64,000 bases of DNA, from the NCBI GenBank assembly GCA_045862955.1, contig BTVI01000003.1, positions 47,552 through 111,551 of the forward strand. The letters run 5' to 3'. Below, one piece after another: positions 1 to 64,000 of the stretch. The stretch is from Fimbriimonadales bacterium. Its GTDB lineage: Bacteria; Armatimonadota; Fimbriimonadia; Fimbriimonadales; JABRVX01. The position numbers and the translations under genes are program-made. The notes beneath the pieces were generated by a model. The model did not search any database, had not been told where the DNA came from, and worked only from the letters and a program-made list of their open reading frames with translations. Each line of letters starts with the position of its first letter. Position 1 is the first letter of the stretch.

Positions 1-1
1 T

Positions 2-913
2 GTTGGGCACGTCGCGGCACTGGGCGAGTTGAGTGCGACCGAAGGTGCCTGGCGCGCGCAGTCCTCCCTCGAGCATCTCCCACGTGTTCCCCGAGTCATT
101 CGTCTTGAATACACCTTCTTTGGGTGGGGTCCCACCACAGGCGTAGAAGGTATCCGGCTGCTTGGGGCTGTTGACGACGTCGCGGAAGTAGCCCTCGAGC
201 AGTCGCGTCCAGGTGTTGCCTCCATCGAGAGAGCGAAAGAGACCGCGCGATGTGGCGGCCAGCAGCAACCCCGGGATCTTGGGGCTCGCGGTCAGCTTGG
301 CCCAATACGCGCCCGCGAACTGCTCTTCGGCCAGCAGCTCCCATGTGCGGCCCGCATCCATTGAGCGCAAGAGCCCCGCACCGAAGTAGCTGTCTCCGGA
401 GCCGTGCGCCTCACCAGTGCCCGCGTAGATGATGTCCGGGTTGAATGGGTCGAGAATGAGCGAGCCGAAAGAGAGAGACGCCTCGAAGTCCGAGAGCGGC
501 TCCCAACTCGCACCCCGGTTGGTGCTCTTGAACACTCCGCCGTGCGATGCGCCGATGTAGATGCGGTTGGTGTTGCGCGGGTCCACCGCGATGCTACTGA
601 CACGCCCCGCACACTCGTACCCGCCCCATCCATCGCGGAGTTTGCTGGGACCGATGAACTCCCACGCGGGCACGTTGCCCTTGGCATCCGTCCAGTAAGG
701 CAACTGGAGAGCGGCCAGCCAGGCCGAACGCCGCGCCTGCCACGCGGGCGCCTGGGGCGAGACGCGGAGCTGGTCGAAGTACTCCTCACGCTGCTCGAGT
801 AGCTTGGCATACTGAGAGACGAGCTGTACGGGCGGGCGGTCTTGCGCGTCCTTCGGTGGGCCTATTTGTACGAGAAAGGCGGCGAGCACGACCAGCGATG
901 CAACGAACCCCAT
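2..913 (-). CDS. Secreted BNR/Asp-box repeat beta-propeller protein (VPS10/GH74-like), runs off the window edge
   Basis: Not in the ORF track. Manual translation: MGFVASLVVLAAFLVQ...WEFIGP...GRVSSIAVDPRNTNRIYIGASHGGVFKSTNRGASW...RSMDAGRTW...RSLDGGNTW, with repeated S-x-D-x-G-x-T-W Asp-boxes and a hydrophobic N-terminus. Confidence 0.8.
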   Translation of the reverse strand, partial: MGFVASLVVLAAFLVQIGPPKDAQDRPPVQLVSQYAKLLEQREEYFDQLRVSPQAPAWQARRSAWLAALQLPYWTDAKGNVPAWEFIGPSKLRDGWGGYECAGRVSSIAVDPRNTNRIYIGASHGGVFKSTNRGASWEPLSDFEASLSFGSLILDPFNPDIIYAGTGEAHGSGDSYFGAGLLRSMDAGRTWELLAEEQFAGAYWAKLTASPKIPGLLLAATSRGLFRSLDGGNTWTRLLEGYFRDVVNSPKQPDTFYACGGTPPKEGVFKTNDSGNTWEMLEGGLRAPGTFGRTQLAQCRDVPN

Positions 914-1238
914 GCACTCCCGTTACGCCATCGAAATCCTCCTTCCTGCCCCGGTGACCTCGTGGCAGTAGGGGTTACCAGTATCGCAACAGTCGGCACA
1001 CTGGCTGGACCTACGCGCTGCCCACACCTGCCCATGCGGTCTCGGGTCTGCCGGCATTCGAGAGCCATGGCGCTCACGGGCGATGCGGCCAACGGTACGG
1101 GGCAGCGAGCTGAGAGCCCGTGGGCCCCTCCGCGTATTCCGCTCTCATTCCGAGCCAGCCCGCAGTAGTGGTGGAGACATCAGCGCGCAGCAGGGCGGCA
1201 GCGATCGACGGGAGACCTGTCGCGGTAAACTGAGCCCC

Positions 1239-1979
1239 ATGCGACACAAGGACCGGACCGCCTTGGTCACCGGCGGCTGCCGGGGCATCGGATTGGCGGT
1301 CGCGCTGAGGCTGGCAGAGGAAGGCGCCGACGTCGCCATTATCTCCATCTCTCCCGAGTGCGTGGCAGCGGGCGTCGAGCGCATCCGCGCCCTCGGACGT
1401 CGTTCCGTGGGTGTCCCCGCCGACGTCTCCAAGACCGAGGAGGTGGAGCGGGCCTTCGGCCTGGTGACTCAGGAGCTCGGCGACATCCACTATTTGGTGA
1501 ACAATGCCGGCGTCACCCGGGACCAGCTCCTGCTGCGGATGAAGGACGAGGACTGGGACCGCGTGATCAACGTGAACCTGAGGGGGGCCTTTCTGTGCAC
1601 GCGCCAGGTTACGCGCTCGATGATGAAGAACCGCTTTGGCCGCATCGTGAACATCAGCAGCATCGTGGGCCTCGGTGGGCAGGTGGCGCAGGCGAACTAT
1701 GCGGCGAGCAAGGCCGGGCTGATCGGGCTGACCAAGAGTGTTGCGAAGGAACTCGGCTCGCGGGGTATCACATGCAACGCCGTCGCCCCGGGCTACATTC
1801 AGACCGAGATGACCCGGGACTTGCCGGAAGAGTTTCGAAGCTGGGCTGAGGAGCACGCGCCGCTGCGGCGCCTCGGATCGGTCGAGGACGTAGCGGGCGT
1901 GGTCAGTTTTCTGCTGTCCGATGACGCTGCGTTCATCACGGGTCAGACGCTGGTGGTGGACGGCGGGCTAACTCTATAG
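1239..1979 (+). CDS. fabG: 3-oxoacyl-ACP reductase
   Basis: SDR motifs TGGCRGIG, NNAGVTRD and YAASK; directly upstream of acpP-fabF; start trimmed to the ATG at 1239. Confidence 0.93.
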   Translation: MRHKDRTALVTGGCRGIGLAVALRLAEEGADVAIISISPECVAAGVERIRALGRRSVGVPADVSKTEEVERAFGLVTQELGDIHYLVNNAGVTRDQLLLRMKDEDWDRVINVNLRGAFLCTRQVTRSMMKNRFGRIVNISSIVGLGGQVAQANYAASKAGLIGLTKSVAKELGSRGITCNAVAPGYIQTEMTRDLPEEFRSWAEEHAPLRRLGSVEDVAGVVSFLLSDDAAFITGQTLVVDGGLTL

Positions 1980-2027
1980 GGGACCGGGCCGCCGGGTGGT
2001 GGTCCGAAGCACGGAAGGAGTGAACTT

Positions 2028-2267
2028 ATGGACCAGGCAATTTACGAGCGCGTCGTGAAGCACGCAGTGGAGCAGCTGCACGTGAAGCCGGAGGACCTTA
2101 CGCCGACGACGTCCTTCGAGGGCGACCTCAACGCAGACTCGCTGGACGTCGTCGAACTGGTGATGAAGCTGGAGGAGGAGTTCGGGGTCGAGATCCCGGA
2201 CGTGGACGTGGACAAGATCAAGACCGTCGGCGATGCCGTGGAGTACATCTCCGGCAAGCTCGGCTGA
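2028..2267 (+). CDS. acpP: Acyl carrier protein
   Basis: [14 protein letters not shown] phosphopantetheine motif; acidic 79 aa; AGGAG RBS. Confidence 0.96.
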
Positions 2268-2282
2268 CCGACGGCGATACTG

Positions 2283-3542
2283 ATGGCTGAACGCACGCAA
2301 CCGGCCCACCGCGTCGTCGTTACCGGCATCGGCGTCGTCACACCGATTGGCCTGAACCTGCGCGAGTTCTGGGAGGGCTGCCTCGAAGGCAGGTCTGGCG
2401 CGGGCCCTATCACGCTGATGGACGCTTCGGCGTACGACTGCCGGATTGCCGCCGAAGTGAAGGGCTTCGACCCGAGCGCGTTCATGGACCCCAAGACCGT
2501 GCGCAGGTCCGACCGCTTCACGCAGTTCGGTATCGCTGCCACAGAGATGGCGCGCCAGGATGCTGGGCTAACGATCGACGAGTCGAACGCGGAGCGCATT
2601 GGCGTGATGATCGGCTCTGGCATCGGCGGCATCGGCAAGCTGGAGGCCGAGTACGATGTGCTGATGGAGAAGGGCCCCAGTCGGGTGAGCCCTCTTCTCG
2701 TTCCCATGATGATCCCGGACATGGGCTCGGGCATGGTTTCCATTCAGCTCGGCGCGAAGGGGCCGAACTCGTGTGTGGTGACCGCGTGCTCGACCGGCAC
2801 GAACGCCATCGGAGATGCCTACCATATCATTCGTCGGGGGGATGCCGACGCGATGTTCGCGGGTGGCACAGAGGCGCCGATTACGAAGACGGGTCTCGGC
2901 GGTTTCTGCGCCGCCAAGGCCGTAACCTTCCGGAACGACGATCCGCAGCACGCCAGCCGGCCCTTCGACAAGGAGCGGGACGGCTTCCTAATGGCCGAAG
3001 GGGCAGGCGTGCTGGTGTTGGAGCGCCTGGAGTTCGCGAAGGCTCGAGGTGCAAGGATTTATGCCGAGATCGTAGGATACGGCATGACGGGGGACGCCTT
3101 TCACATCACGCAGCCCGATCCAGAGGGTGACGGGGCTTACCGAGCGATGCGCATGGCGCTCGACACAGCGGGGCTGCCGCCCGAGTCGGTGGACTACATC
3201 AATGCCCACGGGACATCCACCCCTCTGAACGACAAGTTGGAGACATTGGCCATCAAGCGAGCGTTCGGCGATCATGCCAGGAAACTCGCCATTAGTTCCA
3301 CCAAGTCCATGGTGGGCCACCTCTTGGGGGCTGCGGGGGCGGTGGAGGCCGCCGCCTGCCTGATGGCTATCCAGACCAACACGCTGCCGCCGACCATTAA
3401 CTACGAGGTACCCGACCCCGAGTGCGACTTGGACTACGTGCCCAACACGGCTCGGGACGCCAGGGTGAACGTCGTGCTGTCCAACTCGTTCGGGTTCGGG
3501 GGGCACAACGCCACCATCCTGTTCAAGAGGTTCACCGACTAG
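2283..3542 (+). CDS. fabF: Beta-ketoacyl-ACP synthase II
   Basis: [25 protein letters not shown] and [10 protein letters not shown] motifs. Confidence 0.96.
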
Positions 3543-3545
3543 GTA

Positions 3546-3956
3546 TTGGTATCCGAGGCTGCAGAGCTGATGCGAGCGGAGGATGTGCCTCCGGGCCACA
3601 ACGAGCCGTCCCTCGCCGACCGGCGAGCGCTGGCAGGGCTCGTGATGTCTTACGTCGCTCTTAGTCTGTCCGCGCTGGCGTGGGCTACTGCGCTGGTGTT
3701 CCTCGCCGCTTTCCGCAAGGACCTCGATGTGGGCCCATGGCTGGTGCTGGGTGCCGGGATTGCGTCGCTCGCCGGGTGCGTGCTTTCGTGGATGGCTCGG
3801 CGCCGCGTGCGCGATGCCTCGCATCTGCACGCCGCGCTCGACTTCGTGTCCACGTTCGCTTGGCACGTGTCGTGGACGAGCCTCGTGGTCGTGATGTTCT
3901 GCGCATCCCAGGTCTACTCGGCCTGGCAGGCAGCGCAGGAAGAGGTGGTGCTGTAG
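3546..3956 (+). CDS. Hypothetical membrane protein (about 3 TM segments)
   Basis: Hydrophobic segments; begins 3 nt after the fabF stop; start could be the ATG at 3570. Confidence 0.6.
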
Positions 3957-4093
3957 CCTTCCTGATTGCTCGGACCGCCTGCATAGCCGCCGCCACGCCA
4001 AGTCCTGGCAGGAGTCTCTTGGTCCCATAGGCAGGCATACACGAATGTCTACATGTCGTGTACAATGGTCGTTTGCCGAAAAGGGGAGGCCAG

Positions 4094-7003
4094 ATGCCGC
4101 AGGACAAGATCGTCGTCGTTGGAGCACGCCAACACAACCTGAAGAACATCACCGTAGAGATCCCGCGTGACAAGCTGGTGGTGATCACCGGCCTCTCGGG
4201 TTCGGGCAAGTCCAGCCTCGCCTTCGACACCATCTATGCGGAGGGGCAGCGCCGGTACGTCGAGAGCCTCTCCGTCTACGCTCGGCAGTTCTTGGGGCAG
4301 ATGGACAAGCCGGACGTGGACCACATAGACGGCCTCTCCCCCGCTGTCTCGATTGATCAGAAGGGCGCCAGCAAGAACCCCCGCTCTACGGTGGGCACGG
4401 TGACAGAGATCTACGACTACCTTCGCGTGCTGTTCGCACGGGTCGGCATTCCCCACTGCCCTCAGTGCGGCGAGCCCATCACTCGGCAGTCGGTGGAGCA
4501 GATCACGGACGCGGTGCTCGGGCTCCCCACGGGCAGCAAGATCCAGGTGCTGGCCCCGTTGGTTCGGGGACGAAAGGGGGAGTACAGGCAGGTGCTCCAA
4601 GACGTGCACCGGCAGGGTTTCGTGCGCGTGCGAGTGGATGGCCTAATCTACGAGGTGACCGACGACATCCCGATGGACCGGTACAAACAGCACACGATCG
4701 AAGCGGTGGTGGACCGCCTCGTGGTGAAGGAGGGTATCGAGCAACGGCTAGCCGACTCCATCGAGACCGGACTGCGGCTGGGCAAGGGGCACCTGGTGAT
4801 CCTGGGCCCGAACGGCGACGAGCGCATGTTCTCGGAGCAGTTTGCGTGCCCACGCTGCGACATCAGCGTCGGCGAGATCGAGCCCCGGACCTTCTCCTTC
4901 AACAGCCCGTACGGAGCGTGCTCCGAGTGCACAGGCTTGGGTTTTCGGCGCGAGTTCGATATCCAGCTGATGGTGCCGGACTCGACCAAATCGGTCCGCG
5001 AAGGCGCGCTGGCCCCATTCATGCACAAGAGCGGTGATCCGAAGTCCTGGTACCCGGAGCTGTTCGAAGCGGTGGCGGAGCGTGTCGGCTTCGACATAGA
5101 CACTCCCTGGCAAGACCTCGCTCCCAAACACGTTGCGGCGCTGATGGACGGAGTGGAAGGCAAGGTTTCCGTCCGCCTGGGCAGCCGCTTCGGACGCGCC
5201 CGCTACTTCGAGACGGATTTCCCCGGCGTAAAGGCCATCCTTCGCAAGAAGTATGAGCAGACCGAGTCCGATTGGGTGAAGCAGGACCTCGAGCAGTACA
5301 TGGCGGAGCGCCCCTGCCCTGCTTGCGGCGGCAAGCGGCTGAAACCCGAAGCCCTCTCGGTGACCTTGGCCGGGAAGGCCATCTCAGACGTCACCTCGAT
5401 GTCCGTGAGCCAGGCCGCCGAGTTCTTCGCTCGTCTGCCGAAGGAGTTGCGTGAGCGCGAACGCTTCATCGCCAGCCGCCTCATCAAGGAGATCCGGGAG
5501 CGGCTAGACTTTCTTAGCGGCGTGGGCGTGGGCTATCTGACGCTGGACCGGACGGCGCGGACGCTTGCGGGCGGCGAGGCCCAGCGTATCCGACTGGCGA
5601 CGCAGATAGGCAGCGGGCTAATGGGCGTGTTGTACATCCTAGACGAGCCTTCAATCGGCTTGCACCAACGGGACAACCGCAAACTGATTGGGACGCTGGA
5701 GCGGCTGCGCGACCTGGGCAACACCGTGATCGTAGTGGAGCATGACGAGGAGACCATGCTGGCCGCCGACCACATCATCGACCTCGGCCCCGGGGCAGGC
5801 GAGCACGGCGGACATGTGGTCGCGGAGGGCACCGTGGAGCAGATTCGGCGCACTCCGGGGAGTATCACGGGGGCTTACCTGCGCGGCGAGCGGGCGATCC
5901 CAGTACCGGTGCGACGACGCCCGGTGAACGACAAGTGGATCGTGATCCGAGGCGCTCGCGCGCACAACCTGAAGAACGTGGAGGCGAGGATCCCGCTCGG
6001 CGTGTTCGTGTGTGTGACGGGCGTGTCGGGCAGCGGCAAGTCCACGCTGATCCAGGAGACGCTGTTTCCGCGCCTCATGTACCACGTCTACGGCACTCGA
6101 ACCGTGTGGGGCCCGCACGACGACATAACCGGCATGGAGCACGTGGACAAGGTGGTGGACATCGATCAGTCTCCAATCGGCCGCACACCGCGCAGCAATC
6201 CGGCTACCTATACCGGTGCGTTCAATATGATCCGTGATCTGTTCGCGCGCACGACGGACGCTCGGGTGCGCGGATACAAACCCGGGCGGTTCAGCTTCAA
6301 CGTGAAGGGCGGTCGCTGTGAGGCGTGCCAAGGCGACGGCATCATCAAGATAGAGATGCACTTCCTACCCGACGTGTACGTGCCGTGCGAGGTGTGCAAA
6401 GGCAAGCGCTACAACCGGGAGACGCTGGAGGTGAAGTACAAGGGTAAGTCCATCGCAGACGTGCTCGAGATGACTGTCGAGGAGGCCTTAGAGTTCTTCG
6501 GCCCAGTGCCGCCGCTCAAGCGCAAGATCGGCACGCTGATGGACGTTGGCCTAGGCTACATCAGACTGGGACAGCCTGCCACCACGCTTTCGGGAGGCGA
6601 GGCACAGCGCATCAAGTTGGCCGACCACCTATCGAAGCGAAGCACCGGCCGAACCGTGTACATTCTGGACGAGCCGACCACCGGTCTGCACTTCGAGGAC
6701 GTGAACAAGTTGCTGGGGGTGCTGCATCGCCTGGTAGATCAGGGCAACTCCGTCATCGTGATCGAGCACAACCTGGACGTCATCAAGACAGCCGATTGGG
6801 TATTGGACATGGGACCCGAGGGCGGCGATGAGGGAGGCCAGGTGATCGCCGAGGGGACGCCAGAGCAGGTCGCGGCCACGAAGGGGACCCATACCGGGCG
6901 CTACCTGAAGGCGATGCTCAAGGGTGCGCCACGGGGCGAACTCGGTGCCAGGGACGGCCGTCCCGTGGGTGAGGCCGAACCCGCTCTCGTGGGCGAGGGC
7001 TAA
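4094..7003 (+). CDS. uvrA: Excinuclease ABC subunit A
   Basis: Two ABC ATPase domains ([18 protein letters not shown]), CxxC zinc fingers, [19 protein letters not shown] before the ATG at 4094. Confidence 0.97.
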
Positions 7004-7075
7004 CCGGGACGTTGCACTTGTCGGCGCCTGTGCGGGCATAATTGCTTCGGGATGCCACTTCAAGGAGGAATCATC

Positions 7076-8335
7076 ATGAGCAGGATCGGCATTCGCCTCG
7101 GACTAGCCGTAGCAGCCCTCCTCGTCTCTGTCTGCGCACTCGCACAAGACGGCTGGGACTACGAGGTGTCCATCGAGGCGCGCGTGCGCGGTGAGGCTCG
7201 CGACAACCGCGACTTCTTCGACGCCTCGAACGACCGTAGGGACGACATCTTCGGCCGATTGCGTGTCGGCTTTCGAATGTTCAACGAGGAGCAGGGGGTC
7301 TCTCTCTTCTTGCAGCCGCAGGAGTCGTACGACCAGTACTACACGCCTGCGCGCAACGATAACGACCACTACTTCGACATCTATCAGGCCTATGCGGAGT
7401 TTCAGGACAACACCAAGGCATGGAAAGTGCGTGGCGGCAGACAGGATGTGACGATGGGGCGCAAGCGCCTCTTCGGAGCCGGCTATTGGGGCAACTTCGG
7501 ACGGTCCTATGACGGCTTGCGCATAGACTATGCTGTCACTAGCCAGGTTAACATCACCGCCTTCGGTGGCACCATTGGCTCGTCGGGCAGGCGGCCGCGG
7601 CATCCCGACATCGGCTTAGTCTTCGGTGAGTGGAAGTCGAAGGAAGGACCCGCCGAGGTGTACTACATCTACAAGCATGACAATCTCGCGGGGATCTCCA
7701 ACACCGTGCATACGTTCGGGGCTCGGGCTGAGCGCAAACTGAAGAACGGCATAGACTTCATCGCCGAAGCTGCATTCCAGAGTGGCGACTATGGCGACAA
7801 GAGTATCGAAGCGATGGGAGCATACTTGACAGGCGGATACACGTTCCAGGCTCCCTGGAAGCCGCGGCTCGGGTTCGAGGTCACCTATGCGTCGGGCGGC
7901 GACCCCGCGGATGACAAGTACAAGACCTTCGACCAGCTCTTCGCAATCGTCCATCCGGAGTATGGGATTGCCGACTATCAGGGCTGGCGGAACATGCGTG
8001 CGCTCATGATTGACGTGACGGCGGTTCCCGCCAAGAACTGGCAGTTCCGTGCCGCTCATCACTGGTTCCGATTGGACAACGCGAAGGATGCCTGGTACGG
8101 CTCGACCGGCGGGAAGAACTCGGGGGCTGGAGGCACCTATCAGGACCCGACGGGAGCCGCAGGCAAAGACGTTGGTCACGAACTAGACTTGATTCTCACC
8201 TATAAGCCGAACAAGGCTTGGGCCGCGGAGATTGGCGTCGCGCGCTTCTTCCCCGGTAGTTTCATCAAGACCATCAATGGTGGTAGTGCACAGAACTCGG
8301 ACTGGGGGTATCTGTCGGTCACCTGGTGGTACTGA
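7076..8335 (+). CDS. Alginate-export-family outer-membrane beta-barrel protein
   Basis: Signal peptide, RGGRQ...RSYDGLR, YASGGDP..KYKTFDQLF and GHELDL motifs, aromatic C-terminus; AGGAGG RBS. Confidence 0.75.
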   Translation: MSRIGIRLGLAVAALLVSVCALAQDGWDYEVSIEARVRGEARDNRDFFDASNDRRDDIFGRLRVGFRMFNEEQGVSLFLQPQESYDQYYTPARNDNDHYFDIYQAYAEFQDNTKAWKVRGGRQDVTMGRKRLFGAGYWGNFGRSYDGLRIDYAVTSQVNITAFGGTIGSSGRRPRHPDIGLVFGEWKSKEGPAEVYYIYKHDNLAGISNTVHTFGARAERKLKNGIDFIAEAAFQSGDYGDKSIEAMGAYLTGGYTFQAPWKPRLGFEVTYASGGDPADDKYKTFDQLFAIVHPEYGIADYQGWRNMRALMIDVTAVPAKNWQFRAAHHWFRLDNAKDAWYGSTGGKNSGAGGTYQDPTGAAGKDVGHELDLILTYKPNKAWAAEIGVARFFPGSFIKTINGGSAQNSDWGYLSVTWWY

Positions 8336-8387
8336 CAGCTAGCTTCCGCTACATGCCGTATCCCTCGCCACTGGGAGAGGTGGGTCT

Positions 8388-9190
8388 GTGCGAGGGTGCA
8401 GCCGTGCGGGGCCGTCATGCTGAGCCTGTCGAAGCATGCCCTCGCCATCCGCATGGTAGTGCCCGTCATGCTGAGCCTGTCGAAGCATGCTGCCTCCAGA
8501 CGCGCAGGTAGTAGCAGTAGAAGATCACGGGCGGCAATCGCCGTCATGCTTCGACAGGCTCAGCATGACGGCCCCGCACGGCTGCACCCTCGCACTGTCC
8601 CATCCTCTGCGGGTGTTGAGGGAAGCTCCTTTGGATAAGGGCGACCCGGAACCGACCACCGGTCGGGGACGAGGGCGGCTCAACCACGCTGTCCACGACT
8701 CTCGTCCCGACGACTCCGCATCCGTCCGCCAGAACTGGGATGCCGACCCTTCCGAGGCCGCTTCGCTTCGGGGGAAGGGGGGGCCGCGCGATTCCGCCTC
8801 GACGGCACGTGGGGTGATACGTTGGCGCCTGCCACTTACTCCCACCCCACCGACCCCTTATACCGTCATGCTGAGCCTGTCGAAGCATGCCCTCGCTATC
8901 CGCATGGTAGTATCCGGAGCCCGTCATGCTGAGCCTGTCGAAGCATGCTGCCTCCAGACGCGCAGGTAGTAGCAGTAGAAGATCACGTGCGGCTATCGCC
9001 GTCATGCTTCGACAGGCTCAGCATGACGGCGTGGGACGCTGCTGCTCACGCGTGGGATGCTGCTGCTCGCTAGGCGTGGGACGCCGCTGCTCACGCGTGG
9101 GATGCTGCTGCTCGCTAGGCGTGGGACGCTGCTGCTCACGCGTGGGATGCTGCTGCTCGCTAGGAGTGGGATGCTGCTGCTCACTAGGAG
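8388..9190. repeat. Intergenic repeat cluster: two 105-bp inverted-repeat elements (8465-8569, 8923-9027), two solo 25-bp arms (8414, 8865) and a 45-bp tandem array (9028-9190)
   Basis: GTCATGCTGAGCCTGTCGAAGCATG and its reverse complement read directly; unit GGCGTGGGACGCTGCTGCTCACGCGTGGGATGCTGCTGCTCGCTA x3 plus a partial copy. Confidence 0.92.
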
Positions 9191-9274
9191 CCTATTCAGG
9201 GCTGCTCAGTCTCTGACTGCGCTTGGTACACGCGATGCGAGCACGTTCGGGATGCCGCGAGGCAGAGCGCAGCG

Positions 9275-9994
9275 CTATCGCTTCTTCCGCCACCAGACGT
9301 AGCAGTTGTCGGCGTGGAGTTGATCGCGCGTCATCACCTTCGCATGGCCGTCCACGAAGGCTACCATTGCGGACTTCTTGCCGCCGTGTCGGTACTTCAC
9401 AATGCCGTAGTCGGCCGTGAAGATGCGGGTGCCGAGCGTCGTGTCCATGCACTTGTATGCTTCCGGCTCTGCGATCCAGTCACCGTCTCCGTTCTCCGTC
9501 ACTATGATCGTCTCGCTCGGCACTTCCACACCGTTCACACGGGCGGTCTTGTGATCCTGGTAGTCGGCGACGTTGGGGTTGACGTTGGTGAACACATCTA
9601 TGTACGCCCAGTTGTTGATGCCGTACTGCCCCAGAAACTTCACCTGCGGATTGGCGTAGTAGTCGCGGCAATCCCACCCTTTGCCCTCGAAGCTAGGACA
9701 GCTGTAGAGCTCGTCCGCCTTCTGATACGGCTTGGTGATCTGCTTCCACGAGGCGTTGTCGGCGCACCAAGGTCGGTCCCACAGCCAGGTGATAGGCAGC
9801 ACGTCGTCGTGGTCGCCGTAGTACATTGCGATGGCCATGCCCACCTGGCGCATCTGCTGTCCGCACACGACTTGCTTACCGTGCTCGCGAGCCCGCGAGA
9901 ATACGGGCAAAAGGATGGCGGCGAGCACCGCGATGATAGCGATGACCACCAGAAGCTCGATCAGCGTGAAGGCGCTGAGCCTCGATCGATTCAT
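9275..9994 (-). CDS. Prepilin-type N-terminal cleavage/methylation protein (DUF1559-like, H-X-DG C-terminal motif)
   Basis: [26 protein letters not shown]-terminus; RHGGKKSAMVAFVDGHAK near the C-terminus. Confidence 0.9.
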   Translation of the reverse strand: MNRSRLSAFTLIELLVVIAIIAVLAAILLPVFSRAREHGKQVVCGQQMRQVGMAIAMYYGDHDDVLPITWLWDRPWCADNASWKQITKPYQKADELYSCPSFEGKGWDCRDYYANPQVKFLGQYGINNWAYIDVFTNVNPNVADYQDHKTARVNGVEVPSETIIVTENGDGDWIAEPEAYKCMDTTLGTRIFTADYGIVKYRHGGKKSAMVAFVDGHAKVMTRDQLHADNCYVWWRKKR

Positions 9995-10206
9995 TGTTCT
10001 TCACTCCCGAGCCACTGAGCCGCAACTTCCGTGCCGTTCGGCGCCCCCAGAATGCTTCTTGCGATGCATGCAGCTCGAATTGAGAATATCAATCTGGACC
10101 TTGAGAAATCTTAGGTCCTTTGGCTCGCAGCGCAACGAAACACAAGGTCGGAGTGTATTCTGGGCAGAGCAGGTAGCCGTGATGGAGCCTGCAGGGGAGA
10201 GCGAGG

Positions 10207-10365
10207 ATGGAAATGGCGCTCAGTCTTACGAAGGAAGAGGCGTTTGCGCTGCTCGAGCTGGCGCTCGCCTCGGCGACGGAAGAGGACGAGGTGGGCGAGC
10301 GGGCATTGAGGAAGCTGGTAGAGGTATGCAAGCGGTACTTGAGCCAAGAGGTAGCGGTAGCCTAG
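10207..10365 (+). CDS. Small hypothetical protein, 52 aa (MEMALSLTKEEAFALLELALASATEEDEVGERALRKLVEVCKRYLSQEVAVA)
   Basis: Below the ORF-track size cutoff; purine-rich RBS (GGGGAGAGCGAGG); helical-looking protein sequence. Confidence 0.65.
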   Translation: MEMALSLTKEEAFALLELALASATEEDEVGERALRKLVEVCKRYLSQEVAVA

Positions 10366-10424
10366 GGACCGATGGGCCATCGTCCCCGAGGCTCCGGGGT
10401 AACCTCGAAGGGGAGGTGATCGGA

Positions 10425-10814
10425 GTGGCGTGTGATCGGGTTGCGCTGTCGCTGGGCATCGCGCTCGCCCTGTTTGCGGCAGGTTGCCGGCCTAGTTCCT
10501 CGGGGCGGGAGGTGGTGAAGCCCCAATCGGGTGGCGGCGCAGGCTCTCAGTTGGCTCGCAGCGACCCGTCAGCCGCGGACGGTGAAGCCCTCTTCGCCAG
10601 GCACGGCTGCATGAACTGTCACCGATACCAGGGGAGGGGGTCGCCTACACCCGGTCCAGCGCTGGACAAAGCGGGCCAGAAAGACGCGGAATGGCACCTC
10701 GCCCATCTGCGGGACCCGCGGTCCAAGTCGCCAGATAGCGATATGCCTAGCTATGCGCATCTGCCCGACGAGGACCTCGAGGCCTTGGCCCAGTGGTTGG
10801 CGACTCGCCGGTAG
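10425..10814 (+). CDS. Monoheme cytochrome c lipoprotein (CcoO/cbb3 subunit II-like domain)
   Basis: Lipobox FAAGC, CMNCH heme motif, WHLAHLRDPRSKSPDSDMPSY; GGAGG RBS before GTG. Confidence 0.82.
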   Translation: MACDRVALSLGIALALFAAGCRPSSSGREVVKPQSGGGAGSQLARSDPSAADGEALFARHGCMNCHRYQGRGSPTPGPALDKAGQKDAEWHLAHLRDPRSKSPDSDMPSYAHLPDEDLEALAQWLATRR

Positions 10815-10822
10815 AAACGCTG

Positions 10823-10852
10823 TTGACTCCCGCCGAGGCGGCGTGGGATAAT
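10823..10852 (+). promoter_or_regulatory. Sigma70-type promoter
   Basis: TTGACT-N18-GATAAT with an extended -10 TGn. Confidence 0.7.
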
Positions 10853-10858
10853 CCCGTC

Positions 10859-11012
10859 ATCCCAGCGAAAAGGGGGTGGTGCAGAACGATGAGTAATTCA
10901 GATATGCGCCAGGAGGGTCGCAGGTTTTAGCGGCCGCCGGGCGCGGCGTCAGTGATGAACCGCGCCCTCCTGGCTGAAAACCTACTTCGCCCCGGACTTC
11001 GCTCCGGGGCGT
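10859..11012 (+). ncRNA. Putative structured small RNA or leader containing a 13-codon ORF (10889-10930, MSNSDMRQEGRRF)
   Basis: Own promoter, very long SD-like tract, several complementary segments, closing GC hairpin at 10988-11011. Confidence 0.5.
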
Positions 11013-11019
11013 TGTACTT

Positions 11020-11760
11020 ATGGCTCACGTTGTCGCTGTAATCCCGGCTCGAATGGGCAGCACGCGCTTCCCGGGAAAGCCGCTTGCTCTAATAGCCGGC
11101 AAGCCCATGCTGCAGCACGTCTGGGAGCGTGTCGTAGAGGCTCGTAGCGTAGACGAGGTGTACATCTCGAGCCCGGACACCGAGATTCTGGAGGTTGCCA
11201 CGCGCTTCGGCGCCGACGCGGTCCCTTCGAGCCCAGCCTGCCCCACCGGCACAGACCGGGTCGCAGAGGTTGCGGCATCCACGCTGGGTGACATCTACAT
11301 CAACGTGCAAGGCGACGAGCCACTGATTCGGACGCAAGACGTGGAGGCAGTGGTGCGCCCGATGTTGCGAGATAACCCACCCGACTCCGCCAGCCTCTGC
11401 TGTCCGTGCACCCTTCAGGAAGAAACCGATCCCAACGTGGTCAAGGTGGTGCTGGACGTGTGGGGGTATGCGCTGTACTTTTCCCGGTCGCAGGTTCCCT
11501 ATCCACGTTCGCGCCAGCAGCGCGCGCTGCGACACCTAGGCATTTACGCCTTCAATCGCGAAACGATCCTGCAGTTTCCGCACCTGAAGCAGACGCCGTT
11601 GGAGAAGTCCGAAGGGTTGGAGCAGCTTCGCCTGCTAGAGCACGGCTACACGATGGCGCTCACGCGGGTCCGGCGACCAGCAGGCCCTGCGGTGGACACC
11701 CCCGAGCAACTCGTGGAGGTCGAGCGGCTGCTATCCCGCGGGACTCGACGGTCGTCTTGA
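11020..11760 (+). CDS. kdsB: 3-deoxy-manno-octulosonate cytidylyltransferase
   Basis: IPARMGSTRFPGKPL, GTDR, NVQGDEP, HLGIY and LEQLR motifs. Confidence 0.95.
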   Translation: MAHVVAVIPARMGSTRFPGKPLALIAGKPMLQHVWERVVEARSVDEVYISSPDTEILEVATRFGADAVPSSPACPTGTDRVAEVAASTLGDIYINVQGDEPLIRTQDVEAVVRPMLRDNPPDSASLCCPCTLQEETDPNVVKVVLDVWGYALYFSRSQVPYPRSRQQRALRHLGIYAFNRETILQFPHLKQTPLEKSEGLEQLRLLEHGYTMALTRVRRPAGPAVDTPEQLVEVERLLSRGTRRSS

Positions 11761-11790
11761 GTAGTAGTTGGACGCGGGGGGTAGCGCCGG

Positions 11791-12813
11791 CTACTCGACA
11801 CGGGCTTCGCCGCGGATTGCAGTGAGCAGGAAGTTCTGCACGGCGCGCTCGTCGGCAAAAGCCACCTCCTCGCGGAGCACCCACAGATCCGGCGCCCCTG
11901 GCAGCGAACGAAGCTTCACCGCGTCCTTCTCTGTGGTAACGGCCGTCATCCGGCCCAGATTGTCGAGGTCGGCAGCGCTGTAGTCATGGTGATCACCGAA
12001 TCGGAGGCTGGTCACCGAGGCCCCGAGATCTCGTAGGGTCTGCTCGAAGCGCTCCGGATTTCCAATCGCTGAGACGGCCAGCACCTTCTCCCCACGAAGC
12101 AGGGCTAGTTCTCGCCGCTGTGTGCCGTCCAGCGAGCGCAACTCCTTGGGTCGCCGAGTCACATGGAACGTAGGGAGGGGAGGTAGGTTCGGGGGTGTAT
12201 GGTCTCCGACGACGAGCAGGGCACTGGCCCTCCGCAACCCACTCTTCGGCTCGCGCAGCGGGCCTGCGGGTAGGCATCGGCCGTTTCCGAAGGGGCGCGC
12301 CCCGTCCAGCACCACGAGGTCTAGCGTGCGGGCGAGTGGCAGGTGTTGGAAGCCGTCGTCCATCAGGATCACGTCCACATCGGACCGACCAGCCACCGTT
12401 TTCGCCATCCTCACACGGTTTCTGCACACGATAATCGAGGCGTCGGGCAACGCCTCGCGCAAGAGCACCGCCTCGTCTCCCACCAGGCGAGGGTCCGCCT
12501 CTTTGCCCGGCGGCACCGCTGCACAGGGGCAGGTGCCTCCATACCCGCTGCACGAGACCAACACGCGCAGCCCTGCGCCTTGCAGAAGGTGGCCGATAGC
12601 GATGGTGACGGGGGTCTTCCCTGTCCCGCCAACCGAGATTGAGCCCACGCAGACTACGGGTACCGCAGGCTCGTGACGTTTCCGGAAGCCAAGCGCATAC
12701 CACGCAAGGTACAGCCGCCAACCCAGCGCGTACAGATGGGACGCGGGGAGGAGGGCGGCTCGCTTGAGGCGGTCGCCGTGCGCGGGCGAATCCCACAAGC
12801 CTGGCCAGTCCAT
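11791..12813 (-). CDS. lpxK: Tetraacyldisaccharide 4'-kinase
   Basis: VGGTGKTP, GDE, DDGFQH, GNGRCLPAGPLRE and TTEKDAVKL motifs. Confidence 0.94.
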   Translation of the reverse strand: MDWPGLWDSPAHGDRLKRAALLPASHLYALGWRLYLAWYALGFRKRHEPAVPVVCVGSISVGGTGKTPVTIAIGHLLQGAGLRVLVSCSGYGGTCPCAAVPPGKEADPRLVGDEAVLLREALPDASIIVCRNRVRMAKTVAGRSDVDVILMDDGFQHLPLARTLDLVVLDGARPFGNGRCLPAGPLREPKSGLRRASALLVVGDHTPPNLPPLPTFHVTRRPKELRSLDGTQRRELALLRGEKVLAVSAIGNPERFEQTLRDLGASVTSLRFGDHHDYSAADLDNLGRMTAVTTEKDAVKLRSLPGAPDLWVLREEVAFADERAVQNFLLTAIRGEARVE

Positions 12814-12854
12814 GGGCGGATTATGGCACCCGGCCCGTCGGGTAGGATCGGCGC

Positions 12855-14183
12855 GTGCTGACGGCTGCATTCACCACGCTAGGCTGCAAGGTCAACCAAT
12901 ACGAGACGCGTCGCATCGCCGAGAGCTTCGAGCGTCGGGGATTTCGCGTGGTGCCCTTCGAGGAGGCTGCCAGCGTGTACGTGGTGAACACCTGCTCCGT
13001 GACTGCGGTTGCGTCCAGCAAATCGCGGCAGATCCTGCGGCGGGCGAGACGCACCAACCCAGCCGCGAAGGTCGTGGTGACCGGATGCGAAGCGCATGCT
13101 GCGGCACGCGCGGGACGCCTGCTGCCAGAGGCCGACCTGGTAGTGCCAAACCCCGAGAAGTTGGAGACCATCTCGCACTTCCTGCGCGCGTTTCCAGAGT
13201 ACGCCGCTCGTGCTGCCGCTCCGTGTGCCGATGTAACGCTCCCACGGCCACAGCGACGCACGCGTGCGGTGGTGAAGGTCCAGGACGGATGCAACGTCTT
13301 CTGTTCCTACTGCTCGATCCCCTATACCCGTCCCGTACTTTCGAGTAGGCCTTGGCGTGACGTCGTGGAAGAGGTCGAAGAACTGGTAGCCGAGGGACAT
13401 CGCGAGGTGGTACTGACCGGCGTGCTGATCGGCGACTACGGACCACACACCGGGAGCGGCGGGCCGAACCTGAGCGGACTGTGCGCCGAACTCGCGGACA
13501 TTCGACGCTTGCAGCGCATCCGTATCAGCTCCATCGAGGTGACACAGGTCTCCGACGAGTTGATACGCCTGATGCGCGAAGAGCCCAAGATGTGCCCGCA
13601 CCTGCACATCCCACTGCAGTCCGGCAGCGACCGGGTGTTGAGTGGCATGGGACGGCCTTACTCTCGCGACGAGTACGTAGCGAGGTGCTCGGAGGCGAAG
13701 GCTAGCGTGCGTGACCTGGCCATCACCACGGACATCATGGTAGGGTTTCCGACGGAGGACGAGACCGCGCTGGGTGACACCGTGAGAGTCGTCGAAAGAG
13801 TGGGATACCTGTCAGCACATGTGTTCCGATACTCTCCTCGGCCGGGCACACCCGCCGAGGCGCTGGGAGACTCCGTGCCGCACGAGGAGAAGATGCGGAG
13901 AAGCAGGATCGTGTGCGAGGCCGCAGCTCGCTCTGGTCGCGCCTACCGAGCCGGGTTCATCGGGCGCCCAGTGCGAGTGTTAGTGGAAAGTGTGCAACGA
14001 GCGTCGGGGCTGTTGAAAGGACACTCCGACAACTACCTCGAAGTGGAGTTCCCCGGGTCCGGTGAGCTGGTAGGTGATCTCGTCACGGTGCGAGTTCTCG
14101 CTGACGGCCCTCACTGCCTGTCGGGGGAGATCATGGAACCACACAATGCAAGGAGGACGAATGGACGGCTGCATATTCTGTAA
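12855..14183 (+). CDS. mtaB: tRNA t6A37 methylthiotransferase (MiaB-like radical SAM)
   Basis: TLGCKVNQYET, NTCSVT, CNVFCSYC, RIRISSIE, HVFRYSPRPGT. Confidence 0.9.
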   Translation: MLTAAFTTLGCKVNQYETRRIAESFERRGFRVVPFEEAASVYVVNTCSVTAVASSKSRQILRRARRTNPAAKVVVTGCEAHAAARAGRLLPEADLVVPNPEKLETISHFLRAFPEYAARAAAPCADVTLPRPQRRTRAVVKVQDGCNVFCSYCSIPYTRPVLSSRPWRDVVEEVEELVAEGHREVVLTGVLIGDYGPHTGSGGPNLSGLCAELADIRRLQRIRISSIEVTQVSDELIRLMREEPKMCPHLHIPLQSGSDRVLSGMGRPYSRDEYVARCSEAKASVRDLAITTDIMVGFPTEDETALGDTVRVVERVGYLSAHVFRYSPRPGTPAEALGDSVPHEEKMRRSRIVCEAAARSGRAYRAGFIGRPVRVLVESVQRASGLLKGHSDNYLEVEFPGSGELVGDLVTVRVLADGPHCLSGEIMEPHNARRTNGRLHIL

Positions 14184-14505
14184 GATCGCGTCGAAGGAGG
14201 CACCCTCTCAATACGTTCACGAGACCGAGTACACGGTGGCTTTTCGCGATCTGAATCCCGTTGCGCCTTCGCACATTCTGATCATCCCAAAGCGGCACAT
14301 ACTTAACCTGGACGCCGCCTCCGCAGAGGACGCAACGCTGCTCGGCGAGATACTACTAGTAGCTGCTGCGATCGCGCGCAGTGAGGGATTCGCAGAGAAC
14401 GGCTATCGGGTCGTACTGAACGTTGGGCCGGATGGCGGGCAGACCGTCGGCCATCTCCACGCGCACTTACTGGCCGGCCGCCACCTCACCTGGCCCCCGG
14501 GGTAG
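14161..14505 (+). CDS. Histidine triad (HIT) nucleotide-binding protein
   Basis: CIFCKI, GQTVGHLHAH, C-terminal WPPG. Confidence 0.93.
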   Translation: MDGCIFCKIASKEAPSQYVHETEYTVAFRDLNPVAPSHILIIPKRHILNLDAASAEDATLLGEILLVAAAIARSEGFAENGYRVVLNVGPDGGQTVGHLHAHLLAGRHLTWPPG

Positions 14506-14511
14506 TAAACA

Positions 14512-16869
14512 TCAGACGTCGTCGTGTTCGGTGCGCGCGATGATCTCGTCTTGCAGTGACTCGCTCAGGTCGCAGAAGTAATCGCTGTAGCCGGCCACAC
14601 GCACGATCAGGTCGCGGTGCTTCTCGGGGTGCCGCTTCGCGTCGCGCAGCGTGTCGGCAGTTACTACGTTGAACTGCATGTGGTGGCCGTCCAGACGGAA
14701 GTAGGTGCGGACCAGATGTCCTAGCCGCTCGATGCCGTCGTCGCCTTCCAACACTTTCGGCGTGAACTTCATGTTCAGCAGCGTACCTCCGGTCCGTAAG
14801 TGGTCCATCTTCGCAGCGGACTTGATTACCGCTGTCGGGCCGTGCCGATCCGCACCCTGCACCGGAGAGATGCCCTCGGAGAGGGGCTCCCCTGCCCTGC
14901 GTCCGTCCGGCGTCGCGCCCGTCACCGAGCCGAAGTACACGTGACACGTGGTAGGCAACATGTTTATGCGATAGCAGCCACCGCGCGTGTTCGGACGGCC
15001 GTTAACGGCATCGTAGTAAGCATTGAACACGGCTACCATCAGGTCGTCGGCGCAGTCATCGTCGTTGCCGTACTTCGGGCTCTTGTTCACGAGCATCTGC
15101 CTGAGCGGCTCATGCCCCTCGAAGCCGCAAGCTAACGCAGCCAGCAACTCGCTGATGCCGACCGACCGTCTCTCGAACACGTGGTGACGGATCGCAGCCA
15201 GCGAGTCGGTGATAGTGCCTATACCCACCCCCTGCAAGTAGCTAGTATTGTAGCGTGCGCCACCGGCGTTATAGTCCTTCGCGTTCTCGATGCAGTCGTC
15301 GATGATCACCGAAAGGAACGGCGCCGGCATGCGCTGCGCATACAGACGTTCGATGACGTTGCTGCCACGTAGCTTGACGTCCACGAAGTGCCGCATCTGC
15401 GCTACGAACGCCCCCATCAGCTGCTCGAAGCTCTGGAAGGTAGCGGGGGCGCCAGTCTCGAGCCCAATCCGCTTCCCGGTCCTGGGATCGACGCCGTTGT
15501 TCAGTGCGATCTCTAGCACCTTCGGCAGGTTGAAGTAGCCTGTTAGTATGTACGCCTCTTTGCCGAACGCACCCGTCTCCACACAGCCGCTGGTGCCGCC
15601 ACAACGCGCATCCTCCAAGCTCTTGCCTTGACGCAACAACTCTTCCACTACCGCGTCGGCGTTGAACAGTGATGGTTGCCCCCAGCCCTTGCGCACGATC
15701 TTCAGTGCACGGCGAAGGAGCCTTTCAGGATTGCGTTTGCTAAGCTGTATGTTCGTGCTAGGTTGCAGCAGGCGCATCTCGTCCACTACGTCCAGCATCA
15801 AAAAGGTGACATCGTTCACTCCATCCGAGCCATCCGGCCGCAATCCGCCGTGGCTGATGTTGGCAAAGTCGGTGTAGGTGCCACTCTCGGCAGCGGTAAC
15901 ACCAACCTTCGGGGGTGCAGGCTGGTTGTTGAACTTCACCCACAGGCACTGCAGCAGCTCCTTGGCCGCTTCCTCTGTTAGCGACCCATCTTCCAGCCCT
16001 CGCTGATAGAAGGGTAATAGGTGCTGGTCGAGCCGACCGGGGCTGAAGGAATCCCAAGTGTTCAGCTCGGTGATGACTCCCAGATGGACGAACCAGTACA
16101 TCTGTAGCGCCTCGTGGAAGTTCCGTGGAGCGTTGGCTGGCACGTGCCGGCAAACCTCGGCGATACGTAGCAGTTCGGCCTTCCGTGTGACGTCTGCTTC
16201 TTGTGCCGCTTGCCTCTCAGCCTCTTCGGCGTGACGCTCGGCGAAGCGAATCAGTGCCTCACAGCACACCGACATGGCCCGCAACTGCTCCAGCTTGGCG
16301 AACGCTTCTGGGTCTGTTAGAAAGTCTAGCTGCTCGATGCGCGCTGCGATACGCTGCTGGAAGTCTCGCAGTCCGTAGTGATAGATCTTGTCGTCGGCGA
16401 CAGTGTGGCCGGGAGCTCGCTGCTCCATGAACTCCGTGAAGATGCCGGCACCGTATGCGTCTTTCCACTCCGGCGTCATGGCATCGAAGATGGCTTCTCG
16501 CAAGCTCTTTCCCTTCCAGTAGGGGATAATCGTCGTCTCGTAAGCCTTGCGCGTATCTTCGTCCACGGCATAGGGGATCTTCTCGCGCGAGTCGAGGAGG
16601 TCCAAGTCGTCGAGGGTGTGGCAGCACAGCTCCGGGTAGGTGGGAGTGGCCTTCGGCGCGGGTCCTCGCTCGCCAACGATCAGCTCCCCGGGGCCGACAT
16701 AGATGGTCTTGTGCTCCATTAGGTGCTGGAAGGCTCGCGCCCTAAGCATTGGGGGCGACATCGATCCGGCGTTGGCATAGAACTGGGTCATCAACAGCGC
16801 GCGCTCTGCCGAGATGCGTGGCTTCGCCCGGAGGCTCTCTTCCCTCAGCTTTTCGACACGATGGTTCAT
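14512..16869 (-). CDS. hypD: Glycyl radical enzyme, trans-4-hydroxy-L-proline dehydratase type
   Basis: RVAGYS glycyl loop, SGCVE, plus HypD-type segments RAPGHTV, NTWDSF, AESGTYTDFAN, LTGYFN and MLPTTCH. Confidence 0.85.
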   Translation of the reverse strand: MNHRVEKLREESLRAKPRISAERALLMTQFYANAGSMSPPMLRARAFQHLMEHKTIYVGPGELIVGERGPAPKATPTYPELCCHTLDDLDLLDSREKIPYAVDEDTRKAYETTIIPYWKGKSLREAIFDAMTPEWKDAYGAGIFTEFMEQRAPGHTVADDKIYHYGLRDFQQRIAARIEQLDFLTDPEAFAKLEQLRAMSVCCEALIRFAERHAEEAERQAAQEADVTRKAELLRIAEVCRHVPANAPRNFHEALQMYWFVHLGVITELNTWDSFSPGRLDQHLLPFYQRGLEDGSLTEEAAKELLQCLWVKFNNQPAPPKVGVTAAESGTYTDFANISHGGLRPDGSDGVNDVTFLMLDVVDEMRLLQPSTNIQLSKRNPERLLRRALKIVRKGWGQPSLFNADAVVEELLRQGKSLEDARCGGTSGCVETGAFGKEAYILTGYFNLPKVLEIALNNGVDPRTGKRIGLETGAPATFQSFEQLMGAFVAQMRHFVDVKLRGSNVIERLYAQRMPAPFLSVIIDDCIENAKDYNAGGARYNTSYLQGVGIGTITDSLAAIRHHVFERRSVGISELLAALACGFEGHEPLRQMLVNKSPKYGNDDDCADDLMVAVFNAYYDAVNGRPNTRGGCYRINMLPTTCHVYFGSVTGATPDGRRAGEPLSEGISPVQGADRHGPTAVIKSAAKMDHLRTGGTLLNMKFTPKVLEGDDGIERLGHLVRTYFRLDGHHMQFNVVTADTLRDAKRHPEKHRDLIVRVAGYSDYFCDLSESLQDEIIARTEHDDV

Positions 16870-16872
16870 CGT

Positions 16873-17757
16873 CTACGCTCCTATCGAAACCTGAAGCCCC
16901 TCGCGGGCCACGAGGCGGCGCATCAGCTCCAAGTCCTCTGGTGATTGTGTCTCCATCGGGGGAAGGTGGTAGTCGTAGCCGAGGCGAGCGTGCTTATCGG
17001 CGGCCATCTTATGGAAGGGCAACAGATCAACCCGCGTCACACCGAGGGACTGCACGAACTCACCGATGGCCGACAGATTCTCCTCGGTGTCCGTGATACC
17101 GGGAATGAGGGGCACCCGCACGATGACCTCCGAGCCCAGTGCCACGAGCTCGCGCAGGTTCTGCAAGATCATCTTGTTCGAGACGCCGGTGTAGATCCGA
17201 TGCTGCTCGGCATCCATCAGCTTCAGGTCATACAGAAACAGGTCGGTATGTCGAGCGATCTCGCGGACGGTGGCGGTCGGAGCAAAGCCCGTGGTGTCCA
17301 CCACCGTGTGTAGATCTTTCGCCCGGCAGGCAGACAGTACGCTCCCCAGAAACTCCGCCTGGAGTAGCGGTTCTCCGCCCGAAAAGGTAACGCCCCCGCC
17401 CGATTCCTGGTAGAAATCCCGGTCCTTCTCCATTTCGCGTAGCAGCTCGGGCACCGTGTACACACGTCCTACGATTTCACGTGCGCCCGTGGGGCAGGCC
17501 TCGACGCAGTCGCCGCACAGCACACACAACAGGCGGTTTTGCACCGCGCCAACCTTGCAGGAGCGAACGCAGGACCCGCAACGGATGCATCTTCCCTCCG
17601 TGAATGCTATCTCCCGTTCCGGAGCCCGGCTCTCCGGGTTGTGGCACCATGGACACGCGAGAGGGCAACCTTTGAGGAACACAGTGGTCCGTATGCCCGG
17701 CCCATCGTGGGTCGAGAAGCGCTGGATGTTAAATACGGTACCTGTGATTTCTTTCAC
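16873..17757 (-). CDS. Glycyl-radical-enzyme activating protein with ferredoxin insert
   Basis: HDGPGIRTTVFLKGCPLACPWCHNPES, two CxxCxxC ferredoxin motifs, GGVTFSGGEP; adjacent to the GRE. Confidence 0.93.
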   Translation of the reverse strand: MKEITGTVFNIQRFSTHDGPGIRTTVFLKGCPLACPWCHNPESRAPEREIAFTEGRCIRCGSCVRSCKVGAVQNRLLCVLCGDCVEACPTGAREIVGRVYTVPELLREMEKDRDFYQESGGGVTFSGGEPLLQAEFLGSVLSACRAKDLHTVVDTTGFAPTATVREIARHTDLFLYDLKLMDAEQHRIYTGVSNKMILQNLRELVALGSEVIVRVPLIPGITDTEENLSAIGEFVQSLGVTRVDLLPFHKMAADKHARLGYDYHLPPMETQSPEDLELMRRLVAREGLQVSIGA

Positions 17758-17923
17758 GAGATGTGGTCGAGTGCCCAGAGGTTCGCCCGCTCACCGCCCA
17801 TTGTATCGCAGGAGCAGGCTCGTTTCGGGCGCAGGACGCCCGATTCCATCGCAGGGCCCAGTGGGACTTCGCGCAATAGGCCACAAAGGGGTAGAATGGG
17901 CTCAATAATAGGAGGTTTGCCCT

Positions 17924-19885
17924 ATGTCCGTTGACCAGACTGCGATTAAGGCGCTGCTCGAAGAGAATCGCACCTTTCCTCCCTCCCCCGAGTTCGTGGC
18001 CCAGGCCAACGTTTCGGATCCTTCGGTCTATGAGCGAGCCGAAGCCGATCCGGAGGGCTTCTGGGCCGAGTTCGCCAGGGAGCTCCACTGGTACAAGCCT
18101 TGGGATACGGTGTTGGAGTGGAACCCGCCGCATGCGAAGTGGTTCATCGGCGGCAAGTTGAACGCTTCGTACAACTGTCTCGAGCGCATCATCGCCCAGG
18201 GCAAGGGGGACAAGATTGCTCTGCTGTTCGAGGGAGAGCCTGGCGATAGCCGGACTCTAACCTACAACGAGATGCTCGAGCAGACTAACAAGCTTGCCAA
18301 CACGCTGAAGTCCATGGGGGTTCAGAAGGGCGATCGGGTGTGCATCTATATGCCGATGATCCCGGAGCTCGTGATCTCCCTACTGGCCTGCGCTCGGATT
18401 GGCGCTCCGCACTCCGTGGTCTTTGGCGGGTTCAGCGCTCAGAGTCTCGTGGACCGTATCACGGACGCTGATGCGCACTACGTGATCACTGCCGATGGAG
18501 GCTACCGCCGAGGAAAGGTGGTTCACCTAAAAGCTGCGGTGGACGAGGCACTGAAGAACTGCCCGAACGTCAAGGCTACGCTAGTGTACGAGCGCATCGG
18601 CAAGCCCGACGTTTGCCCCGTGAACATGGTAGAGGGCCGAGACCACTGGTGGCAGACGCTCATGGCCCAGGCTTCCGACGTGTGCGAGCCCGAGCCGATG
18701 GATGCGGAAGACGTGCTTTACATCCTCTACACGAGTGGCTCGACCGGAAAGCCGAAAGGAATCGTGCACACCACGGGCGGCTATCTCGTCGGGGCCTATG
18801 CCACCGCCAAGTGGACCTTCGACCTGAAGGACAGCGACATCTACTGGTGTACGGCGGACATCGGGTGGGTGACTGGACACACCTATATCGTGTATGGAGC
18901 GATGGCTAACGGCGTGACGCAGGTGCTGTACGAGGGAGCTCCGGACTGGCCAGAGCAGGATCGATTCTGGGAGATCGTCGAGAAGTATAAGGTCACGATC
19001 ATGTACACCGCTCCCACCGCGATCCGCGCATTCATGAAGTGGGGCGACCACCTTCCGGCCAAGCACGACCTGTCGTCGCTTCGTCTTCTCGGCACGGTCG
19101 GCGAGCCGATCAATCCCGAAGCGTGGATGTGGTACTACGAGCACATCGGCGGCTCGCGAGTACCCATCGTGGACACATGGTGGCAGACGGAGACGGGGCA
19201 TCTGCTCATCACCCCGCTGCCAGGCATCACGGCCACGAAGCCCGGCTCCGCATGCCGCGCGTTCCCGGGAATCGGTGTGGACGTGATCGACGAGGCCGGC
19301 AACAGCGTGCCCAACGGCAGCGCCGGGTACCTAATCCTCACGCGCCCGTGGCCCGGCATGCTCCGCACCATCCACAACGACCCGGAGCGCTACGTGCGGC
19401 AGTACTGGTCCCAGTATCCGGGCCGCTACTTCACCGGTGACGGGGCGAAGAAGGACAAGGACGGCTACCTGTGGCTGCTCGGCCGCGTGGACGACGTGAT
19501 GAACGTCGCCGGCCACCGTCTCAGCACCATGGAGATCGAGTCGGCTCTGGTGGACCACCCAGCCGTTGCGGAAGCTGCAGTCATCGGGAAGGACGACCCA
19601 TTGAAGGGCCAGGCCGTAGCAGCGTTCGTGATCCTGAAGCAAGGCTACGAGCGCTCGGAAGAGCTGATCAGCGAACTCAAAAAGCACGTGGGAACGAAGA
19701 TCGGTCCCATTGCGCGGCCGGACGACATCATCGTGACCGCGGAGCTTCCGAAGACGCGGTCGGGCAAGATCATGCGGCGTTTGCTTCGTGACGTGGCCGA
19801 GGGGCGTGCGTTGGGCGATACCACCACGCTTGCAGACCCCGCGGTGGTCGCGGCCCTGAAGCAGAAGTACTCGGACGAGGGGTAG
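17924..19885 (+). CDS. acs: Acetate--CoA ligase
   Basis: [20 protein letters not shown] and [12 protein letters not shown] motifs. Confidence 0.96.
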
Positions 19886-19916
19886 AGTTCCCCGCTTCGT
19901 GACGTAGGTTAGGTCG

Positions 19917-19939
19917 GGGCGGTCCTCCGGGCCGCCCCC
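19917..19939 (+). terminator. GC-rich hairpin downstream of acs
   Basis: GGGGCGGTCC-TCC-GGGCCGCCCC; no U-tract. Confidence 0.4.
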
Positions 19940-20059
19940 ATCGCATCGCAGTAGGCTGTCGCTCGTAACTGCCGGATGGCAAGCGGTTGCTAAGTGCCTT
20001 TCCGAGCCTTCGCGGGTCCCCCGGCAGTGGCTGTCTTCCCGAGCTAGTCGCGGCTCCCA

Positions 20060-20612
20060 TGCCTCGATGTTTGGGCTGCGGGTAGCGGCAGCCTTCCGCT
20101 CAAGACCATCCCCAGCAGCCGAACGTCGAGGCATCCAACTCGTCCATACCTCGGTGTTTCGGTTGCGGGTCGCGGCAACCTTCCGCTCAAGACCATCCCC
20201 AGCAGCCGAACGTCGAGGCACAGACGGTGCGCGCCAACAGAAGCGCCGGCATGCGACCCCCACCCCAGCTTCGCAGACCCTCCCCCTTCCGCTTCGCTCC
20301 AAGGGGAGGGGTCGGGGCTCGCTACGGACCGTACCAGAGCACGCGCTGGCAAGCATCGCTGAACGCCAAGCGCTACCACCGGGGCTAGCCGATGCATTCG
20401 GTCCATGCCTCGATGTTTCGGTTGCGGGTCGCGGCAGCCTTCCGCTCAAGACCATCCCCAGCAGCCGAACGTCGAGGCACAGACGGTGCGCGCCAGCCGA
20501 AGGGCCGGCATGCGACCCCCACCCCAGCTTCGCAGACCCTCCCCCTTCCGCTTCGCTCCAAGGGGAGGGGTCGGGGCTTCCCTGCCTCGATGTTTCGGCT
20601 GCGGGTAGCGGC
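20060..20612. repeat. Composite palindromic repeat cluster: 74-bp hairpin unit x3 plus a partial copy, and an about 99-bp unit x2
   Basis: TGCCTCGATGTTT...CCGAACGTCGAGGCA at 20060, 20147 and 20406, partial at 20583; CCCTCCCCCTTCCGCTTCGCTCCAAGGGGAGGG unit within 20221-20319 and 20480-20578. Confidence 0.9.
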
Positions 20613-20764
20613 CCCATGCCTCTGCTGCAGGAGCAGCGGAGGCATGGAGCAGTCGGCCACACGACCAACTGCAGCCTCCACGGCGAGAATGGCGAAAGCG
20701 CGCGAACAGCACCCGACGGCCACTCTTTTCCTAGGCCTTTTCGGGACTTTATCGCGCGAGCCTA

Positions 20765-20793
20765 TTGACACCTTGCAGAAAACCGATCATAGT
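20765..20793 (+). promoter_or_regulatory. Sigma70-type promoter
   Basis: TTGACA-N17-CATAGT. Confidence 0.75.
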
Positions 20794-20845
20794 GTAAGCG
20801 GTTCCGGGAATGACCGGCCCAATCTCACCAGGAGGAGCAGATCGA

Positions 20846-20944
20846 ATGACCAACCGCATCCGTCAGTATCTGCGGTCCCTCGCGCTGGCTAACAGCGAGG
20901 GGCTCCTGGGCGTCAATGCGTCTGCCTGGAGGAGGGTGTTGTAG
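20846..20944 (+). CDS. Putative leader peptide, 32 aa (MTNRIRQYLRSLALANSEGLLGVNASAWRRVL)
   Basis: AGGAGGAG RBS; lies between the promoter and a terminator; its 3' part can pair with the terminator's 5' flank. Confidence 0.65.
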   Translation: MTNRIRQYLRSLALANSEGLLGVNASAWRRVL

Positions 20945-20969
20945 GGCTTACAGCCACCAGGACGCAGCG

Positions 20970-21006
20970 ACGCCACGGGAGCCGGAAACCCGTGGCGTTT
21001 TCTATT
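20970..21006 (+). terminator. Intrinsic terminator (attenuator) upstream of the ABC operon
   Basis: ACGCCACGGG-N9-CCCGTGGCGT followed by TTTCTATT. Confidence 0.8.
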
Positions 21007-21049
21007 GTGTGTTGCGCGGCAGACGGCCTTGGGCCGTGAGGAGAAAGAA

Positions 21050-21949
21050 GTGGATGTGCTGACCAAACCGACGAGCGAGAACCCGACGTCATCGCCCCCT
21101 GAGCCGGCGGCGATCCGCGTGGATCACGTCACCAAGACCTTCATGGAAGGCGAAGGGGACGAGGAGCGACTCGTAGACTGGCGGCGGTTCCTGCCCAACC
21201 TAGGGCAGAAGCGCAAGATCAAGAAGGCCGTGGACGACGTGTCGTTCGAAGTGCGGCCCGGAGGCATCTTCGGTGTGCTGGGACCGAACGGCTCGGGGAA
21301 ATCCACCCTGATCCGCATGCTTACAACACTTCTGCTACCCGACGCGGGCCGCCTGGAAGTGTTCGGGGTGGACGTAGTGCGGCGACCGCTCGAGGTGCGC
21401 CGGATGATCAACCGAGTGTCGGTGGAAGCGAGCTTCTTCAAGTCGCTGTCTACGGCGGAGAACCTGTTGCACGGAGCGAGGCTGTACGGCCTGGACATCA
21501 TCGAGTCCAAGAACCGGGCGCTGGACGCGCTGAAGAGGCTCGGCTTCGAGATGGACCGACTTGACAAGCCTGTGATGCATCTCTCGCGCGGCCAACAGCA
21601 AAAAGTGGCAATCGCCCGGGCGTTCATCACCCGGCCGCAGGTTTTGCTCCTCGACGAGCCCACGACCGGCCTGGACCCGCGGTCGAAGAAAGAGGTCCAG
21701 ACGTTTCTAACCGAGATGCGGGCGGAGCAAAGCACCACGGTGCTACTGACCACCCACGACATGAAGGAAGCAGAAGATCTGTGCGAGCAGATCGCCATCA
21801 TGAGCCGCGGCAAGGTGGTCGCGATTGACACCGCGGAGGGCTTGAAGGCCCGAGTGCGCACCGACGGCACCGCCACGATGGAAGACGTGTTCATGGAACT
21901 GACCGGAAAGAAGTTCGAGGAGGAAGAATGGAACATCAAGGAGACGTGA
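21050..21949 (+). CDS. ABC exporter ATP-binding protein (DrrA/ABC-2-like)
   Basis: [41 protein letters not shown] before the GTG at 21050. Confidence 0.92.
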   Translation: MDVLTKPTSENPTSSPPEPAAIRVDHVTKTFMEGEGDEERLVDWRRFLPNLGQKRKIKKAVDDVSFEVRPGGIFGVLGPNGSGKSTLIRMLTTLLLPDAGRLEVFGVDVVRRPLEVRRMINRVSVEASFFKSLSTAENLLHGARLYGLDIIESKNRALDALKRLGFEMDRLDKPVMHLSRGQQQKVAIARAFITRPQVLLLDEPTTGLDPRSKKEVQTFLTEMRAEQSTTVLLTTHDMKEAEDLCEQIAIMSRGKVVAIDTAEGLKARVRTDGTATMEDVFMELTGKKFEEEEWNIKET

Positions 21950-22518
21950 TCGAGGGAGAACTCGTGAACCTCCGCCGCACCGAGGAGCGGGACCTGCCGT
22001 TTCTTCAGGCGCTGTGGAACGACGGGCGCACGATGGCATCGGTTGGCTACCCGTTCGGTCTCGACATTACGGCGGAGGAAATGCGGCGATGGTGGGTCCG
22101 CAACGAGATGCGCAGCGAAAACGCCCGTTACGGACTCACCGATGACCTCGGACATCGTATCGTAGAGACGAAGCTCGGCCTCCCCGTCGGGGAGTCCGGC
22201 TTCAGCCAGCCTCCTAGCGGCGGTATGGCGACTCTGGAACTAAAGATCCAGGCAGACCACTGGGGCTCGGGCTACGGTAGCGATGCGTTGCGCGCTCTGA
22301 TCCGCCACACGTTCGACCACACGAATCTGGATCTCGTGGTTGTCGAGCCCGCGCTAGATAACCACCGGGCCAGGACGCTATATGCGAAGCTCGGTTTCGA
22401 GCCCAGCCCACGGCTGGTGCTGCCAGGTCGAGAGAACCGCGGGCTGTTCATGGCGCTCAGCCGAGCCAGGTACCGCGAGGCTCAACGACCTCAGCCAGTG
22501 TTTTCGGGAGCGGGGTAA
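21946..22518 (+). CDS. GNAT N-acetyltransferase (RimJ/RimL-like)
   Basis: HWGSGYGSDAL and NHRARTLYAKLGF; GTGA start/stop overlap with the ATPase gene. Confidence 0.85.
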   Translation: MIEGELVNLRRTEERDLPFLQALWNDGRTMASVGYPFGLDITAEEMRRWWVRNEMRSENARYGLTDDLGHRIVETKLGLPVGESGFSQPPSGGMATLELKIQADHWGSGYGSDALRALIRHTFDHTNLDLVVVEPALDNHRARTLYAKLGFEPSPRLVLPGRENRGLFMALSRARYREAQRPQPVFSGAG

Positions 22519-22548
22519 CCCGCTCCCGTTCCGTTCAGGAGGACTGTC

Positions 22549-23718
22549 GTGACGATCCAACCTATTCGCGAAGAACACGTCGAGCCGGTGCAGCTCCTGT
22601 GGGATTTCTGCTTCAACCGCGGCGAGCGAGGCCCGCGCTTGGCTTTCGAGCAGCTATCGCACGACCGCGTGGAGACCTTCGTGGTGGCGGACGATGGAGG
22701 CTTGCAGAGTGCCTACCTCTCCATCCACTTCGATATGTCGTACGACGCGCATCGGCTGCCCATGAGTGGCATTGCGGGTGTGGCGGTGGCACCCGCGGCG
22801 CGTGGACGCGGCTATGCCCATCGCATGATGCAGCACGCCGTGATGCGCGCTAGGGAGCGCGGTATGCCTGTCAGTATGCTGTGGGCATTCAGTCTCGACT
22901 TCTATCGCGAGTTAGGGTGGGAATTGGTAGGACGCATCTACCAGTTCGAGCTACCTATCAGGGAGATACGACTCGGCGCGGAGTCGCAGCATGTGCGACA
23001 GGTGGAGCCGAACGCGTCCGACGCGATTATGACGCTCCAGAGGACGTATGCGGCTCGCTATCGCGGTGCCTGTGAGCGTGCCCAACGAAGATGGGAGCAC
23101 CTGCTACGAGAGAGGGACCGGCCTATCAACATGTTCGTGTACGAGGGAGCGAGCGGACCGGAGGGCTACATGTACTATTGCCTACCACCGGTGGGAGAAG
23201 ACAGGATGACACTGACCGAGCTGGTCGCGCTAACACCCGAGGCGCACCGAGGGCTGTTAGGCTCGATCCGACGATTGGAGATGCAGGTCGAGCACGCCCA
23301 GTGGCGCGGGCCTGCCGACGACTGGGTGCTGGTCGAACCGTACGATTCTTGCCTGCAAGTTTCGGTCTTGCGTCAGCCGATGCTGCGAGTGGTGGATCCC
23401 GGTGCGTTGTTGGCGCTGCAGTGCCGAGAGGATGTCTCGACAGACTACACGCTGCGCGTCGAGGAAGCCGAATGGGCCGGCGGTCCGACAGGCTATCGGG
23501 TGCACGTCCGTGCCGGTGTATCGGAGGTGACCCCTTGCGCGCCTGAGGATTGTGCGCTCGGCATGACGCAGCGCACGTTCGCGCAGTGCTTCATGGGTGA
23601 TCCCGACGCGAGCGTGCTACGACGTGCGGGACACATCGAGGTGCGAGACGAGGCGGCTTTTCACGCGTTCCGCCAGCACTTCCCGCCCGCTGTACCCTAT
23701 GCGACCGAGTCGTTCTAA
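22549..23718 (+). CDS. Eis-like GNAT acetyltransferase (tandem GNAT plus SCP-2-like C-terminus)
   Basis: GIAGVAVAPAARGRGYA, FYRELGWE, MLRVVD; about 390 aa ending ATESF. Confidence 0.85.
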   Translation: MTIQPIREEHVEPVQLLWDFCFNRGERGPRLAFEQLSHDRVETFVVADDGGLQSAYLSIHFDMSYDAHRLPMSGIAGVAVAPAARGRGYAHRMMQHAVMRARERGMPVSMLWAFSLDFYRELGWELVGRIYQFELPIREIRLGAESQHVRQVEPNASDAIMTLQRTYAARYRGACERAQRRWEHLLRERDRPINMFVYEGASGPEGYMYYCLPPVGEDRMTLTELVALTPEAHRGLLGSIRRLEMQVEHAQWRGPADDWVLVEPYDSCLQVSVLRQPMLRVVDPGALLALQCREDVSTDYTLRVEEAEWAGGPTGYRVHVRAGVSEVTPCAPEDCALGMTQRTFAQCFMGDPDASVLRRAGHIEVRDEAAFHAFRQHFPPAVPYATESF

Positions 23719-23736
23719 AGAAGGAAGATTGGAATC

Positions 23737-24570
23737 ATGGCATCGCCTGCGATACTCTCGACGCGTGCGGCACTAAGCTTCACCGAGCGCCAGTTCATGC
23801 TGATCAAGCGGTACTGGGGCTGGGAGGCCATGTTCTTGGTGTACACGCTGTGCAGCACGTTGGCCATCGGATACCTAGCTGCGGGACTGACGGCGCAGGG
23901 CACCGTGCAAGATGTGGGGGCGCAGCAACGGATCACCATCTATCTCTTGGTCGGGACCCTCCTATGGGGCTACCTTTCCACCTTGTTTTGGGAGCTCAGC
24001 GCAATCATGGGTTGGGAGCGTTGGGAGGGTACCATCGAGTACACCTTCATGGCGCCCGTCCCACGCTTTGCACACCTGTTCGGCATGTGTATCTATGCGA
24101 TTCTCTACGCACTGGCTCGAACGGGAGCCACTCTGCTCATCGTGGTGCTGATGTTCACACTGGCGTTTCAGAATGCTAACTGGATTGGCGCGCTGAGCGT
24201 TCTGCTCGTCGGTACCGTGTCGTTCGTCGGCATCGGGATTCTGGTAGCAATCCTGCCGCTTCTCGCACCAGAGAAGGGTCAGATGATTGCGGGAGCCATC
24301 GAAGGCATCATGCTACTGATATCGGGTGTGTACTACCCGATCGAAGTGCTGCCAACGTGGATGCAGTGGGCAGCCCGCCTCTCGCCTGCCACATATACAC
24401 TGCACGGGATCCGCGCCTCGCTGGTAGAGGGAGCAGGCTTCTCGGCGCTAACGAACGACCTGTTGGTTCTCGGCGTGATGGGTGTGGTGGCGGTGCCGCT
24501 CGGCATGTGGCTGTTCGGTGTTGCCGAGAACTACTGCAAGCGTACCGGGCGACTTAAGCGCAGCGGGTAG
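23737..24570 (+). CDS. ABC-2 type exporter permease
   Basis: About 6 TM segments, WERWEGTIEYTFMAP, SGVYYPIEVLPTWMQ. Confidence 0.9.
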   Translation: MASPAILSTRAALSFTERQFMLIKRYWGWEAMFLVYTLCSTLAIGYLAAGLTAQGTVQDVGAQQRITIYLLVGTLLWGYLSTLFWELSAIMGWERWEGTIEYTFMAPVPRFAHLFGMCIYAILYALARTGATLLIVVLMFTLAFQNANWIGALSVLLVGTVSFVGIGILVAILPLLAPEKGQMIAGAIEGIMLLISGVYYPIEVLPTWMQWAARLSPATYTLHGIRASLVEGAGFSALTNDLLVLGVMGVVAVPLGMWLFGVAENYCKRTGRLKRSG

Positions 24571-24640
24571 GGGGGCTCCTTCCTGCCAGGCGCGGCCACA
24601 TGTGTCATGCCGAGTGCGGTGCAGACGAGCCACGGAGTAC

Positions 24641-24807
24641 GTCATGCTGAGCTTGTCGAAGCATGACGCCGAGAGCCGCATGGTAACAACTAGAGATGCA
24701 ATGGTAGCGGCATCCGCCGTCATGCTTCGACAAGCTCAGCATGACGTGCCTGATCCTGCGCATGACGTGCCTGATCCTGCGCATGACGTGCCTAATCCTG
24801 CGCATGA
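24641..24807. repeat. 105-bp inverted-repeat element (24641-24745) plus a 21-bp tandem repeat x3
   Basis: GTCATGCTGAGCTTGTCGAAGCATG-N55-reverse complement; GCATGACGTGCCTGATCCTGC x3 from 24739. Confidence 0.92.
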
Positions 24808-24858
24808 AGGTGGCAACTACCTTAGCATGGAGGTGGCAACCAAGCAATCAGGCGCACG

Positions 24859-27800
24859 CTACCACTCCAGTGACACAGACAGGAACGTACCAGCCGGGAC
24901 GCTAACAGGTTGCTCCAGCGTTACCGAGGCCAAGCCAGTAGCCGTGCGACCGAGAGTCGCCTTCACCACCTTGCCACTGTGCCGAACCACGCACGATTTC
25001 GGCGCGACGGGTGTCTGCAGCTCCAATCGTGCCACACGCACGGTGCCGTACTTCACGCGCAGCAGATCGGTCTGCCGCCGGCCTTCGCGGGTCTGGTCGA
25101 GAGCCCCCCAACCCTGTGCTCCCGCGAAGAACGATCGATGCCTTTCTGGTGAAACCGTAGGTGCGAAGCGGATCAGGCCACGCGGTCCATCGTAGAACAG
25201 CCCCTGGGCACCTGTCAGCACGCTCCAACTGCTCATCGCTCTGGCGTAGTGGTCCCCGCACTCGATCTCGTTCCATGGGCTACGCTCGATGGGCGGTCGC
25301 CGCCGACCGTCATAGCGGTCGTCGATCGCTTTCACGATGCGGTAGGCATCCTCGATCCTGCCACGTCGCAGCAGCATCCCGGCGATCTCGTATTCCAATC
25401 CAGTCCACACCTCGTCGCTATACAACGTTGCCCGCGGCGGACGTCCGCCGTTCGGCCAGGTGCAGCAGAGCAAACCCCTGTCACCCGCTCCCGCGAAGTA
25501 CCTCTGCTGAGGTACCTCCGCAAAGTCCTCGCGCCAGTTGTACTTGAGAATGGATGACAGTGTCGTACTAACTCTATCAGATGGCAGCAGACTTCCCAGC
25601 GAAAGGATGTCCGCCCACCACTGACCGAGTAGCTGATCCGTGTGGCAGCCGGGTCCATAGGGCAGGTCCACGTCGGGGTTGTGCTCGGGCCAGTCCTCCA
25701 GCAGCCACGTAGGCATCCCGTCCTTCTTTTGGTGCAGATGCACGTAGAACTCTCCGTTCCAAAGCACCTCGTCCAGGCGCTTCGATCCGCTCAGGTAGAG
25801 ACCGCGATACAGCTCGGCAGCCTGCCTGTCTCCGTTCAGCAACGCCATCTCCTCGCCGGCCCGCAACGCCGCCAGGTAGAGCGTGCCGATGAACGTGTTC
25901 GGCCCGTACATGGCAGCATCATAGGTGTTCCACTGCTCATTGACCAGAACGCCATCCTTGTTCGGGTCCCAATCACGTATCACGAACTCCAGCGCCTTCT
26001 TGACTTTGGGCCACCATTCGCGTAGCCACTTGTCATCCTTCGAGTACAGGTGTTCACGGTATGCCTTTAGGATGGTGCCGAGCTGTCCGTCCACGAATGC
26101 GCCATGAGCTCGGGGTGCGCTGAGCGGCAAGGCCGTGCGATGTCTGACCGCACCATTCTCCATCATCTGCACACCGAGGTCGGTCTCCCGCATAATGCGT
26201 TCCAACTGAGGGAACAGCGCCGCGATCGTCTGCTCATAGTTGAACACGTGCGTGCAGTTCATTGGGCAGCAACCCGCACCCTCGAAAGCCGCGAACGTGC
26301 CGTCCTCCAACCATAATACGCTCTGTGATGTCAGCGTGCTCGCCTGCGACGACACGCGCCGTACCAGCCAGTAGGGAAGGGTGGAGTCGTAAAAGGTGTC
26401 ACGAAACAACGTGGTCTCGTAGCGAAGCCGGCGGAAGTTCGCGGCGACGTATTGCGCAGCGGCCTGCGAGTCGCGGAACCACTTGGAGTACACATGCCCG
26501 AGACGGTACCTTGCTAGGTTGCGATCGTAGGTGGCATAGTGGTTCGGAAAGCTCCACGAGATGATGAATGGCACTTCACGCGTCTCGCCGGGCTTAAGAC
26601 GGAACCGTGATACCACCGCTCCGTTGTACGTAGTGCCTGGGGCACTCGGCTGTGACTTCGGAAAGCCGGCTACGGCTCTGCCCGATGAGAATAACCCCCA
26701 CAAACCGGCAGGATCCGTCCAAGCGGCACGCGCGTCCGCCGATCCGTCCAACACGCTTAGGGTCATCGAACCGAACTGCGCAGCTTGCTCCGACAGCGTC
26801 GGCAGTGTCATATGCACTGCGGTGCATCCCGGCACACGCACTACCTCATTGACATTCCCTCCGTATCCGGCGAAACGCACCCCTTCGATGACACCCACTC
26901 CATCGTAGTTCACCGCATTCTGCAGAGTGCCCATTAGCGCGACGTCCCTCTGTGTCTTGCCCGGGTTGTGCACGCGAAACACATACACGATTGCCGGAAG
27001 GCCGGAGTCCTTCGCGTTGGCAGGAACGAAGGGCGAGAAGGCCTGAAGCTCGACCCGCACAGGCAGCTTCGAATCCGAGTAGCGCAGCTCGGCAATAGGG
27101 AATTCGCCGAAGTATTCGATATCGTCGACCCCAGGCAGGCCGTACTCGGGCTCCTTTGCTAGCACCGAGGCTCTGCCGGGAGTCCAAATAACGAACATCT
27201 GCCCAGGCACCACGCAACGTGCATTCACTTTGTTGAATATCTGCCACTTGCGCAGCTTGCCATCGCCGCACAGCGCAATGTTGCCTGCTCCAATACCGCC
27301 CATTGGCATGGAGAGGTCCGCTAGGTGCTCGCCCCGGTAGGGCTGACGCGTCGCAGGCTTTAGTAGAGAGTCGTACCACGCCTTGCGGTCGGCCTCTGCT
27401 TTCCGAATCGCTTGCTCTCGCGCACGGATCTCGGCCGGCGTCATCTCGCCCAGGTCGTCCACATTGATATGGCCCCATCCGCTCGTCGCCGTGTCTACCA
27501 CCAGAAAGTACACGTCCTCACCGACGTACTCGGACACGTCCCAGTACTTGCGCACCATCGCCTCGGCGTTTCGCCCAGTCTCGCGATACAGCGCTCTGCC
27601 GTCGCTCGCGCGCACTAACACCACGTAGGTGCGATCGGGATCGTTTCCGCCTCCGACTAACAGCGTAATCCACGGCGAACGTATGCGAAAGGTCGGTGAC
27701 TGGAGGCTGCCGGTCGCAGCATCGCCCTTGCTCTCGTAGGTGCCGATGAAGTACGTACCCTGCTTGTTGAAGTTGCCGCCGTGCCGATCGTTGTCGGTGG

Positions 27801-27960
27801 ACGCAGGCTGCTTGCCCAGATCGCCCACTACGGCTGTCCAGCCCTGTAGCGTACCGTCTTCGAAGTCGAAGCGTGTGAGCTGCTGCGGTATCCTCGTCGC
27901 GGCCAGATAGGACAGTGACAACGCTATCGCAACCAGTCCTACCAACAGTCGAACCTTCAT
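24859..27960 (-). CDS. Secreted GH116-family glycoside hydrolase with an extra N-terminal beta-sandwich module
   Basis: MPMGGIGAG, FEGAGCCPMNCTHV, WNTYD, EVWTGLEY, PWNEIECGDHYARAMSSW; signal peptide; AGGAGG RBS. Confidence 0.85.
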   Translation of the reverse strand: MKVRLLVGLVAIALSLSYLAATRIPQQLTRFDFEDGTLQGWTAVVGDLGKQPASTDNDRHGGNFNKQGTYFIGTYESKGDAATGSLQSPTFRIRSPWITLLVGGGNDPDRTYVVLVRASDGRALYRETGRNAEAMVRKYWDVSEYVGEDVYFLVVDTATSGWGHINVDDLGEMTPAEIRAREQAIRKAEADRKAWYDSLLKPATRQPYRGEHLADLSMPMGGIGAGNIALCGDGKLRKWQIFNKVNARCVVPGQMFVIWTPGRASVLAKEPEYGLPGVDDIEYFGEFPIAELRYSDSKLPVRVELQAFSPFVPANAKDSGLPAIVYVFRVHNPGKTQRDVALMGTLQNAVNYDGVGVIEGVRFAGYGGNVNEVVRVPGCTAVHMTLPTLSEQAAQFGSMTLSVLDGSADARAAWTDPAGLWGLFSSGRAVAGFPKSQPSAPGTTYNGAVVSRFRLKPGETREVPFIISWSFPNHYATYDRNLARYRLGHVYSKWFRDSQAAAQYVAANFRRLRYETTLFRDTFYDSTLPYWLVRRVSSQASTLTSQSVLWLEDGTFAAFEGAGCCPMNCTHVFNYEQTIAALFPQLERIMRETDLGVQMMENGAVRHRTALPLSAPRAHGAFVDGQLGTILKAYREHLYSKDDKWLREWWPKVKKALEFVIRDWDPNKDGVLVNEQWNTYDAAMYGPNTFIGTLYLAALRAGEEMALLNGDRQAAELYRGLYLSGSKRLDEVLWNGEFYVHLHQKKDGMPTWLLEDWPEHNPDVDLPYGPGCHTDQLLGQWWADILSLGSLLPSDRVSTTLSSILKYNWREDFAEVPQQRYFAGAGDRGLLCCTWPNGGRPPRATLYSDEVWTGLEYEIAGMLLRRGRIEDAYRIVKAIDDRYDGRRRPPIERSPWNEIECGDHYARAMSSWSVLTGAQGLFYDGPRGLIRFAPTVSPERHRSFFAGAQGWGALDQTREGRRQTDLLRVKYGTVRVARLELQTPVAPKSCVVRHSGKVVKATLGRTATGLASVTLEQPVSVPAGTFLSVSLEW

Positions 27961-28062
27961 CACGCCTCCTCCTTGCACTCCGTGGCGATGGCAGAACTAC
28001 TCATGCTACACCCAACCGATTGCTCTGTCATTGCCTTCAAATCCAGGTCCGGCGGCCAAAGC

Positions 28063-28167
28063 GTCATGCTGAGCCTGTCGAAGCATGATCCCGTTAGCCG
28101 CACGCTATCGAGTTAGGATGCTACCATCGCGGTACCTGACCGCATGCTTCGATGGGCTCAGCATGAC
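28063..28167. repeat. 105-bp inverted-repeat element
   Basis: Same 25-bp arms (two mismatches in the right arm), 55-bp core. Confidence 0.9.
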
Positions 28168-28209
28168 GGGTCCTCGGCTATATCGAACGCGCAACCGATC
28201 AACGCAGCT

Positions 28210-29169
28210 CTACGGGATCTCCTCCCCGCCTGCCTCCACGTTCTCCTTCGTGTAAATCCGCGTCGGCAGCACCACCTTCTTCGGTGGCGTCGCCTTATCT
28301 CGCAGGATGCGGATCACCCAATCCACGGCTTCCTTGCCGCCGGTCGGATACAAGAAGGTGGCATCCAAGATCCCCTGCTTCACGTAGTTGATCCCTTCGT
28401 GCGGCAGCGCGTCGATGCCGATAAACTTCATCTCCTTCTCGCGTCCCTTCTGCTTGGCGGCCGTGTAGGCACCATGCGCGCTGGGATCGTTGTGACCGTA
28501 TACGGCATCGATCTTGTCGAACCGCGCTAGCGCGGAGTTCATCTCCGCCATTGCGCGTGTCTCCTGCCATCCGCAGTCCGGGTCGAACACCACTTTGATC
28601 TGCGAGCCCTTGATGCCTTCGATGAAGCCGTTATGGCGGTCCTTGCCCGGCTCGGAGGTCATCAGGCCCTTCAGCTCCACCACCGTGCCCTTGCCGCCCA
28701 GTACCTTCACGAGATACTGCCCGGCAGCACGTCCGATCTTCACGTTGTCCGCGCCGATGAACATGGTGAAGTCCTCCCCGTTCACTGCGCGGTCCAAAAC
28801 TATGACCGGAATGCCCGACTTGTACGCCTCTGCCACGGGTGCCGTGAGCGGCTCGGTCTCCTTCGGGCTGATGATGATGGCGTCTACTCCCTGCTGCATG
28901 AACTCCTTCACGTGCTGCTGTTGCACCTCGCTCTTGTTCTGTGCATCCTTGAAGATCACACGAAGCTCGGGGTACGCCTTCGCAGCCTCCTCCACGTCTT
29001 TGTTCATCTGCTGACGCCACGGCTCGCCGAGATTGCACTGGGACATGCCCACGACGAACTGCTTCTCTGCACCGTCGCCAGATGGCCCCCGACTCTCCTT
29101 GGCAGGCCCGCCACAGCCGGCCGACAACAGAACGAGCCCAACGAGCGGGGCTAGAGTCATCCTTCGCAT
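28210..29169 (-). CDS. Sugar ABC transporter substrate-binding lipoprotein (RbsB-like)
   Basis: Lipobox LSAGC, IPVIVLDR, IGADN, HND, IGIDAL. Confidence 0.9.
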   Translation of the reverse strand: MRRMTLAPLVGLVLLSAGCGGPAKESRGPSGDGAEKQFVVGMSQCNLGEPWRQQMNKDVEEAAKAYPELRVIFKDAQNKSEVQQQHVKEFMQQGVDAIIISPKETEPLTAPVAEAYKSGIPVIVLDRAVNGEDFTMFIGADNVKIGRAAGQYLVKVLGGKGTVVELKGLMTSEPGKDRHNGFIEGIKGSQIKVVFDPDCGWQETRAMAEMNSALARFDKIDAVYGHNDPSAHGAYTAAKQKGREKEMKFIGIDALPHEGINYVKQGILDATFLYPTGGKEAVDWVIRILRDKATPPKKVVLPTRIYTKENVEAGGEEIP

Positions 29170-29179
29170 AGCGTCCTCC

Positions 29180-30220
29180 TTAGCGGCGAGAGCGGGATTG
29201 CTGGATCATCACCGCCGCCACGATGATCCCACCTTTCGCCAGCAGGCGGTATGCCTCCTGGACGTTGTTGATGCTGAGAATCTTGTTGATGTAGGCGATG
29301 ATGAGCACGCCGATGAACGTGAACACCATGCCCCCGCGTCCGCCCATCAGACTGGTTCCGCCAATGACCACCGCGGCAATCGCGTCGAGTTCGTAGGTGA
29401 AGCCCGCCTCCGAAGGGTCGCCCAGCCCGAGCCGCGCCGCGTTCGAGACCCCTGCCATGCCCGCCGTGATGCCGCAGATCACGTAAGCGAGCACCTTCGT
29501 CAGCGAAACGTTGATTCCCGAAAGTCTGGCCGCCTGCTCGTTGCCGCCTACCGCGTACAGCGTGCGGCCGTAGGTCGTGTACCGGACCACGAAGTACAGC
29601 ACGACCACCGTAATCAGGAAAGCGAGCGTGATGGGCTGCAGACCTAGGCCGGGAAGTGGGGAAGTGAGCCAGTCGAACACGGGCGGTCGCCCCGCCTGAT
29701 ACACGTACCACGGTTGGGCGCCCGGCTGGATCTTGATGCCCCCAGAGATCACCTTGGCCAATCCGCGTGCAGCCACCATCATCGCTAGCGTGGCGACGAA
29801 CGGCTGCATTCGCAGCTTCGTCACTAGCGTGCCACTGATAAGACCCGCTACCCCACCGGCCCCCACAGTGACTGCAATCGCGGGAAGCGCTGCCCATCCG
29901 TAGCCGACCGTCAGCAGCGAGAAAAAGGTCGCGGCGAATCCGAGCAGCGAGCCCACGGCCAGGTCAATCCCAGCCGTTAGGATTACCAGCGTCATCCCGC
30001 ACGCCAATAGGCCGTACTCCGCATACTCGTACAGGATATCGAGCTGCGTCGTGGGTTGCAGGAAGATGGAGTGGCCCGTCTTCAGTGAAACGGGGCTGAA
30101 CGCCACCCCTAGCATGAACACGAACAGAAACGCGATTACGCCGCGAGCGCCGTCTAGAAGATCCAGAACGGTGCGCACGCGGCTGCGAGTCTGCTCTGCC
30201 GGTCCAAGATGGGGGTTCAC
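29180..30220 (-). CDS. Sugar ABC transporter permease (RbsC-like)
   Basis: GMTLVILTAGIDLAVGS, GGNEQAARLSGI, YELDAIAAVVIGGTSLMGGRG. Confidence 0.92.
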   Translation of the reverse strand: MNPHLGPAEQTRSRVRTVLDLLDGARGVIAFLFVFMLGVAFSPVSLKTGHSIFLQPTTQLDILYEYAEYGLLACGMTLVILTAGIDLAVGSLLGFAATFFSLLTVGYGWAALPAIAVTVGAGGVAGLISGTLVTKLRMQPFVATLAMMVAARGLAKVISGGIKIQPGAQPWYVYQAGRPPVFDWLTSPLPGLGLQPITLAFLITVVVLYFVVRYTTYGRTLYAVGGNEQAARLSGINVSLTKVLAYVICGITAGMAGVSNAARLGLGDPSEAGFTYELDAIAAVVIGGTSLMGGRGGMVFTFIGVLIIAYINKILSINNVQEAYRLLAKGGIIVAAVMIQQSRSRR

Positions 30221-30268
30221 GGTTTGCCTTCCCGTTCCGCCCTGGGCATGGGGATTCCTGCCGACGAA

Positions 30269-31153
30269 CTAGACGGTCGTAGGCAGCCCCAGGCTCTCGA
30301 ACCGCGCCATCATCTCGCTCGTCTGCCCCTCGGTGAGGTCTAGCAAGGGTAGTCGCATCTTGCCACCGGGCAGCCCCCGTGCCCGTACGGCGGCCTTTCC
30401 AGCGGCGGGGAGGCCGTATTGGCGCAGCACATCGTTCATCGCCGACAGGCGCTCCTGAGCGCTCTCCGGATCGCCACCGGTCTGAAAGGCTCGCACCACC
30501 GCGACCGCGAGCTCCGGATAGGCGTTCGATGCCCCGCTCACCGTGCCCGCGCCGCCGAGGCGAAGACACTCCAGCAGCAGGTTCTCTTGCCCCACCATCA
30601 CGCACCTGCCCGGTAGCCTCTGGAGGGCAGCACGAAGGTAATCGGGTGAACCGGAGCTGTCCTTCATCCCCAGCAGGTTCGGGTGGTCGGCAAGCTCGGC
30701 GAGCGTCTCGATCTCGATGGGAGTGTCGGTGATTTGCGGAATGTTGTACAGCAGCACCGGCAGTCGAGCGGCGTCTAGCACCCGCAGGTAGTACTCGCGC
30801 ACTCCGGCCTGCGGCGGATTCTTGAAATAGTAGGGTGGCATCACGAGAGCGGCATCACAGCCTTCTGCGGCCGCGTGCTTGTTCAGCAGGTTGGTGTCTT
30901 CGAGGTTCGCCGAGCCCGTCCCGGCGATGATGCGCAGTTTCCCGCGGTGCGTGGCGGCCAGCGTGAACAGGTCCATGCGCTCGCGCACGGTCATCGAGGC
31001 TGCCTCACCGTTGGTGCCGCTAACCACCACGCCGTCGCAACCCACCGACTCGTGCCACGCCAGCAACCGCACGAACGCCGCCGAGTCGATCCGCCCCTCC
31101 TCGTCGAACGGCGTGATCACCGCCGGAAACACCCCGAACAACCTCTGTCCCAT
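30269..31153 (-). CDS. DapA/NanA-family class I aldolase
   Basis: ITPF, GTNGE, PPYY, YNIP, GMKDSSG; substrate not resolvable. Confidence 0.88.
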   Translation of the reverse strand: MGQRLFGVFPAVITPFDEEGRIDSAAFVRLLAWHESVGCDGVVVSGTNGEAASMTVRERMDLFTLAATHRGKLRIIAGTGSANLEDTNLLNKHAAAEGCDAALVMPPYYFKNPPQAGVREYYLRVLDAARLPVLLYNIPQITDTPIEIETLAELADHPNLLGMKDSSGSPDYLRAALQRLPGRCVMVGQENLLLECLRLGGAGTVSGASNAYPELAVAVVRAFQTGGDPESAQERLSAMNDVLRQYGLPAAGKAAVRARGLPGGKMRLPLLDLTEGQTSEMMARFESLGLPTTV

Positions 31154-31393
31154 ACCCAAAGCCTACCCGACCAGGCCTCCCGCGCTCCCGCCCCCTCAGT
31201 GCCTCCTTCATCCTTCACCACTCGCCGTGGTGAGGCAAGCATGATGTGCGATACGCAAGAGGACTTGTCAGACTAGCCACGAAGCAAGCTGCGGAGTGCC
31301 GTACTCAGCCACCCGGTTGCCCGCGGGATTGCGGGGTGGCGCGGGACCAAGGGCGGGGATAACCGCAGTCCAACAGAAGAGTCTCCAAGAAAG

Positions 31394-31413
31394 TGACACT
31401 ATATATGGTGTCA
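31394..31413. promoter_or_regulatory. Near-perfect 20-bp palindrome, candidate HicB operator
   Basis: TGACACTA-TATA-TGGTGTCA, 10 nt upstream of the toxin start, next to TATAAT (31420-31425). Confidence 0.6.
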
Positions 31414-31423
31414 AGACGGTATA

Positions 31424-31699
31424 ATGATAAAGAGACGCCTTGTAGACGTCTGGAGGGACGGGAACCGTGCAGGACATCGAGTCGACGAGGTGTTGGCCGA
31501 ACTGAAGCGGTTGGACTTCAGCCTCGTGCTGACGACCAAGGGCCACTACAAGATATGGCATCCGAAGCTCGAATGCTGCCCGCACTTCCCGATGGGGTTC
31601 ATCTTGATAAACCCCCATGCTTTCGGAAGGCAGGGCGAAGTCCACCCGGCCGCCATCCGGGACATACTGAAGGCCCTAGATTGGATTGAACAGGAATGA
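31424..31699 (+). CDS. hicA: HicA-like toxin (dsRBD-fold mRNA interferase)
   Basis: 91 aa; KGHYKIWHP resembles the HicA G-S-H motif; second His in INPH; C-terminal helix VHPAAIRDILKAL; ATGA overlap with the hicB-like gene. Confidence 0.7.
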   Translation: MIKRRLVDVWRDGNRAGHRVDEVLAELKRLDFSLVLTTKGHYKIWHPKLECCPHFPMGFILINPHAFGRQGEVHPAAIRDILKALDWIEQE

Positions 31700-32292
31700 A
31701 GACGCTGAATGAGTTGCTGAACGCCTACACGATCAAGGTCACGCCTCTGCCTGCTTCGGATGGTGGGGGGTTCGAGGCGATCTACGAAGAGCTTGCGTCA
31801 ACCGCTGCCGGCTATGGTGAAACGCCTGCGGCGGCCGTTGACGCACTCCGCGAGCTTGCAGAGAACGGACTGTCGGACGAGCCGCTGGATAGCATGCCCG
31901 CACCACGGACCCACGCGCCGTGGGCGTCGTACAGCGGGCGGGTAACGCTGCGCCTGCCGAAGACCCTCCACGCCCGCCTCGACCGGCTGGCGGACGAACA
32001 AGGCGTGAGCCTTAACCAACTGATGGTTCAGGCCCTCCAGTCCGCTGCGGATGCCCTCACCGCAGGCCTGGACTTCGGCCCCGTATTGCCCGCAACGTCT
32101 CCGTCAATCATCGGCGAGATGCGAGAGGTTCGAGCGGCCATGGACGAGGTAGCGAGTTCATCACTCGTCGTGATTCCTGCTGTTGACTTCGAACCGCAGT
32201 ATCGGCGCACCGGTAAGAGGCACGGACTGAAATTCGAGCGCATCGGAGGTGACGATGGTGGCTACGGGCGTATCGAGCCCAGTATCTGCTGA
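31696..32292 (+). CDS. hicB: HicB-family antitoxin (partial RNase H fold plus RHH) with an about 80-aa C-terminal extension
   Basis: GGGFEAIYEEL..GYGETPAAAV and YSGRVTLRLPKTLHARLDRLADEQGVSLNQL. Confidence 0.88.
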   Translation: MKTLNELLNAYTIKVTPLPASDGGGFEAIYEELASTAAGYGETPAAAVDALRELAENGLSDEPLDSMPAPRTHAPWASYSGRVTLRLPKTLHARLDRLADEQGVSLNQLMVQALQSAADALTAGLDFGPVLPATSPSIIGEMREVRAAMDEVASSSLVVIPAVDFEPQYRRTGKRHGLKFERIGGDDGGYGRIEPSIC

Positions 32293-32800
32293 GGAGTTCG
32301 CCGCATTCCTCTCTGGTCTCGTTATGCGGTCCATCAGGATTGTGCGCTGCGAGGCCGAGGTTGCATCGCGCCCGGCAACTGACGACTCTCAGGCCCTGCT
32401 GGAATTCGGCGAGGACGCCGAGCTGGTGACTTGCGAGGATCGAATCGCCGTGGTCCATGCAACGTACGGGGTGCGCCTCATTGTGCTTGGAGCCGACGGT
32501 GTGCCAGAGGGACAGCCGGCTGCCGAGCTCACCGTAACGTATCGAGTGGAGTACGACGTGGAGTCCCCGATGACAGAAGACATCTTCGCGGAGTTCCGTA
32601 AGGTCACCTTGCGCTTGCACACGATACCGTTTGCTCGTGAGTGGATACGCGAGACTTCAGCTCGAATGGGCATCAGACCGATCTTGCTGCCGTTGGCGCT
32701 GTCGCACCCCGCTGCCGTACCGCATCGGCCAGCGCCTGGGTCAGGCAGCCCGACGCGAGGAAAGCGAGTGCGGGCGAGCCGAAGGCCGGCTGTTGATTGA
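32255..32800 (+). CDS. SecB-like chaperone
   Basis: Beta-rich acidic N-terminal half; IPFAREWIRETSARMGIRPILLP matches the SecB P-F/Y-x-R...G-x-x-P-x-x-L-P pattern; GGAGG RBS; overlaps the hicB end by 38 nt. Confidence 0.75.
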   Translation: MVATGVSSPVSAEEFAAFLSGLVMRSIRIVRCEAEVASRPATDDSQALLEFGEDAELVTCEDRIAVVHATYGVRLIVLGADGVPEGQPAAELTVTYRVEYDVESPMTEDIFAEFRKVTLRLHTIPFAREWIRETSARMGIRPILLPLALSHPAAVPHRPAPGSGSPTRGKRVRASRRPAVD

Positions 32801-32984
32801 GAGTGTTCCATGCCCCGAGCCTCCGGCTGCGGGGCCGGCAGGTGACCTTTCTCCCTCGGCGAAGCCCAGCAGCCGAGCGTCGGGGCTTCCTACGCTCCTG
32901 CGACGGCGCGGTCCCTGCCTCCCCGACCCCGGTCGGTCACAGCCAGTAGCCCGGGACGCGGCCCGGGGCATAGAGGCCTGAAGC

Positions 32985-33992
32985 CTACCCCCACCGGTCG
33001 AAGAGGCTGCTGACGGACATGTCGAGGTGCACGCGGCGGATGGCTTCGGCGAGAAGCGGAGCGGCGGGGAGCACCGTCAGTTTCGGGAAGCGCTTCGTAC
33101 GATCGATCGGCACCGTATCCGTGCACACCACCAGCGAGATGCCCGAGGACTCCAGCCGCTTCGGCGCATCGCCGGAAAGCACTCCGTGCGTGCAGCACGC
33201 CACCACGTCGACCGCGCCCCGGTGGAACAGCGCATCGGCGCCCTGAACGATGGAGCCCGCCGTGTCGATCATGTCGTCTATCATGATGCACGTCTTGCCT
33301 TCCACCTCGCCAATGATCTCCATGATGTCCACCTTGTTCGGTTCCGGGCGGCGCTTGGCGATGATAGCGATAGGCGCACCGAGCTGCTCCGCGAGCCTCC
33401 GCGCCCGTGGCACGCCCGCCACGTCCGGTGACACCACCACCGTGTCCCGTAGGTGCATCTCGTGTTCTATCAGGTACTGCCCGATCAGCGGCCCCGCATA
33501 CAGGTGGTCCACCGGCAGGTCGAAGAATCCCTGAATCTGGTCTGCGTGCAAATCCACGCACATGATGCGGTCTGCGCCTGCGTTGGTGATCAGATTCGCC
33601 ACCAGGCGCGCGCTAACCGGCTCACGGGGCTTAACTTTCTTGTCTTGGCGCGCATATCCGTAATAGGGCATCACCACCGAGATGCGCCGCGCAGAGGCCC
33701 GACGGAACGCATCCAGCATGATCAGCAGTTCCATCAGGTTGTCGTTCACGGGCGCGCACGTGGGCTGAATGATGAACACGTCGTCCCCGCGCGTGCTCTC
33801 TTCGATCTGGACGCGTATCTCGCCGTCCGAAAAGCGTGAACATCGGATCTGTCCCAACGTGGTCCCTAACGACTCGGCAATGCGCTCCGACAGCTCCGGG
33901 TTGGCGTTGCCGGTGAAGAGTTTCATTCCGGTCGGTTCGCCGATATCCATGTGGATCGCCGCCTGGGCTTTGCCTATTGTTTGGTCCGCCAT
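32985..33992 (-). CDS. prs: Ribose-phosphate pyrophosphokinase
   Basis: FSDGE, PYYGYARQDKK, DLHADQIQGFF, DDMIDTAGS; start could be 33950. Confidence 0.96.
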   Translation of the reverse strand: MADQTIGKAQAAIHMDIGEPTGMKLFTGNANPELSERIAESLGTTLGQIRCSRFSDGEIRVQIEESTRGDDVFIIQPTCAPVNDNLMELLIMLDAFRRASARRISVVMPYYGYARQDKKVKPREPVSARLVANLITNAGADRIMCVDLHADQIQGFFDLPVDHLYAGPLIGQYLIEHEMHLRDTVVVSPDVAGVPRARRLAEQLGAPIAIIAKRRPEPNKVDIMEIIGEVEGKTCIMIDDMIDTAGSIVQGADALFHRGAVDVVACCTHGVLSGDAPKRLESSGISLVVCTDTVPIDRTKRFPKLTVLPAAPLLAEAIRRVHLDMSVSSLFDRWG

Positions 33993-35347
33993 TTCCGTGC
34001 CCACTCCTCTTTGTTCACTTGCCGGGCCCTGCCGATTGCCAGTGCATCCGGCTCGACGTCCTCGGTGATCGTGGAGCCCGCCGCCGTAAAGGCTCCGTCC
34101 CCGATCTGCACCGGTGCAACGAGCGTACTGTTCGAGCCGATGAACACGCCTTTGCCGATTACCGTCCGGTGCTTTCGCTTCCCATCGTAGTTGCAGGTGA
34201 TAGTGCCCGCCCCGATGTTAGTGTCCGACCCGACCGTCGCATCTCCCACGTACGCGAGGTGCCCGATGCTCACATCGTCTCCAATCTGGGAGTTCTTCAA
34301 CTCCACGAAATCCCCTATCGAGCAGTTGCGTCCGACCTTTGTTCCCGGTCGCAGATGAGCAAACGGGCCGACCCGAGTACCGAAACCGATCTCGCTCTCC
34401 ACCACGTTGCTGCTCAGGACGGTGGCGCCGTCCTCCACGATGCCGTCCACGATTCGCGTCCCTGGGCCGATCGTGCAGTTGCGCCCGATGCGTGTCGTCC
34501 CCTTAATGCAGCACCCCGGCTCTACGACGGTGTCCGGGCCGATCTGGACGTCCATGTCCACATAGCTGTTCTTCGGGTCGGTGATGGTCACGCCGCTCGT
34601 CGCCAGATCCTTCAGCTTGCGCATCCGCAGGACTTCGGCTGCCTGACTTAGTTGCCAGCGGTCGTTCACACCCATCAGCAGCGTGGGATCCGGCGTTGTC
34701 CAAGTAGCCACACGGTAGCCGGCTGCTGCAGCGAGGCCGATGATGTCCGTGAGGTAGTACTCTTGCTGTGCGTTGTCCGCTTTGAGTCGTGGCAGCAGGT
34801 CGGCCAACAACGCCACCTCGAAGCAATAGAGCGAGGTGCAGACTTCCTTGATTAGGCGCTGCTGGGGTGTGCAGTCGCGCTCTTCGACGATCCCCACCGG
34901 CTCTCCCGCCTGGTTTCGCAGCACGCGCCCGTAGCCCGTCGGGTCGTCGTACTGGCACACCGCAAAGGTGAGCTGCGCCCCCATCTCCTCGTGAGTTCTC
35001 AGCAGCGAGGTCAACATCTCGCCGGTCACTAGCGGTGCGTCGCCGGGCATCGTCAGGGCGCGCGTGGCACCCTGGTTGCGTAGCGCGGGAAGCGCTTGCA
35101 TCAGAGCATGCCCTGTCCCCAGTTGCTCGCTCTGGGCAGCGTAGTCGTTCTGAGGGCCGAGCACATCCTGCACTCGCTCGGCACCGTGCCCGACAACGAC
35201 GATGGGGCGGGGAACGCCTGCCGAGCGCATCGCGCGCACGCAGTGCTCGGTCAGAGGGATGCCACAGACAGGGTGGAGGGCTTTGGGTAGCTCGGACACC
35301 ATGCGCGTGCCTTTGCCTGCGGCGAGGATCACTCCGGACAGTGTCAA
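33974..35347 (-). CDS. glmU: Bifunctional UDP-GlcNAc pyrophosphorylase / GlcN-1-P acetyltransferase
   Basis: LAAGKGTRM, QLGTGHA, EYYLTD, hexapeptide repeats, NYDG. Confidence 0.96.
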   Translation of the reverse strand: MTLSGVILAAGKGTRMVSELPKALHPVCGIPLTEHCVRAMRSAGVPRPIVVVGHGAERVQDVLGPQNDYAAQSEQLGTGHALMQALPALRNQGATRALTMPGDAPLVTGEMLTSLLRTHEEMGAQLTFAVCQYDDPTGYGRVLRNQAGEPVGIVEERDCTPQQRLIKEVCTSLYCFEVALLADLLPRLKADNAQQEYYLTDIIGLAAAAGYRVATWTTPDPTLLMGVNDRWQLSQAAEVLRMRKLKDLATSGVTITDPKNSYVDMDVQIGPDTVVEPGCCIKGTTRIGRNCTIGPGTRIVDGIVEDGATVLSSNVVESEIGFGTRVGPFAHLRPGTKVGRNCSIGDFVELKNSQIGDDVSIGHLAYVGDATVGSDTNIGAGTITCNYDGKRKHRTVIGKGVFIGSNSTLVAPVQIGDGAFTAAGSTITEDVEPDALAIGRARQVNKEEWARKWRTKQ

Positions 35348-35373
35348 AACCGTGTGGCTCCTTACAGTGACGG

Positions 35374-35447
35374 TGGCTGGCGGGGGAGGATTCGAACCTC
35401 CACAAGCAGAACCAAAATCTGCTGTCCTGCCCTTAGACGACCCGCCA
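35374..35447 (-). tRNA. tRNA-Gln (UUG) with encoded CCA
   Basis: TGGCGGG acceptor stem, GCAGA-TTTTGGT-TCTGC anticodon arm, GGTTCGAATCC T-arm; TATAAT upstream. Confidence 0.95.
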
Positions 35448-35557
35448 GTGCGCCTGGATTATACCGTTGTAGGCGATACCCCCCGACTTGCCCAAATAGC
35501 GATGGGGAGCCGCAAGGAGCAGCTCCCCGAAAGGTTCGGCGTGTTCGCCGACAAGGG

Positions 35558-36232
35558 CTATCGGTTGCGACGCCCTCGGAACATGCGGAGCCCGATCAGG
35601 CCTAGACCAACGGTTACGAGCGTTGCAGGCTCAGGAACGAGACCTGGGACGTACACACCGACGTTCTGACCCGAGTATCCGCCACCGGATGCAGTTGCGA
35701 CCCAAAGGATCCCCGCATCGGGCTCGTACAGGCTGTGGATTTGGAACATCAGCGCGGTGTCGGCTACGTCGGGTGACGCACTGCCTACGCGTATTGCGCT
35801 CGAGGTGGTTCCAGCCCACTCGGCATCTCCAGCAGCTTCATCTCCGATGAAAAACCACGGGATGAAGTTGACTCCCCCGCCCTTGCCACCGCCGTTACCG
35901 AGGTTTACGAATGGCGAGATATCGGTCAAGCCGAAATAGGTGATTGCGCCAGGAACACCGGTGATGCTGCTGCCCGACACGTTCCGAATTCTATAAGAGT
36001 AGAAGTAGCCAGGATCGCCCACATGAGTGAACGCCCAGTAGTCGACATAGACATCCCCGAGGGAGACCCCCGGAACAGGATCGAGCAACACGGAACCCTG
36101 GTACAGGATATTTACGTTGGGGTCCAAAGCATCGGGGTCGACATACGATACAGCGCCCGCCTGGACAACGAGACCAGACAGGGCGACCGTAATCAACGTC
36201 CCCCAAAACAACCTTCTCACGGACACGGCCAT
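35558..36232 (-). CDS. PEP-CTERM sorting domain protein
   Basis: Signal peptide; C-terminal VPEPATLVTVGLGLIGL followed by the basic tail RMFRGRRNR. Confidence 0.9.
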   Translation of the reverse strand: MAVSVRRLFWGTLITVALSGLVVQAGAVSYVDPDALDPNVNILYQGSVLLDPVPGVSLGDVYVDYWAFTHVGDPGYFYSYRIRNVSGSSITGVPGAITYFGLTDISPFVNLGNGGGKGGGVNFIPWFFIGDEAAGDAEWAGTTSSAIRVGSASPDVADTALMFQIHSLYEPDAGILWVATASGGGYSGQNVGVYVPGLVPEPATLVTVGLGLIGLRMFRGRRNR

Positions 36233-36610
36233 CGCGTACCTCCTTGATGTTCGCGATAGTTCCGGGAGTTCGGCACAACGATCACTTCGGCCGTCTAAAA
36301 CTCTCCTTCAAACTATTCGCGCTGGACCAGACTGTTAAAAGCAATTGGAGACATGGGGCAATTTCCCCAGTCTCCCAGGTTGCGGCCAAAAACAACGTAG
36401 TCAGAGCTAGCTCGTGACCGCGACTTACATAGGCTGCGCGGCTGCCGTATCCCTCGGACGGCTTTGCGCCGACCGGGCGGCTCACCACTATTCTACACCA
36501 AGTTCCCCCCAATTGGTACAGGAGCGGCGGAAAAAAGGGATAAAACCGTGTCGATCCTCAGGAGCACAGACCCGTGCGCAGCCTCGTTCTGAGCGGGTAC
36601 CGTGCTCTCG

Positions 36611-37642
36611 ATGAGTCACATGCTGGACGAGATGAGCGAACAGCCTCGGATTCTGCGCGGCGCCGTGGACAGGCTGTGGCAGCGCTCGGTGGCAGCGGCG
36701 AAGGCTGCCAGGAGCTGCCCATTCGTGGTGATCGCTGCTCGCGGAACCTCGGACCACGCCGCTACCTACGCCAAGTACCTGCTCGAAATCCGTTGCGGCA
36801 TGCCGGTCGCGTTGGCGGCGCCGAGCGTCCTCACGTTGTACGGTGCACGGCTCCGTCAAAAGGGGTCGCTGGTTGTTGGCATTTCCCAGTCCGGTGCCGC
36901 CCCCGACGTGACGGCGGTCGTCCAGGAAGCAAGACGGGCAGGCGCGGTGACCTTGGCCATCACCAACGAGGAGCAAAGTCCGTTGGCGCAGGCAGCGGCG
37001 CACCTGTTGCCGCTGGGCGCAGGACGCGAGCGTTCGGTCGCGGCTACCAAGACCTATACGGCCACTCTGGGGGCGCTGTTGGTCTTTGCGCACGCTCTGG
37101 TAGGTATGGAGCCTCCCAAACGCGAGATCGAGGCAGCGGCCGACGCGGTGGAATCTGCCCTAAAGGCGGCTCCTGAGATCGAGCGTATCGCGGAACGGTT
37201 CCGCTTCATGGAAGAGTGCGTTGTGCTCGGTCGTGGCTACAACTATGCCACTGCTCTCGAGACTGCACTGAAGATCATCGAGACGAGCTACGTAATGGCG
37301 AAATCCTACTCTGCCGCCGATTTCATGCATGGCCCGATGGCGCTACTGCGACAAGGCTTTCCGTGCCTAATGATGGCCAACTCGGGTCCGAGTCTGCCTG
37401 CGGTCCGGGAGCAAGCCACCAAGCTGCTCGAGCGCAAGGCCGAGCTGATGGTGTTCTCCGATGACGAGGAGATGCTGCGGCTGGCACGAGTGCCCATGCG
37501 AGTGCCCTTCTCGATCCCGGACGAGCTGGCGCCGATCGCGTATGTCGTCTATGGGCAGCTATTCGCCTACTACTTGGCAAAGACGCGTGGGCTGAATCCG
37601 GACAGGCCTCGGGCGCTCAGAAAGGTGACCCGCACGCTCTGA
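36611..37642 (+). CDS. Double-SIS-domain protein (GlmS C-terminal-like aminosugar-phosphate isomerase/deaminase)
   Basis: EMSEQP, ARGTSDHA, ISQSG, ERSVAATKTY, HGP, LNPDRPRALRKVT; no glutaminase domain. Confidence 0.9.
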   Translation: MSHMLDEMSEQPRILRGAVDRLWQRSVAAAKAARSCPFVVIAARGTSDHAATYAKYLLEIRCGMPVALAAPSVLTLYGARLRQKGSLVVGISQSGAAPDVTAVVQEARRAGAVTLAITNEEQSPLAQAAAHLLPLGAGRERSVAATKTYTATLGALLVFAHALVGMEPPKREIEAAADAVESALKAAPEIERIAERFRFMEECVVLGRGYNYATALETALKIIETSYVMAKSYSAADFMHGPMALLRQGFPCLMMANSGPSLPAVREQATKLLERKAELMVFSDDEEMLRLARVPMRVPFSIPDELAPIAYVVYGQLFAYYLAKTRGLNPDRPRALRKVTRTL

Positions 37643-37657
37643 TCCAAACATGAGCAA

Positions 37658-37681
37658 GGGCCCGGTGCTTTCACCGGGCCC
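37658..37681. terminator. Hairpin between convergent genes
   Basis: GGGCCCGGTG-CTTT-CACCGGGCCC. Confidence 0.6.
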
Positions 37682-37700
37682 CGCCACGTCAGCGATTAGC

Positions 37701-38588
37701 CTACTGAGTTATATCCCACTTGTACGCGTCAATGTCCGTGATCGGACCCGCGTAGTTCGCGACCACATTCGGCACGCCCGCCGCGATCTGCTGGATGGTC
37801 ATGGACTTGGCATGTCCGTCCACGAACACCGTGGTGCACTTATCGGTGTGCCACGGCCAGCAGCCACCGAAAACATCCCAGGCATTCGGAAGCTCTGGGT
37901 GCCAACCCGTGTATGGGTAGTAATTGTTGCCCGGTAGCGGCCAGGTGTCCACGCGCGTTCCGTCCGGCTTTACCCACGTACGGGCAGGCGGAATGGCGAT
38001 CCAGTTGCCGCCACCGAACGGCTTGCCGCTGGCATCTCTGTTCCACACCGTGTCGATGTGGAGGAACGTGTTGGCGGTCGAAGCGATGCGCCCTTCCTTC
38101 GTCGGAACGGAGCCCCAACCTGACGAAGTGGAATACACCGGGCTCAGATAATATGAGTTCATCCCGACGTTAGTGCGCAGCGACCACTCGTAGTTGCGTT
38201 CCCAGCGGTTGGCCGGTGGCGGGCATTCGCCTTCGTTGCCGTGCTGGGTTAGCTCCTTGTCGTTGGCAGTCGGGTCAGACGGGCAGCGAAAGACTGTCCA
38301 CTCCTTCACGTAGCCCTGAAGGGACGTTACCCAGACTTGGTCTCTGTAGTCGTACGAACACCCCGCCCATGCTGCGGTGTGATTGGTGAGGACGAACTTG
38401 CCGTTATTGTCACCGCGATACTGCGCTTGGGCAATCGCGACCTGCTTGTAGTTCGAGATGCACTGCGAGACCTTGGCGGCTTTGCGAGCCTGTGAGAATA
38501 CAGGGAATAGGATTGCAGCAAGAATCGCGATAATTGCGATGACAACCAGCAGCTCGATAAGCGTGAAACCGGTCCTTTTCATGATCAT
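37701..38588 (-). CDS. Prepilin-type N-terminal cleavage/methylation protein with H-X9-DG motif
   Basis: [43 protein letters not shown]. Confidence 0.92.
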
Positions 38589-38606
38589 GTTCGTAGTCCT
38601 TTGCGT

Positions 38607-38843
38607 TTAGCGTCGGCTCTTGTCGCCTGCACCAGGGAATGGTGGAGGCGTGCCGTACAGCTGATTGTTGTCCAGAACGTCTTTCGAGTTCGGGTCACTC
38701 GGCGGCATCAGGTTCGTGACGTCCGATGGGCTGTCCGTAGCAGGAGCCATGCGTACCGCAGCAAACCAGACCCCGACCCCGACTATCGCGAGGATGACGA
38801 CGATACCAATAACCTTACCCGCGGTGGTATCAAAGAAGCTCAT
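38607..38843 (-). CDS. Small single-pass membrane protein
   Basis: One TM helix followed by a Pro-rich tail; AAGGAGG RBS; lies between two prepilin-type genes. Confidence 0.7.
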   Translation of the reverse strand: MSFFDTTAGKVIGIVVILAIVGVGVWFAAVRMAPATDSPSDVTNLMPPSDPNSKDVLDNNQLYGTPPPFPGAGDKSRR

Positions 38844-38870
38844 AATAGCCTCCTTCTTCGAGAGGCGACC

Positions 38871-39773
38871 CTAATCCTGCAAGTCCCAAATGTACGCGGA
38901 CTGGTCGCTGATCAACCCGTCCCAGTTCTGAAGGCGAGAACACCCCGCAGTGAGTTCATCTGGCATCAAGCGCCGAACGTGGCCGTCGGCGAATACGACC
39001 GTGAACCCGCCGTTGTGCCAGTTCCACGCACCACCATAATAGTTGCTCGACTTCGGATCCGACTCCCATCCCTTCGGGGCCATTCGCCAATAGTATTCGT
39101 TCTGCCAGACGACCCGTGGGAAAGTGTCCCGATTCACTGCGTTGGCAGCCAGATATCGGCAAGGAGGAACCACGACCCACTGACCCCCGCCGAATGGGCG
39201 ACCTAGATGATCCCGGCCCCACACGCTGTCCACGAAAACGAGCGTCCTCGCAGGGCTGGCGATGCTAGAAAAGCGGTTGGGAAACGCCATCCAGCCAAGC
39301 GTCACATCTCGCACGAGGGGTGAGAGGTACATGAAGTTGAACCCCAAGTTCGTTCGCAAGGACCGAACGTAAAACTCGCCCCAGTCGTCGTCAGGCGCCG
39401 CATCCACGTCGTCCCAACGCCCGACGCGAGCCGGTGTTGCACGTCCAGTGTCACCGGGGCATTCGAACACGTCTACCGACCTGGTGTACGGGTAGAGAAC
39501 CTGGACCCACGTTCGGTCGTCGGGGTCGACTCTCTCGGGGATGTAAGCGTGGTAATTGGTGGGCGGGAACCGATCGCTGTACTCGTCCATGTACATCCGC
39601 AGAGCCTTCAGCACAGCGCTGAAGTTCTCGGCGCACGAGGCACGGATCGCAGCACCGCGCGCAGCGCTCATGACAGGAAACAGCAGCGCCGCGAGGATGG
39701 CTATCACCGCCACGACGACGAGAAGCTCCACCAGCGAGAAGGCCTGCCGATGCCTCAGGTTATCGCCTCCCAC
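38871..39773 (-). CDS. Prepilin-type N-terminal cleavage/methylation protein with H-X9-DG motif
   Basis: AFSLVELLVVVAVIAILAALLFPV; WHNGGFTVVFADGH. Confidence 0.9.
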   Translation of the reverse strand: MGGDNLRHRQAFSLVELLVVVAVIAILAALLFPVMSAARGAAIRASCAENFSAVLKALRMYMDEYSDRFPPTNYHAYIPERVDPDDRTWVQVLYPYTRSVDVFECPGDTGRATPARVGRWDDVDAAPDDDWGEFYVRSLRTNLGFNFMYLSPLVRDVTLGWMAFPNRFSSIASPARTLVFVDSVWGRDHLGRPFGGGQWVVVPPCRYLAANAVNRDTFPRVVWQNEYYWRMAPKGWESDPKSSNYYGGAWNWHNGGFTVVFADGHVRRLMPDELTAGCSRLQNWDGLISDQSAYIWDLQD

Positions 39774-39954
39774 ACTCGATTCGAGAACAGTATATCAAAA
39801 GTCCCGGTTTTCTACAAGAGCCGCCGCGCAAGATGCTGCTGATTCGTACTCGCCGTCATCCCACTCCCAGCAAATTAATCGGTGCCAAGTAACCGAATCT
39901 CGATCACTCTTGAACCAGGAAGCCGCAGCCCTGGCTCGGCAGAGGCAGTCCACT

Positions 39955-41172
39955 TCATAGCACGAAGTGCCAGACGACGCCCGGAACGGTTCTCCTCGGG
40001 TGCGCAACGGCTCCGACCGAAAACCCCAATGGCCCCCTCCAGCCTGCGAAGAGAACTGGACCCCGTGTGGTCAAGAAGCCGCTCGCATAGAAGTCCCCGC
40101 GCGAGTTCGAGCGCCACAAGTCCAAGCCCGCCGCAACCTGCAGCCCAGACTCTCGATCGAGCATCAAGCCGATCCGAACCGTCGGAGCACCGATGGAACT
40201 CGGCGGCGAATACGTTTCGCCAGAAAACCTCGCTGCGAAGAAGTCCGCAACCACTCGGAGTAGCCTGCGCTCCACGAAGACCGCTCCGTAGTGCCCCGTC
40301 TCCAGCCAGAGCATCGGGGGACTACCTAGTGCCTTGTGCAACTTCTCCGTGTCCGTCGCCGGAACTACCGTGTCGAACATCGCGCCAACCAGCAGAACGC
40401 GCTCGCCCATCTCCGCGTTCACGTACGACAACGGTTCGACGTCCTTAAGGCGGGAACGCAAGCGCTCCTCCGTCCACCCGTTGCGACGCAACACCTCTCG
40501 GACGGAAATCGAAAGGGAGCTGTTCCACAGGATATGCGCAACATCTCCGCCCCCGAGCAGAAACACTCCGAACCGGAGCCTAGGCTCGGCTGCCATGCCT
40601 AGCGAAGCGATGATGGCTCCGAGACTGACCCCTAGGACGCCGATGCGCTCTGCATCAATGAAGCTCTGAGCTTCCGCCCAGTCCACGGCACGCCGTAGGT
40701 CGGAAACTGATTGGCGCACCATCTCCTCGAATGCGCCAACGTCGGGTCGCAGTGCCAGCGCCCCGCTGCGATACCCCGGCGGGCTGCGCTCAATGTGATA
40801 GGGAAGCGTGACCAGCAGCGCCGCCATCCCGCGATCGTTCAGTCGCTTTGCGATGCGCTCCTCGAGGAAGTGGTCCGCGACGCCCAGCCCGTGCAACAGG
40901 ATCACTGTGGGCATCGGTTCCTCGGCCCCCGCTGGGCGGATCAGCCGCGCTCGCACGATGTCGTTCTCCGGCCACTCGGTCTGATGTGCCGAGGGGAAGC
41001 TGACCTCCAAGAACCCTGCCTTCTGCACGGTCTGTGCATTGAACTCCTTGGGAGGCGCCGGAAATGTGTCGGCGGCGGACTGGCTCCATGCCGCTGCAAC
41101 GCACAGCGCGGCCGCGGCAGGAAGCAGCGCACGGAGAGGTAACAGGATGGAAGATGCAGGAGGTGTCCCCAT
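39955..41172 (-). CDS. Secreted alpha/beta hydrolase with a short C-terminal beta-rich extension
   Basis: LLHGLG, GVSLG nucleophile elbow, DTVVP, TGHY; start uncertain. Confidence 0.8.
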   Translation of the reverse strand: MGTPPASSILLPLRALLPAAAALCVAAAWSQSAADTFPAPPKEFNAQTVQKAGFLEVSFPSAHQTEWPENDIVRARLIRPAGAEEPMPTVILLHGLGVADHFLEERIAKRLNDRGMAALLVTLPYHIERSPPGYRSGALALRPDVGAFEEMVRQSVSDLRRAVDWAEAQSFIDAERIGVLGVSLGAIIASLGMAAEPRLRFGVFLLGGGDVAHILWNSSLSISVREVLRRNGWTEERLRSRLKDVEPLSYVNAEMGERVLLVGAMFDTVVPATDTEKLHKALGSPPMLWLETGHYGAVFVERRLLRVVADFFAARFSGETYSPPSSIGAPTVRIGLMLDRESGLQVAAGLDLWRSNSRGDFYASGFLTTRGPVLFAGWRGPLGFSVGAVAHPRRTVPGVVWHFVL

Positions 41173-43147
41173 GATTGGCCTATTGATTGCCGCTCTCTCC
41201 TTGAGCACTCCCTTCGACGATGCCGCCTCCCGAGCCCTCTCCTCGGCCGGGCTGACGACCGAGACGGCGCGCTTCGATCAGAACCTGTTGCGCTTCTTCG
41301 ATTTCGACGAGTTCGTTCTCGGCTCCTTCAGCGCGTATTGGGAAGCTCCGTGGCGGATCCCGACATTCGAGACCGGCATGACACAGCGTATCGTCGCAGC
41401 CATCGCGAAACCCTCCGAGCTCCTGATGCTTACCGGAGTGCAGATCGGCATCGGTACGCGACGGACGCTCCTCGGCAATCCCATCTCCTCCATGGAGCAG
41501 TCGGCCGAGCAGAGCCCCGACTTCGCCTCGGCGCTTGCGGCTCTCGATGCTTCTGCCGGAGGAGTCGGCAGTGTCGAAAAGTTCCGCGCGGGCGCCGAAG
41601 CGGTGCCGAAGGAGGTCGCGAAAGCAGTAAGCCTTTTGGCGAACGCTGCATCGGCTGTCGTGAGGGCGCGCGAGGTGACCTTCGATGAAGTCGGCGGTCC
41701 GGCAAAGGCTTGGGACACGCTCGCCCGAGGGGACGACGAGAGCTTCGCAGCTGTGGATCGCAGTCTCCGGTTGGCTCGTGCGGTAGACCTCCGCTACATG
41801 ACCTCGGCCGCAATCGACCTGACGATGGCTTGTGAGAAGGCGACCGAGTGGCTGCGTGCCGCTCCGAAAACGGACTTCCGGTACGAAGTGGAAACGGCTC
41901 TGGGTTGGGTCTGCCTCCGCGGTAACGGCTCGGATTCCTACGAGTCCCGCCCCTACTTCCTGATCATAGACCTTGCCGGTGACGACACCTACTTGGGTGG
42001 CGCTGCGACCACATCGAGCGCGAACAGCATTAGCCTCCTCTTCGACATCGAAGGCAACGACCAGTACGTGTCGGACCAGTCCTTGGCCGGCGCAACCGTA
42101 GCCGGATCTCCACTTCGAAACAAGGGGGGCCCGTTGCCGACCACCGGAGGCGCGCTCTGCGGCGTCTCCGTGTTGTTCGACCTCGCCGGAAGGGACCTAT
42201 ACCGCTCGGTCGCGATGGGGCAAGGCGCAGCGCACTACGGCGTCTCCGTTGTCTGGGACCGCGCAGGCAACGACACTTACGACGGCTACACCCGCTGCCA
42301 GGGCTTCGCAGAACACGGCATCGGCATCTTAGCCGACACCGCAGGCACCGACACCTACGCCTGCTTCAGCCAGGCTCAGGGATGCGGACTGACACGCGGA
42401 TTCGGCTTGCTCGCAGACGGGGCCGGTAACGACCGGTACGCAGCAAACGACACCCGGATCGACTTTCCCTCGCCTCAGACGAAGGAGCACAACGTCAGTA
42501 TGGCGCAGGGTTGCGGCTTCGGCAGGCGTGCCGACTACAGCGACGGGCACTCCCTCGGGGGCGGTTTTGGCGTGCTCTGCGACGTGAGCGGCGACGATCG
42601 GTACTCTTGCGGGGTGTTCGGCCAGGGAGTCGGATACTGGAAGGCGGTCGGGCTGCTTGCCGACCTGGCGGGTAGCGACGTGTACCAGGGCATCTGGTAC
42701 GTGCAGGGAGCGTGCGCTCACTTCGCCATCGGGATCCTGCACGATTACGAGGGTGAGGACCAATACGAGGCGACGATGAACATGGCGCAGGGCGCGGGTC
42801 ACGACTTCTCCATCGGCCTGCTGCTCGATGGGGCGGGGAACGACCGCTACCGGGCGCCGAACCTGTCGCTCGGCGGGGGAAACGCCAATGGCATCGGCAT
42901 CTTCGTGGATTTCGCCGGCGACGACGAGTATCGAAGCAGTGGCACCACCCTGGGCAAGGCGAATGCCTCCGCAGGCGGCGTGCGGGACATCGCCCTCTGC
43001 CTCGGAGTCTTCATGGACCTCGGCGGAAACGACACCTACCCGGACGGCAGTCCCTGGGCGAAGAACGGGGCCGAGGCCGTGAACTGGACGACACAACGGG
43101 CCAAGCCCTCGGAGTCGCAGGTCGGGGTGTTCGTGGACCGACAGTAG
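41171..43147 (+). CDS. Secreted protein with 12 D-x-x-G-x-D-x-Y repeats
   Basis: Signal peptide after a GGAGG RBS; repeats such as IDLAGDDTY, WDRAGNDTY and LDGAGNDRY, interspersed with QG-x-G. Confidence 0.8.
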   Translation: MIGLLIAALSLSTPFDDAASRALSSAGLTTETARFDQNLLRFFDFDEFVLGSFSAYWEAPWRIPTFETGMTQRIVAAIAKPSELLMLTGVQIGIGTRRTLLGNPISSMEQSAEQSPDFASALAALDASAGGVGSVEKFRAGAEAVPKEVAKAVSLLANAASAVVRAREVTFDEVGGPAKAWDTLARGDDESFAAVDRSLRLARAVDLRYMTSAAIDLTMACEKATEWLRAAPKTDFRYEVETALGWVCLRGNGSDSYESRPYFLIIDLAGDDTYLGGAATTSSANSISLLFDIEGNDQYVSDQSLAGATVAGSPLRNKGGPLPTTGGALCGVSVLFDLAGRDLYRSVAMGQGAAHYGVSVVWDRAGNDTYDGYTRCQGFAEHGIGILADTAGTDTYACFSQAQGCGLTRGFGLLADGAGNDRYAANDTRIDFPSPQTKEHNVSMAQGCGFGRRADYSDGHSLGGGFGVLCDVSGDDRYSCGVFGQGVGYWKAVGLLADLAGSDVYQGIWYVQGACAHFAIGILHDYEGEDQYEATMNMAQGAGHDFSIGLLLDGAGNDRYRAPNLSLGGGNANGIGIFVDFAGDDEYRSSGTTLGKANASAGGVRDIALCLGVFMDLGGNDTYPDGSPWAKNGAEAVNWTTQRAKPSESQVGVFVDRQ

Positions 43148-43592
43148 CTAGGCTTGCGTGCTTTCGGCTCCCGGGTGCCGGCATTTCGGGCTCGATCGCA
43201 CGACGGGTGGCGGATGGCATTTAGCTTGCCGAAGATTCTGATGGAGAGCTAGCCGGCGAATGTGGGAGCCCTGCGCTCATGCCGACACTTCCAGACTTGA
43301 CCGACGGTCAATCCAAGCGCGAAAGGCCAGCCGGGGGAGGCCTTTCGCGCTCTCTATTCTGCCCCCCGTCGTGCACAGACCGGAGACATAGGGCTACTAC
43401 AGGTGTTCCGGAGGCATTCGAGCCCGTCTGCGCTCTCTGCGGCACTTGGCGTGCTCTGCGTGAGAACCGACCCCAGGGCCTTGCTCTCGAAGCGGCCGAG
43501 AACCGCCACTGCACGGCTCAGGTGGTCGCCAAAAGCTCGCAAAGGGATCTGCCAGGATCGCAGGCGCCATCGCCGCAGTCGCCGCCGGTGCA

Positions 43593-45284
43593 TCACACCC
43601 GACGAGACGCCACCCACGCCTCCACGCGCTTGCGCAGGACCGACAAAGGCATCGGGCCCGCCAACAATAGCACCTCGTGGAACTCCTTCAGATCGAACCG
43701 TTCACCGAGTGCATCGGTAGCGTTTCGGCGGAGCTTCTGAATCTCGATCTCGCCGATCTTGTACGCCACGGCCTGTCCTGGCCAAGCGATGTAACGGTCT
43801 ATCTCGTTCACCACGTCCAGCTCGGTCTTGGGTGAGTTCTCTAGGAAATAGTCGATCGCCTGTTGCCGCGTCCACCGCTTCCAATGAATGCCGGGGTCCA
43901 CCACCAGCCGAATCGCGCGCCATATCTCATAGGTCAGGCGTCCGAACTCCGCATAGGGATTGTCGTACAGCCCCAACTCATGGCCCAGCGACTCCGCGTA
44001 TAGCGCCCAACCTTCGATGTATGCCGTCCAGTGCCCGTGGCGCCGAAAATCGGGAAGGTCCTTCAACTCCATCGCCAGTGCGATCTGGAAGTGGTGCCCA
44101 GGAACCGCTTCGTGCATGGACAGCGCCGGAATCTCGTGCGTGGGTCGCGACTCGGGCTGGTACAGGTTCACGCGATAGGAACCGGCACGCGACCCGTCGT
44201 CAGCGGGCGGCTGGTAGTACGCTGCCGTGGTGTCGGGCGCGACCGCCTCGGGGATGGGATCCACGCCGTACGGCATGCGCGGAATGGTTCGAAATACCTT
44301 CACCAACAGCGGGTCGATCCGCTTTGCGAAAGCGCGGTACGCGGTGAGAAGGTCCTCGGCTGTCTCGTGAAAGAAACGCGGATCGGTCCGAAGGAACTCG
44401 AAGAACTCCTTCATGCTGCCCGTGAAGCCCGACTCTTGCTTCACCTTCTCCATCTCTGCCCGAATGCGCGCGACCTCTTGCAGGCCCGTCTCGAACACCT
44501 CGTCGGGTGTCATGTCCGTCGTGGTGTACTTGCGAACGAAGTGGCGATAGATCTCCTCGCCGCCGGGCATCTGCCATGCCCCGGCCTGCTCGTAGCAGCC
44601 CGGCAGGTACTCCTCGTTCACGAAGGCAAGCAGCTTGCGATAGGACGGAACCACACACCCCACGATCGCGTTGCGTGCTGCCTGCCGGAGCCTGCCGGAT
44701 TCTGCGTCGGAGAGCCCGGGCATGGCGACGAAGGGGCGGTAGAAGCGGCTCTGCTCGGCGTCGTCTACGATCTGGCTCTCGACTTGCCTCGGCACGCGCT
44801 GCATCACCACGCGTGAGTGCTTGATGCCGCACCGCAACCCCTCGCGCAACAAGGAGATGGTCTGGTCCATGAGCGTAGGCAGCGCCTCCAGCCGCGCGAT
44901 CCAGTCGTCGTAGTCTTTGGCGCAACCGAAAGAAAGCTGCTCGGAAAAGTTGTCTAGCGTTTGGATTCCCCCGCGTGCGTCCAGCGCGATGTAGCGCCAG
45001 TTCGTGGAGTACTCGTCCGCCGCGGTCTTCTGCTCATCCTGGAACAGGTCATAGTTCAGCTGGTCCTCAGGGGAGAGTGCGGAGCGGTCAATCGCCTCGA
45101 GCCTTGCAAGGTTCTCCAGCGTGTGCTCGTGCCGAGCCTTGAAGCCTTCCTCGCTATGGTCGGTCCAGCGATCGTTGTAGCGCTTGTCACCTAGGTACGA
45201 GGCCCACTCGGGGTGGGCGCGCATGCGGTGCTCCCAGTCCTCGCGAAACAGCTCGTGCAGTGCGCGTGTGGCATCGTTGCTCAT
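43593..45284 (-). CDS. DUF885-family putative metallopeptidase
   Basis: HEAVPGHHFQ, EGWALYAE, RAIRLVVDPGIH, EIDRYIAWPGQAVAYKIG. Confidence 0.9.
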   Translation of the reverse strand: MSNDATRALHELFREDWEHRMRAHPEWASYLGDKRYNDRWTDHSEEGFKARHEHTLENLARLEAIDRSALSPEDQLNYDLFQDEQKTAADEYSTNWRYIALDARGGIQTLDNFSEQLSFGCAKDYDDWIARLEALPTLMDQTISLLREGLRCGIKHSRVVMQRVPRQVESQIVDDAEQSRFYRPFVAMPGLSDAESGRLRQAARNAIVGCVVPSYRKLLAFVNEEYLPGCYEQAGAWQMPGGEEIYRHFVRKYTTTDMTPDEVFETGLQEVARIRAEMEKVKQESGFTGSMKEFFEFLRTDPRFFHETAEDLLTAYRAFAKRIDPLLVKVFRTIPRMPYGVDPIPEAVAPDTTAAYYQPPADDGSRAGSYRVNLYQPESRPTHEIPALSMHEAVPGHHFQIALAMELKDLPDFRRHGHWTAYIEGWALYAESLGHELGLYDNPYAEFGRLTYEIWRAIRLVVDPGIHWKRWTRQQAIDYFLENSPKTELDVVNEIDRYIAWPGQAVAYKIGEIEIQKLRRNATDALGERFDLKEFHEVLLLAGPMPLSVLRKRVEAWVASRRV

Positions 45285-45402
45285 GCTCGGCCCTCCTGGT
45301 CTAGGGCCGGAGTGTACCCAGGCCCGGGAGAGCCGTCGGAAGGAGGCTGAGCGTGCTGAAGCGAAGGGAGGACCCAGACATCGAGCCAACGGAGTTGCCC
45401 CT

Positions 45403-46506
45403 ATGATCGGTCACACCACCCTGTCGAACCTCGCTACCCTTCGGAAGTACACCTCGCGCCGAGCATCCAGCTACGACGTGGAGGGCAAGAACGCCGACGC
45501 CTGGCGCCTGAAGCCCGGCGAGTGCCGCGAGATCATGGTCACCGACAAGCCAGGTTGCATCAAGCACATCTGGTCCACCCTCGGACCCGAGGGACCGGAG
45601 TATGCCTACCCGCGCAAGATCGTGATCCGCATGTACTGGGACGGCGAGCAGACACCCAGCGTCGAAGCACCTATCGGCGACTTCTTCGGCATGGGGCATG
45701 GGATGTTGAAGGACTTCGTCAGCGCGCCACTGCAGATGGGTCCTTCCGGAGGACGGGGAATGAACTGCTGGTTCCCCATGCCGTTCAACTCTGCTCGCAT
45801 CACCGTAACCAACGAGTGCTCGGTGGACCTCCACCTGTTCTTCTATATAGACTACGAGGAGTACGACGCACCGCACGGACCCGAGATCGCGCGCTTCCAC
45901 GTACAGTGGCGAAGGGAGAACCCGACCCAAGGTTGGCTGACCACCCGGCTAGGCCCCGGACGCATGGAGCCTTGGCAAACCCCGAACCTGAGCGACAAAG
46001 ACAACTATCTGATTCTGGAGGCGACCGGCGAGGGCCATTACGTGGGATGTCACCTAGACATAGATTGCTTCCAACGACAGGGCAACGACTGGTACGGTGA
46101 GGGCGACGACATGATCGTGATAGATGGCGAGCCGTGGCCGCCGCGCATGCATGGCACCGGCACCGAAGACTACTTCTGCATGGCCTACTGCCCGCAGACG
46201 GAGTACTGCGCACCCTACCACGGCCTAATCCTATACTCCGGGAACAAAGACTGGCCCTTCAAGGGCAAGAACTCGATGTATCGCTACCACATCGAAGACC
46301 CGGTGCGTTTCACCAAATCCATCCGTGTTAGTATCGAGCACGGGCACGCGAACAAGCTGTCCTACGACTACTCGAGTACGGCGTATTGGTATCAGGTGGA
46401 GCCGCACGGTCCGTTCCCGGTGCTCCTGCCTGTCGAGGAGCGACTTCCCCGACCCAACGAGCCGGGTTTCCCCGATAACTCCGTTCCCATACCGCCCTCG
46501 ATTTAG
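45403..46506 (+). CDS. DUF2961 / GH172-family glycoside hydrolase
   Basis: RMYWDGEQTPSVEAPIGDFFG, WYGEGDDM, GTGTEDYF, YRYHIEDPVRF. Confidence 0.9.
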   Translation: MIGHTTLSNLATLRKYTSRRASSYDVEGKNADAWRLKPGECREIMVTDKPGCIKHIWSTLGPEGPEYAYPRKIVIRMYWDGEQTPSVEAPIGDFFGMGHGMLKDFVSAPLQMGPSGGRGMNCWFPMPFNSARITVTNECSVDLHLFFYIDYEEYDAPHGPEIARFHVQWRRENPTQGWLTTRLGPGRMEPWQTPNLSDKDNYLILEATGEGHYVGCHLDIDCFQRQGNDWYGEGDDMIVIDGEPWPPRMHGTGTEDYFCMAYCPQTEYCAPYHGLILYSGNKDWPFKGKNSMYRYHIEDPVRFTKSIRVSIEHGHANKLSYDYSSTAYWYQVEPHGPFPVLLPVEERLPRPNEPGFPDNSVPIPPSI

Positions 46507-46565
46507 GCGAAGTGTCCGCAGGAAGAGCCAGCGCACACGCGAACGTGCGAAGAGGGGAGGATGCC

Positions 46566-47486
46566 ATGGACAAGCCCATTCACGACTTCTGCAGGCTCGG
46601 TATCGTGCACTTCATGGCCTTTCCGCAGTGCATGAAGGGGGAGGGGCCGATCTTGGAGACCGTGACGCGGATCGCCGAGGACCCCTTCTTCACTGCCGTC
46701 GAGATCACGTGGATTAGAGACGACACGGTGCGGGATCAGGTCCGGCGCGTGCTTCGAGACGCCGGTTGTGCTTACACCTACGGCGCGCAGCCCCCGCTGC
46801 TCAGCCAAAAGCTGGACCTGAACCATCCCGAGCCTGCAGAGCGCAACCGCGCGATTGCCCAAGTGCTAGAGTGTGCGGGCGAGGCCGCCGATGTAGGCGC
46901 ATCAGCGGTCGCCGTCCTTAGCGGCAAGGTGCCGGAGGACGGAGACGTCCCAGCGGCCGAGCAGCGTCTCGCCGACTCGTTAATCCAGATAGGCGAACGA
47001 ACCGAGCGCCTCGGCATCGGCCTCACACTCGAGACCTTCGATTGCCAGCCATTCGGCAAGAACTGTCTTATCGGCCCGACGCACAACGCAGTCCGGCTCG
47101 CGGAGACAGTGAAGAAGCAGGTGCCTCGCTTCGGGTTGATGCTGGACCTCTCACACCTCCCGCTGCTCGACGAGACGCCACGCCAAGCTCTGGGTGCAGC
47201 CAAGGAGCACCTCGTTCACGCGCACATGGGCAACTGCCTCTTCAGCGACCCGAACCATCCCGCATACGGCGACGAGCACCCGTTCTTCGGCGCTGAGGGC
47301 TCGTGTAACGGAGCCGCCGAACTGGCCGAGTATCTGCGCGCGCTGATGGAAGTCGGGTACCTTGCGCCGGGCGGCCAACGGATCCTCAGCTTCGAGGTTA
47401 AGCCTATCGTGACTTGGGGGCAGACGTCCGAAGACGCCATTCAGAACTGCAAGGACACCCTCGCCGCGGCATGGGTGATGGTATAG
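46566..47486 (+). CDS. Sugar-phosphate isomerase/epimerase (xylose-isomerase-like TIM barrel)
   Basis: LETFD, LDLSHLPL, HAHMGN and SFEVKP metal-binding pattern. Confidence 0.82.
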   Translation: MDKPIHDFCRLGIVHFMAFPQCMKGEGPILETVTRIAEDPFFTAVEITWIRDDTVRDQVRRVLRDAGCAYTYGAQPPLLSQKLDLNHPEPAERNRAIAQVLECAGEAADVGASAVAVLSGKVPEDGDVPAAEQRLADSLIQIGERTERLGIGLTLETFDCQPFGKNCLIGPTHNAVRLAETVKKQVPRFGLMLDLSHLPLLDETPRQALGAAKEHLVHAHMGNCLFSDPNHPAYGDEHPFFGAEGSCNGAAELAEYLRALMEVGYLAPGGQRILSFEVKPIVTWGQTSEDAIQNCKDTLAAAWVMV

Positions 47487-47499
47487 GAGGAACCGTATC

Positions 47500-48081
47500 A
47501 TGATGCTCGTCGTTTCGCTCGATGACTTCCTCGAGGCGATCAAGCGCCACGATCCGACTGGACAGCGCACCGTGTACCGGCACGTGACCAATATCCCCTC
47601 CGCTGCGGGCTCCAGCTCGTTGTTCGGCGGCGGTCCGTCCAACCAGGGCCATATACTCCACGTGACTTACGGGGTGCCGCGGGAGGGGTTCGTCATCGCC
47701 GCAGAGGGCCTCGTCGGTTCCATGCAGGAGGTATCCGACTTCGAGTACACCCTGAAACAGCACGGCATCACGGTGGTAGAGGGGGTTTGGATGGACCAGC
47801 CACCGCAAGGTGCCCGCCAGCCTGCCGCCGAGCGAGTGGCCCCCACAGGCCAATATTGGGTCGCTGCCGTCGCCTATCAGAGTGCCGAGGACGAGCCCGG
47901 CCTGTGGATGGACGCGTTCGACCGCGAACCCAACGAGGAAGAGGTGCTGCGGGCTATGTATGACGAGTTCGTGCGCTCGGGCGACCTGGTGGATGCCAGT
48001 TACGAGGACTTCGTGACAGAAGCCACCCCCACCGTGCAGATTGCAAGCGCCCGCGACATCCAGGAGTGGATGAGGCAGTAG
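47500..48081 (+). CDS. Hypothetical acidic protein
   Basis: AGGAGG RBS, operon-like spacing; no motif recognised. Confidence 0.75.
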   Translation: MMLVVSLDDFLEAIKRHDPTGQRTVYRHVTNIPSAAGSSSLFGGGPSNQGHILHVTYGVPREGFVIAAEGLVGSMQEVSDFEYTLKQHGITVVEGVWMDQPPQGARQPAAERVAPTGQYWVAAVAYQSAEDEPGLWMDAFDREPNEEEVLRAMYDEFVRSGDLVDASYEDFVTEATPTVQIASARDIQEWMRQ

Positions 48082-48096
48082 CCCTTAGCTCTGAGC

Positions 48097-48825
48097 CTAC
48101 AGCACGTGATCGCTGCCGATGTCGGTGAGCGTCCGGAACTTCGCGCCCTTCGCTCTCAGCGCGGCGATGGCATCGCGTAGAACATGCACCTGGTTCACGT
48201 AATCGTGCGCACCGAGCACGATCACCTTGCCCGGCTGCGCCTGATTCTCGATGACGTCGGCAATCGAGTCCGGCTTGTCTATGAACGCGGGCTGGTTCTT
48301 CCCGATGCTGACCGGAATGCACAGCAGCTTGGACGGTCCAGGCTTCTTCACGTCGTCGGGATCGGGGTGGTATGGCTGATGCGGCGCCCCGGTCCAGTCC
48401 ACGAAGAGTTTGTAGTCGCTGTCGGGCACCGGGCTCGAGTCCACCAGCACCCCGACATCCTCCAAGTACTTGATGTCCGAGGCCTGCAAGGCGAAGCACC
48501 CGGCTCGGAACGAGGTGGGCTTGATCAGGTGAGATTTCAGCACGTCCTTGGCCATGCGGATGATCGCGCCACGCTCGCGCTCATCCTCTACATAGCCGTT
48601 TTGATTCTCGAAGTGCACGTGCATACCAATCTCGTGCCACGAGGGGATTCGGTGTAGGTACTCCCTGTAGTAGAGGTCTGCGTTTGCAGTCGGGACCTTC
48701 TCGGAAACGTAGATGAGCCACGTGATGGGAACCATGAACTCCTCGGCGATCTTCACGATCTCCGGTGTGAAGCAGCGGTTCTCGTTGGCTGCTTCACAGT
48801 CCACGGTTATTGCAACCGTCGGCAT
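48097..48825 (-). CDS. Polysaccharide-deacetylase-like protein
   Basis: ITVDCE, HEIGMHVH, SFRAG, DSS, GAHD. Confidence 0.78.
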   Translation of the reverse strand: MPTVAITVDCEAANENRCFTPEIVKIAEEFMVPITWLIYVSEKVPTANADLYYREYLHRIPSWHEIGMHVHFENQNGYVEDERERGAIIRMAKDVLKSHLIKPTSFRAGCFALQASDIKYLEDVGVLVDSSPVPDSDYKLFVDWTGAPHQPYHPDPDDVKKPGPSKLLCIPVSIGKNQPAFIDKPDSIADVIENQAQPGKVIVLGAHDYVNQVHVLRDAIAALRAKGAKFRTLTDIGSDHVL

Positions 48826-48831
48826 CGCGGG

Positions 48832-50835
48832 TTAACCTCCTTCATCTATCCGCACCTCGTTGGGAGTGAGGCGGATTTCATAAGTCTTTCCTCTCAATCG
48901 GACCCCTTTGAGGGTCAGGCTGCGCCAGCCGGTCGGGAGTAAGGAGCCTGCTCGCAGCGTGTAACCCCCATTCAGAGACTTCTCCGCGCTGGGCCGGCTT
49001 CCTCTCCGCCGGGGTGCCTCACCCGGGGGCAGAACCTCCAGCCCGGCGAAGCCATACAATACCGCCTGGAGGCACCCGCCTGCACCCGTTAGGAAGTATG
49101 TCCGCGGAGTTCCTTTGCGTTTCTCCGAGAACTGCAACCCCGGATTGCGCAGGAAGCGTTCGTAGCTCTTGCGAAAGTACCGCTCGGCCTCCTCGCGACG
49201 GCCCAGCCGTGCCGCGATGATGGAGTGGATGGCGTCCGCCATGGCCGGCCCGGTCTCGATCACCTTGTCTTTGTAGCGATCGAACATTCGCGCTTGAATG
49301 GCTGTGGGCATCGGCAGTCCGAGCGGGAAGAGGGCAAGCAGCGCCGCGGCCTGTTTGTACGAGATGAGCTTATCGCCTTCGTAGGTCAGGAACGACTTGT
49401 CTGCGTCTCGCGCAAAATAGAGGCCGTCCGCGAGCGCGCGCCACGCGTTGGCTTTCTGCGGCTGGTGGCGCGCCCCCTCCCGCAGGCACCACGCTGCCAG
49501 GGCATTGGTATACAGGTCATCGTCCACTAGTTCGCCCTCGTCCGGGCTGATCACGCGTCGGATGTGCCCATCCTCGATCCTCGACTCCCAGAACTCGGCG
49601 ACCCGCCGCGCGAGCTCGGGATACCCTTGTAAGCCGATGCCCCAATCCATAGCCTGCCGTGCCGCGAACAGTACGTCTCCCGTGATGTGGATCTCCTGCT
49701 GAAACTCGGGCGGCGCGCCCTCTTCGCCCTGCGGAGTGGATTCCCAAGGGTAGAGTGCGCCCTGGAACCCCTTCACCCGCGCGTTCGCTATGGCCTTCGG
49801 TAGGAGTTCGATCCGCTTGGCAAGTGCCTGCTGCACCGCTTCGGGGCGGAAAGGGAGCAGCGCCGGCAGCATCCAGATCTCTTGGTCCCAAAAAATGCGC
49901 CCGCCGTACCAATCCGACGAGAAGCCCATGGGCGGAAAGAACCCCGCCCCCGAGGACTGATACAGATTGAACAGCCAGCTCCGCACGAGCTGCTGGTCCT
50001 CTACGCTGCCATCGATCTGGATGTCGCCGCGCCACAGTTCGCTCCAGGCGGCCTTCGAGTCCGCGAGTGCCTCTTCGAACCCGGGCGGCTCGGCGGGGTC
50101 CTCGGGTTCCGTCAGGCGGACCGAGTGTTCCAACACCAGACGGTCACCGGGGCGCAGGTTTCCGTTCCAGGCCCAGTGCTCACCGTCGAATATGATCCTT
50201 CCCGAGCCGCCCCGAGATGCCGCGGCCGACGACCAGTAGGAAGGCTCGGCTCCTGCCGCTTCGTACCGGCACAACACGATCTGCCGCGTGCGCTCTAGCA
50301 CCAAGGCAACGGCCGCCTTTCCGCCGGTGGGGGAGAGAACCGCCTTCAGCATGCACTCGCGCTCCACGCCGACTTCGTATCGCACGGAGGCGACCTCGGG
50401 TACGGCTCGGCTGAGGAAGAGGCTGACGGACACCGATCCCTCCACGCGACCCGAACGCCAGCGATAGCGCGTCTGCAGCAGGCCGTCCTTCATCTCCAGC
50501 TTCTGCCGATACCCCGTTCCCGTGTCGGGCTCGATGGGGTTGCGGTTGACGACGAAACGCGCCGTCATCGGGTTGGGCTGCGGGGCGATGCCGAGGCCGG
50601 CGTATCGATCGGCACGGTACAGCGGCAGGTTCTCTCCGCCCGGCCCAGTGCCATCGCCCAGCGCCCCCGCTTTCATCCCCATCAGCCCGTTCGAGAGGTA
50701 GATGCCCTCGGGCGGTGGGGAGTTGCACACGATGGACCACGGCTCGGGTGGAGCGGGTGGCACGGGCGCTGGAGGCGACGGCCGATGGCACCCGGCAGCG
50801 ACTGCGAGCAGCAGCACCAGACCGATGAGGCGCAT
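48832..50835 (-). CDS. GH65-family glycoside hydrolase lipoprotein
   Basis: Lipobox AAGC, YGGRIFWDQEIWM, YPWES, EIHITGD, SPDE, KQA, FLTGAGGCLQAVLYGFAG. Confidence 0.85.
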   Translation of the reverse strand: MRLIGLVLLLAVAAGCHRPSPPAPVPPAPPEPWSIVCNSPPPEGIYLSNGLMGMKAGALGDGTGPGGENLPLYRADRYAGLGIAPQPNPMTARFVVNRNPIEPDTGTGYRQKLEMKDGLLQTRYRWRSGRVEGSVSVSLFLSRAVPEVASVRYEVGVERECMLKAVLSPTGGKAAVALVLERTRQIVLCRYEAAGAEPSYWSSAAASRGGSGRIIFDGEHWAWNGNLRPGDRLVLEHSVRLTEPEDPAEPPGFEEALADSKAAWSELWRGDIQIDGSVEDQQLVRSWLFNLYQSSGAGFFPPMGFSSDWYGGRIFWDQEIWMLPALLPFRPEAVQQALAKRIELLPKAIANARVKGFQGALYPWESTPQGEEGAPPEFQQEIHITGDVLFAARQAMDWGIGLQGYPELARRVAEFWESRIEDGHIRRVISPDEGELVDDDLYTNALAAWCLREGARHQPQKANAWRALADGLYFARDADKSFLTYEGDKLISYKQAAALLALFPLGLPMPTAIQARMFDRYKDKVIETGPAMADAIHSIIAARLGRREEAERYFRKSYERFLRNPGLQFSEKRKGTPRTYFLTGAGGCLQAVLYGFAGLEVLPPGEAPRRRGSRPSAEKSLNGGYTLRAGSLLPTGWRSLTLKGVRLRGKTYEIRLTPNEVRIDEGG

Positions 50836-50963
50836 GAGGCCATTTTGGCAGACCGGCTGAGCCACAGGGCGCGGACGGCGCGGATACCACGAGCGGTCAT
50901 AATAGCCGCGAAGCCGATGGCTCGCCGACACGTCGGACTCTAGACACCTCGGCCACTGGGAGA

Positions 50964-52718
50964 ATGCGCTTGAGAAGGTTGACGTCCCTGCTCGTTAGTT
51001 TGATGGCCCTTGCGTTGCTCTTCCTCGTCCCGGGCTGCGGCGGGGGCGGGGGGCTGAACTTCGGCTCGCTGCAGTTCGTAGTGCAGTGGGCCGGCGACGG
51101 CCCGAACGGCGAGACACCCGGCAGCGTTCGCGTCACGCTTTTCCGGGGCACGCAGCAGGTGGCGCAGGGCCTCATCCCGCGCACGGGGCCTGCGGATGCG
51201 GGCGAATTCGGTTCTCTCGCGCCGGCCACCTATCGCGTCTCTGCCGAAGCGTTCACCTCCTCCGATGGCTCCGGCACGGCCTTCGCCTCCATCGACACGC
51301 TAAAGCAGGTTACGGCTGGGCTGCCTACGATGTTCGTGTCGGCTGTGGGTACAGCACCGACGTCGGTGTCGGTGACACCTTCCACCGTGACCGTCCGGGT
51401 GGGAGAGACCGTGCGCCTGTTTGCGATGGCCAAGGACGCCACGGGGTCCGCGGTGTATGCGGCACCGGGCAGCTTCGAGTGGAGCTCTGCGGACGAGGAG
51501 ATCGCCGTGGTGGACGCGGGGGGACTCGTGCGCGGCATGTCCACGGGTGCCACCACCATCACCGCTCGCTACGTGCCGACAGACCTCAGCGCGCAGGCAG
51601 GCGTGACCGTAAGTGGCGGCACGCGGACCAAGTACACCATTCTGGTCTTCCTGAACGCGGCGAACGACCTGGACACGTACTCGGACTTGAACGTGAATCA
51701 GATGGAAATCGCGGCGAGCAACCCACAGGTGCGCATCGTCGTACAGTGGAAGCGCATCGGTCAGTTCTCCCCGCCTTGGACCGGAACGAGGCGCTATCTG
51801 ATCGTGCATGACACCAATCCCAACGTCGTCAACTCTCAGCTACTGGAAGAGATGGGCCCGAACGTGGACATGGGAGACTGGCGAACGCTGCGAGATTTCG
51901 TGGATTGGGGAATGAGCAGCTATCCGGCGGATCACACGGTGTTAGTGATGTGGGATCACGGCTCGGGTTGGCGTACCCGCGCGGCGGGCGGCTCGCGCGG
52001 TGTGTCGTTCGACGATGGCACCGGTAACTACATCAAGACATGGGAGCTGGCACAAGCACTCGAAGCCACACCTAAGCTGGACATCCTGGCATGGGATGCC
52101 AGCCTGATGCAGATGCTGGAGGTGGCCTACGAGGTGAAAGACGTCGTAAACTACGTCGTGGGGTCGGAGGAAAGCCCGCCGGGTGCCGGCTACCCCTACG
52201 ATGCCATCATAGCACGGCTTGCTGCGAACCACAACATGAGTCCGAGAGACTTCACCAAGGTGTTCGTGGAGGAGATGATCCGTGCGTACGGTACCAACTC
52301 GAACATCACCCAGTCGTCACTGGATGCATCGAAGCTGGGCGCCTTGGGAACGGCGGTGTCGTCGCTCGCAGACGTGCTGATAGCCAAGAGACCCTTCTAT
52401 GCGATACAGATGCAGAACGCGCGGCAGTCGGCGGAAAGCTACTCGTATTACCCCGAGTATAAGGACCTGAGCGATGTCTGTTCTCAGCTGGCGCAGAAGA
52501 CGGGTGACAACGACATAGCTAACGCTTGCGCCGTGGTGCAGGCGGCGGTCTCCGCCGCAGTGGTGGCAGAGGCGAGTGGGAGCCTGCATCCGAGAAGTCA
52601 TGGCGTTTCCATCAACTACCCCACCGCTGCGCAGTTCTCCACTCAGAGGTCGGCCTACAGCCTGCTCGCCTTTGCGCGACTGACATCATGGGATGAATGG
52701 CTGTTGGTTGCTCCCTAG
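50964..52718 (+). CDS. Clostripain-family (C11) peptidase-like lipoprotein with an Ig-like domain
   Basis: Lipobox PGCGGGG, Ig-like segment, AANDL, DMGD, WDHGSGW, WDASLMQMLEVAYE, GSEE. Confidence 0.85.
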   Translation: MRLRRLTSLLVSLMALALLFLVPGCGGGGGLNFGSLQFVVQWAGDGPNGETPGSVRVTLFRGTQQVAQGLIPRTGPADAGEFGSLAPATYRVSAEAFTSSDGSGTAFASIDTLKQVTAGLPTMFVSAVGTAPTSVSVTPSTVTVRVGETVRLFAMAKDATGSAVYAAPGSFEWSSADEEIAVVDAGGLVRGMSTGATTITARYVPTDLSAQAGVTVSGGTRTKYTILVFLNAANDLDTYSDLNVNQMEIAASNPQVRIVVQWKRIGQFSPPWTGTRRYLIVHDTNPNVVNSQLLEEMGPNVDMGDWRTLRDFVDWGMSSYPADHTVLVMWDHGSGWRTRAAGGSRGVSFDDGTGNYIKTWELAQALEATPKLDILAWDASLMQMLEVAYEVKDVVNYVVGSEESPPGAGYPYDAIIARLAANHNMSPRDFTKVFVEEMIRAYGTNSNITQSSLDASKLGALGTAVSSLADVLIAKRPFYAIQMQNARQSAESYSYYPEYKDLSDVCSQLAQKTGDNDIANACAVVQAAVSAAVVAEASGSLHPRSHGVSINYPTAAQFSTQRSAYSLLAFARLTSWDEWLLVAP

Positions 52719-52728
52719 GACGGTACTG

Positions 52729-55107
52729 ATGAACGTACGAAGTCTGCGTTCTGTTTGTGCGTTTCTGTTCGCATCGCTCGGCGCCACCTCTCATGCCGTG
52801 TTCTCTGGCACCTACGTAGACGCATCGGGCCAGGCGCATGCCTGGCAGGTGTCCGCCGAGAACGCGCTGATCTGGGATGGGCAGCCCTGGGTGCCGCTAG
52901 GACCTATCGTACCGGCCTCAGAGACGGATCGCCTAGCAGCCGTTGCGTCGGCAGGGTTGACAGGCGTGTTGCTGCGCTTCCCGCTGGACGCGCCGCTGGC
53001 TGCGGTTACGGATGCCGCGGAGAAAGCAGGTCTACCTTACGTGCTGTCCCCGGAGGGGGCTGCACCTATGGCCTCGGGGCACTTCGTGATGCCGCAGTCC
53101 TACCGAGTAGCTAACATCAAAGGAGAGATGGACCTGCGATTGCGCGTGCCAGGGTCAGACACCACCTTTTGGGTGCTGGTAGAGGCAGATACCTATGGCA
53201 TCGTGACGGTTGGCCATGCCAAAGTGGACGCAGGGTTCGCTACCATACTGGTCAGGCCGAGGCGAACCGGCAATTACGTCTTGCTGCTCTATCCGCACGC
53301 TACGGCCGGCAACGTCGTGGACCTGTGGGAAGGGTATGACCTACGGCGCGACACGCTGTTAGCGAAGTTGCGTGCAGCGCGGCTCGGTCCTGGCCTGCGA
53401 GCGATCGCGGACCCCCTGGGGGAGCATCCCAACTGGTACGACTTCCGTCGCCGCTTCGTTCCCGAGTCGGCCCTGTTCCGGCTCGAGTTCGAAAGGTACC
53501 TATCTCGCACGTATGGTGCCGTTCACAAGCTGGCAGAACGGTGGCAGTTACAGGGAATGGACCTCGACAGCTTCGGTGAGGCCGCTCGTATGGTACCCCT
53601 CTTCGCCGAGGGCCGCGGCATTCCCTATCTCTGGGATCCCGATACGGACAAGCTGCGCGCAGTGGCCCGAACGTCGAAATACTGGCAGGATATGGAGGCG
53701 TTTCTACAGGGTGCCGCCGTAGAGCGGGCCTCGAACCTTGCCGCGGCTCTTCGCCGCGTGGCGGATGTTCCGGTGGTGTACACCTGGCGGGGTTGGTCGG
53801 CAACGACGCAGGACAAAACCGCCTCCGGGCAGGGGTTAGGTATCACCGGCTTCGGTAGCGGGTTCTCGGCCGCTTCCACCTATGGCGCACATGCCGTGGG
53901 TGCTTCGCTGACGTGGCTCGAGCCTCCATGGCTACCCGCGCTCGTCATCGCACCGGATCCGTCTGGTGGTAGGTACGATTCGGCGAGTCCGTGCGCCAGT
54001 GCAGTGGCCGCGTTGGCTTCGGTCGGTGCCAAAGGATTTTTCGTGCGGAGTGCACTCGATGATGACAGCCTCCGAGCACTCGTCGCGGCCTCCCATGGCA
54101 TCGCTGACGCCGGCTACAGCCCGAAGACACTGGAGTTTCCCGAGACCGCGCAGACACCCGCGGACGTCATGCAACTGCCCGGAGGTGTGTGGTGGGTGCC
54201 GAGCCCTCGCGCGGGTGCGAGGCTCGACTTCGGTGAGACGCTCGAGGCGTACCGCATCACACGACCAGACGGCACCGCTACGGTGTTGTGGTCGCGCGCA
54301 GGTCGCCAGCAGGTCTCACTTCGTGCCTTCGAGCCTCGCAGCGTGCGCGTAGCCGCAGCCGACGCAACCCTGATCGAGCCCAGGGTGCGCCGCGACGGCC
54401 TCACGGTAGTGGTAGACGAGTCGCCGATCGTACTCCTAACACAGGGAGAGATCCCCGTGCCCGAAGTGGTGTTCAAAGAGACCGACGACGCCCTGCGCGC
54501 CCTGTTCAAGGATGATACATTGGTAGGGACGGACCTGTCGGACCTGAAGTATGACTACAACCTCGCAGTCGAGAGTGCTCCTCGCAGCCCCGGTGCGGCC
54601 TACTTGAAGCTGCGCGAGGTGTATTGGAAGCTGTTAGGTCGCCTCGGGCGATACATCTGGATCGAAGGTGAGTCGCCCTCGAAAACCACCTTCGGCTATG
54701 TGGAGTCCTCTGCTGCTGCGATGGAGGGCAGTTGCCTGGTAGTGGATACCCCCTTCGAGCCGTTAGGCGGCGCGTACACCGCATCCTATGTGGTCAACGT
54801 TCCGAGCGATAGCACGATGCAGCTCTATCTAGCCGGTAGCCTGCACGAAGGGGGCACTCTGCGGTTCGAGTTTCAGATCGACGACGGGACACCGGTGCCA
54901 TTTCGCTCAGAGCCCCTCTCGAGGTACGGTGGGCGATTCGCATGGTACGACGGTGGGGTGGTATCTCTGAAAAAGGGCAGGCGTACACTAACTATCTCAG
55001 TACGTGGTGAGCCCGGGGCCTACTATGACGCCGCGATCGATGCCATCACGCTGACCACGGGCAGCTTCCGTCCCGTCGGCACCCGAAAACCCTCAGTCAC
55101 CAAGTGA
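52729..55107 (+). CDS. Large secreted hypothetical protein (possible glycosidase-like barrel plus C-terminal carbohydrate-binding-like domain)
   Basis: Signal peptide; FERYLSRTYGAVHKLAERW resembles a GH42-type segment; C-terminal IWIEGE...IDAITLT beta-sandwich pattern. Confidence 0.7.
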   Translation: MNVRSLRSVCAFLFASLGATSHAVFSGTYVDASGQAHAWQVSAENALIWDGQPWVPLGPIVPASETDRLAAVASAGLTGVLLRFPLDAPLAAVTDAAEKAGLPYVLSPEGAAPMASGHFVMPQSYRVANIKGEMDLRLRVPGSDTTFWVLVEADTYGIVTVGHAKVDAGFATILVRPRRTGNYVLLLYPHATAGNVVDLWEGYDLRRDTLLAKLRAARLGPGLRAIADPLGEHPNWYDFRRRFVPESALFRLEFERYLSRTYGAVHKLAERWQLQGMDLDSFGEAARMVPLFAEGRGIPYLWDPDTDKLRAVARTSKYWQDMEAFLQGAAVERASNLAAALRRVADVPVVYTWRGWSATTQDKTASGQGLGITGFGSGFSAASTYGAHAVGASLTWLEPPWLPALVIAPDPSGGRYDSASPCASAVAALASVGAKGFFVRSALDDDSLRALVAASHGIADAGYSPKTLEFPETAQTPADVMQLPGGVWWVPSPRAGARLDFGETLEAYRITRPDGTATVLWSRAGRQQVSLRAFEPRSVRVAAADATLIEPRVRRDGLTVVVDESPIVLLTQGEIPVPEVVFKETDDALRALFKDDTLVGTDLSDLKYDYNLAVESAPRSPGAAYLKLREVYWKLLGRLGRYIWIEGESPSKTTFGYVESSAAAMEGSCLVVDTPFEPLGGAYTASYVVNVPSDSTMQLYLAGSLHEGGTLRFEFQIDDGTPVPFRSEPLSRYGGRFAWYDGGVVSLKKGRRTLTISVRGEPGAYYDAAIDAITLTTGSFRPVGTRKPSVTK

Positions 55108-55644
55108 CCGCCCAGCCTGACAGCTGCAGCCCTCTCTCTTGCCTTTGTGCCACTCGCTTAGCCTCTGCCCGCGACAGCCAACATGGGTTTCGACAGTAGC
55201 GCCAGAGGCATGGCTCATAGAGCGACCCCTGAGCCCGTCCAACCCGCGACATGCTGCAATTTTCCTGATATTCTGCACCCGGTACTGCTGAGGGTCCTTG
55301 GATGTTGGACGAGTGTGCTCCGCCTTCGGGCCCAGTGGGTCGGTCTTGCGACTGGCGTCGGTTGACGGCGTCTTTAGCGTGGATGCCGCTAGCGGTCCTT
55401 GTGGTGGCCCTAGCCGCCGGCATCGCGAGCAAGCTGATAGGGTAGCAGTTGGCCCCAAGCACTGCCTCTTCACTCCGTTGGGCCTTCATCACTCACCCCA
55501 CCTGCCCGAAGCGCGCGCAACTGGAAGCGGCGACAAGGCGCATCCTGGGATTGAAGTCCTCGACTGATCGAAGTCCGCCGATCGGGCTACCTGTTCTGTG
55601 CCCACTGTTCCCCGAGCCTGGCAGGCCGAAGTAGCCGGTCAGCA

Positions 55645-57564
55645 TTAGCGCGCAGGTGTCAGTCGAACTGCCGCGCCGCCGCAGGGTGCCAGGGGGACTG
55701 TTATCACGTCTCGCGACGTGACGGCGAGCGTCTCGACTAGCATCTTCTCCGGATGCTCGTCGGCATCCGGGGCGTCCCGAAACACCTGTGCACTGAACCG
55801 CCCATCGCCTAGCATGGTCAGGGGCACATCCACCGTCCTCGCTCGTGAATCCGTCATCGCACCGATGTACCACTCGTTTCCGGAGCGCCTTGCGAGCACG
55901 ATGTACTCGCCTACCGAGCCCGCCAGGTACCGGGTCTCGTCCCACGTGGTAGGTACCGTGCGAAGGAACTCCAGGCCCGACTGTCCACGATAGTGGGACG
56001 GGTGGTCGCACACGCACATGTAAGGGCTCTCGTACACCACGAACAGCGCCAGCTCGTTCGCCCTGGTGCCCATCACCTGTGTAGGACTGCCCATGCGGAA
56101 CTGCTCGGGCGTGCGATTCAGGAATCCACCCGGGGTGTAGTCCATCGGACCGCAAAGCATGCGCGTGAATGGTAGCGTCACCTTATGCTCGGGAGTGCAA
56201 CGGGTAGAGAACTTGTTGTACTCATTGCCCAACACCCCCTCGCGTGTCATCAGATTCGGGTAGGTGCGTCGTAGTCCCGTGGGCTTATATGCACCGTGGA
56301 AGTCAATCATCAATCGGTGCTTTGCTGCTTTCCGAACCACCTTCTCGTACCAGTTCACCATCTCCTGATCGTCCCGCTGCATGAAGTCGATCTTCACGCC
56401 TGCGATCCCCCACTTCTCGAAAAGTGCAAAGGCCTCGTCCAGCTTGCGATCCAGGTCGGACCACCACGTCCACAGCCACAAGCGCACACCCTTCGACGCG
56501 GCATAGCGTATCAGCTCCTGCATATCCAACTGCGGGATCACCCGTGTTACGTCCGAATCGGGCTTGTCCGGCTCTCCATACCACTGCCAGTCTATCAGTT
56601 GGTATGGCCACCCCATCTCCCCCGCAAAGTCTATGTACAGCTTGTTGGTCTCCATGTCCATCTTGGCGTCGCCGGTCCACCAGTGGTCCCAGGCCGACAT
56701 GCCAGGGCGAATCCAAGACGTATCCTCGATGGCGCAGGGCCTGCTCAGGTTCAGGATGAGGTTCGACTCGATTAGCTTGCCAGGGTGCTCGCCTATCATC
56801 AGCACGCGCCAGGGCGAGTAGTGAGGGGTGCGCGCTGCTACCAGACCTTGGCCCGAGGGAAGAGGGGATACGATCGTCCGTACGGCCGAGACTTCTCCCT
56901 CAGCGGACGGTGCCACCCCACACACATACATGCCTGCCCAATCGGTCAGCTCCGCCTCGGTGATGGCCACATAGGCGTGCTGGGTCCTCACGAGCAGCGG
57001 CATCCCGATGATGTCGGTGGGCTTCAGGTCACGCATCGTGCCCTTCGCGTACTCCGACTCCTGGTGCGACACGTAGGAGCCGTGGTTCGCGGCCCACACG
57101 GTCGGGTTGCTGGCAAACCGAAACTCGGTGTCCTCACGCAGCAGGGTGAAGCGTTCCATCCCCTCCTGCCTCGGCAGAAACACTCGGAATGCCACCCCAT
57201 CATCGTACGCGCGCGCTATCACGTCGAACGTCAGTCCCGAGGCTTCCCGGAAGGACACCCGCATCTCGTTACACTCGTCCCGCACCCGCTTGCTCTTGCC
57301 GCACACGGTCTCCCACTCGCGCGAGATGCGCGAGCGCGTGACTTTCGTCACCACGGGCTCGACACCCAGTGTGAGAGCACCCTCGAACTCCATCCGGATC
57401 GGCGATTCGAGCACGAGGGCTCTCCCGTCCAGCTCGATGGAGTAGGCAAGCGGCGGTCTGGCGTGTAGCTCGAAGCGCAAGGACTCGTCGGGCGATATAA
57501 CGGCGAGATCGGCAGGGATTTGGTTAGCAGCCATAAGTATTGCGGTGATAAGGTTCAGGATCAT
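55645..57564 (-). CDS. GH97-family alpha-glucosidase/galactosidase
   Basis: RAYDDGVAFR, SWIRPG, YIDFA, GVKIDFM, DFHG, TREGV, PFTRMLCGPMDYTPG. Confidence 0.93.
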   Translation of the reverse strand: MILNLITAILMAANQIPADLAVISPDESLRFELHARPPLAYSIELDGRALVLESPIRMEFEGALTLGVEPVVTKVTRSRISREWETVCGKSKRVRDECNEMRVSFREASGLTFDVIARAYDDGVAFRVFLPRQEGMERFTLLREDTEFRFASNPTVWAANHGSYVSHQESEYAKGTMRDLKPTDIIGMPLLVRTQHAYVAITEAELTDWAGMYVCGVAPSAEGEVSAVRTIVSPLPSGQGLVAARTPHYSPWRVLMIGEHPGKLIESNLILNLSRPCAIEDTSWIRPGMSAWDHWWTGDAKMDMETNKLYIDFAGEMGWPYQLIDWQWYGEPDKPDSDVTRVIPQLDMQELIRYAASKGVRLWLWTWWSDLDRKLDEAFALFEKWGIAGVKIDFMQRDDQEMVNWYEKVVRKAAKHRLMIDFHGAYKPTGLRRTYPNLMTREGVLGNEYNKFSTRCTPEHKVTLPFTRMLCGPMDYTPGGFLNRTPEQFRMGSPTQVMGTRANELALFVVYESPYMCVCDHPSHYRGQSGLEFLRTVPTTWDETRYLAGSVGEYIVLARRSGNEWYIGAMTDSRARTVDVPLTMLGDGRFSAQVFRDAPDADEHPEKMLVETLAVTSRDVITVPLAPCGGAAVRLTPAR

Positions 57565-57765
57565 TCCCAGCACGGATTCGATGTTGCCTTGCGGACACCT
57601 CCCACGCCCTCAAGCACCCTGCAAAGATTGCCGATAACTACCTTGCGCCCTACCCCGGCATCTCCGCCGGAAAGCGACGTCCTGTAGGTTCTCACCGGGC
57701 TCCGTCACGCCTCGATGTGGAAGAGGTTCGACGAGGGACTGTGCCTTTGGTGAGAGGAGGCTGGA

Positions 57766-58215
57766 ATGTTTCAGGCTGTCCGCAGAATCAGCATCGAGAG
57801 CTACGCGATTGCCTTCATCGCGTTGCTGGACCTGGTTGTCACTATCATGCTGGTCGGTGGAGAACACGCCTACGAGGGCAATCCCCTGATGCGGTACTAC
57901 CTCGGTCATGGTGTGGAGTCCTTCATCTTCGCTAAGCTCGTCTTTACTGCTATGCCCATCATCATCCTGGAGTGGGCGCGCAGACATCGGCCGGATTTCG
58001 TTCGTCGGGTCTCACGCCTGGCCATTGTCGGGTACGTCGGGTTATACGCAGTGATGTTCGTCAAAGTAAACGTCCCGACCATCGTAGCTCAGTATCACCG
58101 CCCGCAGTATCACTGGATCGAGATGCCGCTACCGAACGCCGAGGACATTACCACCACGGGCCCGCTCATTATGGGACCGGTACTTCTCGTGCAGAATTCC
58201 TGGCACGCCGACTGA
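57766..58215 (+). CDS. Small membrane protein (DUF5658-like)
   Basis: LDLVVT...EGNPLM...FIFAK; GAGGAGG RBS. Confidence 0.72.
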   Translation: MFQAVRRISIESYAIAFIALLDLVVTIMLVGGEHAYEGNPLMRYYLGHGVESFIFAKLVFTAMPIIILEWARRHRPDFVRRVSRLAIVGYVGLYAVMFVKVNVPTIVAQYHRPQYHWIEMPLPNAEDITTTGPLIMGPVLLVQNSWHAD

Positions 58216-59542
58216 GGAACATATCGCCGTAGAACGACCACTGCGTGCTGGTTTGGTTGATGCGCCGGATCCACGCGCAGTAGACATACCTGCTGTCGGC
58301 CCCTACCCCAATGAAGTCGAGATTCGGTCGCACACAGAGGAACGGCTCAGGGGTAACTGCATCGGGCTTCTCCCACTTATCGGAAGAGTAGTGCGCCTGC
58401 GTATGATAGACGCTCCACTTGCTGTTCAGCACACCGGGGTTCTGGCCGAAGCGGTTGTCGAACCACACGACGTGCACGTCGCCATGCGGGTCCACGCACG
58501 CCCATGGCTGGTGCTGGATGTAGTAGGGAAAGATGGTGGAATTGTTAGTCCAACGCGTGGCTTCGTATTGTCGAATGGCCGACACGATGTCGCTAAGCGG
58601 AGCCACCGTCCGAGCAGGTTCCCAGGTTAGTCCACCGTCACGACTGCGTCGGTAGTACAGCAGGAGCGCCTTTCGCGGCTGACCGTCCACCATGACGTTG
58701 GCATAATTCTGATACACCGCGATGAACGTGTCGTTGGGTGCGCTAACAATAGGTATCTGTGCCAGCCACCGCTCCTGCGTGTCTCCAATGGCCGAGTCGT
58801 AGGTGGCCAGAACGGTGTGATTGGTGAACGTCTGCCCACCGTCCGCCGAACGAGCCACCTTAAACTGCCGCACCGTGTTGCGGTCGGTCGAGGTGTTCCA
58901 CCCTGCGACGGTGATGTTGTCGTTGCATGCAATCGAAGGGTCTACGGCCTCGCTTCCTACCACCTCGTCGTCTACGCGCACGTACCCGCTGAAGTTTGCG
59001 CCGCCATCCGCGCTCGTCGAGAAGATGACGCCCTTCGACACGGGCCCACCGATGTAACCGTCCGAGTACACGATGTCTATGTTGTTTCCTCGGAAGCCGA
59101 ACCACTCCCGGTCGTACGGCCCGGTCAGCACCTTCTTCACTTGATAGAAGCTCGACCCGTAGTTGTCGGACACGGCGCACACCAACCCGTCAATTGCCGA
59201 GGTCATGTACACCACGTACACCCGCCCGTCCGGGCCCACCTCTACCTGGAAGTCACAGCATGCGCTCGTGAACGACCGGCTGACCGGAAACGTCTTGCCC
59301 CAATCGGACGAGGCGTAGAACACCCCCACGCCGCTCTGACCGTTCAGAATATGGCCCGTGACGTACACGTGGCCCTGGTCGTCCGTTGCGACGTAGCACT
59401 CGCCCGCCCGCCCGAGCGAGGTGTGCTCCCACTTCGGGACGGCTAGGCTTCGCTCGTCGTCTCGTATCTGCCCACCGATCTGAGTTTGAGCGGCCGCCGG
59501 GCAAGCTGCCGTCAACGCCAACAGGTACGCGATTGCCTTCAC
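58169..59542 (-). CDS. Secreted Asp-box (sialidase-like) beta-propeller protein
   Basis: Signal peptide; SSDWGKTF, SDNYGSSF, SADGGANF, SADGGQTF, SRDGGLTW. Confidence 0.82.
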   Translation of the reverse strand: MKAIAYLLALTAACPAAAQTQIGGQIRDDERSLAVPKWEHTSLGRAGECYVATDDQGHVYVTGHILNGQSGVGVFYASSDWGKTFPVSRSFTSACCDFQVEVGPDGRVYVVYMTSAIDGLVCAVSDNYGSSFYQVKKVLTGPYDREWFGFRGNNIDIVYSDGYIGGPVSKGVIFSTSADGGANFSGYVRVDDEVVGSEAVDPSIACNDNITVAGWNTSTDRNTVRQFKVARSADGGQTFTNHTVLATYDSAIGDTQERWLAQIPIVSAPNDTFIAVYQNYANVMVDGQPRKALLLYYRRSRDGGLTWEPARTVAPLSDIVSAIRQYEATRWTNNSTIFPYYIQHQPWACVDPHGDVHVVWFDNRFGQNPGVLNSKWSVYHTQAHYSSDKWEKPDAVTPEPFLCVRPNLDFIGVGADSRYVYCAWIRRINQTSTQWSFYGDMFLSRRARNSAREVPVP

Positions 59543-59737
59543 GAGTTCACCTCAGGGATCGAGTTCCAGCCTCTATGGTAGCCGAGCATCGCCCCTCGCG
59601 CCACCAATCGGCCGGATACCGGGATCAACACCGGCTCGCGGCTCTCGGTTCCGCAACCCGAGACCGGCAGACCTCCGGGCATCTCTCGACTCGGGCCCGG
59701 CGCGTCCGATATACTATGCTCCCGGAGGAAACCGGAA

Positions 59738-60934
59738 ATGAACCAGACCCTGCAGAATTGGCTGGCAAGCCAGCTCGACACCCTCAAGCAGCAGCACCTG
59801 TACAAAACCCCTCGCATCCTGGAGACCCCTGCCGGTGGGCGCGTCCGCATGAACGGCAAGGAAGTGGTCAACATGTCATCCAACAACTACCTCGGCCTAG
59901 CTAACCACCCGAAGGTGCGCGAGGCCTTCGTGAAGGCGGCGCAGGAGTGGGGAGTGGGTGCGGGAGCCGTGCGCTGGATCGGCGGCACCATGGCTGTTCA
60001 CGACGAACTCGAGCAGCGGCTCGCAAGGTTCAAAAAGGTGGAGGCGGTGCTAGTGTTCACCAGCGGGTTCACGGCGAACTCGGGCTGCATACCTGCCGTG
60101 ATGGTGGAAGGCGACGTCATCATATCCGACGAGTTGAATCATGCTAGCATCATCGACGGCGTGAGGCTCTCTTCCGCTGCCTACAAGAAGTCCGAGGGTT
60201 ACGTATATGCCCACAAGGACATGAACCACCTCGAGGATATCCTCAAGAAGACTCAGCACTTCTCCAAGCGCATGATCGTTACGGACGGCGTGTTCAGCAT
60301 GGACGGTGACATTGCGCCACTTCCCGATATCGTCGCACTGGCAGAGAAGTACGACGCACTGGTGATGGTGGACGATGCGCACGCGAGCGGGGTGTTAGGC
60401 AAAAACGGCGCGGGCTCGACCTCTCACTTCGATTTGTACGGGCGCGTGGACATTCAGCTCGGTACGCTTAGCAAGGCGCTGGGTGTCGTGGGTGGTTATA
60501 TCGCAGGGTCGCAGCTGCTGAAGGAGTGGCTGATCAATCGTGGCAGACCCTATCTGTTCAGCACGGCCCATCCGCCCGCAGTGGCTGCGGCGCTCATCGC
60601 GGCGATAGACATCATGGAGAACGACCCGGAGCCGATGAACCGCTTGTGGTCGAACGCGCGCAAGTGGAAGCAGGAGCTAGCAGGACTCGGCTTCGACACT
60701 ATGGGCTCGGAGACGCCGATTACCCCCGTGTACATAGGCGACGAGGCCAAAACGCAGGAAGCCGAACGGATGCTCTGGGACGAGGGCGTGTATGCGCTCG
60801 GCATCGTCTATCCGACGGTTCCACGAGGCAAAGCGCGCATCCGAACGATGCCCTCGGCGGCCCACACCGATCGGGACCTCGCTGATGCCCTCGAAGCCTT
60901 CCGCAAGGTCGGCAAAGCCCTCGGCCTGATCTAA
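59738..60934 (+). CDS. kbl: Glycine C-acetyltransferase (Kbl/BioF family)
   Basis: SNNYLGLANHP, NHASIIDG, DGVFSMDGD, DDAH, GTLSKALG. Confidence 0.88.
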   Translation: MNQTLQNWLASQLDTLKQQHLYKTPRILETPAGGRVRMNGKEVVNMSSNNYLGLANHPKVREAFVKAAQEWGVGAGAVRWIGGTMAVHDELEQRLARFKKVEAVLVFTSGFTANSGCIPAVMVEGDVIISDELNHASIIDGVRLSSAAYKKSEGYVYAHKDMNHLEDILKKTQHFSKRMIVTDGVFSMDGDIAPLPDIVALAEKYDALVMVDDAHASGVLGKNGAGSTSHFDLYGRVDIQLGTLSKALGVVGGYIAGSQLLKEWLINRGRPYLFSTAHPPAVAAALIAAIDIMENDPEPMNRLWSNARKWKQELAGLGFDTMGSETPITPVYIGDEAKTQEAERMLWDEGVYALGIVYPTVPRGKARIRTMPSAAHTDRDLADALEAFRKVGKALGLI

Positions 60935-60936
60935 CC

Positions 60937-61235
60937 CCCTCCCTCTCCCTTCCCAAGGGAGAGGGCAGGGGTGAGGGTTGTCTTTCCCCCCCCCTCTCCC
61001 TTCCCAAGGGAGAGGTTCGGGGTGAGGGTTGTCCCCGTCCCTCCCTCTCCCTTCCCAAGGGAGAGGGCAGGGGTGAGGGTTGTCCCCGTCCCTCCCTCTC
61101 CCTTCCCAAGGGAGAGGGCAAGGGTGAGGGTTGTCCCCGTCCCTCCCTCTCCCTTCCCAAGGGAGAGGGTCGGGGTGAGGGTTGCCCCCGTCCCTCCCTC
61201 GCCCTTCCCAAGGGAGAGGGTCGGGGTGAGGGTTG
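60937..61235. repeat. 51-bp palindromic tandem repeat x6
   Basis: CCCTCCCTCTCCCTTCCCAAGGGAGAGGGCAGGGGTGAGGGTTGTCCCCGT units at 60937, 60988, 61039, 61090, 61141 and 61192. Confidence 0.95.
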
Positions 61236-61355
61236 CCCAGTCCCCCCTCGCACACCCCGCATACGCAGGATGCCTCCCCGTCTTCGGCAGAGGCTATCAG
61301 TGGCTCGCCGTCCTCTCATTACCTCACGACCGCAGCAGGATGGGTCACCGGTGAC

Positions 61356-61545
61356 GTCACGCTGGACCTAGCGTCACGCTGAGCCTAACGTCATGCTAGA
61401 CCTAACGTCATCCTGAGGCGAAGGTCACTCTGAGCCTAGCGTCATGCTGAGCCTGCCGAAGCATGCGACCGCTAGCCGCACGCTTTCAAATGCACTAAGT
61501 AGCTCTGGCACTCACAGATGCACGCTTCGACAGGCTCAGTATGAC
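61356..61545. repeat. Five degenerate 17-bp tandem units followed by a 105-bp inverted-repeat element (61441-61545)
   Basis: GTCACGCTGGACCTAGC, GTCACGCTGAGCCTAAC, GTCATGCTAGACCTAAC, GTCATCCTGAGGCGAAG, GTCACTCTGAGCCTAGC, then GTCATGCTGAGCCTGCCGAAGCATG. Confidence 0.88.
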
Positions 61546-62070
61546 TGTCCCGAACGGCTGCACGTTCTCACTGACCCATGCTCTGCGAGTGTCGAGCTGC
61601 AAGGTGTCACCGCGCAAGCCACTGACGATTATCCTAGCTCTGCCAAATGGGGACGAATTGAGTTGGATTGCGAGTCGGGAAGCACTGCACGATCCCTAGG
61701 CAGATCGCCGGGTTCTGGCGACGGGTGCCATCAACCCAGTACACCTACGATTGTCTGGCCAGAACCTTTGCGGTTAGCATCTGCCGTAGCCCGCCATTGT
61801 AGTCCTGTTGACCTGGGTGGACCGACGACACGGAGCTGGACTTGTTTGTCACGCAGGTCAGTAAAGGAGAGAGCACCGCGCGGAGCCGCACAACGCCCCG
61901 CAATCCCCTCCTTGGCCGATCCGCGCCTTTACGTGCCTCCGGCCCGTACCGCTCGGTCCACCCTCTTTCGCCACACCTTCAGAGAGCGGGGAGGTCCGCA
62001 GTCCTGCGAGGGGCGCCGTGACGCGCTCTGCACATCGCAAGAGGCAACGAAGCCACTCTGACCGGCCAAC

Positions 62071-62098
62071 GGGGGCCGCCCTGGTCTGGGCGGCCCCT
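62071..62098 (-). terminator. Hairpin downstream of guaB
   Basis: GGGGCCGCCC-TGGTCT-GGGCGGCCCC. Confidence 0.55.
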
Positions 62099-62112
62099 GT
62101 TGCCACAGCGCC

Positions 62113-63630
62113 CTACTCGCCCGTCTCCGCGCCGGTCCACCAGGCCGAGTAGTTCGGAGGCTCTTTCGTCACCCACACGTCGTGCACGTGGCTCTCACGA
62201 AGGCCCGCGTTCGTGATCCGGGTGAAGACGGCACGCTCCCGCAACTCGTTCAGGTCTCTGGCTCCCACGTAACCCATACCGGAGCGGATGCCACCTGCGA
62301 GCTGCGTGATGGTTTCGGACATCGGGCCGCGGTACGGCACTCGGCCTTCCACGCCCTCCGGAACGATCTTGCCGCCCGCAGTCTGACCGTAGCGGTCCAT
62401 GCCGCCCTGCCGCATCGCGCCGATGGAGCCCATCCCCCGATACACCTTGTACGCCCGGTTGCGATACATTTCGATCTCGCCCGGCGACTCATCGCATCCT
62501 GCGAGCATGTTGCCGAGCATAACGCTCGATGCACCCGCCGCGAGGCTCTTCACAATGTCGCCGCTCGAGCGAACGCCGCCGTCTGCGATGATGGGCACTC
62601 CGAACTTGGCAGCGGCCTCTGCGCAATCCAAAAGCGCGGAAAGCTGAGGAACACCGACTCCCGCCACGATGCGCGTGGTGCAGATGGAGCCGGCACCGAT
62701 GCCGACCCGTATCGCGTCGGCGCCCCGTTCGATCAGCGCGAGTGTCGCCTCGGCGGTCGCCGCATTTCCGCCTACGACGATCATGTCCGGCAGAGCGCGC
62801 TTGATCGCCGCCACCGCGTCCAACACGCCCTTCGAGTGCCCGTGCGCCGCATCCACCACGACAAAGTCGACCCCCGCATCGGCAAGTGCCTTTGCGCGCT
62901 CCACCGGAGCCGTCATCGGCCCCACCGCTGCTCCCACGCACAGACGTCCCTTCGAGTCCTTCGTCGCGTTGGGGAACTGCCGCAGCTTCAGCAGGTCCTT
63001 GATGGTGATCAGCCCGCACAACCGAAAGTTCTCATCCACGATCGGCAGTTTCTCGATGCGGTGCTCCTGCAGCATCTGTTGGGCTTGCTCTAGGGTGGTA
63101 CCTACGGGTGCGGTGATGAGGTTCTCGGTGGTCATTCGCGAGCGTATCGGCCCGCTAAAGTCGGTCTCGAAGCGAATGTCGCGGTTGGTAAGGATGCCGA
63201 CCAGGCGGCCACTATCATCAGTGACGGGCACGCCGGAAATGTGGTAGCGCTCCATCATCTCCTTGGCCTCTCTCAACGGCCGGTCGGGAGAGAGATGGAA
63301 CGGATCGACGATAACACCCGACTCCGACCGCTTCACTCGATCCACCTCTTCGGCCTGCACGTCGGGCGGAAGGTTGCGGTGGATTACACCCACGCCCCCC
63401 TCGCGCGCCAGCGCAATGGCCATGCGGCTCTCGGTCACGGTGTCCATCGGGCTGCTGACGATGGGGAGGTGCAGACGGATGCTCCCGGCAAGAGTCGTCG
63501 CCGTGCTGACTTCGCTAGGAAGCACCTCGGCGTCGCGAGGTTGAAGAAGTACGTCGTCGAAGCTTAGGCCGAGCGGGAAGTCCCTAGCCACGAAGCCCTC
63601 CAAGCTTTTCGTCGCATTGTAGCCCGACAC
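62113..63630 (-). CDS. guaB: IMP dehydrogenase with CBS pair
   Basis: SFDDVLL, PMDTVTE, GIGAGSICTTR, IADGG, YRGMGS, PEGVEG. Confidence 0.97.
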   Translation of the reverse strand: MSGYNATKSLEGFVARDFPLGLSFDDVLLQPRDAEVLPSEVSTATTLAGSIRLHLPIVSSPMDTVTESRMAIALAREGGVGVIHRNLPPDVQAEEVDRVKRSESGVIVDPFHLSPDRPLREAKEMMERYHISGVPVTDDSGRLVGILTNRDIRFETDFSGPIRSRMTTENLITAPVGTTLEQAQQMLQEHRIEKLPIVDENFRLCGLITIKDLLKLRQFPNATKDSKGRLCVGAAVGPMTAPVERAKALADAGVDFVVVDAAHGHSKGVLDAVAAIKRALPDMIVVGGNAATAEATLALIERGADAIRVGIGAGSICTTRIVAGVGVPQLSALLDCAEAAAKFGVPIIADGGVRSSGDIVKSLAAGASSVMLGNMLAGCDESPGEIEMYRNRAYKVYRGMGSIGAMRQGGMDRYGQTAGGKIVPEGVEGRVPYRGPMSETITQLAGGIRSGMGYVGARDLNELRERAVFTRITNAGLRESHVHDVWVTKEPPNYSAWWTGAETGE

Positions 63631-63791
63631 CTACCCGCTGGTCAATCAGGACCCCGGCCCGCTCCCTGAAGCCTGCCACACCTCTGTCCGCCCTCATTGT
63701 ATGCCCTCGTCCGTATGCCCGCACCCACTAAGCGCACCGAGCGACCCCGAGGACCGCGCCGGGGCATGGAGTACCCGCCACACTCCTGCCC

Positions 63792-63896
63792 GTCATGCTG
63801 AGCTTGTCGAAGCATGAGGGCGACAGAGGGAAACGTCCCTGCTGAACCAAAAGGCGGGCGGCAGGCGGGGTCATGCTTCGACAGGCTCAGCATGAC
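63792..63896. repeat. 105-bp inverted-repeat element
   Basis: GTCATGCTGAGCTTGTCGAAGCATG-N55-CATGCTTCGACAGGCTCAGCATGAC. Confidence 0.92.
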
Positions 63897-64000
63897 GGTT
63901 TGGGACGCTGCGGGTGCGATGCCTCCTTCATTCCATGCCCCGGCCCGCGTCCGCCGCATTCCTCCAACCCGCCGCACACCACCAACCCAAGGACCGCGCC

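Follow-up and report, generated by a model that had tools for sequence, protein, structure and literature searches.

A stand-alone small RNA gene of Armatimonadota in which two ribosome-binding tracts flank a 10-16-codon reading frame

Small RNAs with an extended Shine-Dalgarno sequence

Few RNAs that lack a known role are retained as a single copy throughout a bacterial phylum, and the likely relatives of the RNA described here, Ms_IGR-5 and rreB, have been catalogued or described, yet are unexplained. In leader-peptide attenuators of the trpL type, a short open reading frame (ORF) overlaps alternative hairpins upstream of a terminator. The rreB and rreR genes of alphaproteobacteria are reported to specify RNAs of ∼165 nt with their own promoter and terminator, a 14-18-codon ORF and a varied genomic context, and their function is described as unknown (Hahn et al., PMC5711450). 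Both have an extended Shine-Dalgarno (SD) sequence, open in its 5' part and folded into a hairpin in its 3' part; the complementarity to 16S rRNA is perfect over 16-17 nt and runs into a GUG start codon (PMC5711450). By the same account, rreB binds the 30S subunit, is weakly translated and is stabilised by removal of its start codon. The consensus of Ms_IGR-5, a small RNA of Actinobacteria (Rfam RF02471), consists of AAGGAGGUGGU, a GAGGUGG strand that opens the helix, a rod, GCAGUCACC and a terminator, in the same order as in the RNA described below; M. smegmatis IGR-5 itself has been called validated but uncharacterised (bioRxiv 2021.12.14.472595). The CreT RNA toxins likewise combine an SD, a start codon, a mini-ORF and a hairpin and are reported to act at the RNA level; they are repressed by a CRISPR effector and lie in cas loci (PMC10097628), neither of which is seen for the present RNA.

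The window analysed here is a stretch of 64,000 nt from a Fimbriimonadales genome (GCA_045862955.1, contig BTVI01000003.1). Its region 10823-11019, between a cytochrome c gene (end 10814) and a kdsB-type gene (start 11020), holds a stand-alone small RNA gene of ∼155 nt, the mini-mRNA, in which two ribosome-binding tracts, SD1 and SD2, flank a frame that is 10-16 codons long in the family. All features lie on the forward strand. Several parts had been proposed in an initial annotation of the sequence and are present: the sigma-70-type promoter at 10823-10852 (TTGACT, 18 nt, GATAAT, with a TG upstream) matches at 10 of 12 positions and is the one site of its kind over 2 kb, where shuffled sequence yields 0.3; the 13-codon ORF MSNSDMRQEGRRF occupies 10889-10930, with its UAG stop at 10928-10930; and the closing hairpin at 10988-11011 has 9 bp, is terminator-like and contains the only GGGG before kdsB. 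The promoter layout is the same in the three closest homologues, and transcription is predicted to start at ∼10858-10860. Together with a weak U tail, the closing hairpin forms an intrinsic-terminator-like element at 10988-11019; in three studies, RNA contigs span this element. Each of 200 shuffled sequences folds less well than the transcript (z = -4.0). Its neighbour outside the RNA, at 11020-11760, encodes a cytidylyltransferase of the kdsB type (PF02348, E 3e-49).

Like the rre genes, the mini-mRNA is a small transcript that stands alone and whose short ORF follows an extended SD. It differs in the duplex, which for rre comprises at least 16 perfect pairs reaching the start and here has mostly 10-14 bp, includes G-U pairs and ends several bases before the AUG; at the locus there are 12 bp, and 15 of 16 positions pair only if a mismatch is allowed. 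In place of a GUG start and a clade-conserved peptide, there is an ATG in 164 of 169 homologues and a peptide that is not conserved and shows no synonymous bias. Neither SD2 nor the internal-loop module discussed below is described for rreB in the portion of the rre report considered here (PMC5711450). Within the Ms_IGR-5/rre kind of ribosome-docking mini-mRNA, the present one is distinguished by the geometry of SD2, the loop module and the promoter swap.

Homologues and kinship

A BLAST search of 61 genomes returned three clear homologues, and model R1 was built from these and the locus copy. R1 detects the RNA in 71/151 genomes from the order, a tally that possibly includes the unpublished genome G036, and in 13 of 151 genomes of the phylum; the phylum tally rises to 43/151 with model R2 and 57/151 with R3, against 1/101 genomes of a control phylum with R3. 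The host genome has one copy, and the RNA is single-copy per genome, one genome having a second, partial R1 match. Among the weaker R3 matches, 19 of the 20 examined show the full layout and were kept. Because two copies in order family f4 were missed by the models and found by pattern, the tallies are lower bounds. Order family f5 gave 0/20 and 0/15 by the models and no convincing pattern match.

A pattern scan of GTDB gave 90 matches, of which 75 are genuine by eye among the 80 listed. Most record titles name Armatimonadota, the basis for assigning the RNA to this phylum, and three name other organisms. These three records (L095, L143 and L154, titled Synechococcus, uncultured archaeon and Methyloversatilis) hold genuine copies of the F-type defined below, of which the two tested score E about 1e-15 and 7e-15; they are probably mis-titled or mixed assemblies. 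The corresponding metagenome scan gave 111 matches, with 61 of the 80 listed above 45 bits. After removal of duplicates, the final set holds 169 distinct sequences, 124 from GTDB genomes and 45 from metagenomes. Matches dropped before counting were L076, L111, L120, L134 and L145 (chance matches, with R3 scores of 12-22 bits or none), L072, L073 and L213, and the 19 metagenome matches below 45 bits among the 80 listed. Invariance and control statistics drawn from this set are overstated, because the patterns demand conserved words and kin are not independent. One divergent metagenome contig outside the counts (L267; 30.5 bits, a 9-codon ORF and a full module) is possibly from another lineage. 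Viral contigs gave 4, 5 and 13 pattern matches, rejected at a best R3 score of 18 bits, and six short matches on plasmids were dismissed as chance.

The view that the RNA belongs to no known family is right at Rfam cut-offs, where neither the locus nor 20 homologue loci have a match and only chance-level hits appear with E up to 10. Below those cut-offs, a chain of homologues leads towards Ms_IGR-5. The mini-mRNA is probably a divergent relative of Ms_IGR-5 and not a member by score. The model RF02471 does not match the locus copy at E up to 10 and exceeds its 45-bit cut-off in 0/151 genomes of the phylum, with five Armatimonadota loci at 28.8-37.3 bits. The best of these, L342, encodes MESHSRGGCG and scores 25.7 bits with R3 and 56.3 bits with a hidden Markov model (HMM) of module-less copies; the same HMM gives module-bearing copies 16-36 bits. 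The chain tested thus runs from the locus copy through module-bearing copies, module-less copies and L342 to RF02471; its link from F-type to module-less copies is weak (HMM E 0.02 and worse), and every score along it owes part to SD words, possibly of independent origin.

The layout shared with Ms_IGR-5 comprises the extended SD, the GAGGUGG strand, the rod, a partner of the GCAGUCACC type and the terminator. The word GAGGTGGCTG occurs in 4/169 homologues and CAGT(T)CACC-type words in 13/169. In contrast, the UUUUAR/AUGAA module is not in the displayed Ms_IGR-5 consensus, and SD2 and the stop of F-type copies lie ∼9-12 nt further downstream than in Ms_IGR-5. Rfam CC2171 (RF01867), which has the same 5' end as the rre RNAs, matches one homologue with a score of 23.9 bits that comes largely from the SD. 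The identities 6S RNA and tmRNA were excluded, as both are found elsewhere in the host genome. A literature search that covered few subscription journals found no description of the mini-mRNA in Armatimonadota, no mini-ORF in IGR-5 and no SD at the stop of such an RNA; the main texts of two motif surveys do not mention Armatimonadota, and their supplements could list the motif unnamed.

The short frame and the structures around it

SD1, at 10869-10880, forms 12 bp, two of them G-U, with the free 3' tail of 16S rRNA. The 3' end of the host's own 16S rRNA is as the initial annotation assumed. The pairing energy with the free tail is -18.1 kcal/mol; among 2888 regions that precede the first ATG of a long ORF, it ranks in the top 0.14%. 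The proposed match at 15 of 16 positions also holds against the host's 16S rRNA, although the last three pairs face a predicted terminal 16S hairpin. The CAG extension of SD1 is not kept: position +10 is C in 60/124 homologues. The family consensus is AGGAGGUGRUG, with A/G swaps only at the two positions that face a U of the 16S tail. The duplex measures 10-14 bp in 159/169 homologues. In 162/169, the U of the duplex precedes the start by 8-12 nt, a distance exceeding the host-genome mode of 5-7 nt from GGAGG. A T-box-type pairing of UGGUG with a tRNA end was rejected: 13/124 copies read GGUGAU or GGUA and thereby lose UGGU. The Rfam T-box model has no match at the locus or in 20 homologue loci. 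The 13 variants retain 16S pairing.

The distal part of SD1 is masked by P1 (10877-10911), a weak hairpin that pairs 10877-10883 with 10905-10911 and loops out the AUG. Across homologues, the pairing of each copy's own strands exceeds that of cross-matched strands in 200/200 permutations in both subtypes, with a small effect. P1 and the rod have CCA in common.

The start codon and the length of the frame are conserved: besides the ATG starts there are two TTG, two ATA and one GTG, and the frame spans 10-16 codons in 168/169 homologues and is broken in one. The other two reading frames contain stops in 52/70 and 64/70 copies. In 92 copies, the F-type, the frame ends in UUU UAR (or CUU UAA) within the module, so that the stop is the module's own UAR, while the spacing from SD to start ranges from 3 to 10 nt; the 76 others either have a stop some bases before that point or lack the module. 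Synonymous changes make up 13/50 substitutions in the unpaired part, against a random expectation of 21%, and 7/28 in a second figure. The constant residues are each written with a single codon (TTT in 68/68 Phe, GGG in 60/60 Gly), as expected under constraint at the RNA level. Translation itself thus appears to be what is kept, since the peptide lacks synonymous bias and its constant residues are single-codon.

Two further coding possibilities were set aside. For a second ORF from the conserved AUGAA, the shared frame of the first three relatives is a coincidence, as its distance, frame and length vary freely. Stop read-through or frameshifting is unsupported, as the other subtype varies both in the identity of the stop and in its frame with respect to the module. 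Starts other than AUG appear in frame in a few loci: an apparent AUU, read by eye, in the Ms_IGR-5-like loci L343 and L344, and AUA, UUG or GUG in L059, L093, L097, L144, L188 and L345. AUU starts are policed by initiation factor IF3.

The second tract, SD2 (10911-10918), lies within the mini-ORF, 6 nt before its last sense codon, and is buried as the 5' strand of the rod. Its calculated pairing with the 16S tail reaches -8 kcal/mol or better in 135/169 homologues and is weak (> -6 kcal/mol) in 18/169; of two controls, 1013 ORF ends from the genome attain the former level in 12.5% of cases and shuffled ORFs in 13%. The distance to the last sense codon is 6 nt in 72/92 F-type copies and 9 nt in 54/76 others, so SD2 tracks the stop and not the start. 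Of the copies that contain GAGGT, 106/108 have the GGT of this word as a codon of the frame. The SD-likeness of SD2 could also serve fold-back on SD1 instead of 16S pairing.

The rod occupies 10908-10974, with a basal helix of 10908-10917 paired with 10965-10974. Covariation among homologues supports it: pairs are changed on both sides at 22/25 and 21/24 in two alignments, each of them fitted to the structure of the model, a result reached by 0/500 shuffles; slid controls are far lower. The median start of the rod is +21 and +17 from the AUG, just beyond the initiation toeprint reported at +16 (PMC13009471). Of the two competing folds in the initial annotation, the first is this basal helix. 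The second (10922-10931 with 10973-10983, plus 10939-10946 with 10960-10967) fares worse: all three pairings are indeed complementary, but the second fold lies 3.5 kcal/mol above the best fold, has a probability of 0.00 in the free ensemble and is not conserved, its 3' strand being altered in a same-genus genome and absent from two other close homologues. The rod can isomerise differently, into two local hairpins, one of which (10916-10921 with 10930-10935) loops the stop codon. Of the F-type copies, 58/70 can form this isomer, for which the median cost is +2.9 kcal/mol (+2.8 kcal/mol at the locus), and its own pairs give -12.8 against -10.3 ± 0.3 when cross-matched. An equivalent hairpin is found in 69/69 other module-bearing copies, a count made without a control. 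The symmetry of hairpin A may be left over from a duplication of the module in tandem.

Within the rod, an internal loop sets UUUUAR opposite NAUGAA. At the locus, this module spans 10923-10961, with GGUUUUAGC (10923-10931) opposite GUGAUGAACC (10952-10961), a UA/NAU loop and a closing U-G pair, and it has one copy in the host genome. Elsewhere it occurs in a minimal form with a UUCG cap, as a tandem duplicate or as a degenerate duplicate, or is absent. It is missing from 8/124 GTDB copies in a scripted test and from one broken copy, as well as from Ms_IGR-5-like loci, and therefore is not a universal core. Among L177-L184, L212, L226 and L228, and L182 and L185-L189, a tandem duplication of UUUUAG/AUGAA is seen in what appear to be several lineages, and a degenerate second copy of the unit in others. 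The duplication suggests a repeated protein-binding site. A search of the host genome found no second module site and no binding-protein candidate. The idea that the module mimics a site in an mRNA or rRNA was dropped, as the host-genome scan returned only the RNA itself; the rRNA contig holds one weak look-alike, past the 16S. Between the rod and the terminator, L069, L071, L080, L087, L094, L101, L166, L168 and L170 have an additional small hairpin whose loop is GUGAG and after which GGUAGGAA follows.

Expression, possible roles and neighbourhood

Upstream of the homologues, promoters appear to differ between lineages. Sigma-70-type promoter-like sites stand at a fixed distance in 16/86 homologues, and a GAAC-16/18-CGT pattern, which we take to be an ECF-sigma-like promoter, is found in 31/69 F-type copies against 8/204 control windows and 2.1 in shuffles. 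Six RNA runs contain part of the stretch. Of four analysed, three from different studies give contigs that start at 10869, 10869 and 10874 and end inside kdsB, and in the fourth a contig covers the upstream gene and ends at 10859. These contigs hint at a 5' boundary and at read-through; they carry neither strand nor level, their low depths (2.5-9.6) are no measure of level, and DNA carry-over is possible. At the locus, kdsB probably depends on read-through of the terminator, because it starts 8 nt after the hairpin, with no room for a promoter, and contigs cross the hairpin; none of the modelled states ties this read-through to the ORF.

The initial annotation had offered a stand-alone ribosome-binding small RNA as one of its readings, and this one has stood up: the gene is single-copy, has its own promoter and terminator and lies in varied neighbourhoods, and the reading is further backed by the conserved SD, start and frame and by the covarying rod. 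It is very probable that the mini-mRNA is stand-alone and translated and that the RNA matters more than the peptide. A further reading, to which we give slightly less than an even chance, is that it acts as a translation sensor, in which the passage of a ribosome would refold the RNA so that its shape and lifetime report ribosome activity. The steps, all drawn from geometry, would be as follows. A 30S subunit would dock on the open 5' half of SD1 and melt P1, with SD1 forming its 10-14 bp duplex over the free 16S tail; with the rod beginning at +17 to +21 from the AUG, the initiation complex would fit directly in front of it. Elongation would then unwind the basal helix and expose SD2, which would re-pair with the 16S tail as the stop codon enters the A site, so that the ribosome lingers. 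This re-anchoring would destroy the UUUUAR/AUGAA loop, probably a protein-binding site, and the unwinding would free a C/U-rich strand able to close SD1. When translation slows, the rod and its loop would persist.

Modelling with a ribosome at the stop gives an SD1 pairing of 0.83 at the locus. Over the 134 of 169 homologues covered, SD1 pairs with the 3' part in 26/75 and 32/59 copies with a ribosome at the stop, against 8 and 21 in the free RNA; closure of SD1 is a minority outcome in the F-type and partly a consequence of SD2 resembling SD1. A broader proposal is more doubtful and is offered tentatively: the mini-mRNA could be the Armatimonadota branch of an old, multi-phylum class of housekeeping RNAs that catch one ribosome as it initiates, with rre and Ms_IGR-5 as other members, in which a two-anchor hand-over at the stop would switch a protein-binding loop off. 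The class would then be an RNA gauge of ribosome activity, placed in some lineages under a stress-type promoter.

The homologues suggest testable design rules for such an RNA. From one subtype to the other, SD2 shifts along with the stop; the rod begins immediately beyond the footprint of the initiating ribosome; and lineages differ in having acquired, doubled or lost the small loop module. Should a terminating ribosome indeed be held by an SD lying 6-9 nt ahead of the last codon, the family is a natural test of internal-SD pausing, and the same case would bear on the fate of 30S subunits after termination. The RNAs IGR-5 of M. smegmatis and rreB of B. japonicum offer tractable hosts.

Other roles have been weighed against that of a translation sensor. 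Ribosome parking or titration, in which, under stress, the two anchors would hold one 30S or 70S particle between them and so dampen translation or keep nucleases away from the 16S 3' tail, is unlikely. It would account for the way SD1 covers the free 16S tail, for a frame about as long as one ribosome footprint and for the ECF-sigma-like pattern, and an SD oligonucleotide is reported to protect 16S rRNA from RNase R in vitro (PMC10901742). It is weakened by the host genome, where, at 97.6% completeness, no RNase R/II (RNB) domain was found, on which ground a shield against RNase R was rejected, and where HPF is present. It is weakened too by the report that 20-fold overproduction of rreB left growth unchanged; the same authors doubt simple sequestration, as ribosomes outnumber rreB (PMC5711450), and the depths of the RNA contigs at the locus, though not a measure of level, are low. 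Less probable again is a translation-activated base-pairing regulator, whose freed C/U-rich 3' strand would block the SD sites of other mRNAs: the basal helix does have an anti-SD-like 3' strand, which modelling of the terminating state shows released, but this strand covaries with its partner, has no fixed seed and, in some copies, has lost its anti-SD character together with SD2. The initial annotation's micropeptide gene, with the 10-16-residue product as the active part, is an improbable reading of a family in which start and frame are almost always kept and Gly-rich ends recur, as the peptide is without detectable selection: the synonymous share is close to random, conserved residues are single-codon, and the two subtypes have little in common beyond Met. 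In favour of a peptide, clade-level conservation is reported for RreB and RreR (PMC5711450).

The initial annotation had also raised a translation-coupled switch, or attenuator, for kdsB, which is now highly improbable and, as a conserved function, is unsupported by the neighbourhoods. A kdsB gene lies downstream in 12/34 first-round loci (72 of 122 listed flanking ORFs scanned), often 14-63 nt past the predicted hairpin and 8 nt past it here, and RNA contigs cross the terminator; yet the linkage is not kept, with kdsB in 0/20 more distant loci (42 of 75 flanking ORFs scanned), a Pfam-named gene pointing towards the RNA in at least 8/34 loci and a separate promoter-like site before kdsB in one close relative. 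Nor does the modelled RNA behave as a switch: the terminator is formed at 0.98-0.99 and the GGGG before kdsB is paired at 1.00 in all four modelled states (no ribosome, initiating ribosome, terminating ribosome and alternative fold forced). Unlike trpL-type attenuators, the mini-mRNA has no antiterminator, no regulatory codon run and no fixed downstream gene. Least probable, and only just conceivable, is a CreT-like RNA toxin that jams initiation; the ingredients are the same, and the CreT peptide is likewise irrelevant (PMC10097628), but the scanned neighbours include no cas gene, no rare-codon pair is conserved, and the mini-mRNA is a stable single copy behind a strong promoter and is present in RNA runs.

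Several observations were made alongside. In the host genome, CRISPR-like arrays are present on contigs C9, C51 and C72, and HPF is encoded in a 182-aa frame. In the window, 8381-9030 and 9028-9184 contain a 27-nt repeat in several copies and both orientations and a 21/24-nt tandem array; the 27-nt repeat is also found on five other contigs. At 10208-10400, just before the cytochrome c gene, an ATG-started open frame of ∼60 codons was noted by eye. In many close relatives (L040, L041, L044 and 15 further loci), a protein of 205-241 aa is encoded directly upstream of the RNA; it has an invariant GC in a lipobox-like motif and no Pfam match, and was dismissed as a candidate binder. In L071, L074, L168, L170 and L175, the gene greA has its own promoter-like site; between this and the greA SD, a hairpin formed by AAGCAC ... 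GUGCUU is conserved and is followed by a U-rich tail, and it may be a leader terminator like that of E. coli GraL. The gene greA also flanks the RNA in L064 and L065.

Follow-up and report, generated by a model that had tools for sequence, protein, structure and literature searches.

Toxin–antitoxin–chaperone (TAC) systems that join HicAB to a SecB-like chaperone are of a kind already known, because a 2012 study predicted HicB-type TACs that carry RHH domains (PMC3581621) and Mmet-TAC of Methylomonas methanica MC09 was validated in 2016 (PMC5105189); the sequence-only reading of the DNA analyzed here, which had called such combinations predicted but little characterized, underrated this work. 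According to the accessible parts of the latter paper, Mmet-TAC needs its chaperone, and its chaperone-addiction (ChAD) element can be transferred. It resembles the operon described here in its toxin-antitoxin-chaperone order, its HicAB pair, the C-terminal extension of its antitoxin, and its SecB-like third gene, but it belongs to another phylum, its tail has 41 aa instead of about 70, and the operon chaperone here misses PF02556, in a comparison made by description. The M. tuberculosis TAC (HigB1-HigA1-Rv1957) has a HigB toxin and an HTH antitoxin, in contrast to the HicA-type toxin, the RHH domain, and the Ile-Cys tail end found here. As far as the accessible parts of the reports on E. coli HigBAC and CmdTAC go (bioRxiv 2024.02.24.581848, PMC11618068), these share the SecB-like chaperone with our operon, and HigBAC, which is independent of ClpXP, also shares four aromatics in a long tail without a ClpX end; in this comparison, we found a faint match to the PD-T4-9_C model (E 0.021). 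However, their toxins are different, their aromatics are spaced by about 30 residues, and the phage triggers and prophage contexts that have been shown are theirs, whereas here we have the genes alone.

Class 4 hicAB, in the accessible text of its description (bioRxiv 2023.12.08.570793), has the same hicA-hicB order, an antitoxin with a C-terminal RHH domain, and a palindromic operator. The plain form of this class is represented by 24 relatives. Our operon adds a tail and a chaperone, and its HicA is the longer one, owing to a helix at the N-terminus and an insertion ahead of strand 3. The words "chaperone" and "TAC" occur zero times in the accessible text of that HicA classification. A literature search joining Armatimonad, toxin-antitoxin, and SecB found nothing, and the supplementary TAC lists of PMC3581621 and PMC5105189 may hold closer relatives.

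The operon comes from a sludge bacterium and lies in a window of 64,000 nucleotides, by which we mean the whole stretch of DNA that was analyzed. Reading the open reading frames of the window gave three overlapping genes on the plus strand: the hicA-like toxin gene (31424..31699, 91 aa), hicB (31696..32292, 198 aa), and the SecB-fold chaperone gene (32255..32800, 181 aa). The flanking genes, which are given as context only, are on the minus strand and encode a DHDPS-family protein on the left (30269..31159; PF00701, E 4.6e-56) and ribose-phosphate pyrophosphokinase on the right (prs, 32985..34004; PF13793, E 2.9e-55), in agreement with the earlier view that three overlapping genes run opposite to both neighbors. 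The overlap is 4 nt (ATGA) between hicA and hicB and 38 nt between hicB and the chaperone gene. The third frame had also been placed in an overlap, and its end at 32800 stands, but its start had to be corrected: of the two options, GTG 32249 falls within the GGAGG motif (32245-32249), whereas ATG 32255 is five bases past it, and as the protein database form also has 181 aa, ATG 32255 is most likely the start. Contigs of three other runs from three studies (X4, X6, and X7) spanned the operon without insertion or deletion. The GC content at third codon positions was 0.68-0.73 in the operon genes versus 0.78-0.82 in four flanking genes. The toxin-antitoxin-chaperone order was repeated in 23 loci with differing neighbors, which is more than chance. 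A second dispersed repeat (about 32805-33000) follows immediately past the chaperone gene; the other is a palindromic repeat of about 108 bp at 28062-28170, which gave 659 blastn pieces in the genome, has many copies in the related genome G001, and which we take to be REP-like.

The structure model of the 91-aa toxin has the HicA-like dsRBD-like fold (helix, three strands, helix) that had been expected from the letters alone. In a comparison with Pfam, the toxin scored 13.6 bits against PF07927, below the cut-off of 27, and at E up to 1 this family matched only two of 15 toxin family members; by its sequence, the toxin is a divergent branch of HicA. H41 is invariant in all 15 members and sits between strands 33-36 and 42-45. 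With the catalytic role of the first-hairpin His of HicA taken from PMC11594946, His41 (31544-31546) is the likely catalytic residue of this predicted RNase.

HicB matched PF05534 at residues 74-114 (E 1.4e-11, 44.6 bits versus a cut-off of 21) and RHH_1 with 22.1 bits versus 20.5, and both matches together span residues 74-117, so that its assignment as a HicB with an RHH domain was borne out; a relative, P0032, is titled "RNase H-like HicB family" by its source. Its domains do not end near residue 115, as had been proposed, since conservation runs to about residue 128, with G124 and G128 invariant, and then collapses. The core is thus encoded by 31696..32079 and the tail by 32080..32292 (residues about 129-198), and because the core extends this far, the variable tail has about 70 aa and not about 80. 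A 20-bp palindrome (31394..31413, TGACAC-N8-GTGTCA) ends 10 nt ahead of the hicA start and is its own sole exact match within the genome. Of 56 related loci, 42 had a degenerate form with at most two mismatches ahead of their toxin gene, versus about 1% of random 105-nt pieces; the pattern had been derived from the same loci. The palindrome is therefore likely the operator bound by the RHH domain of HicB. An operon promoter was looked for upstream, and no position could be set. In five related loci (L060, L090, L091, L093, and L051), the right arm of the operator is also a -10 box that lies 17 nt past TTGACA-like hexamers and 5-12 nt ahead of the start codon, which suggests leaderless or near-leaderless transcripts there.

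The third protein was predicted to adopt the SecB fold, as had been suspected, with a domain at about residues 12-152 followed by a basic tail of low confidence. PF02556 (SecB) had no match in the genome, including the chaperone of the operon, which is the only member of its family there. This fits the idea that HicAB is self-sufficient and that the SecB-like protein, although co-transcribed, serves as a general or export chaperone and has nothing to do with toxin control, as do the 24 related loci that keep hicAB without a chaperone gene and the finding, in the accessible part of PMC5105189, that overexpressed TAC chaperones can replace E. coli SecB. However, the chaperone was found in five of 61 near genomes and in at least 20 of 401 in the phylum, and a gene that is missing from most genomes is no housekeeping gene. 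Moreover, 18 of the 19 non-self chaperone matches come after a toxin- or antitoxin-type gene, and loci without the chaperone mostly lack the aromatic tail as well. We therefore consider a chaperone unrelated to toxin control very improbable. The one match in another position (L039, G228:C41) follows a 256-aa open reading frame that has no Pfam family, in place of a recognizable antitoxin.

That the operon is a TAC built on HicAB, with the HicB extension as its ChAD, is the reading that the tail analysis favors. We gathered loci with the toxin profile, which had matches in 36 of the 401 genomes of the phylum and in 18 of the 228 of the order, and examined 56 of them after dropping duplicates and one toxin at a contig end. 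Five loci without the RHH Asn, one truncated at a contig end, and three with a broken chaperone gene were left out, and the remaining 47 were compared. The HicB proteins had a median of 68 residues past the RHH Asn in the loci with a chaperone gene (n=23, one contig-cut) and of 39 in those without (n=24); at least 55 residues, a cut-off chosen after the data were seen, were present in 22 of 23 versus four of 24. Tail aromatics made up 99 of 1137 positions (8.7%) with and nine of 521 (1.7%) without a chaperone gene, and a broader profile search of the 24 loci lacking the gene found no overlooked chaperone. Four loci deviated by a long tail although they have no chaperone (L061, L082, L083, and L084), and one with a chaperone had a short tail (L079). 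In a tree built from the HicB core, with the tail removed, the presence of the chaperone switches 14 times, and seven independent pairs gave a mean of 5.3 in the same direction and 0.0 against (median p 0.06). Among the three loci with a broken chaperone gene, the tail is shortened in two (L044 and L058) and whole in one (L056). The tail of our HicB, whose sequence is found in the window as it had been quoted, contains four aromatics (F165, Y169, F180, and Y190) spaced by 4, 11, and 10 residues. As the extension is variable, aromatic, missing from two-gene homologues, and co-varies with the chaperone gene, we infer, in agreement with the original proposal, that residues about 129-198 are a ChAD element.

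The HicB C-terminus is Ile-Cys and not the Ala-Ala or Val-Ala of ClpXP-dependent TACs (M. tuberculosis TAC, CmdTAC); the genome does contain clpX. A frameshift that happened long ago near 32240 could have carried the tail on into the chaperone gene and cost it a Val-Ala degron, leaving a decaying or altered TAC whose antitoxin no longer depends on the chaperone. The unusual 38-nt overlap and the tail length, the longest of its subgroup (91 versus 78 in L072), would agree with this, as would the chaperone frame upstream of the start (32231-32263), which reads S-E-V-T-M-V-A, resembles the ends of related HicB tails such as E-E-A-M-V-A, and may be a trace of such a frameshift or chance. On the other hand, none of the three frames is disrupted in three other strains, two HicB variants retain the length of 198 aa, and the N-terminal length of the chaperone equals that of its closest homologues. 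The tail end is also not exceptional: Ala-Ala or Val-Ala occurs in nine of 23 HicB proteins with a chaperone gene and one of 24 without, so that 14 of 23 intact loci lack it as well, and E. coli HigBAC, in the accessible part of its description, works without it. Altogether, we regard a decayed system as unlikely.

The operon thus likely works as a toxin-antitoxin-chaperone switch. The chaperone would bind the aromatic HicB tail and keep HicB folded and soluble, and HicB would mask His41 of the predicted RNase HicA and repress the operon at the upstream palindrome. By analogy with the described TACs, a competing unfolded client could occupy the chaperone, whereupon HicB would aggregate or be degraded, and the freed HicA would cut RNA and stop translation. 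As the tail ends in Ile-Cys, removal is likelier by aggregation or a route other than ClpXP, as in E. coli HigBAC. The folds, the order of the genes, the palindrome, and the finding that tail and chaperone gene are present or missing together were computed here, whereas chaperone dependence and the ChAD come from the accessible part of PMC5105189, and the competition of phage proteins for the TAC chaperone comes from those of bioRxiv 2024.02.24.581848 and PMC11618068.

Related genomes provide natural pairs with and without the tail and chaperone gene. G002, of the same family, has orthologous hicAB at 49% and 59% identity with the same operator, but its HicB of 142 aa lacks the tail and the chaperone gene is absent. 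In two genomes of one genus, G163 and G179, the loci L102 and L122 are colinear and 84-89% identical to either side; a block of about 580 nt in L102 comprises the tail and the chaperone gene, in a place where L122 shows a short end of the tail, and the boundary lies just past the residue matching G128. Members of the chaperone family are also found downstream of Gp49/HTH pairs whose antitoxins are tailed (L030 and L034). L061 (L127; G337:C170, about 5000-6400) has hicAB with a 95-residue tail, then a DUF6941 gene (E 8.6e-31) and no SecB-like gene, with a Type IIG restriction-methylase alongside; the DUF6941 protein may take the place of the chaperone in some relatives. L005 (L063; G028:C1:844875-845962) is a TAC-like operon in which HicB is without the RHH domain and its short aromatic tail ends in Ala-Ala, and the operator pattern was absent upstream.

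What the switch would sense is less clear. In G002, prs lies next to the DHDPS gene, with the module missing between them, whereas in G001, 6.6 kb upstream of the DHDPS gene contain a PLD-SNF2 helicase and a Type IIG restriction-methylase; the slot, which borders the 3' end of prs, is thus variable and in one case contains defense-like cargo. Beside this cargo in G001, the last 79 nt of prs occur a second time, with full prs on another contig, which suggests the integration of an element at the 3' end of prs; the duplicated end and the cargo are at L019 (G001:C10:92231-98947) and L020. Such a slot, the patchy distribution in at least 20 of 401 phylum genomes, and the sensing of phage proteins by the tested E. 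coli TACs, in the accessible parts of those reports, argue against the alternative that the same TAC mechanics respond to general folding or export stress, or serve an addictive passenger, without any role against phage. That alternative is nonetheless a serious one, somewhat short of an even chance: the founding TAC is described as stress-responsive in the accessible part of PMC3581621, and none of the eight flanking window proteins matched PADLOC. With a crude ORF caller, the first 400 residues per protein, and PADLOC at E 1e-10, covering 108 of 164 ORFs around 20 chaperone loci and 129 of 163 around 20 plain loci (counted without module genes and short ORFs), a PADLOC neighbor was found in eight versus six loci (p 0.74), so that 12 of the 20 chaperone loci had none. 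Neighbors convincing by judgment were found in five versus two (p 0.41), and in this comparison of 20 with 20 loci there was no clear enrichment of defense neighbors at chaperone-bearing loci, although five of 20 chaperone loci stand beside HEC-01, restriction-like, or CRISPR-Cas genes. One TAC of the hicAB-SecB family (L118, G040:C2:72000-80342) is directly upstream of a type I-C cas3-cas5-cas8-cas7 operon. We rank a newly made phage protein as the trigger above general folding stress or pure addiction, at not quite an even chance, and the proposed role in phage defense has indirect support only.

The literature searched, mostly without subscription papers, contained no phage defense by a HicAB TAC, and a 2024 review gives a direct anti-phage role of HicA toxins as not validated. 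More speculatively, and rather doubtful in its entirety, tail and chaperone could form a mobile phage-sensing cassette that was repeatedly plugged into and removed from one HicAB lineage in Armatimonadota, and into other toxin families. It would then be the first anti-phage TAC armed with HicA, and a single family would combine two tail chemistries, one ClpXP-type and one protease-independent. If one such TAC defends against phage, HicA toxins would gain a direct anti-phage role; without phage defense, the operon would be a further example of the type validated in 2016. Systems of this kind are likely to be undercounted in phyla that have been little studied, as neither the toxin nor the chaperone reaches its Pfam cut-off. 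The modularity of TACs has hitherto meant tail grafts in the laboratory, and the hicAB family described here displays it in nature. The added value of the finding is this set of natural TA/TAC pairs, as near-identical loci that differ only by tail and chaperone gene allow the boundary of the addiction element to be read from genomes.
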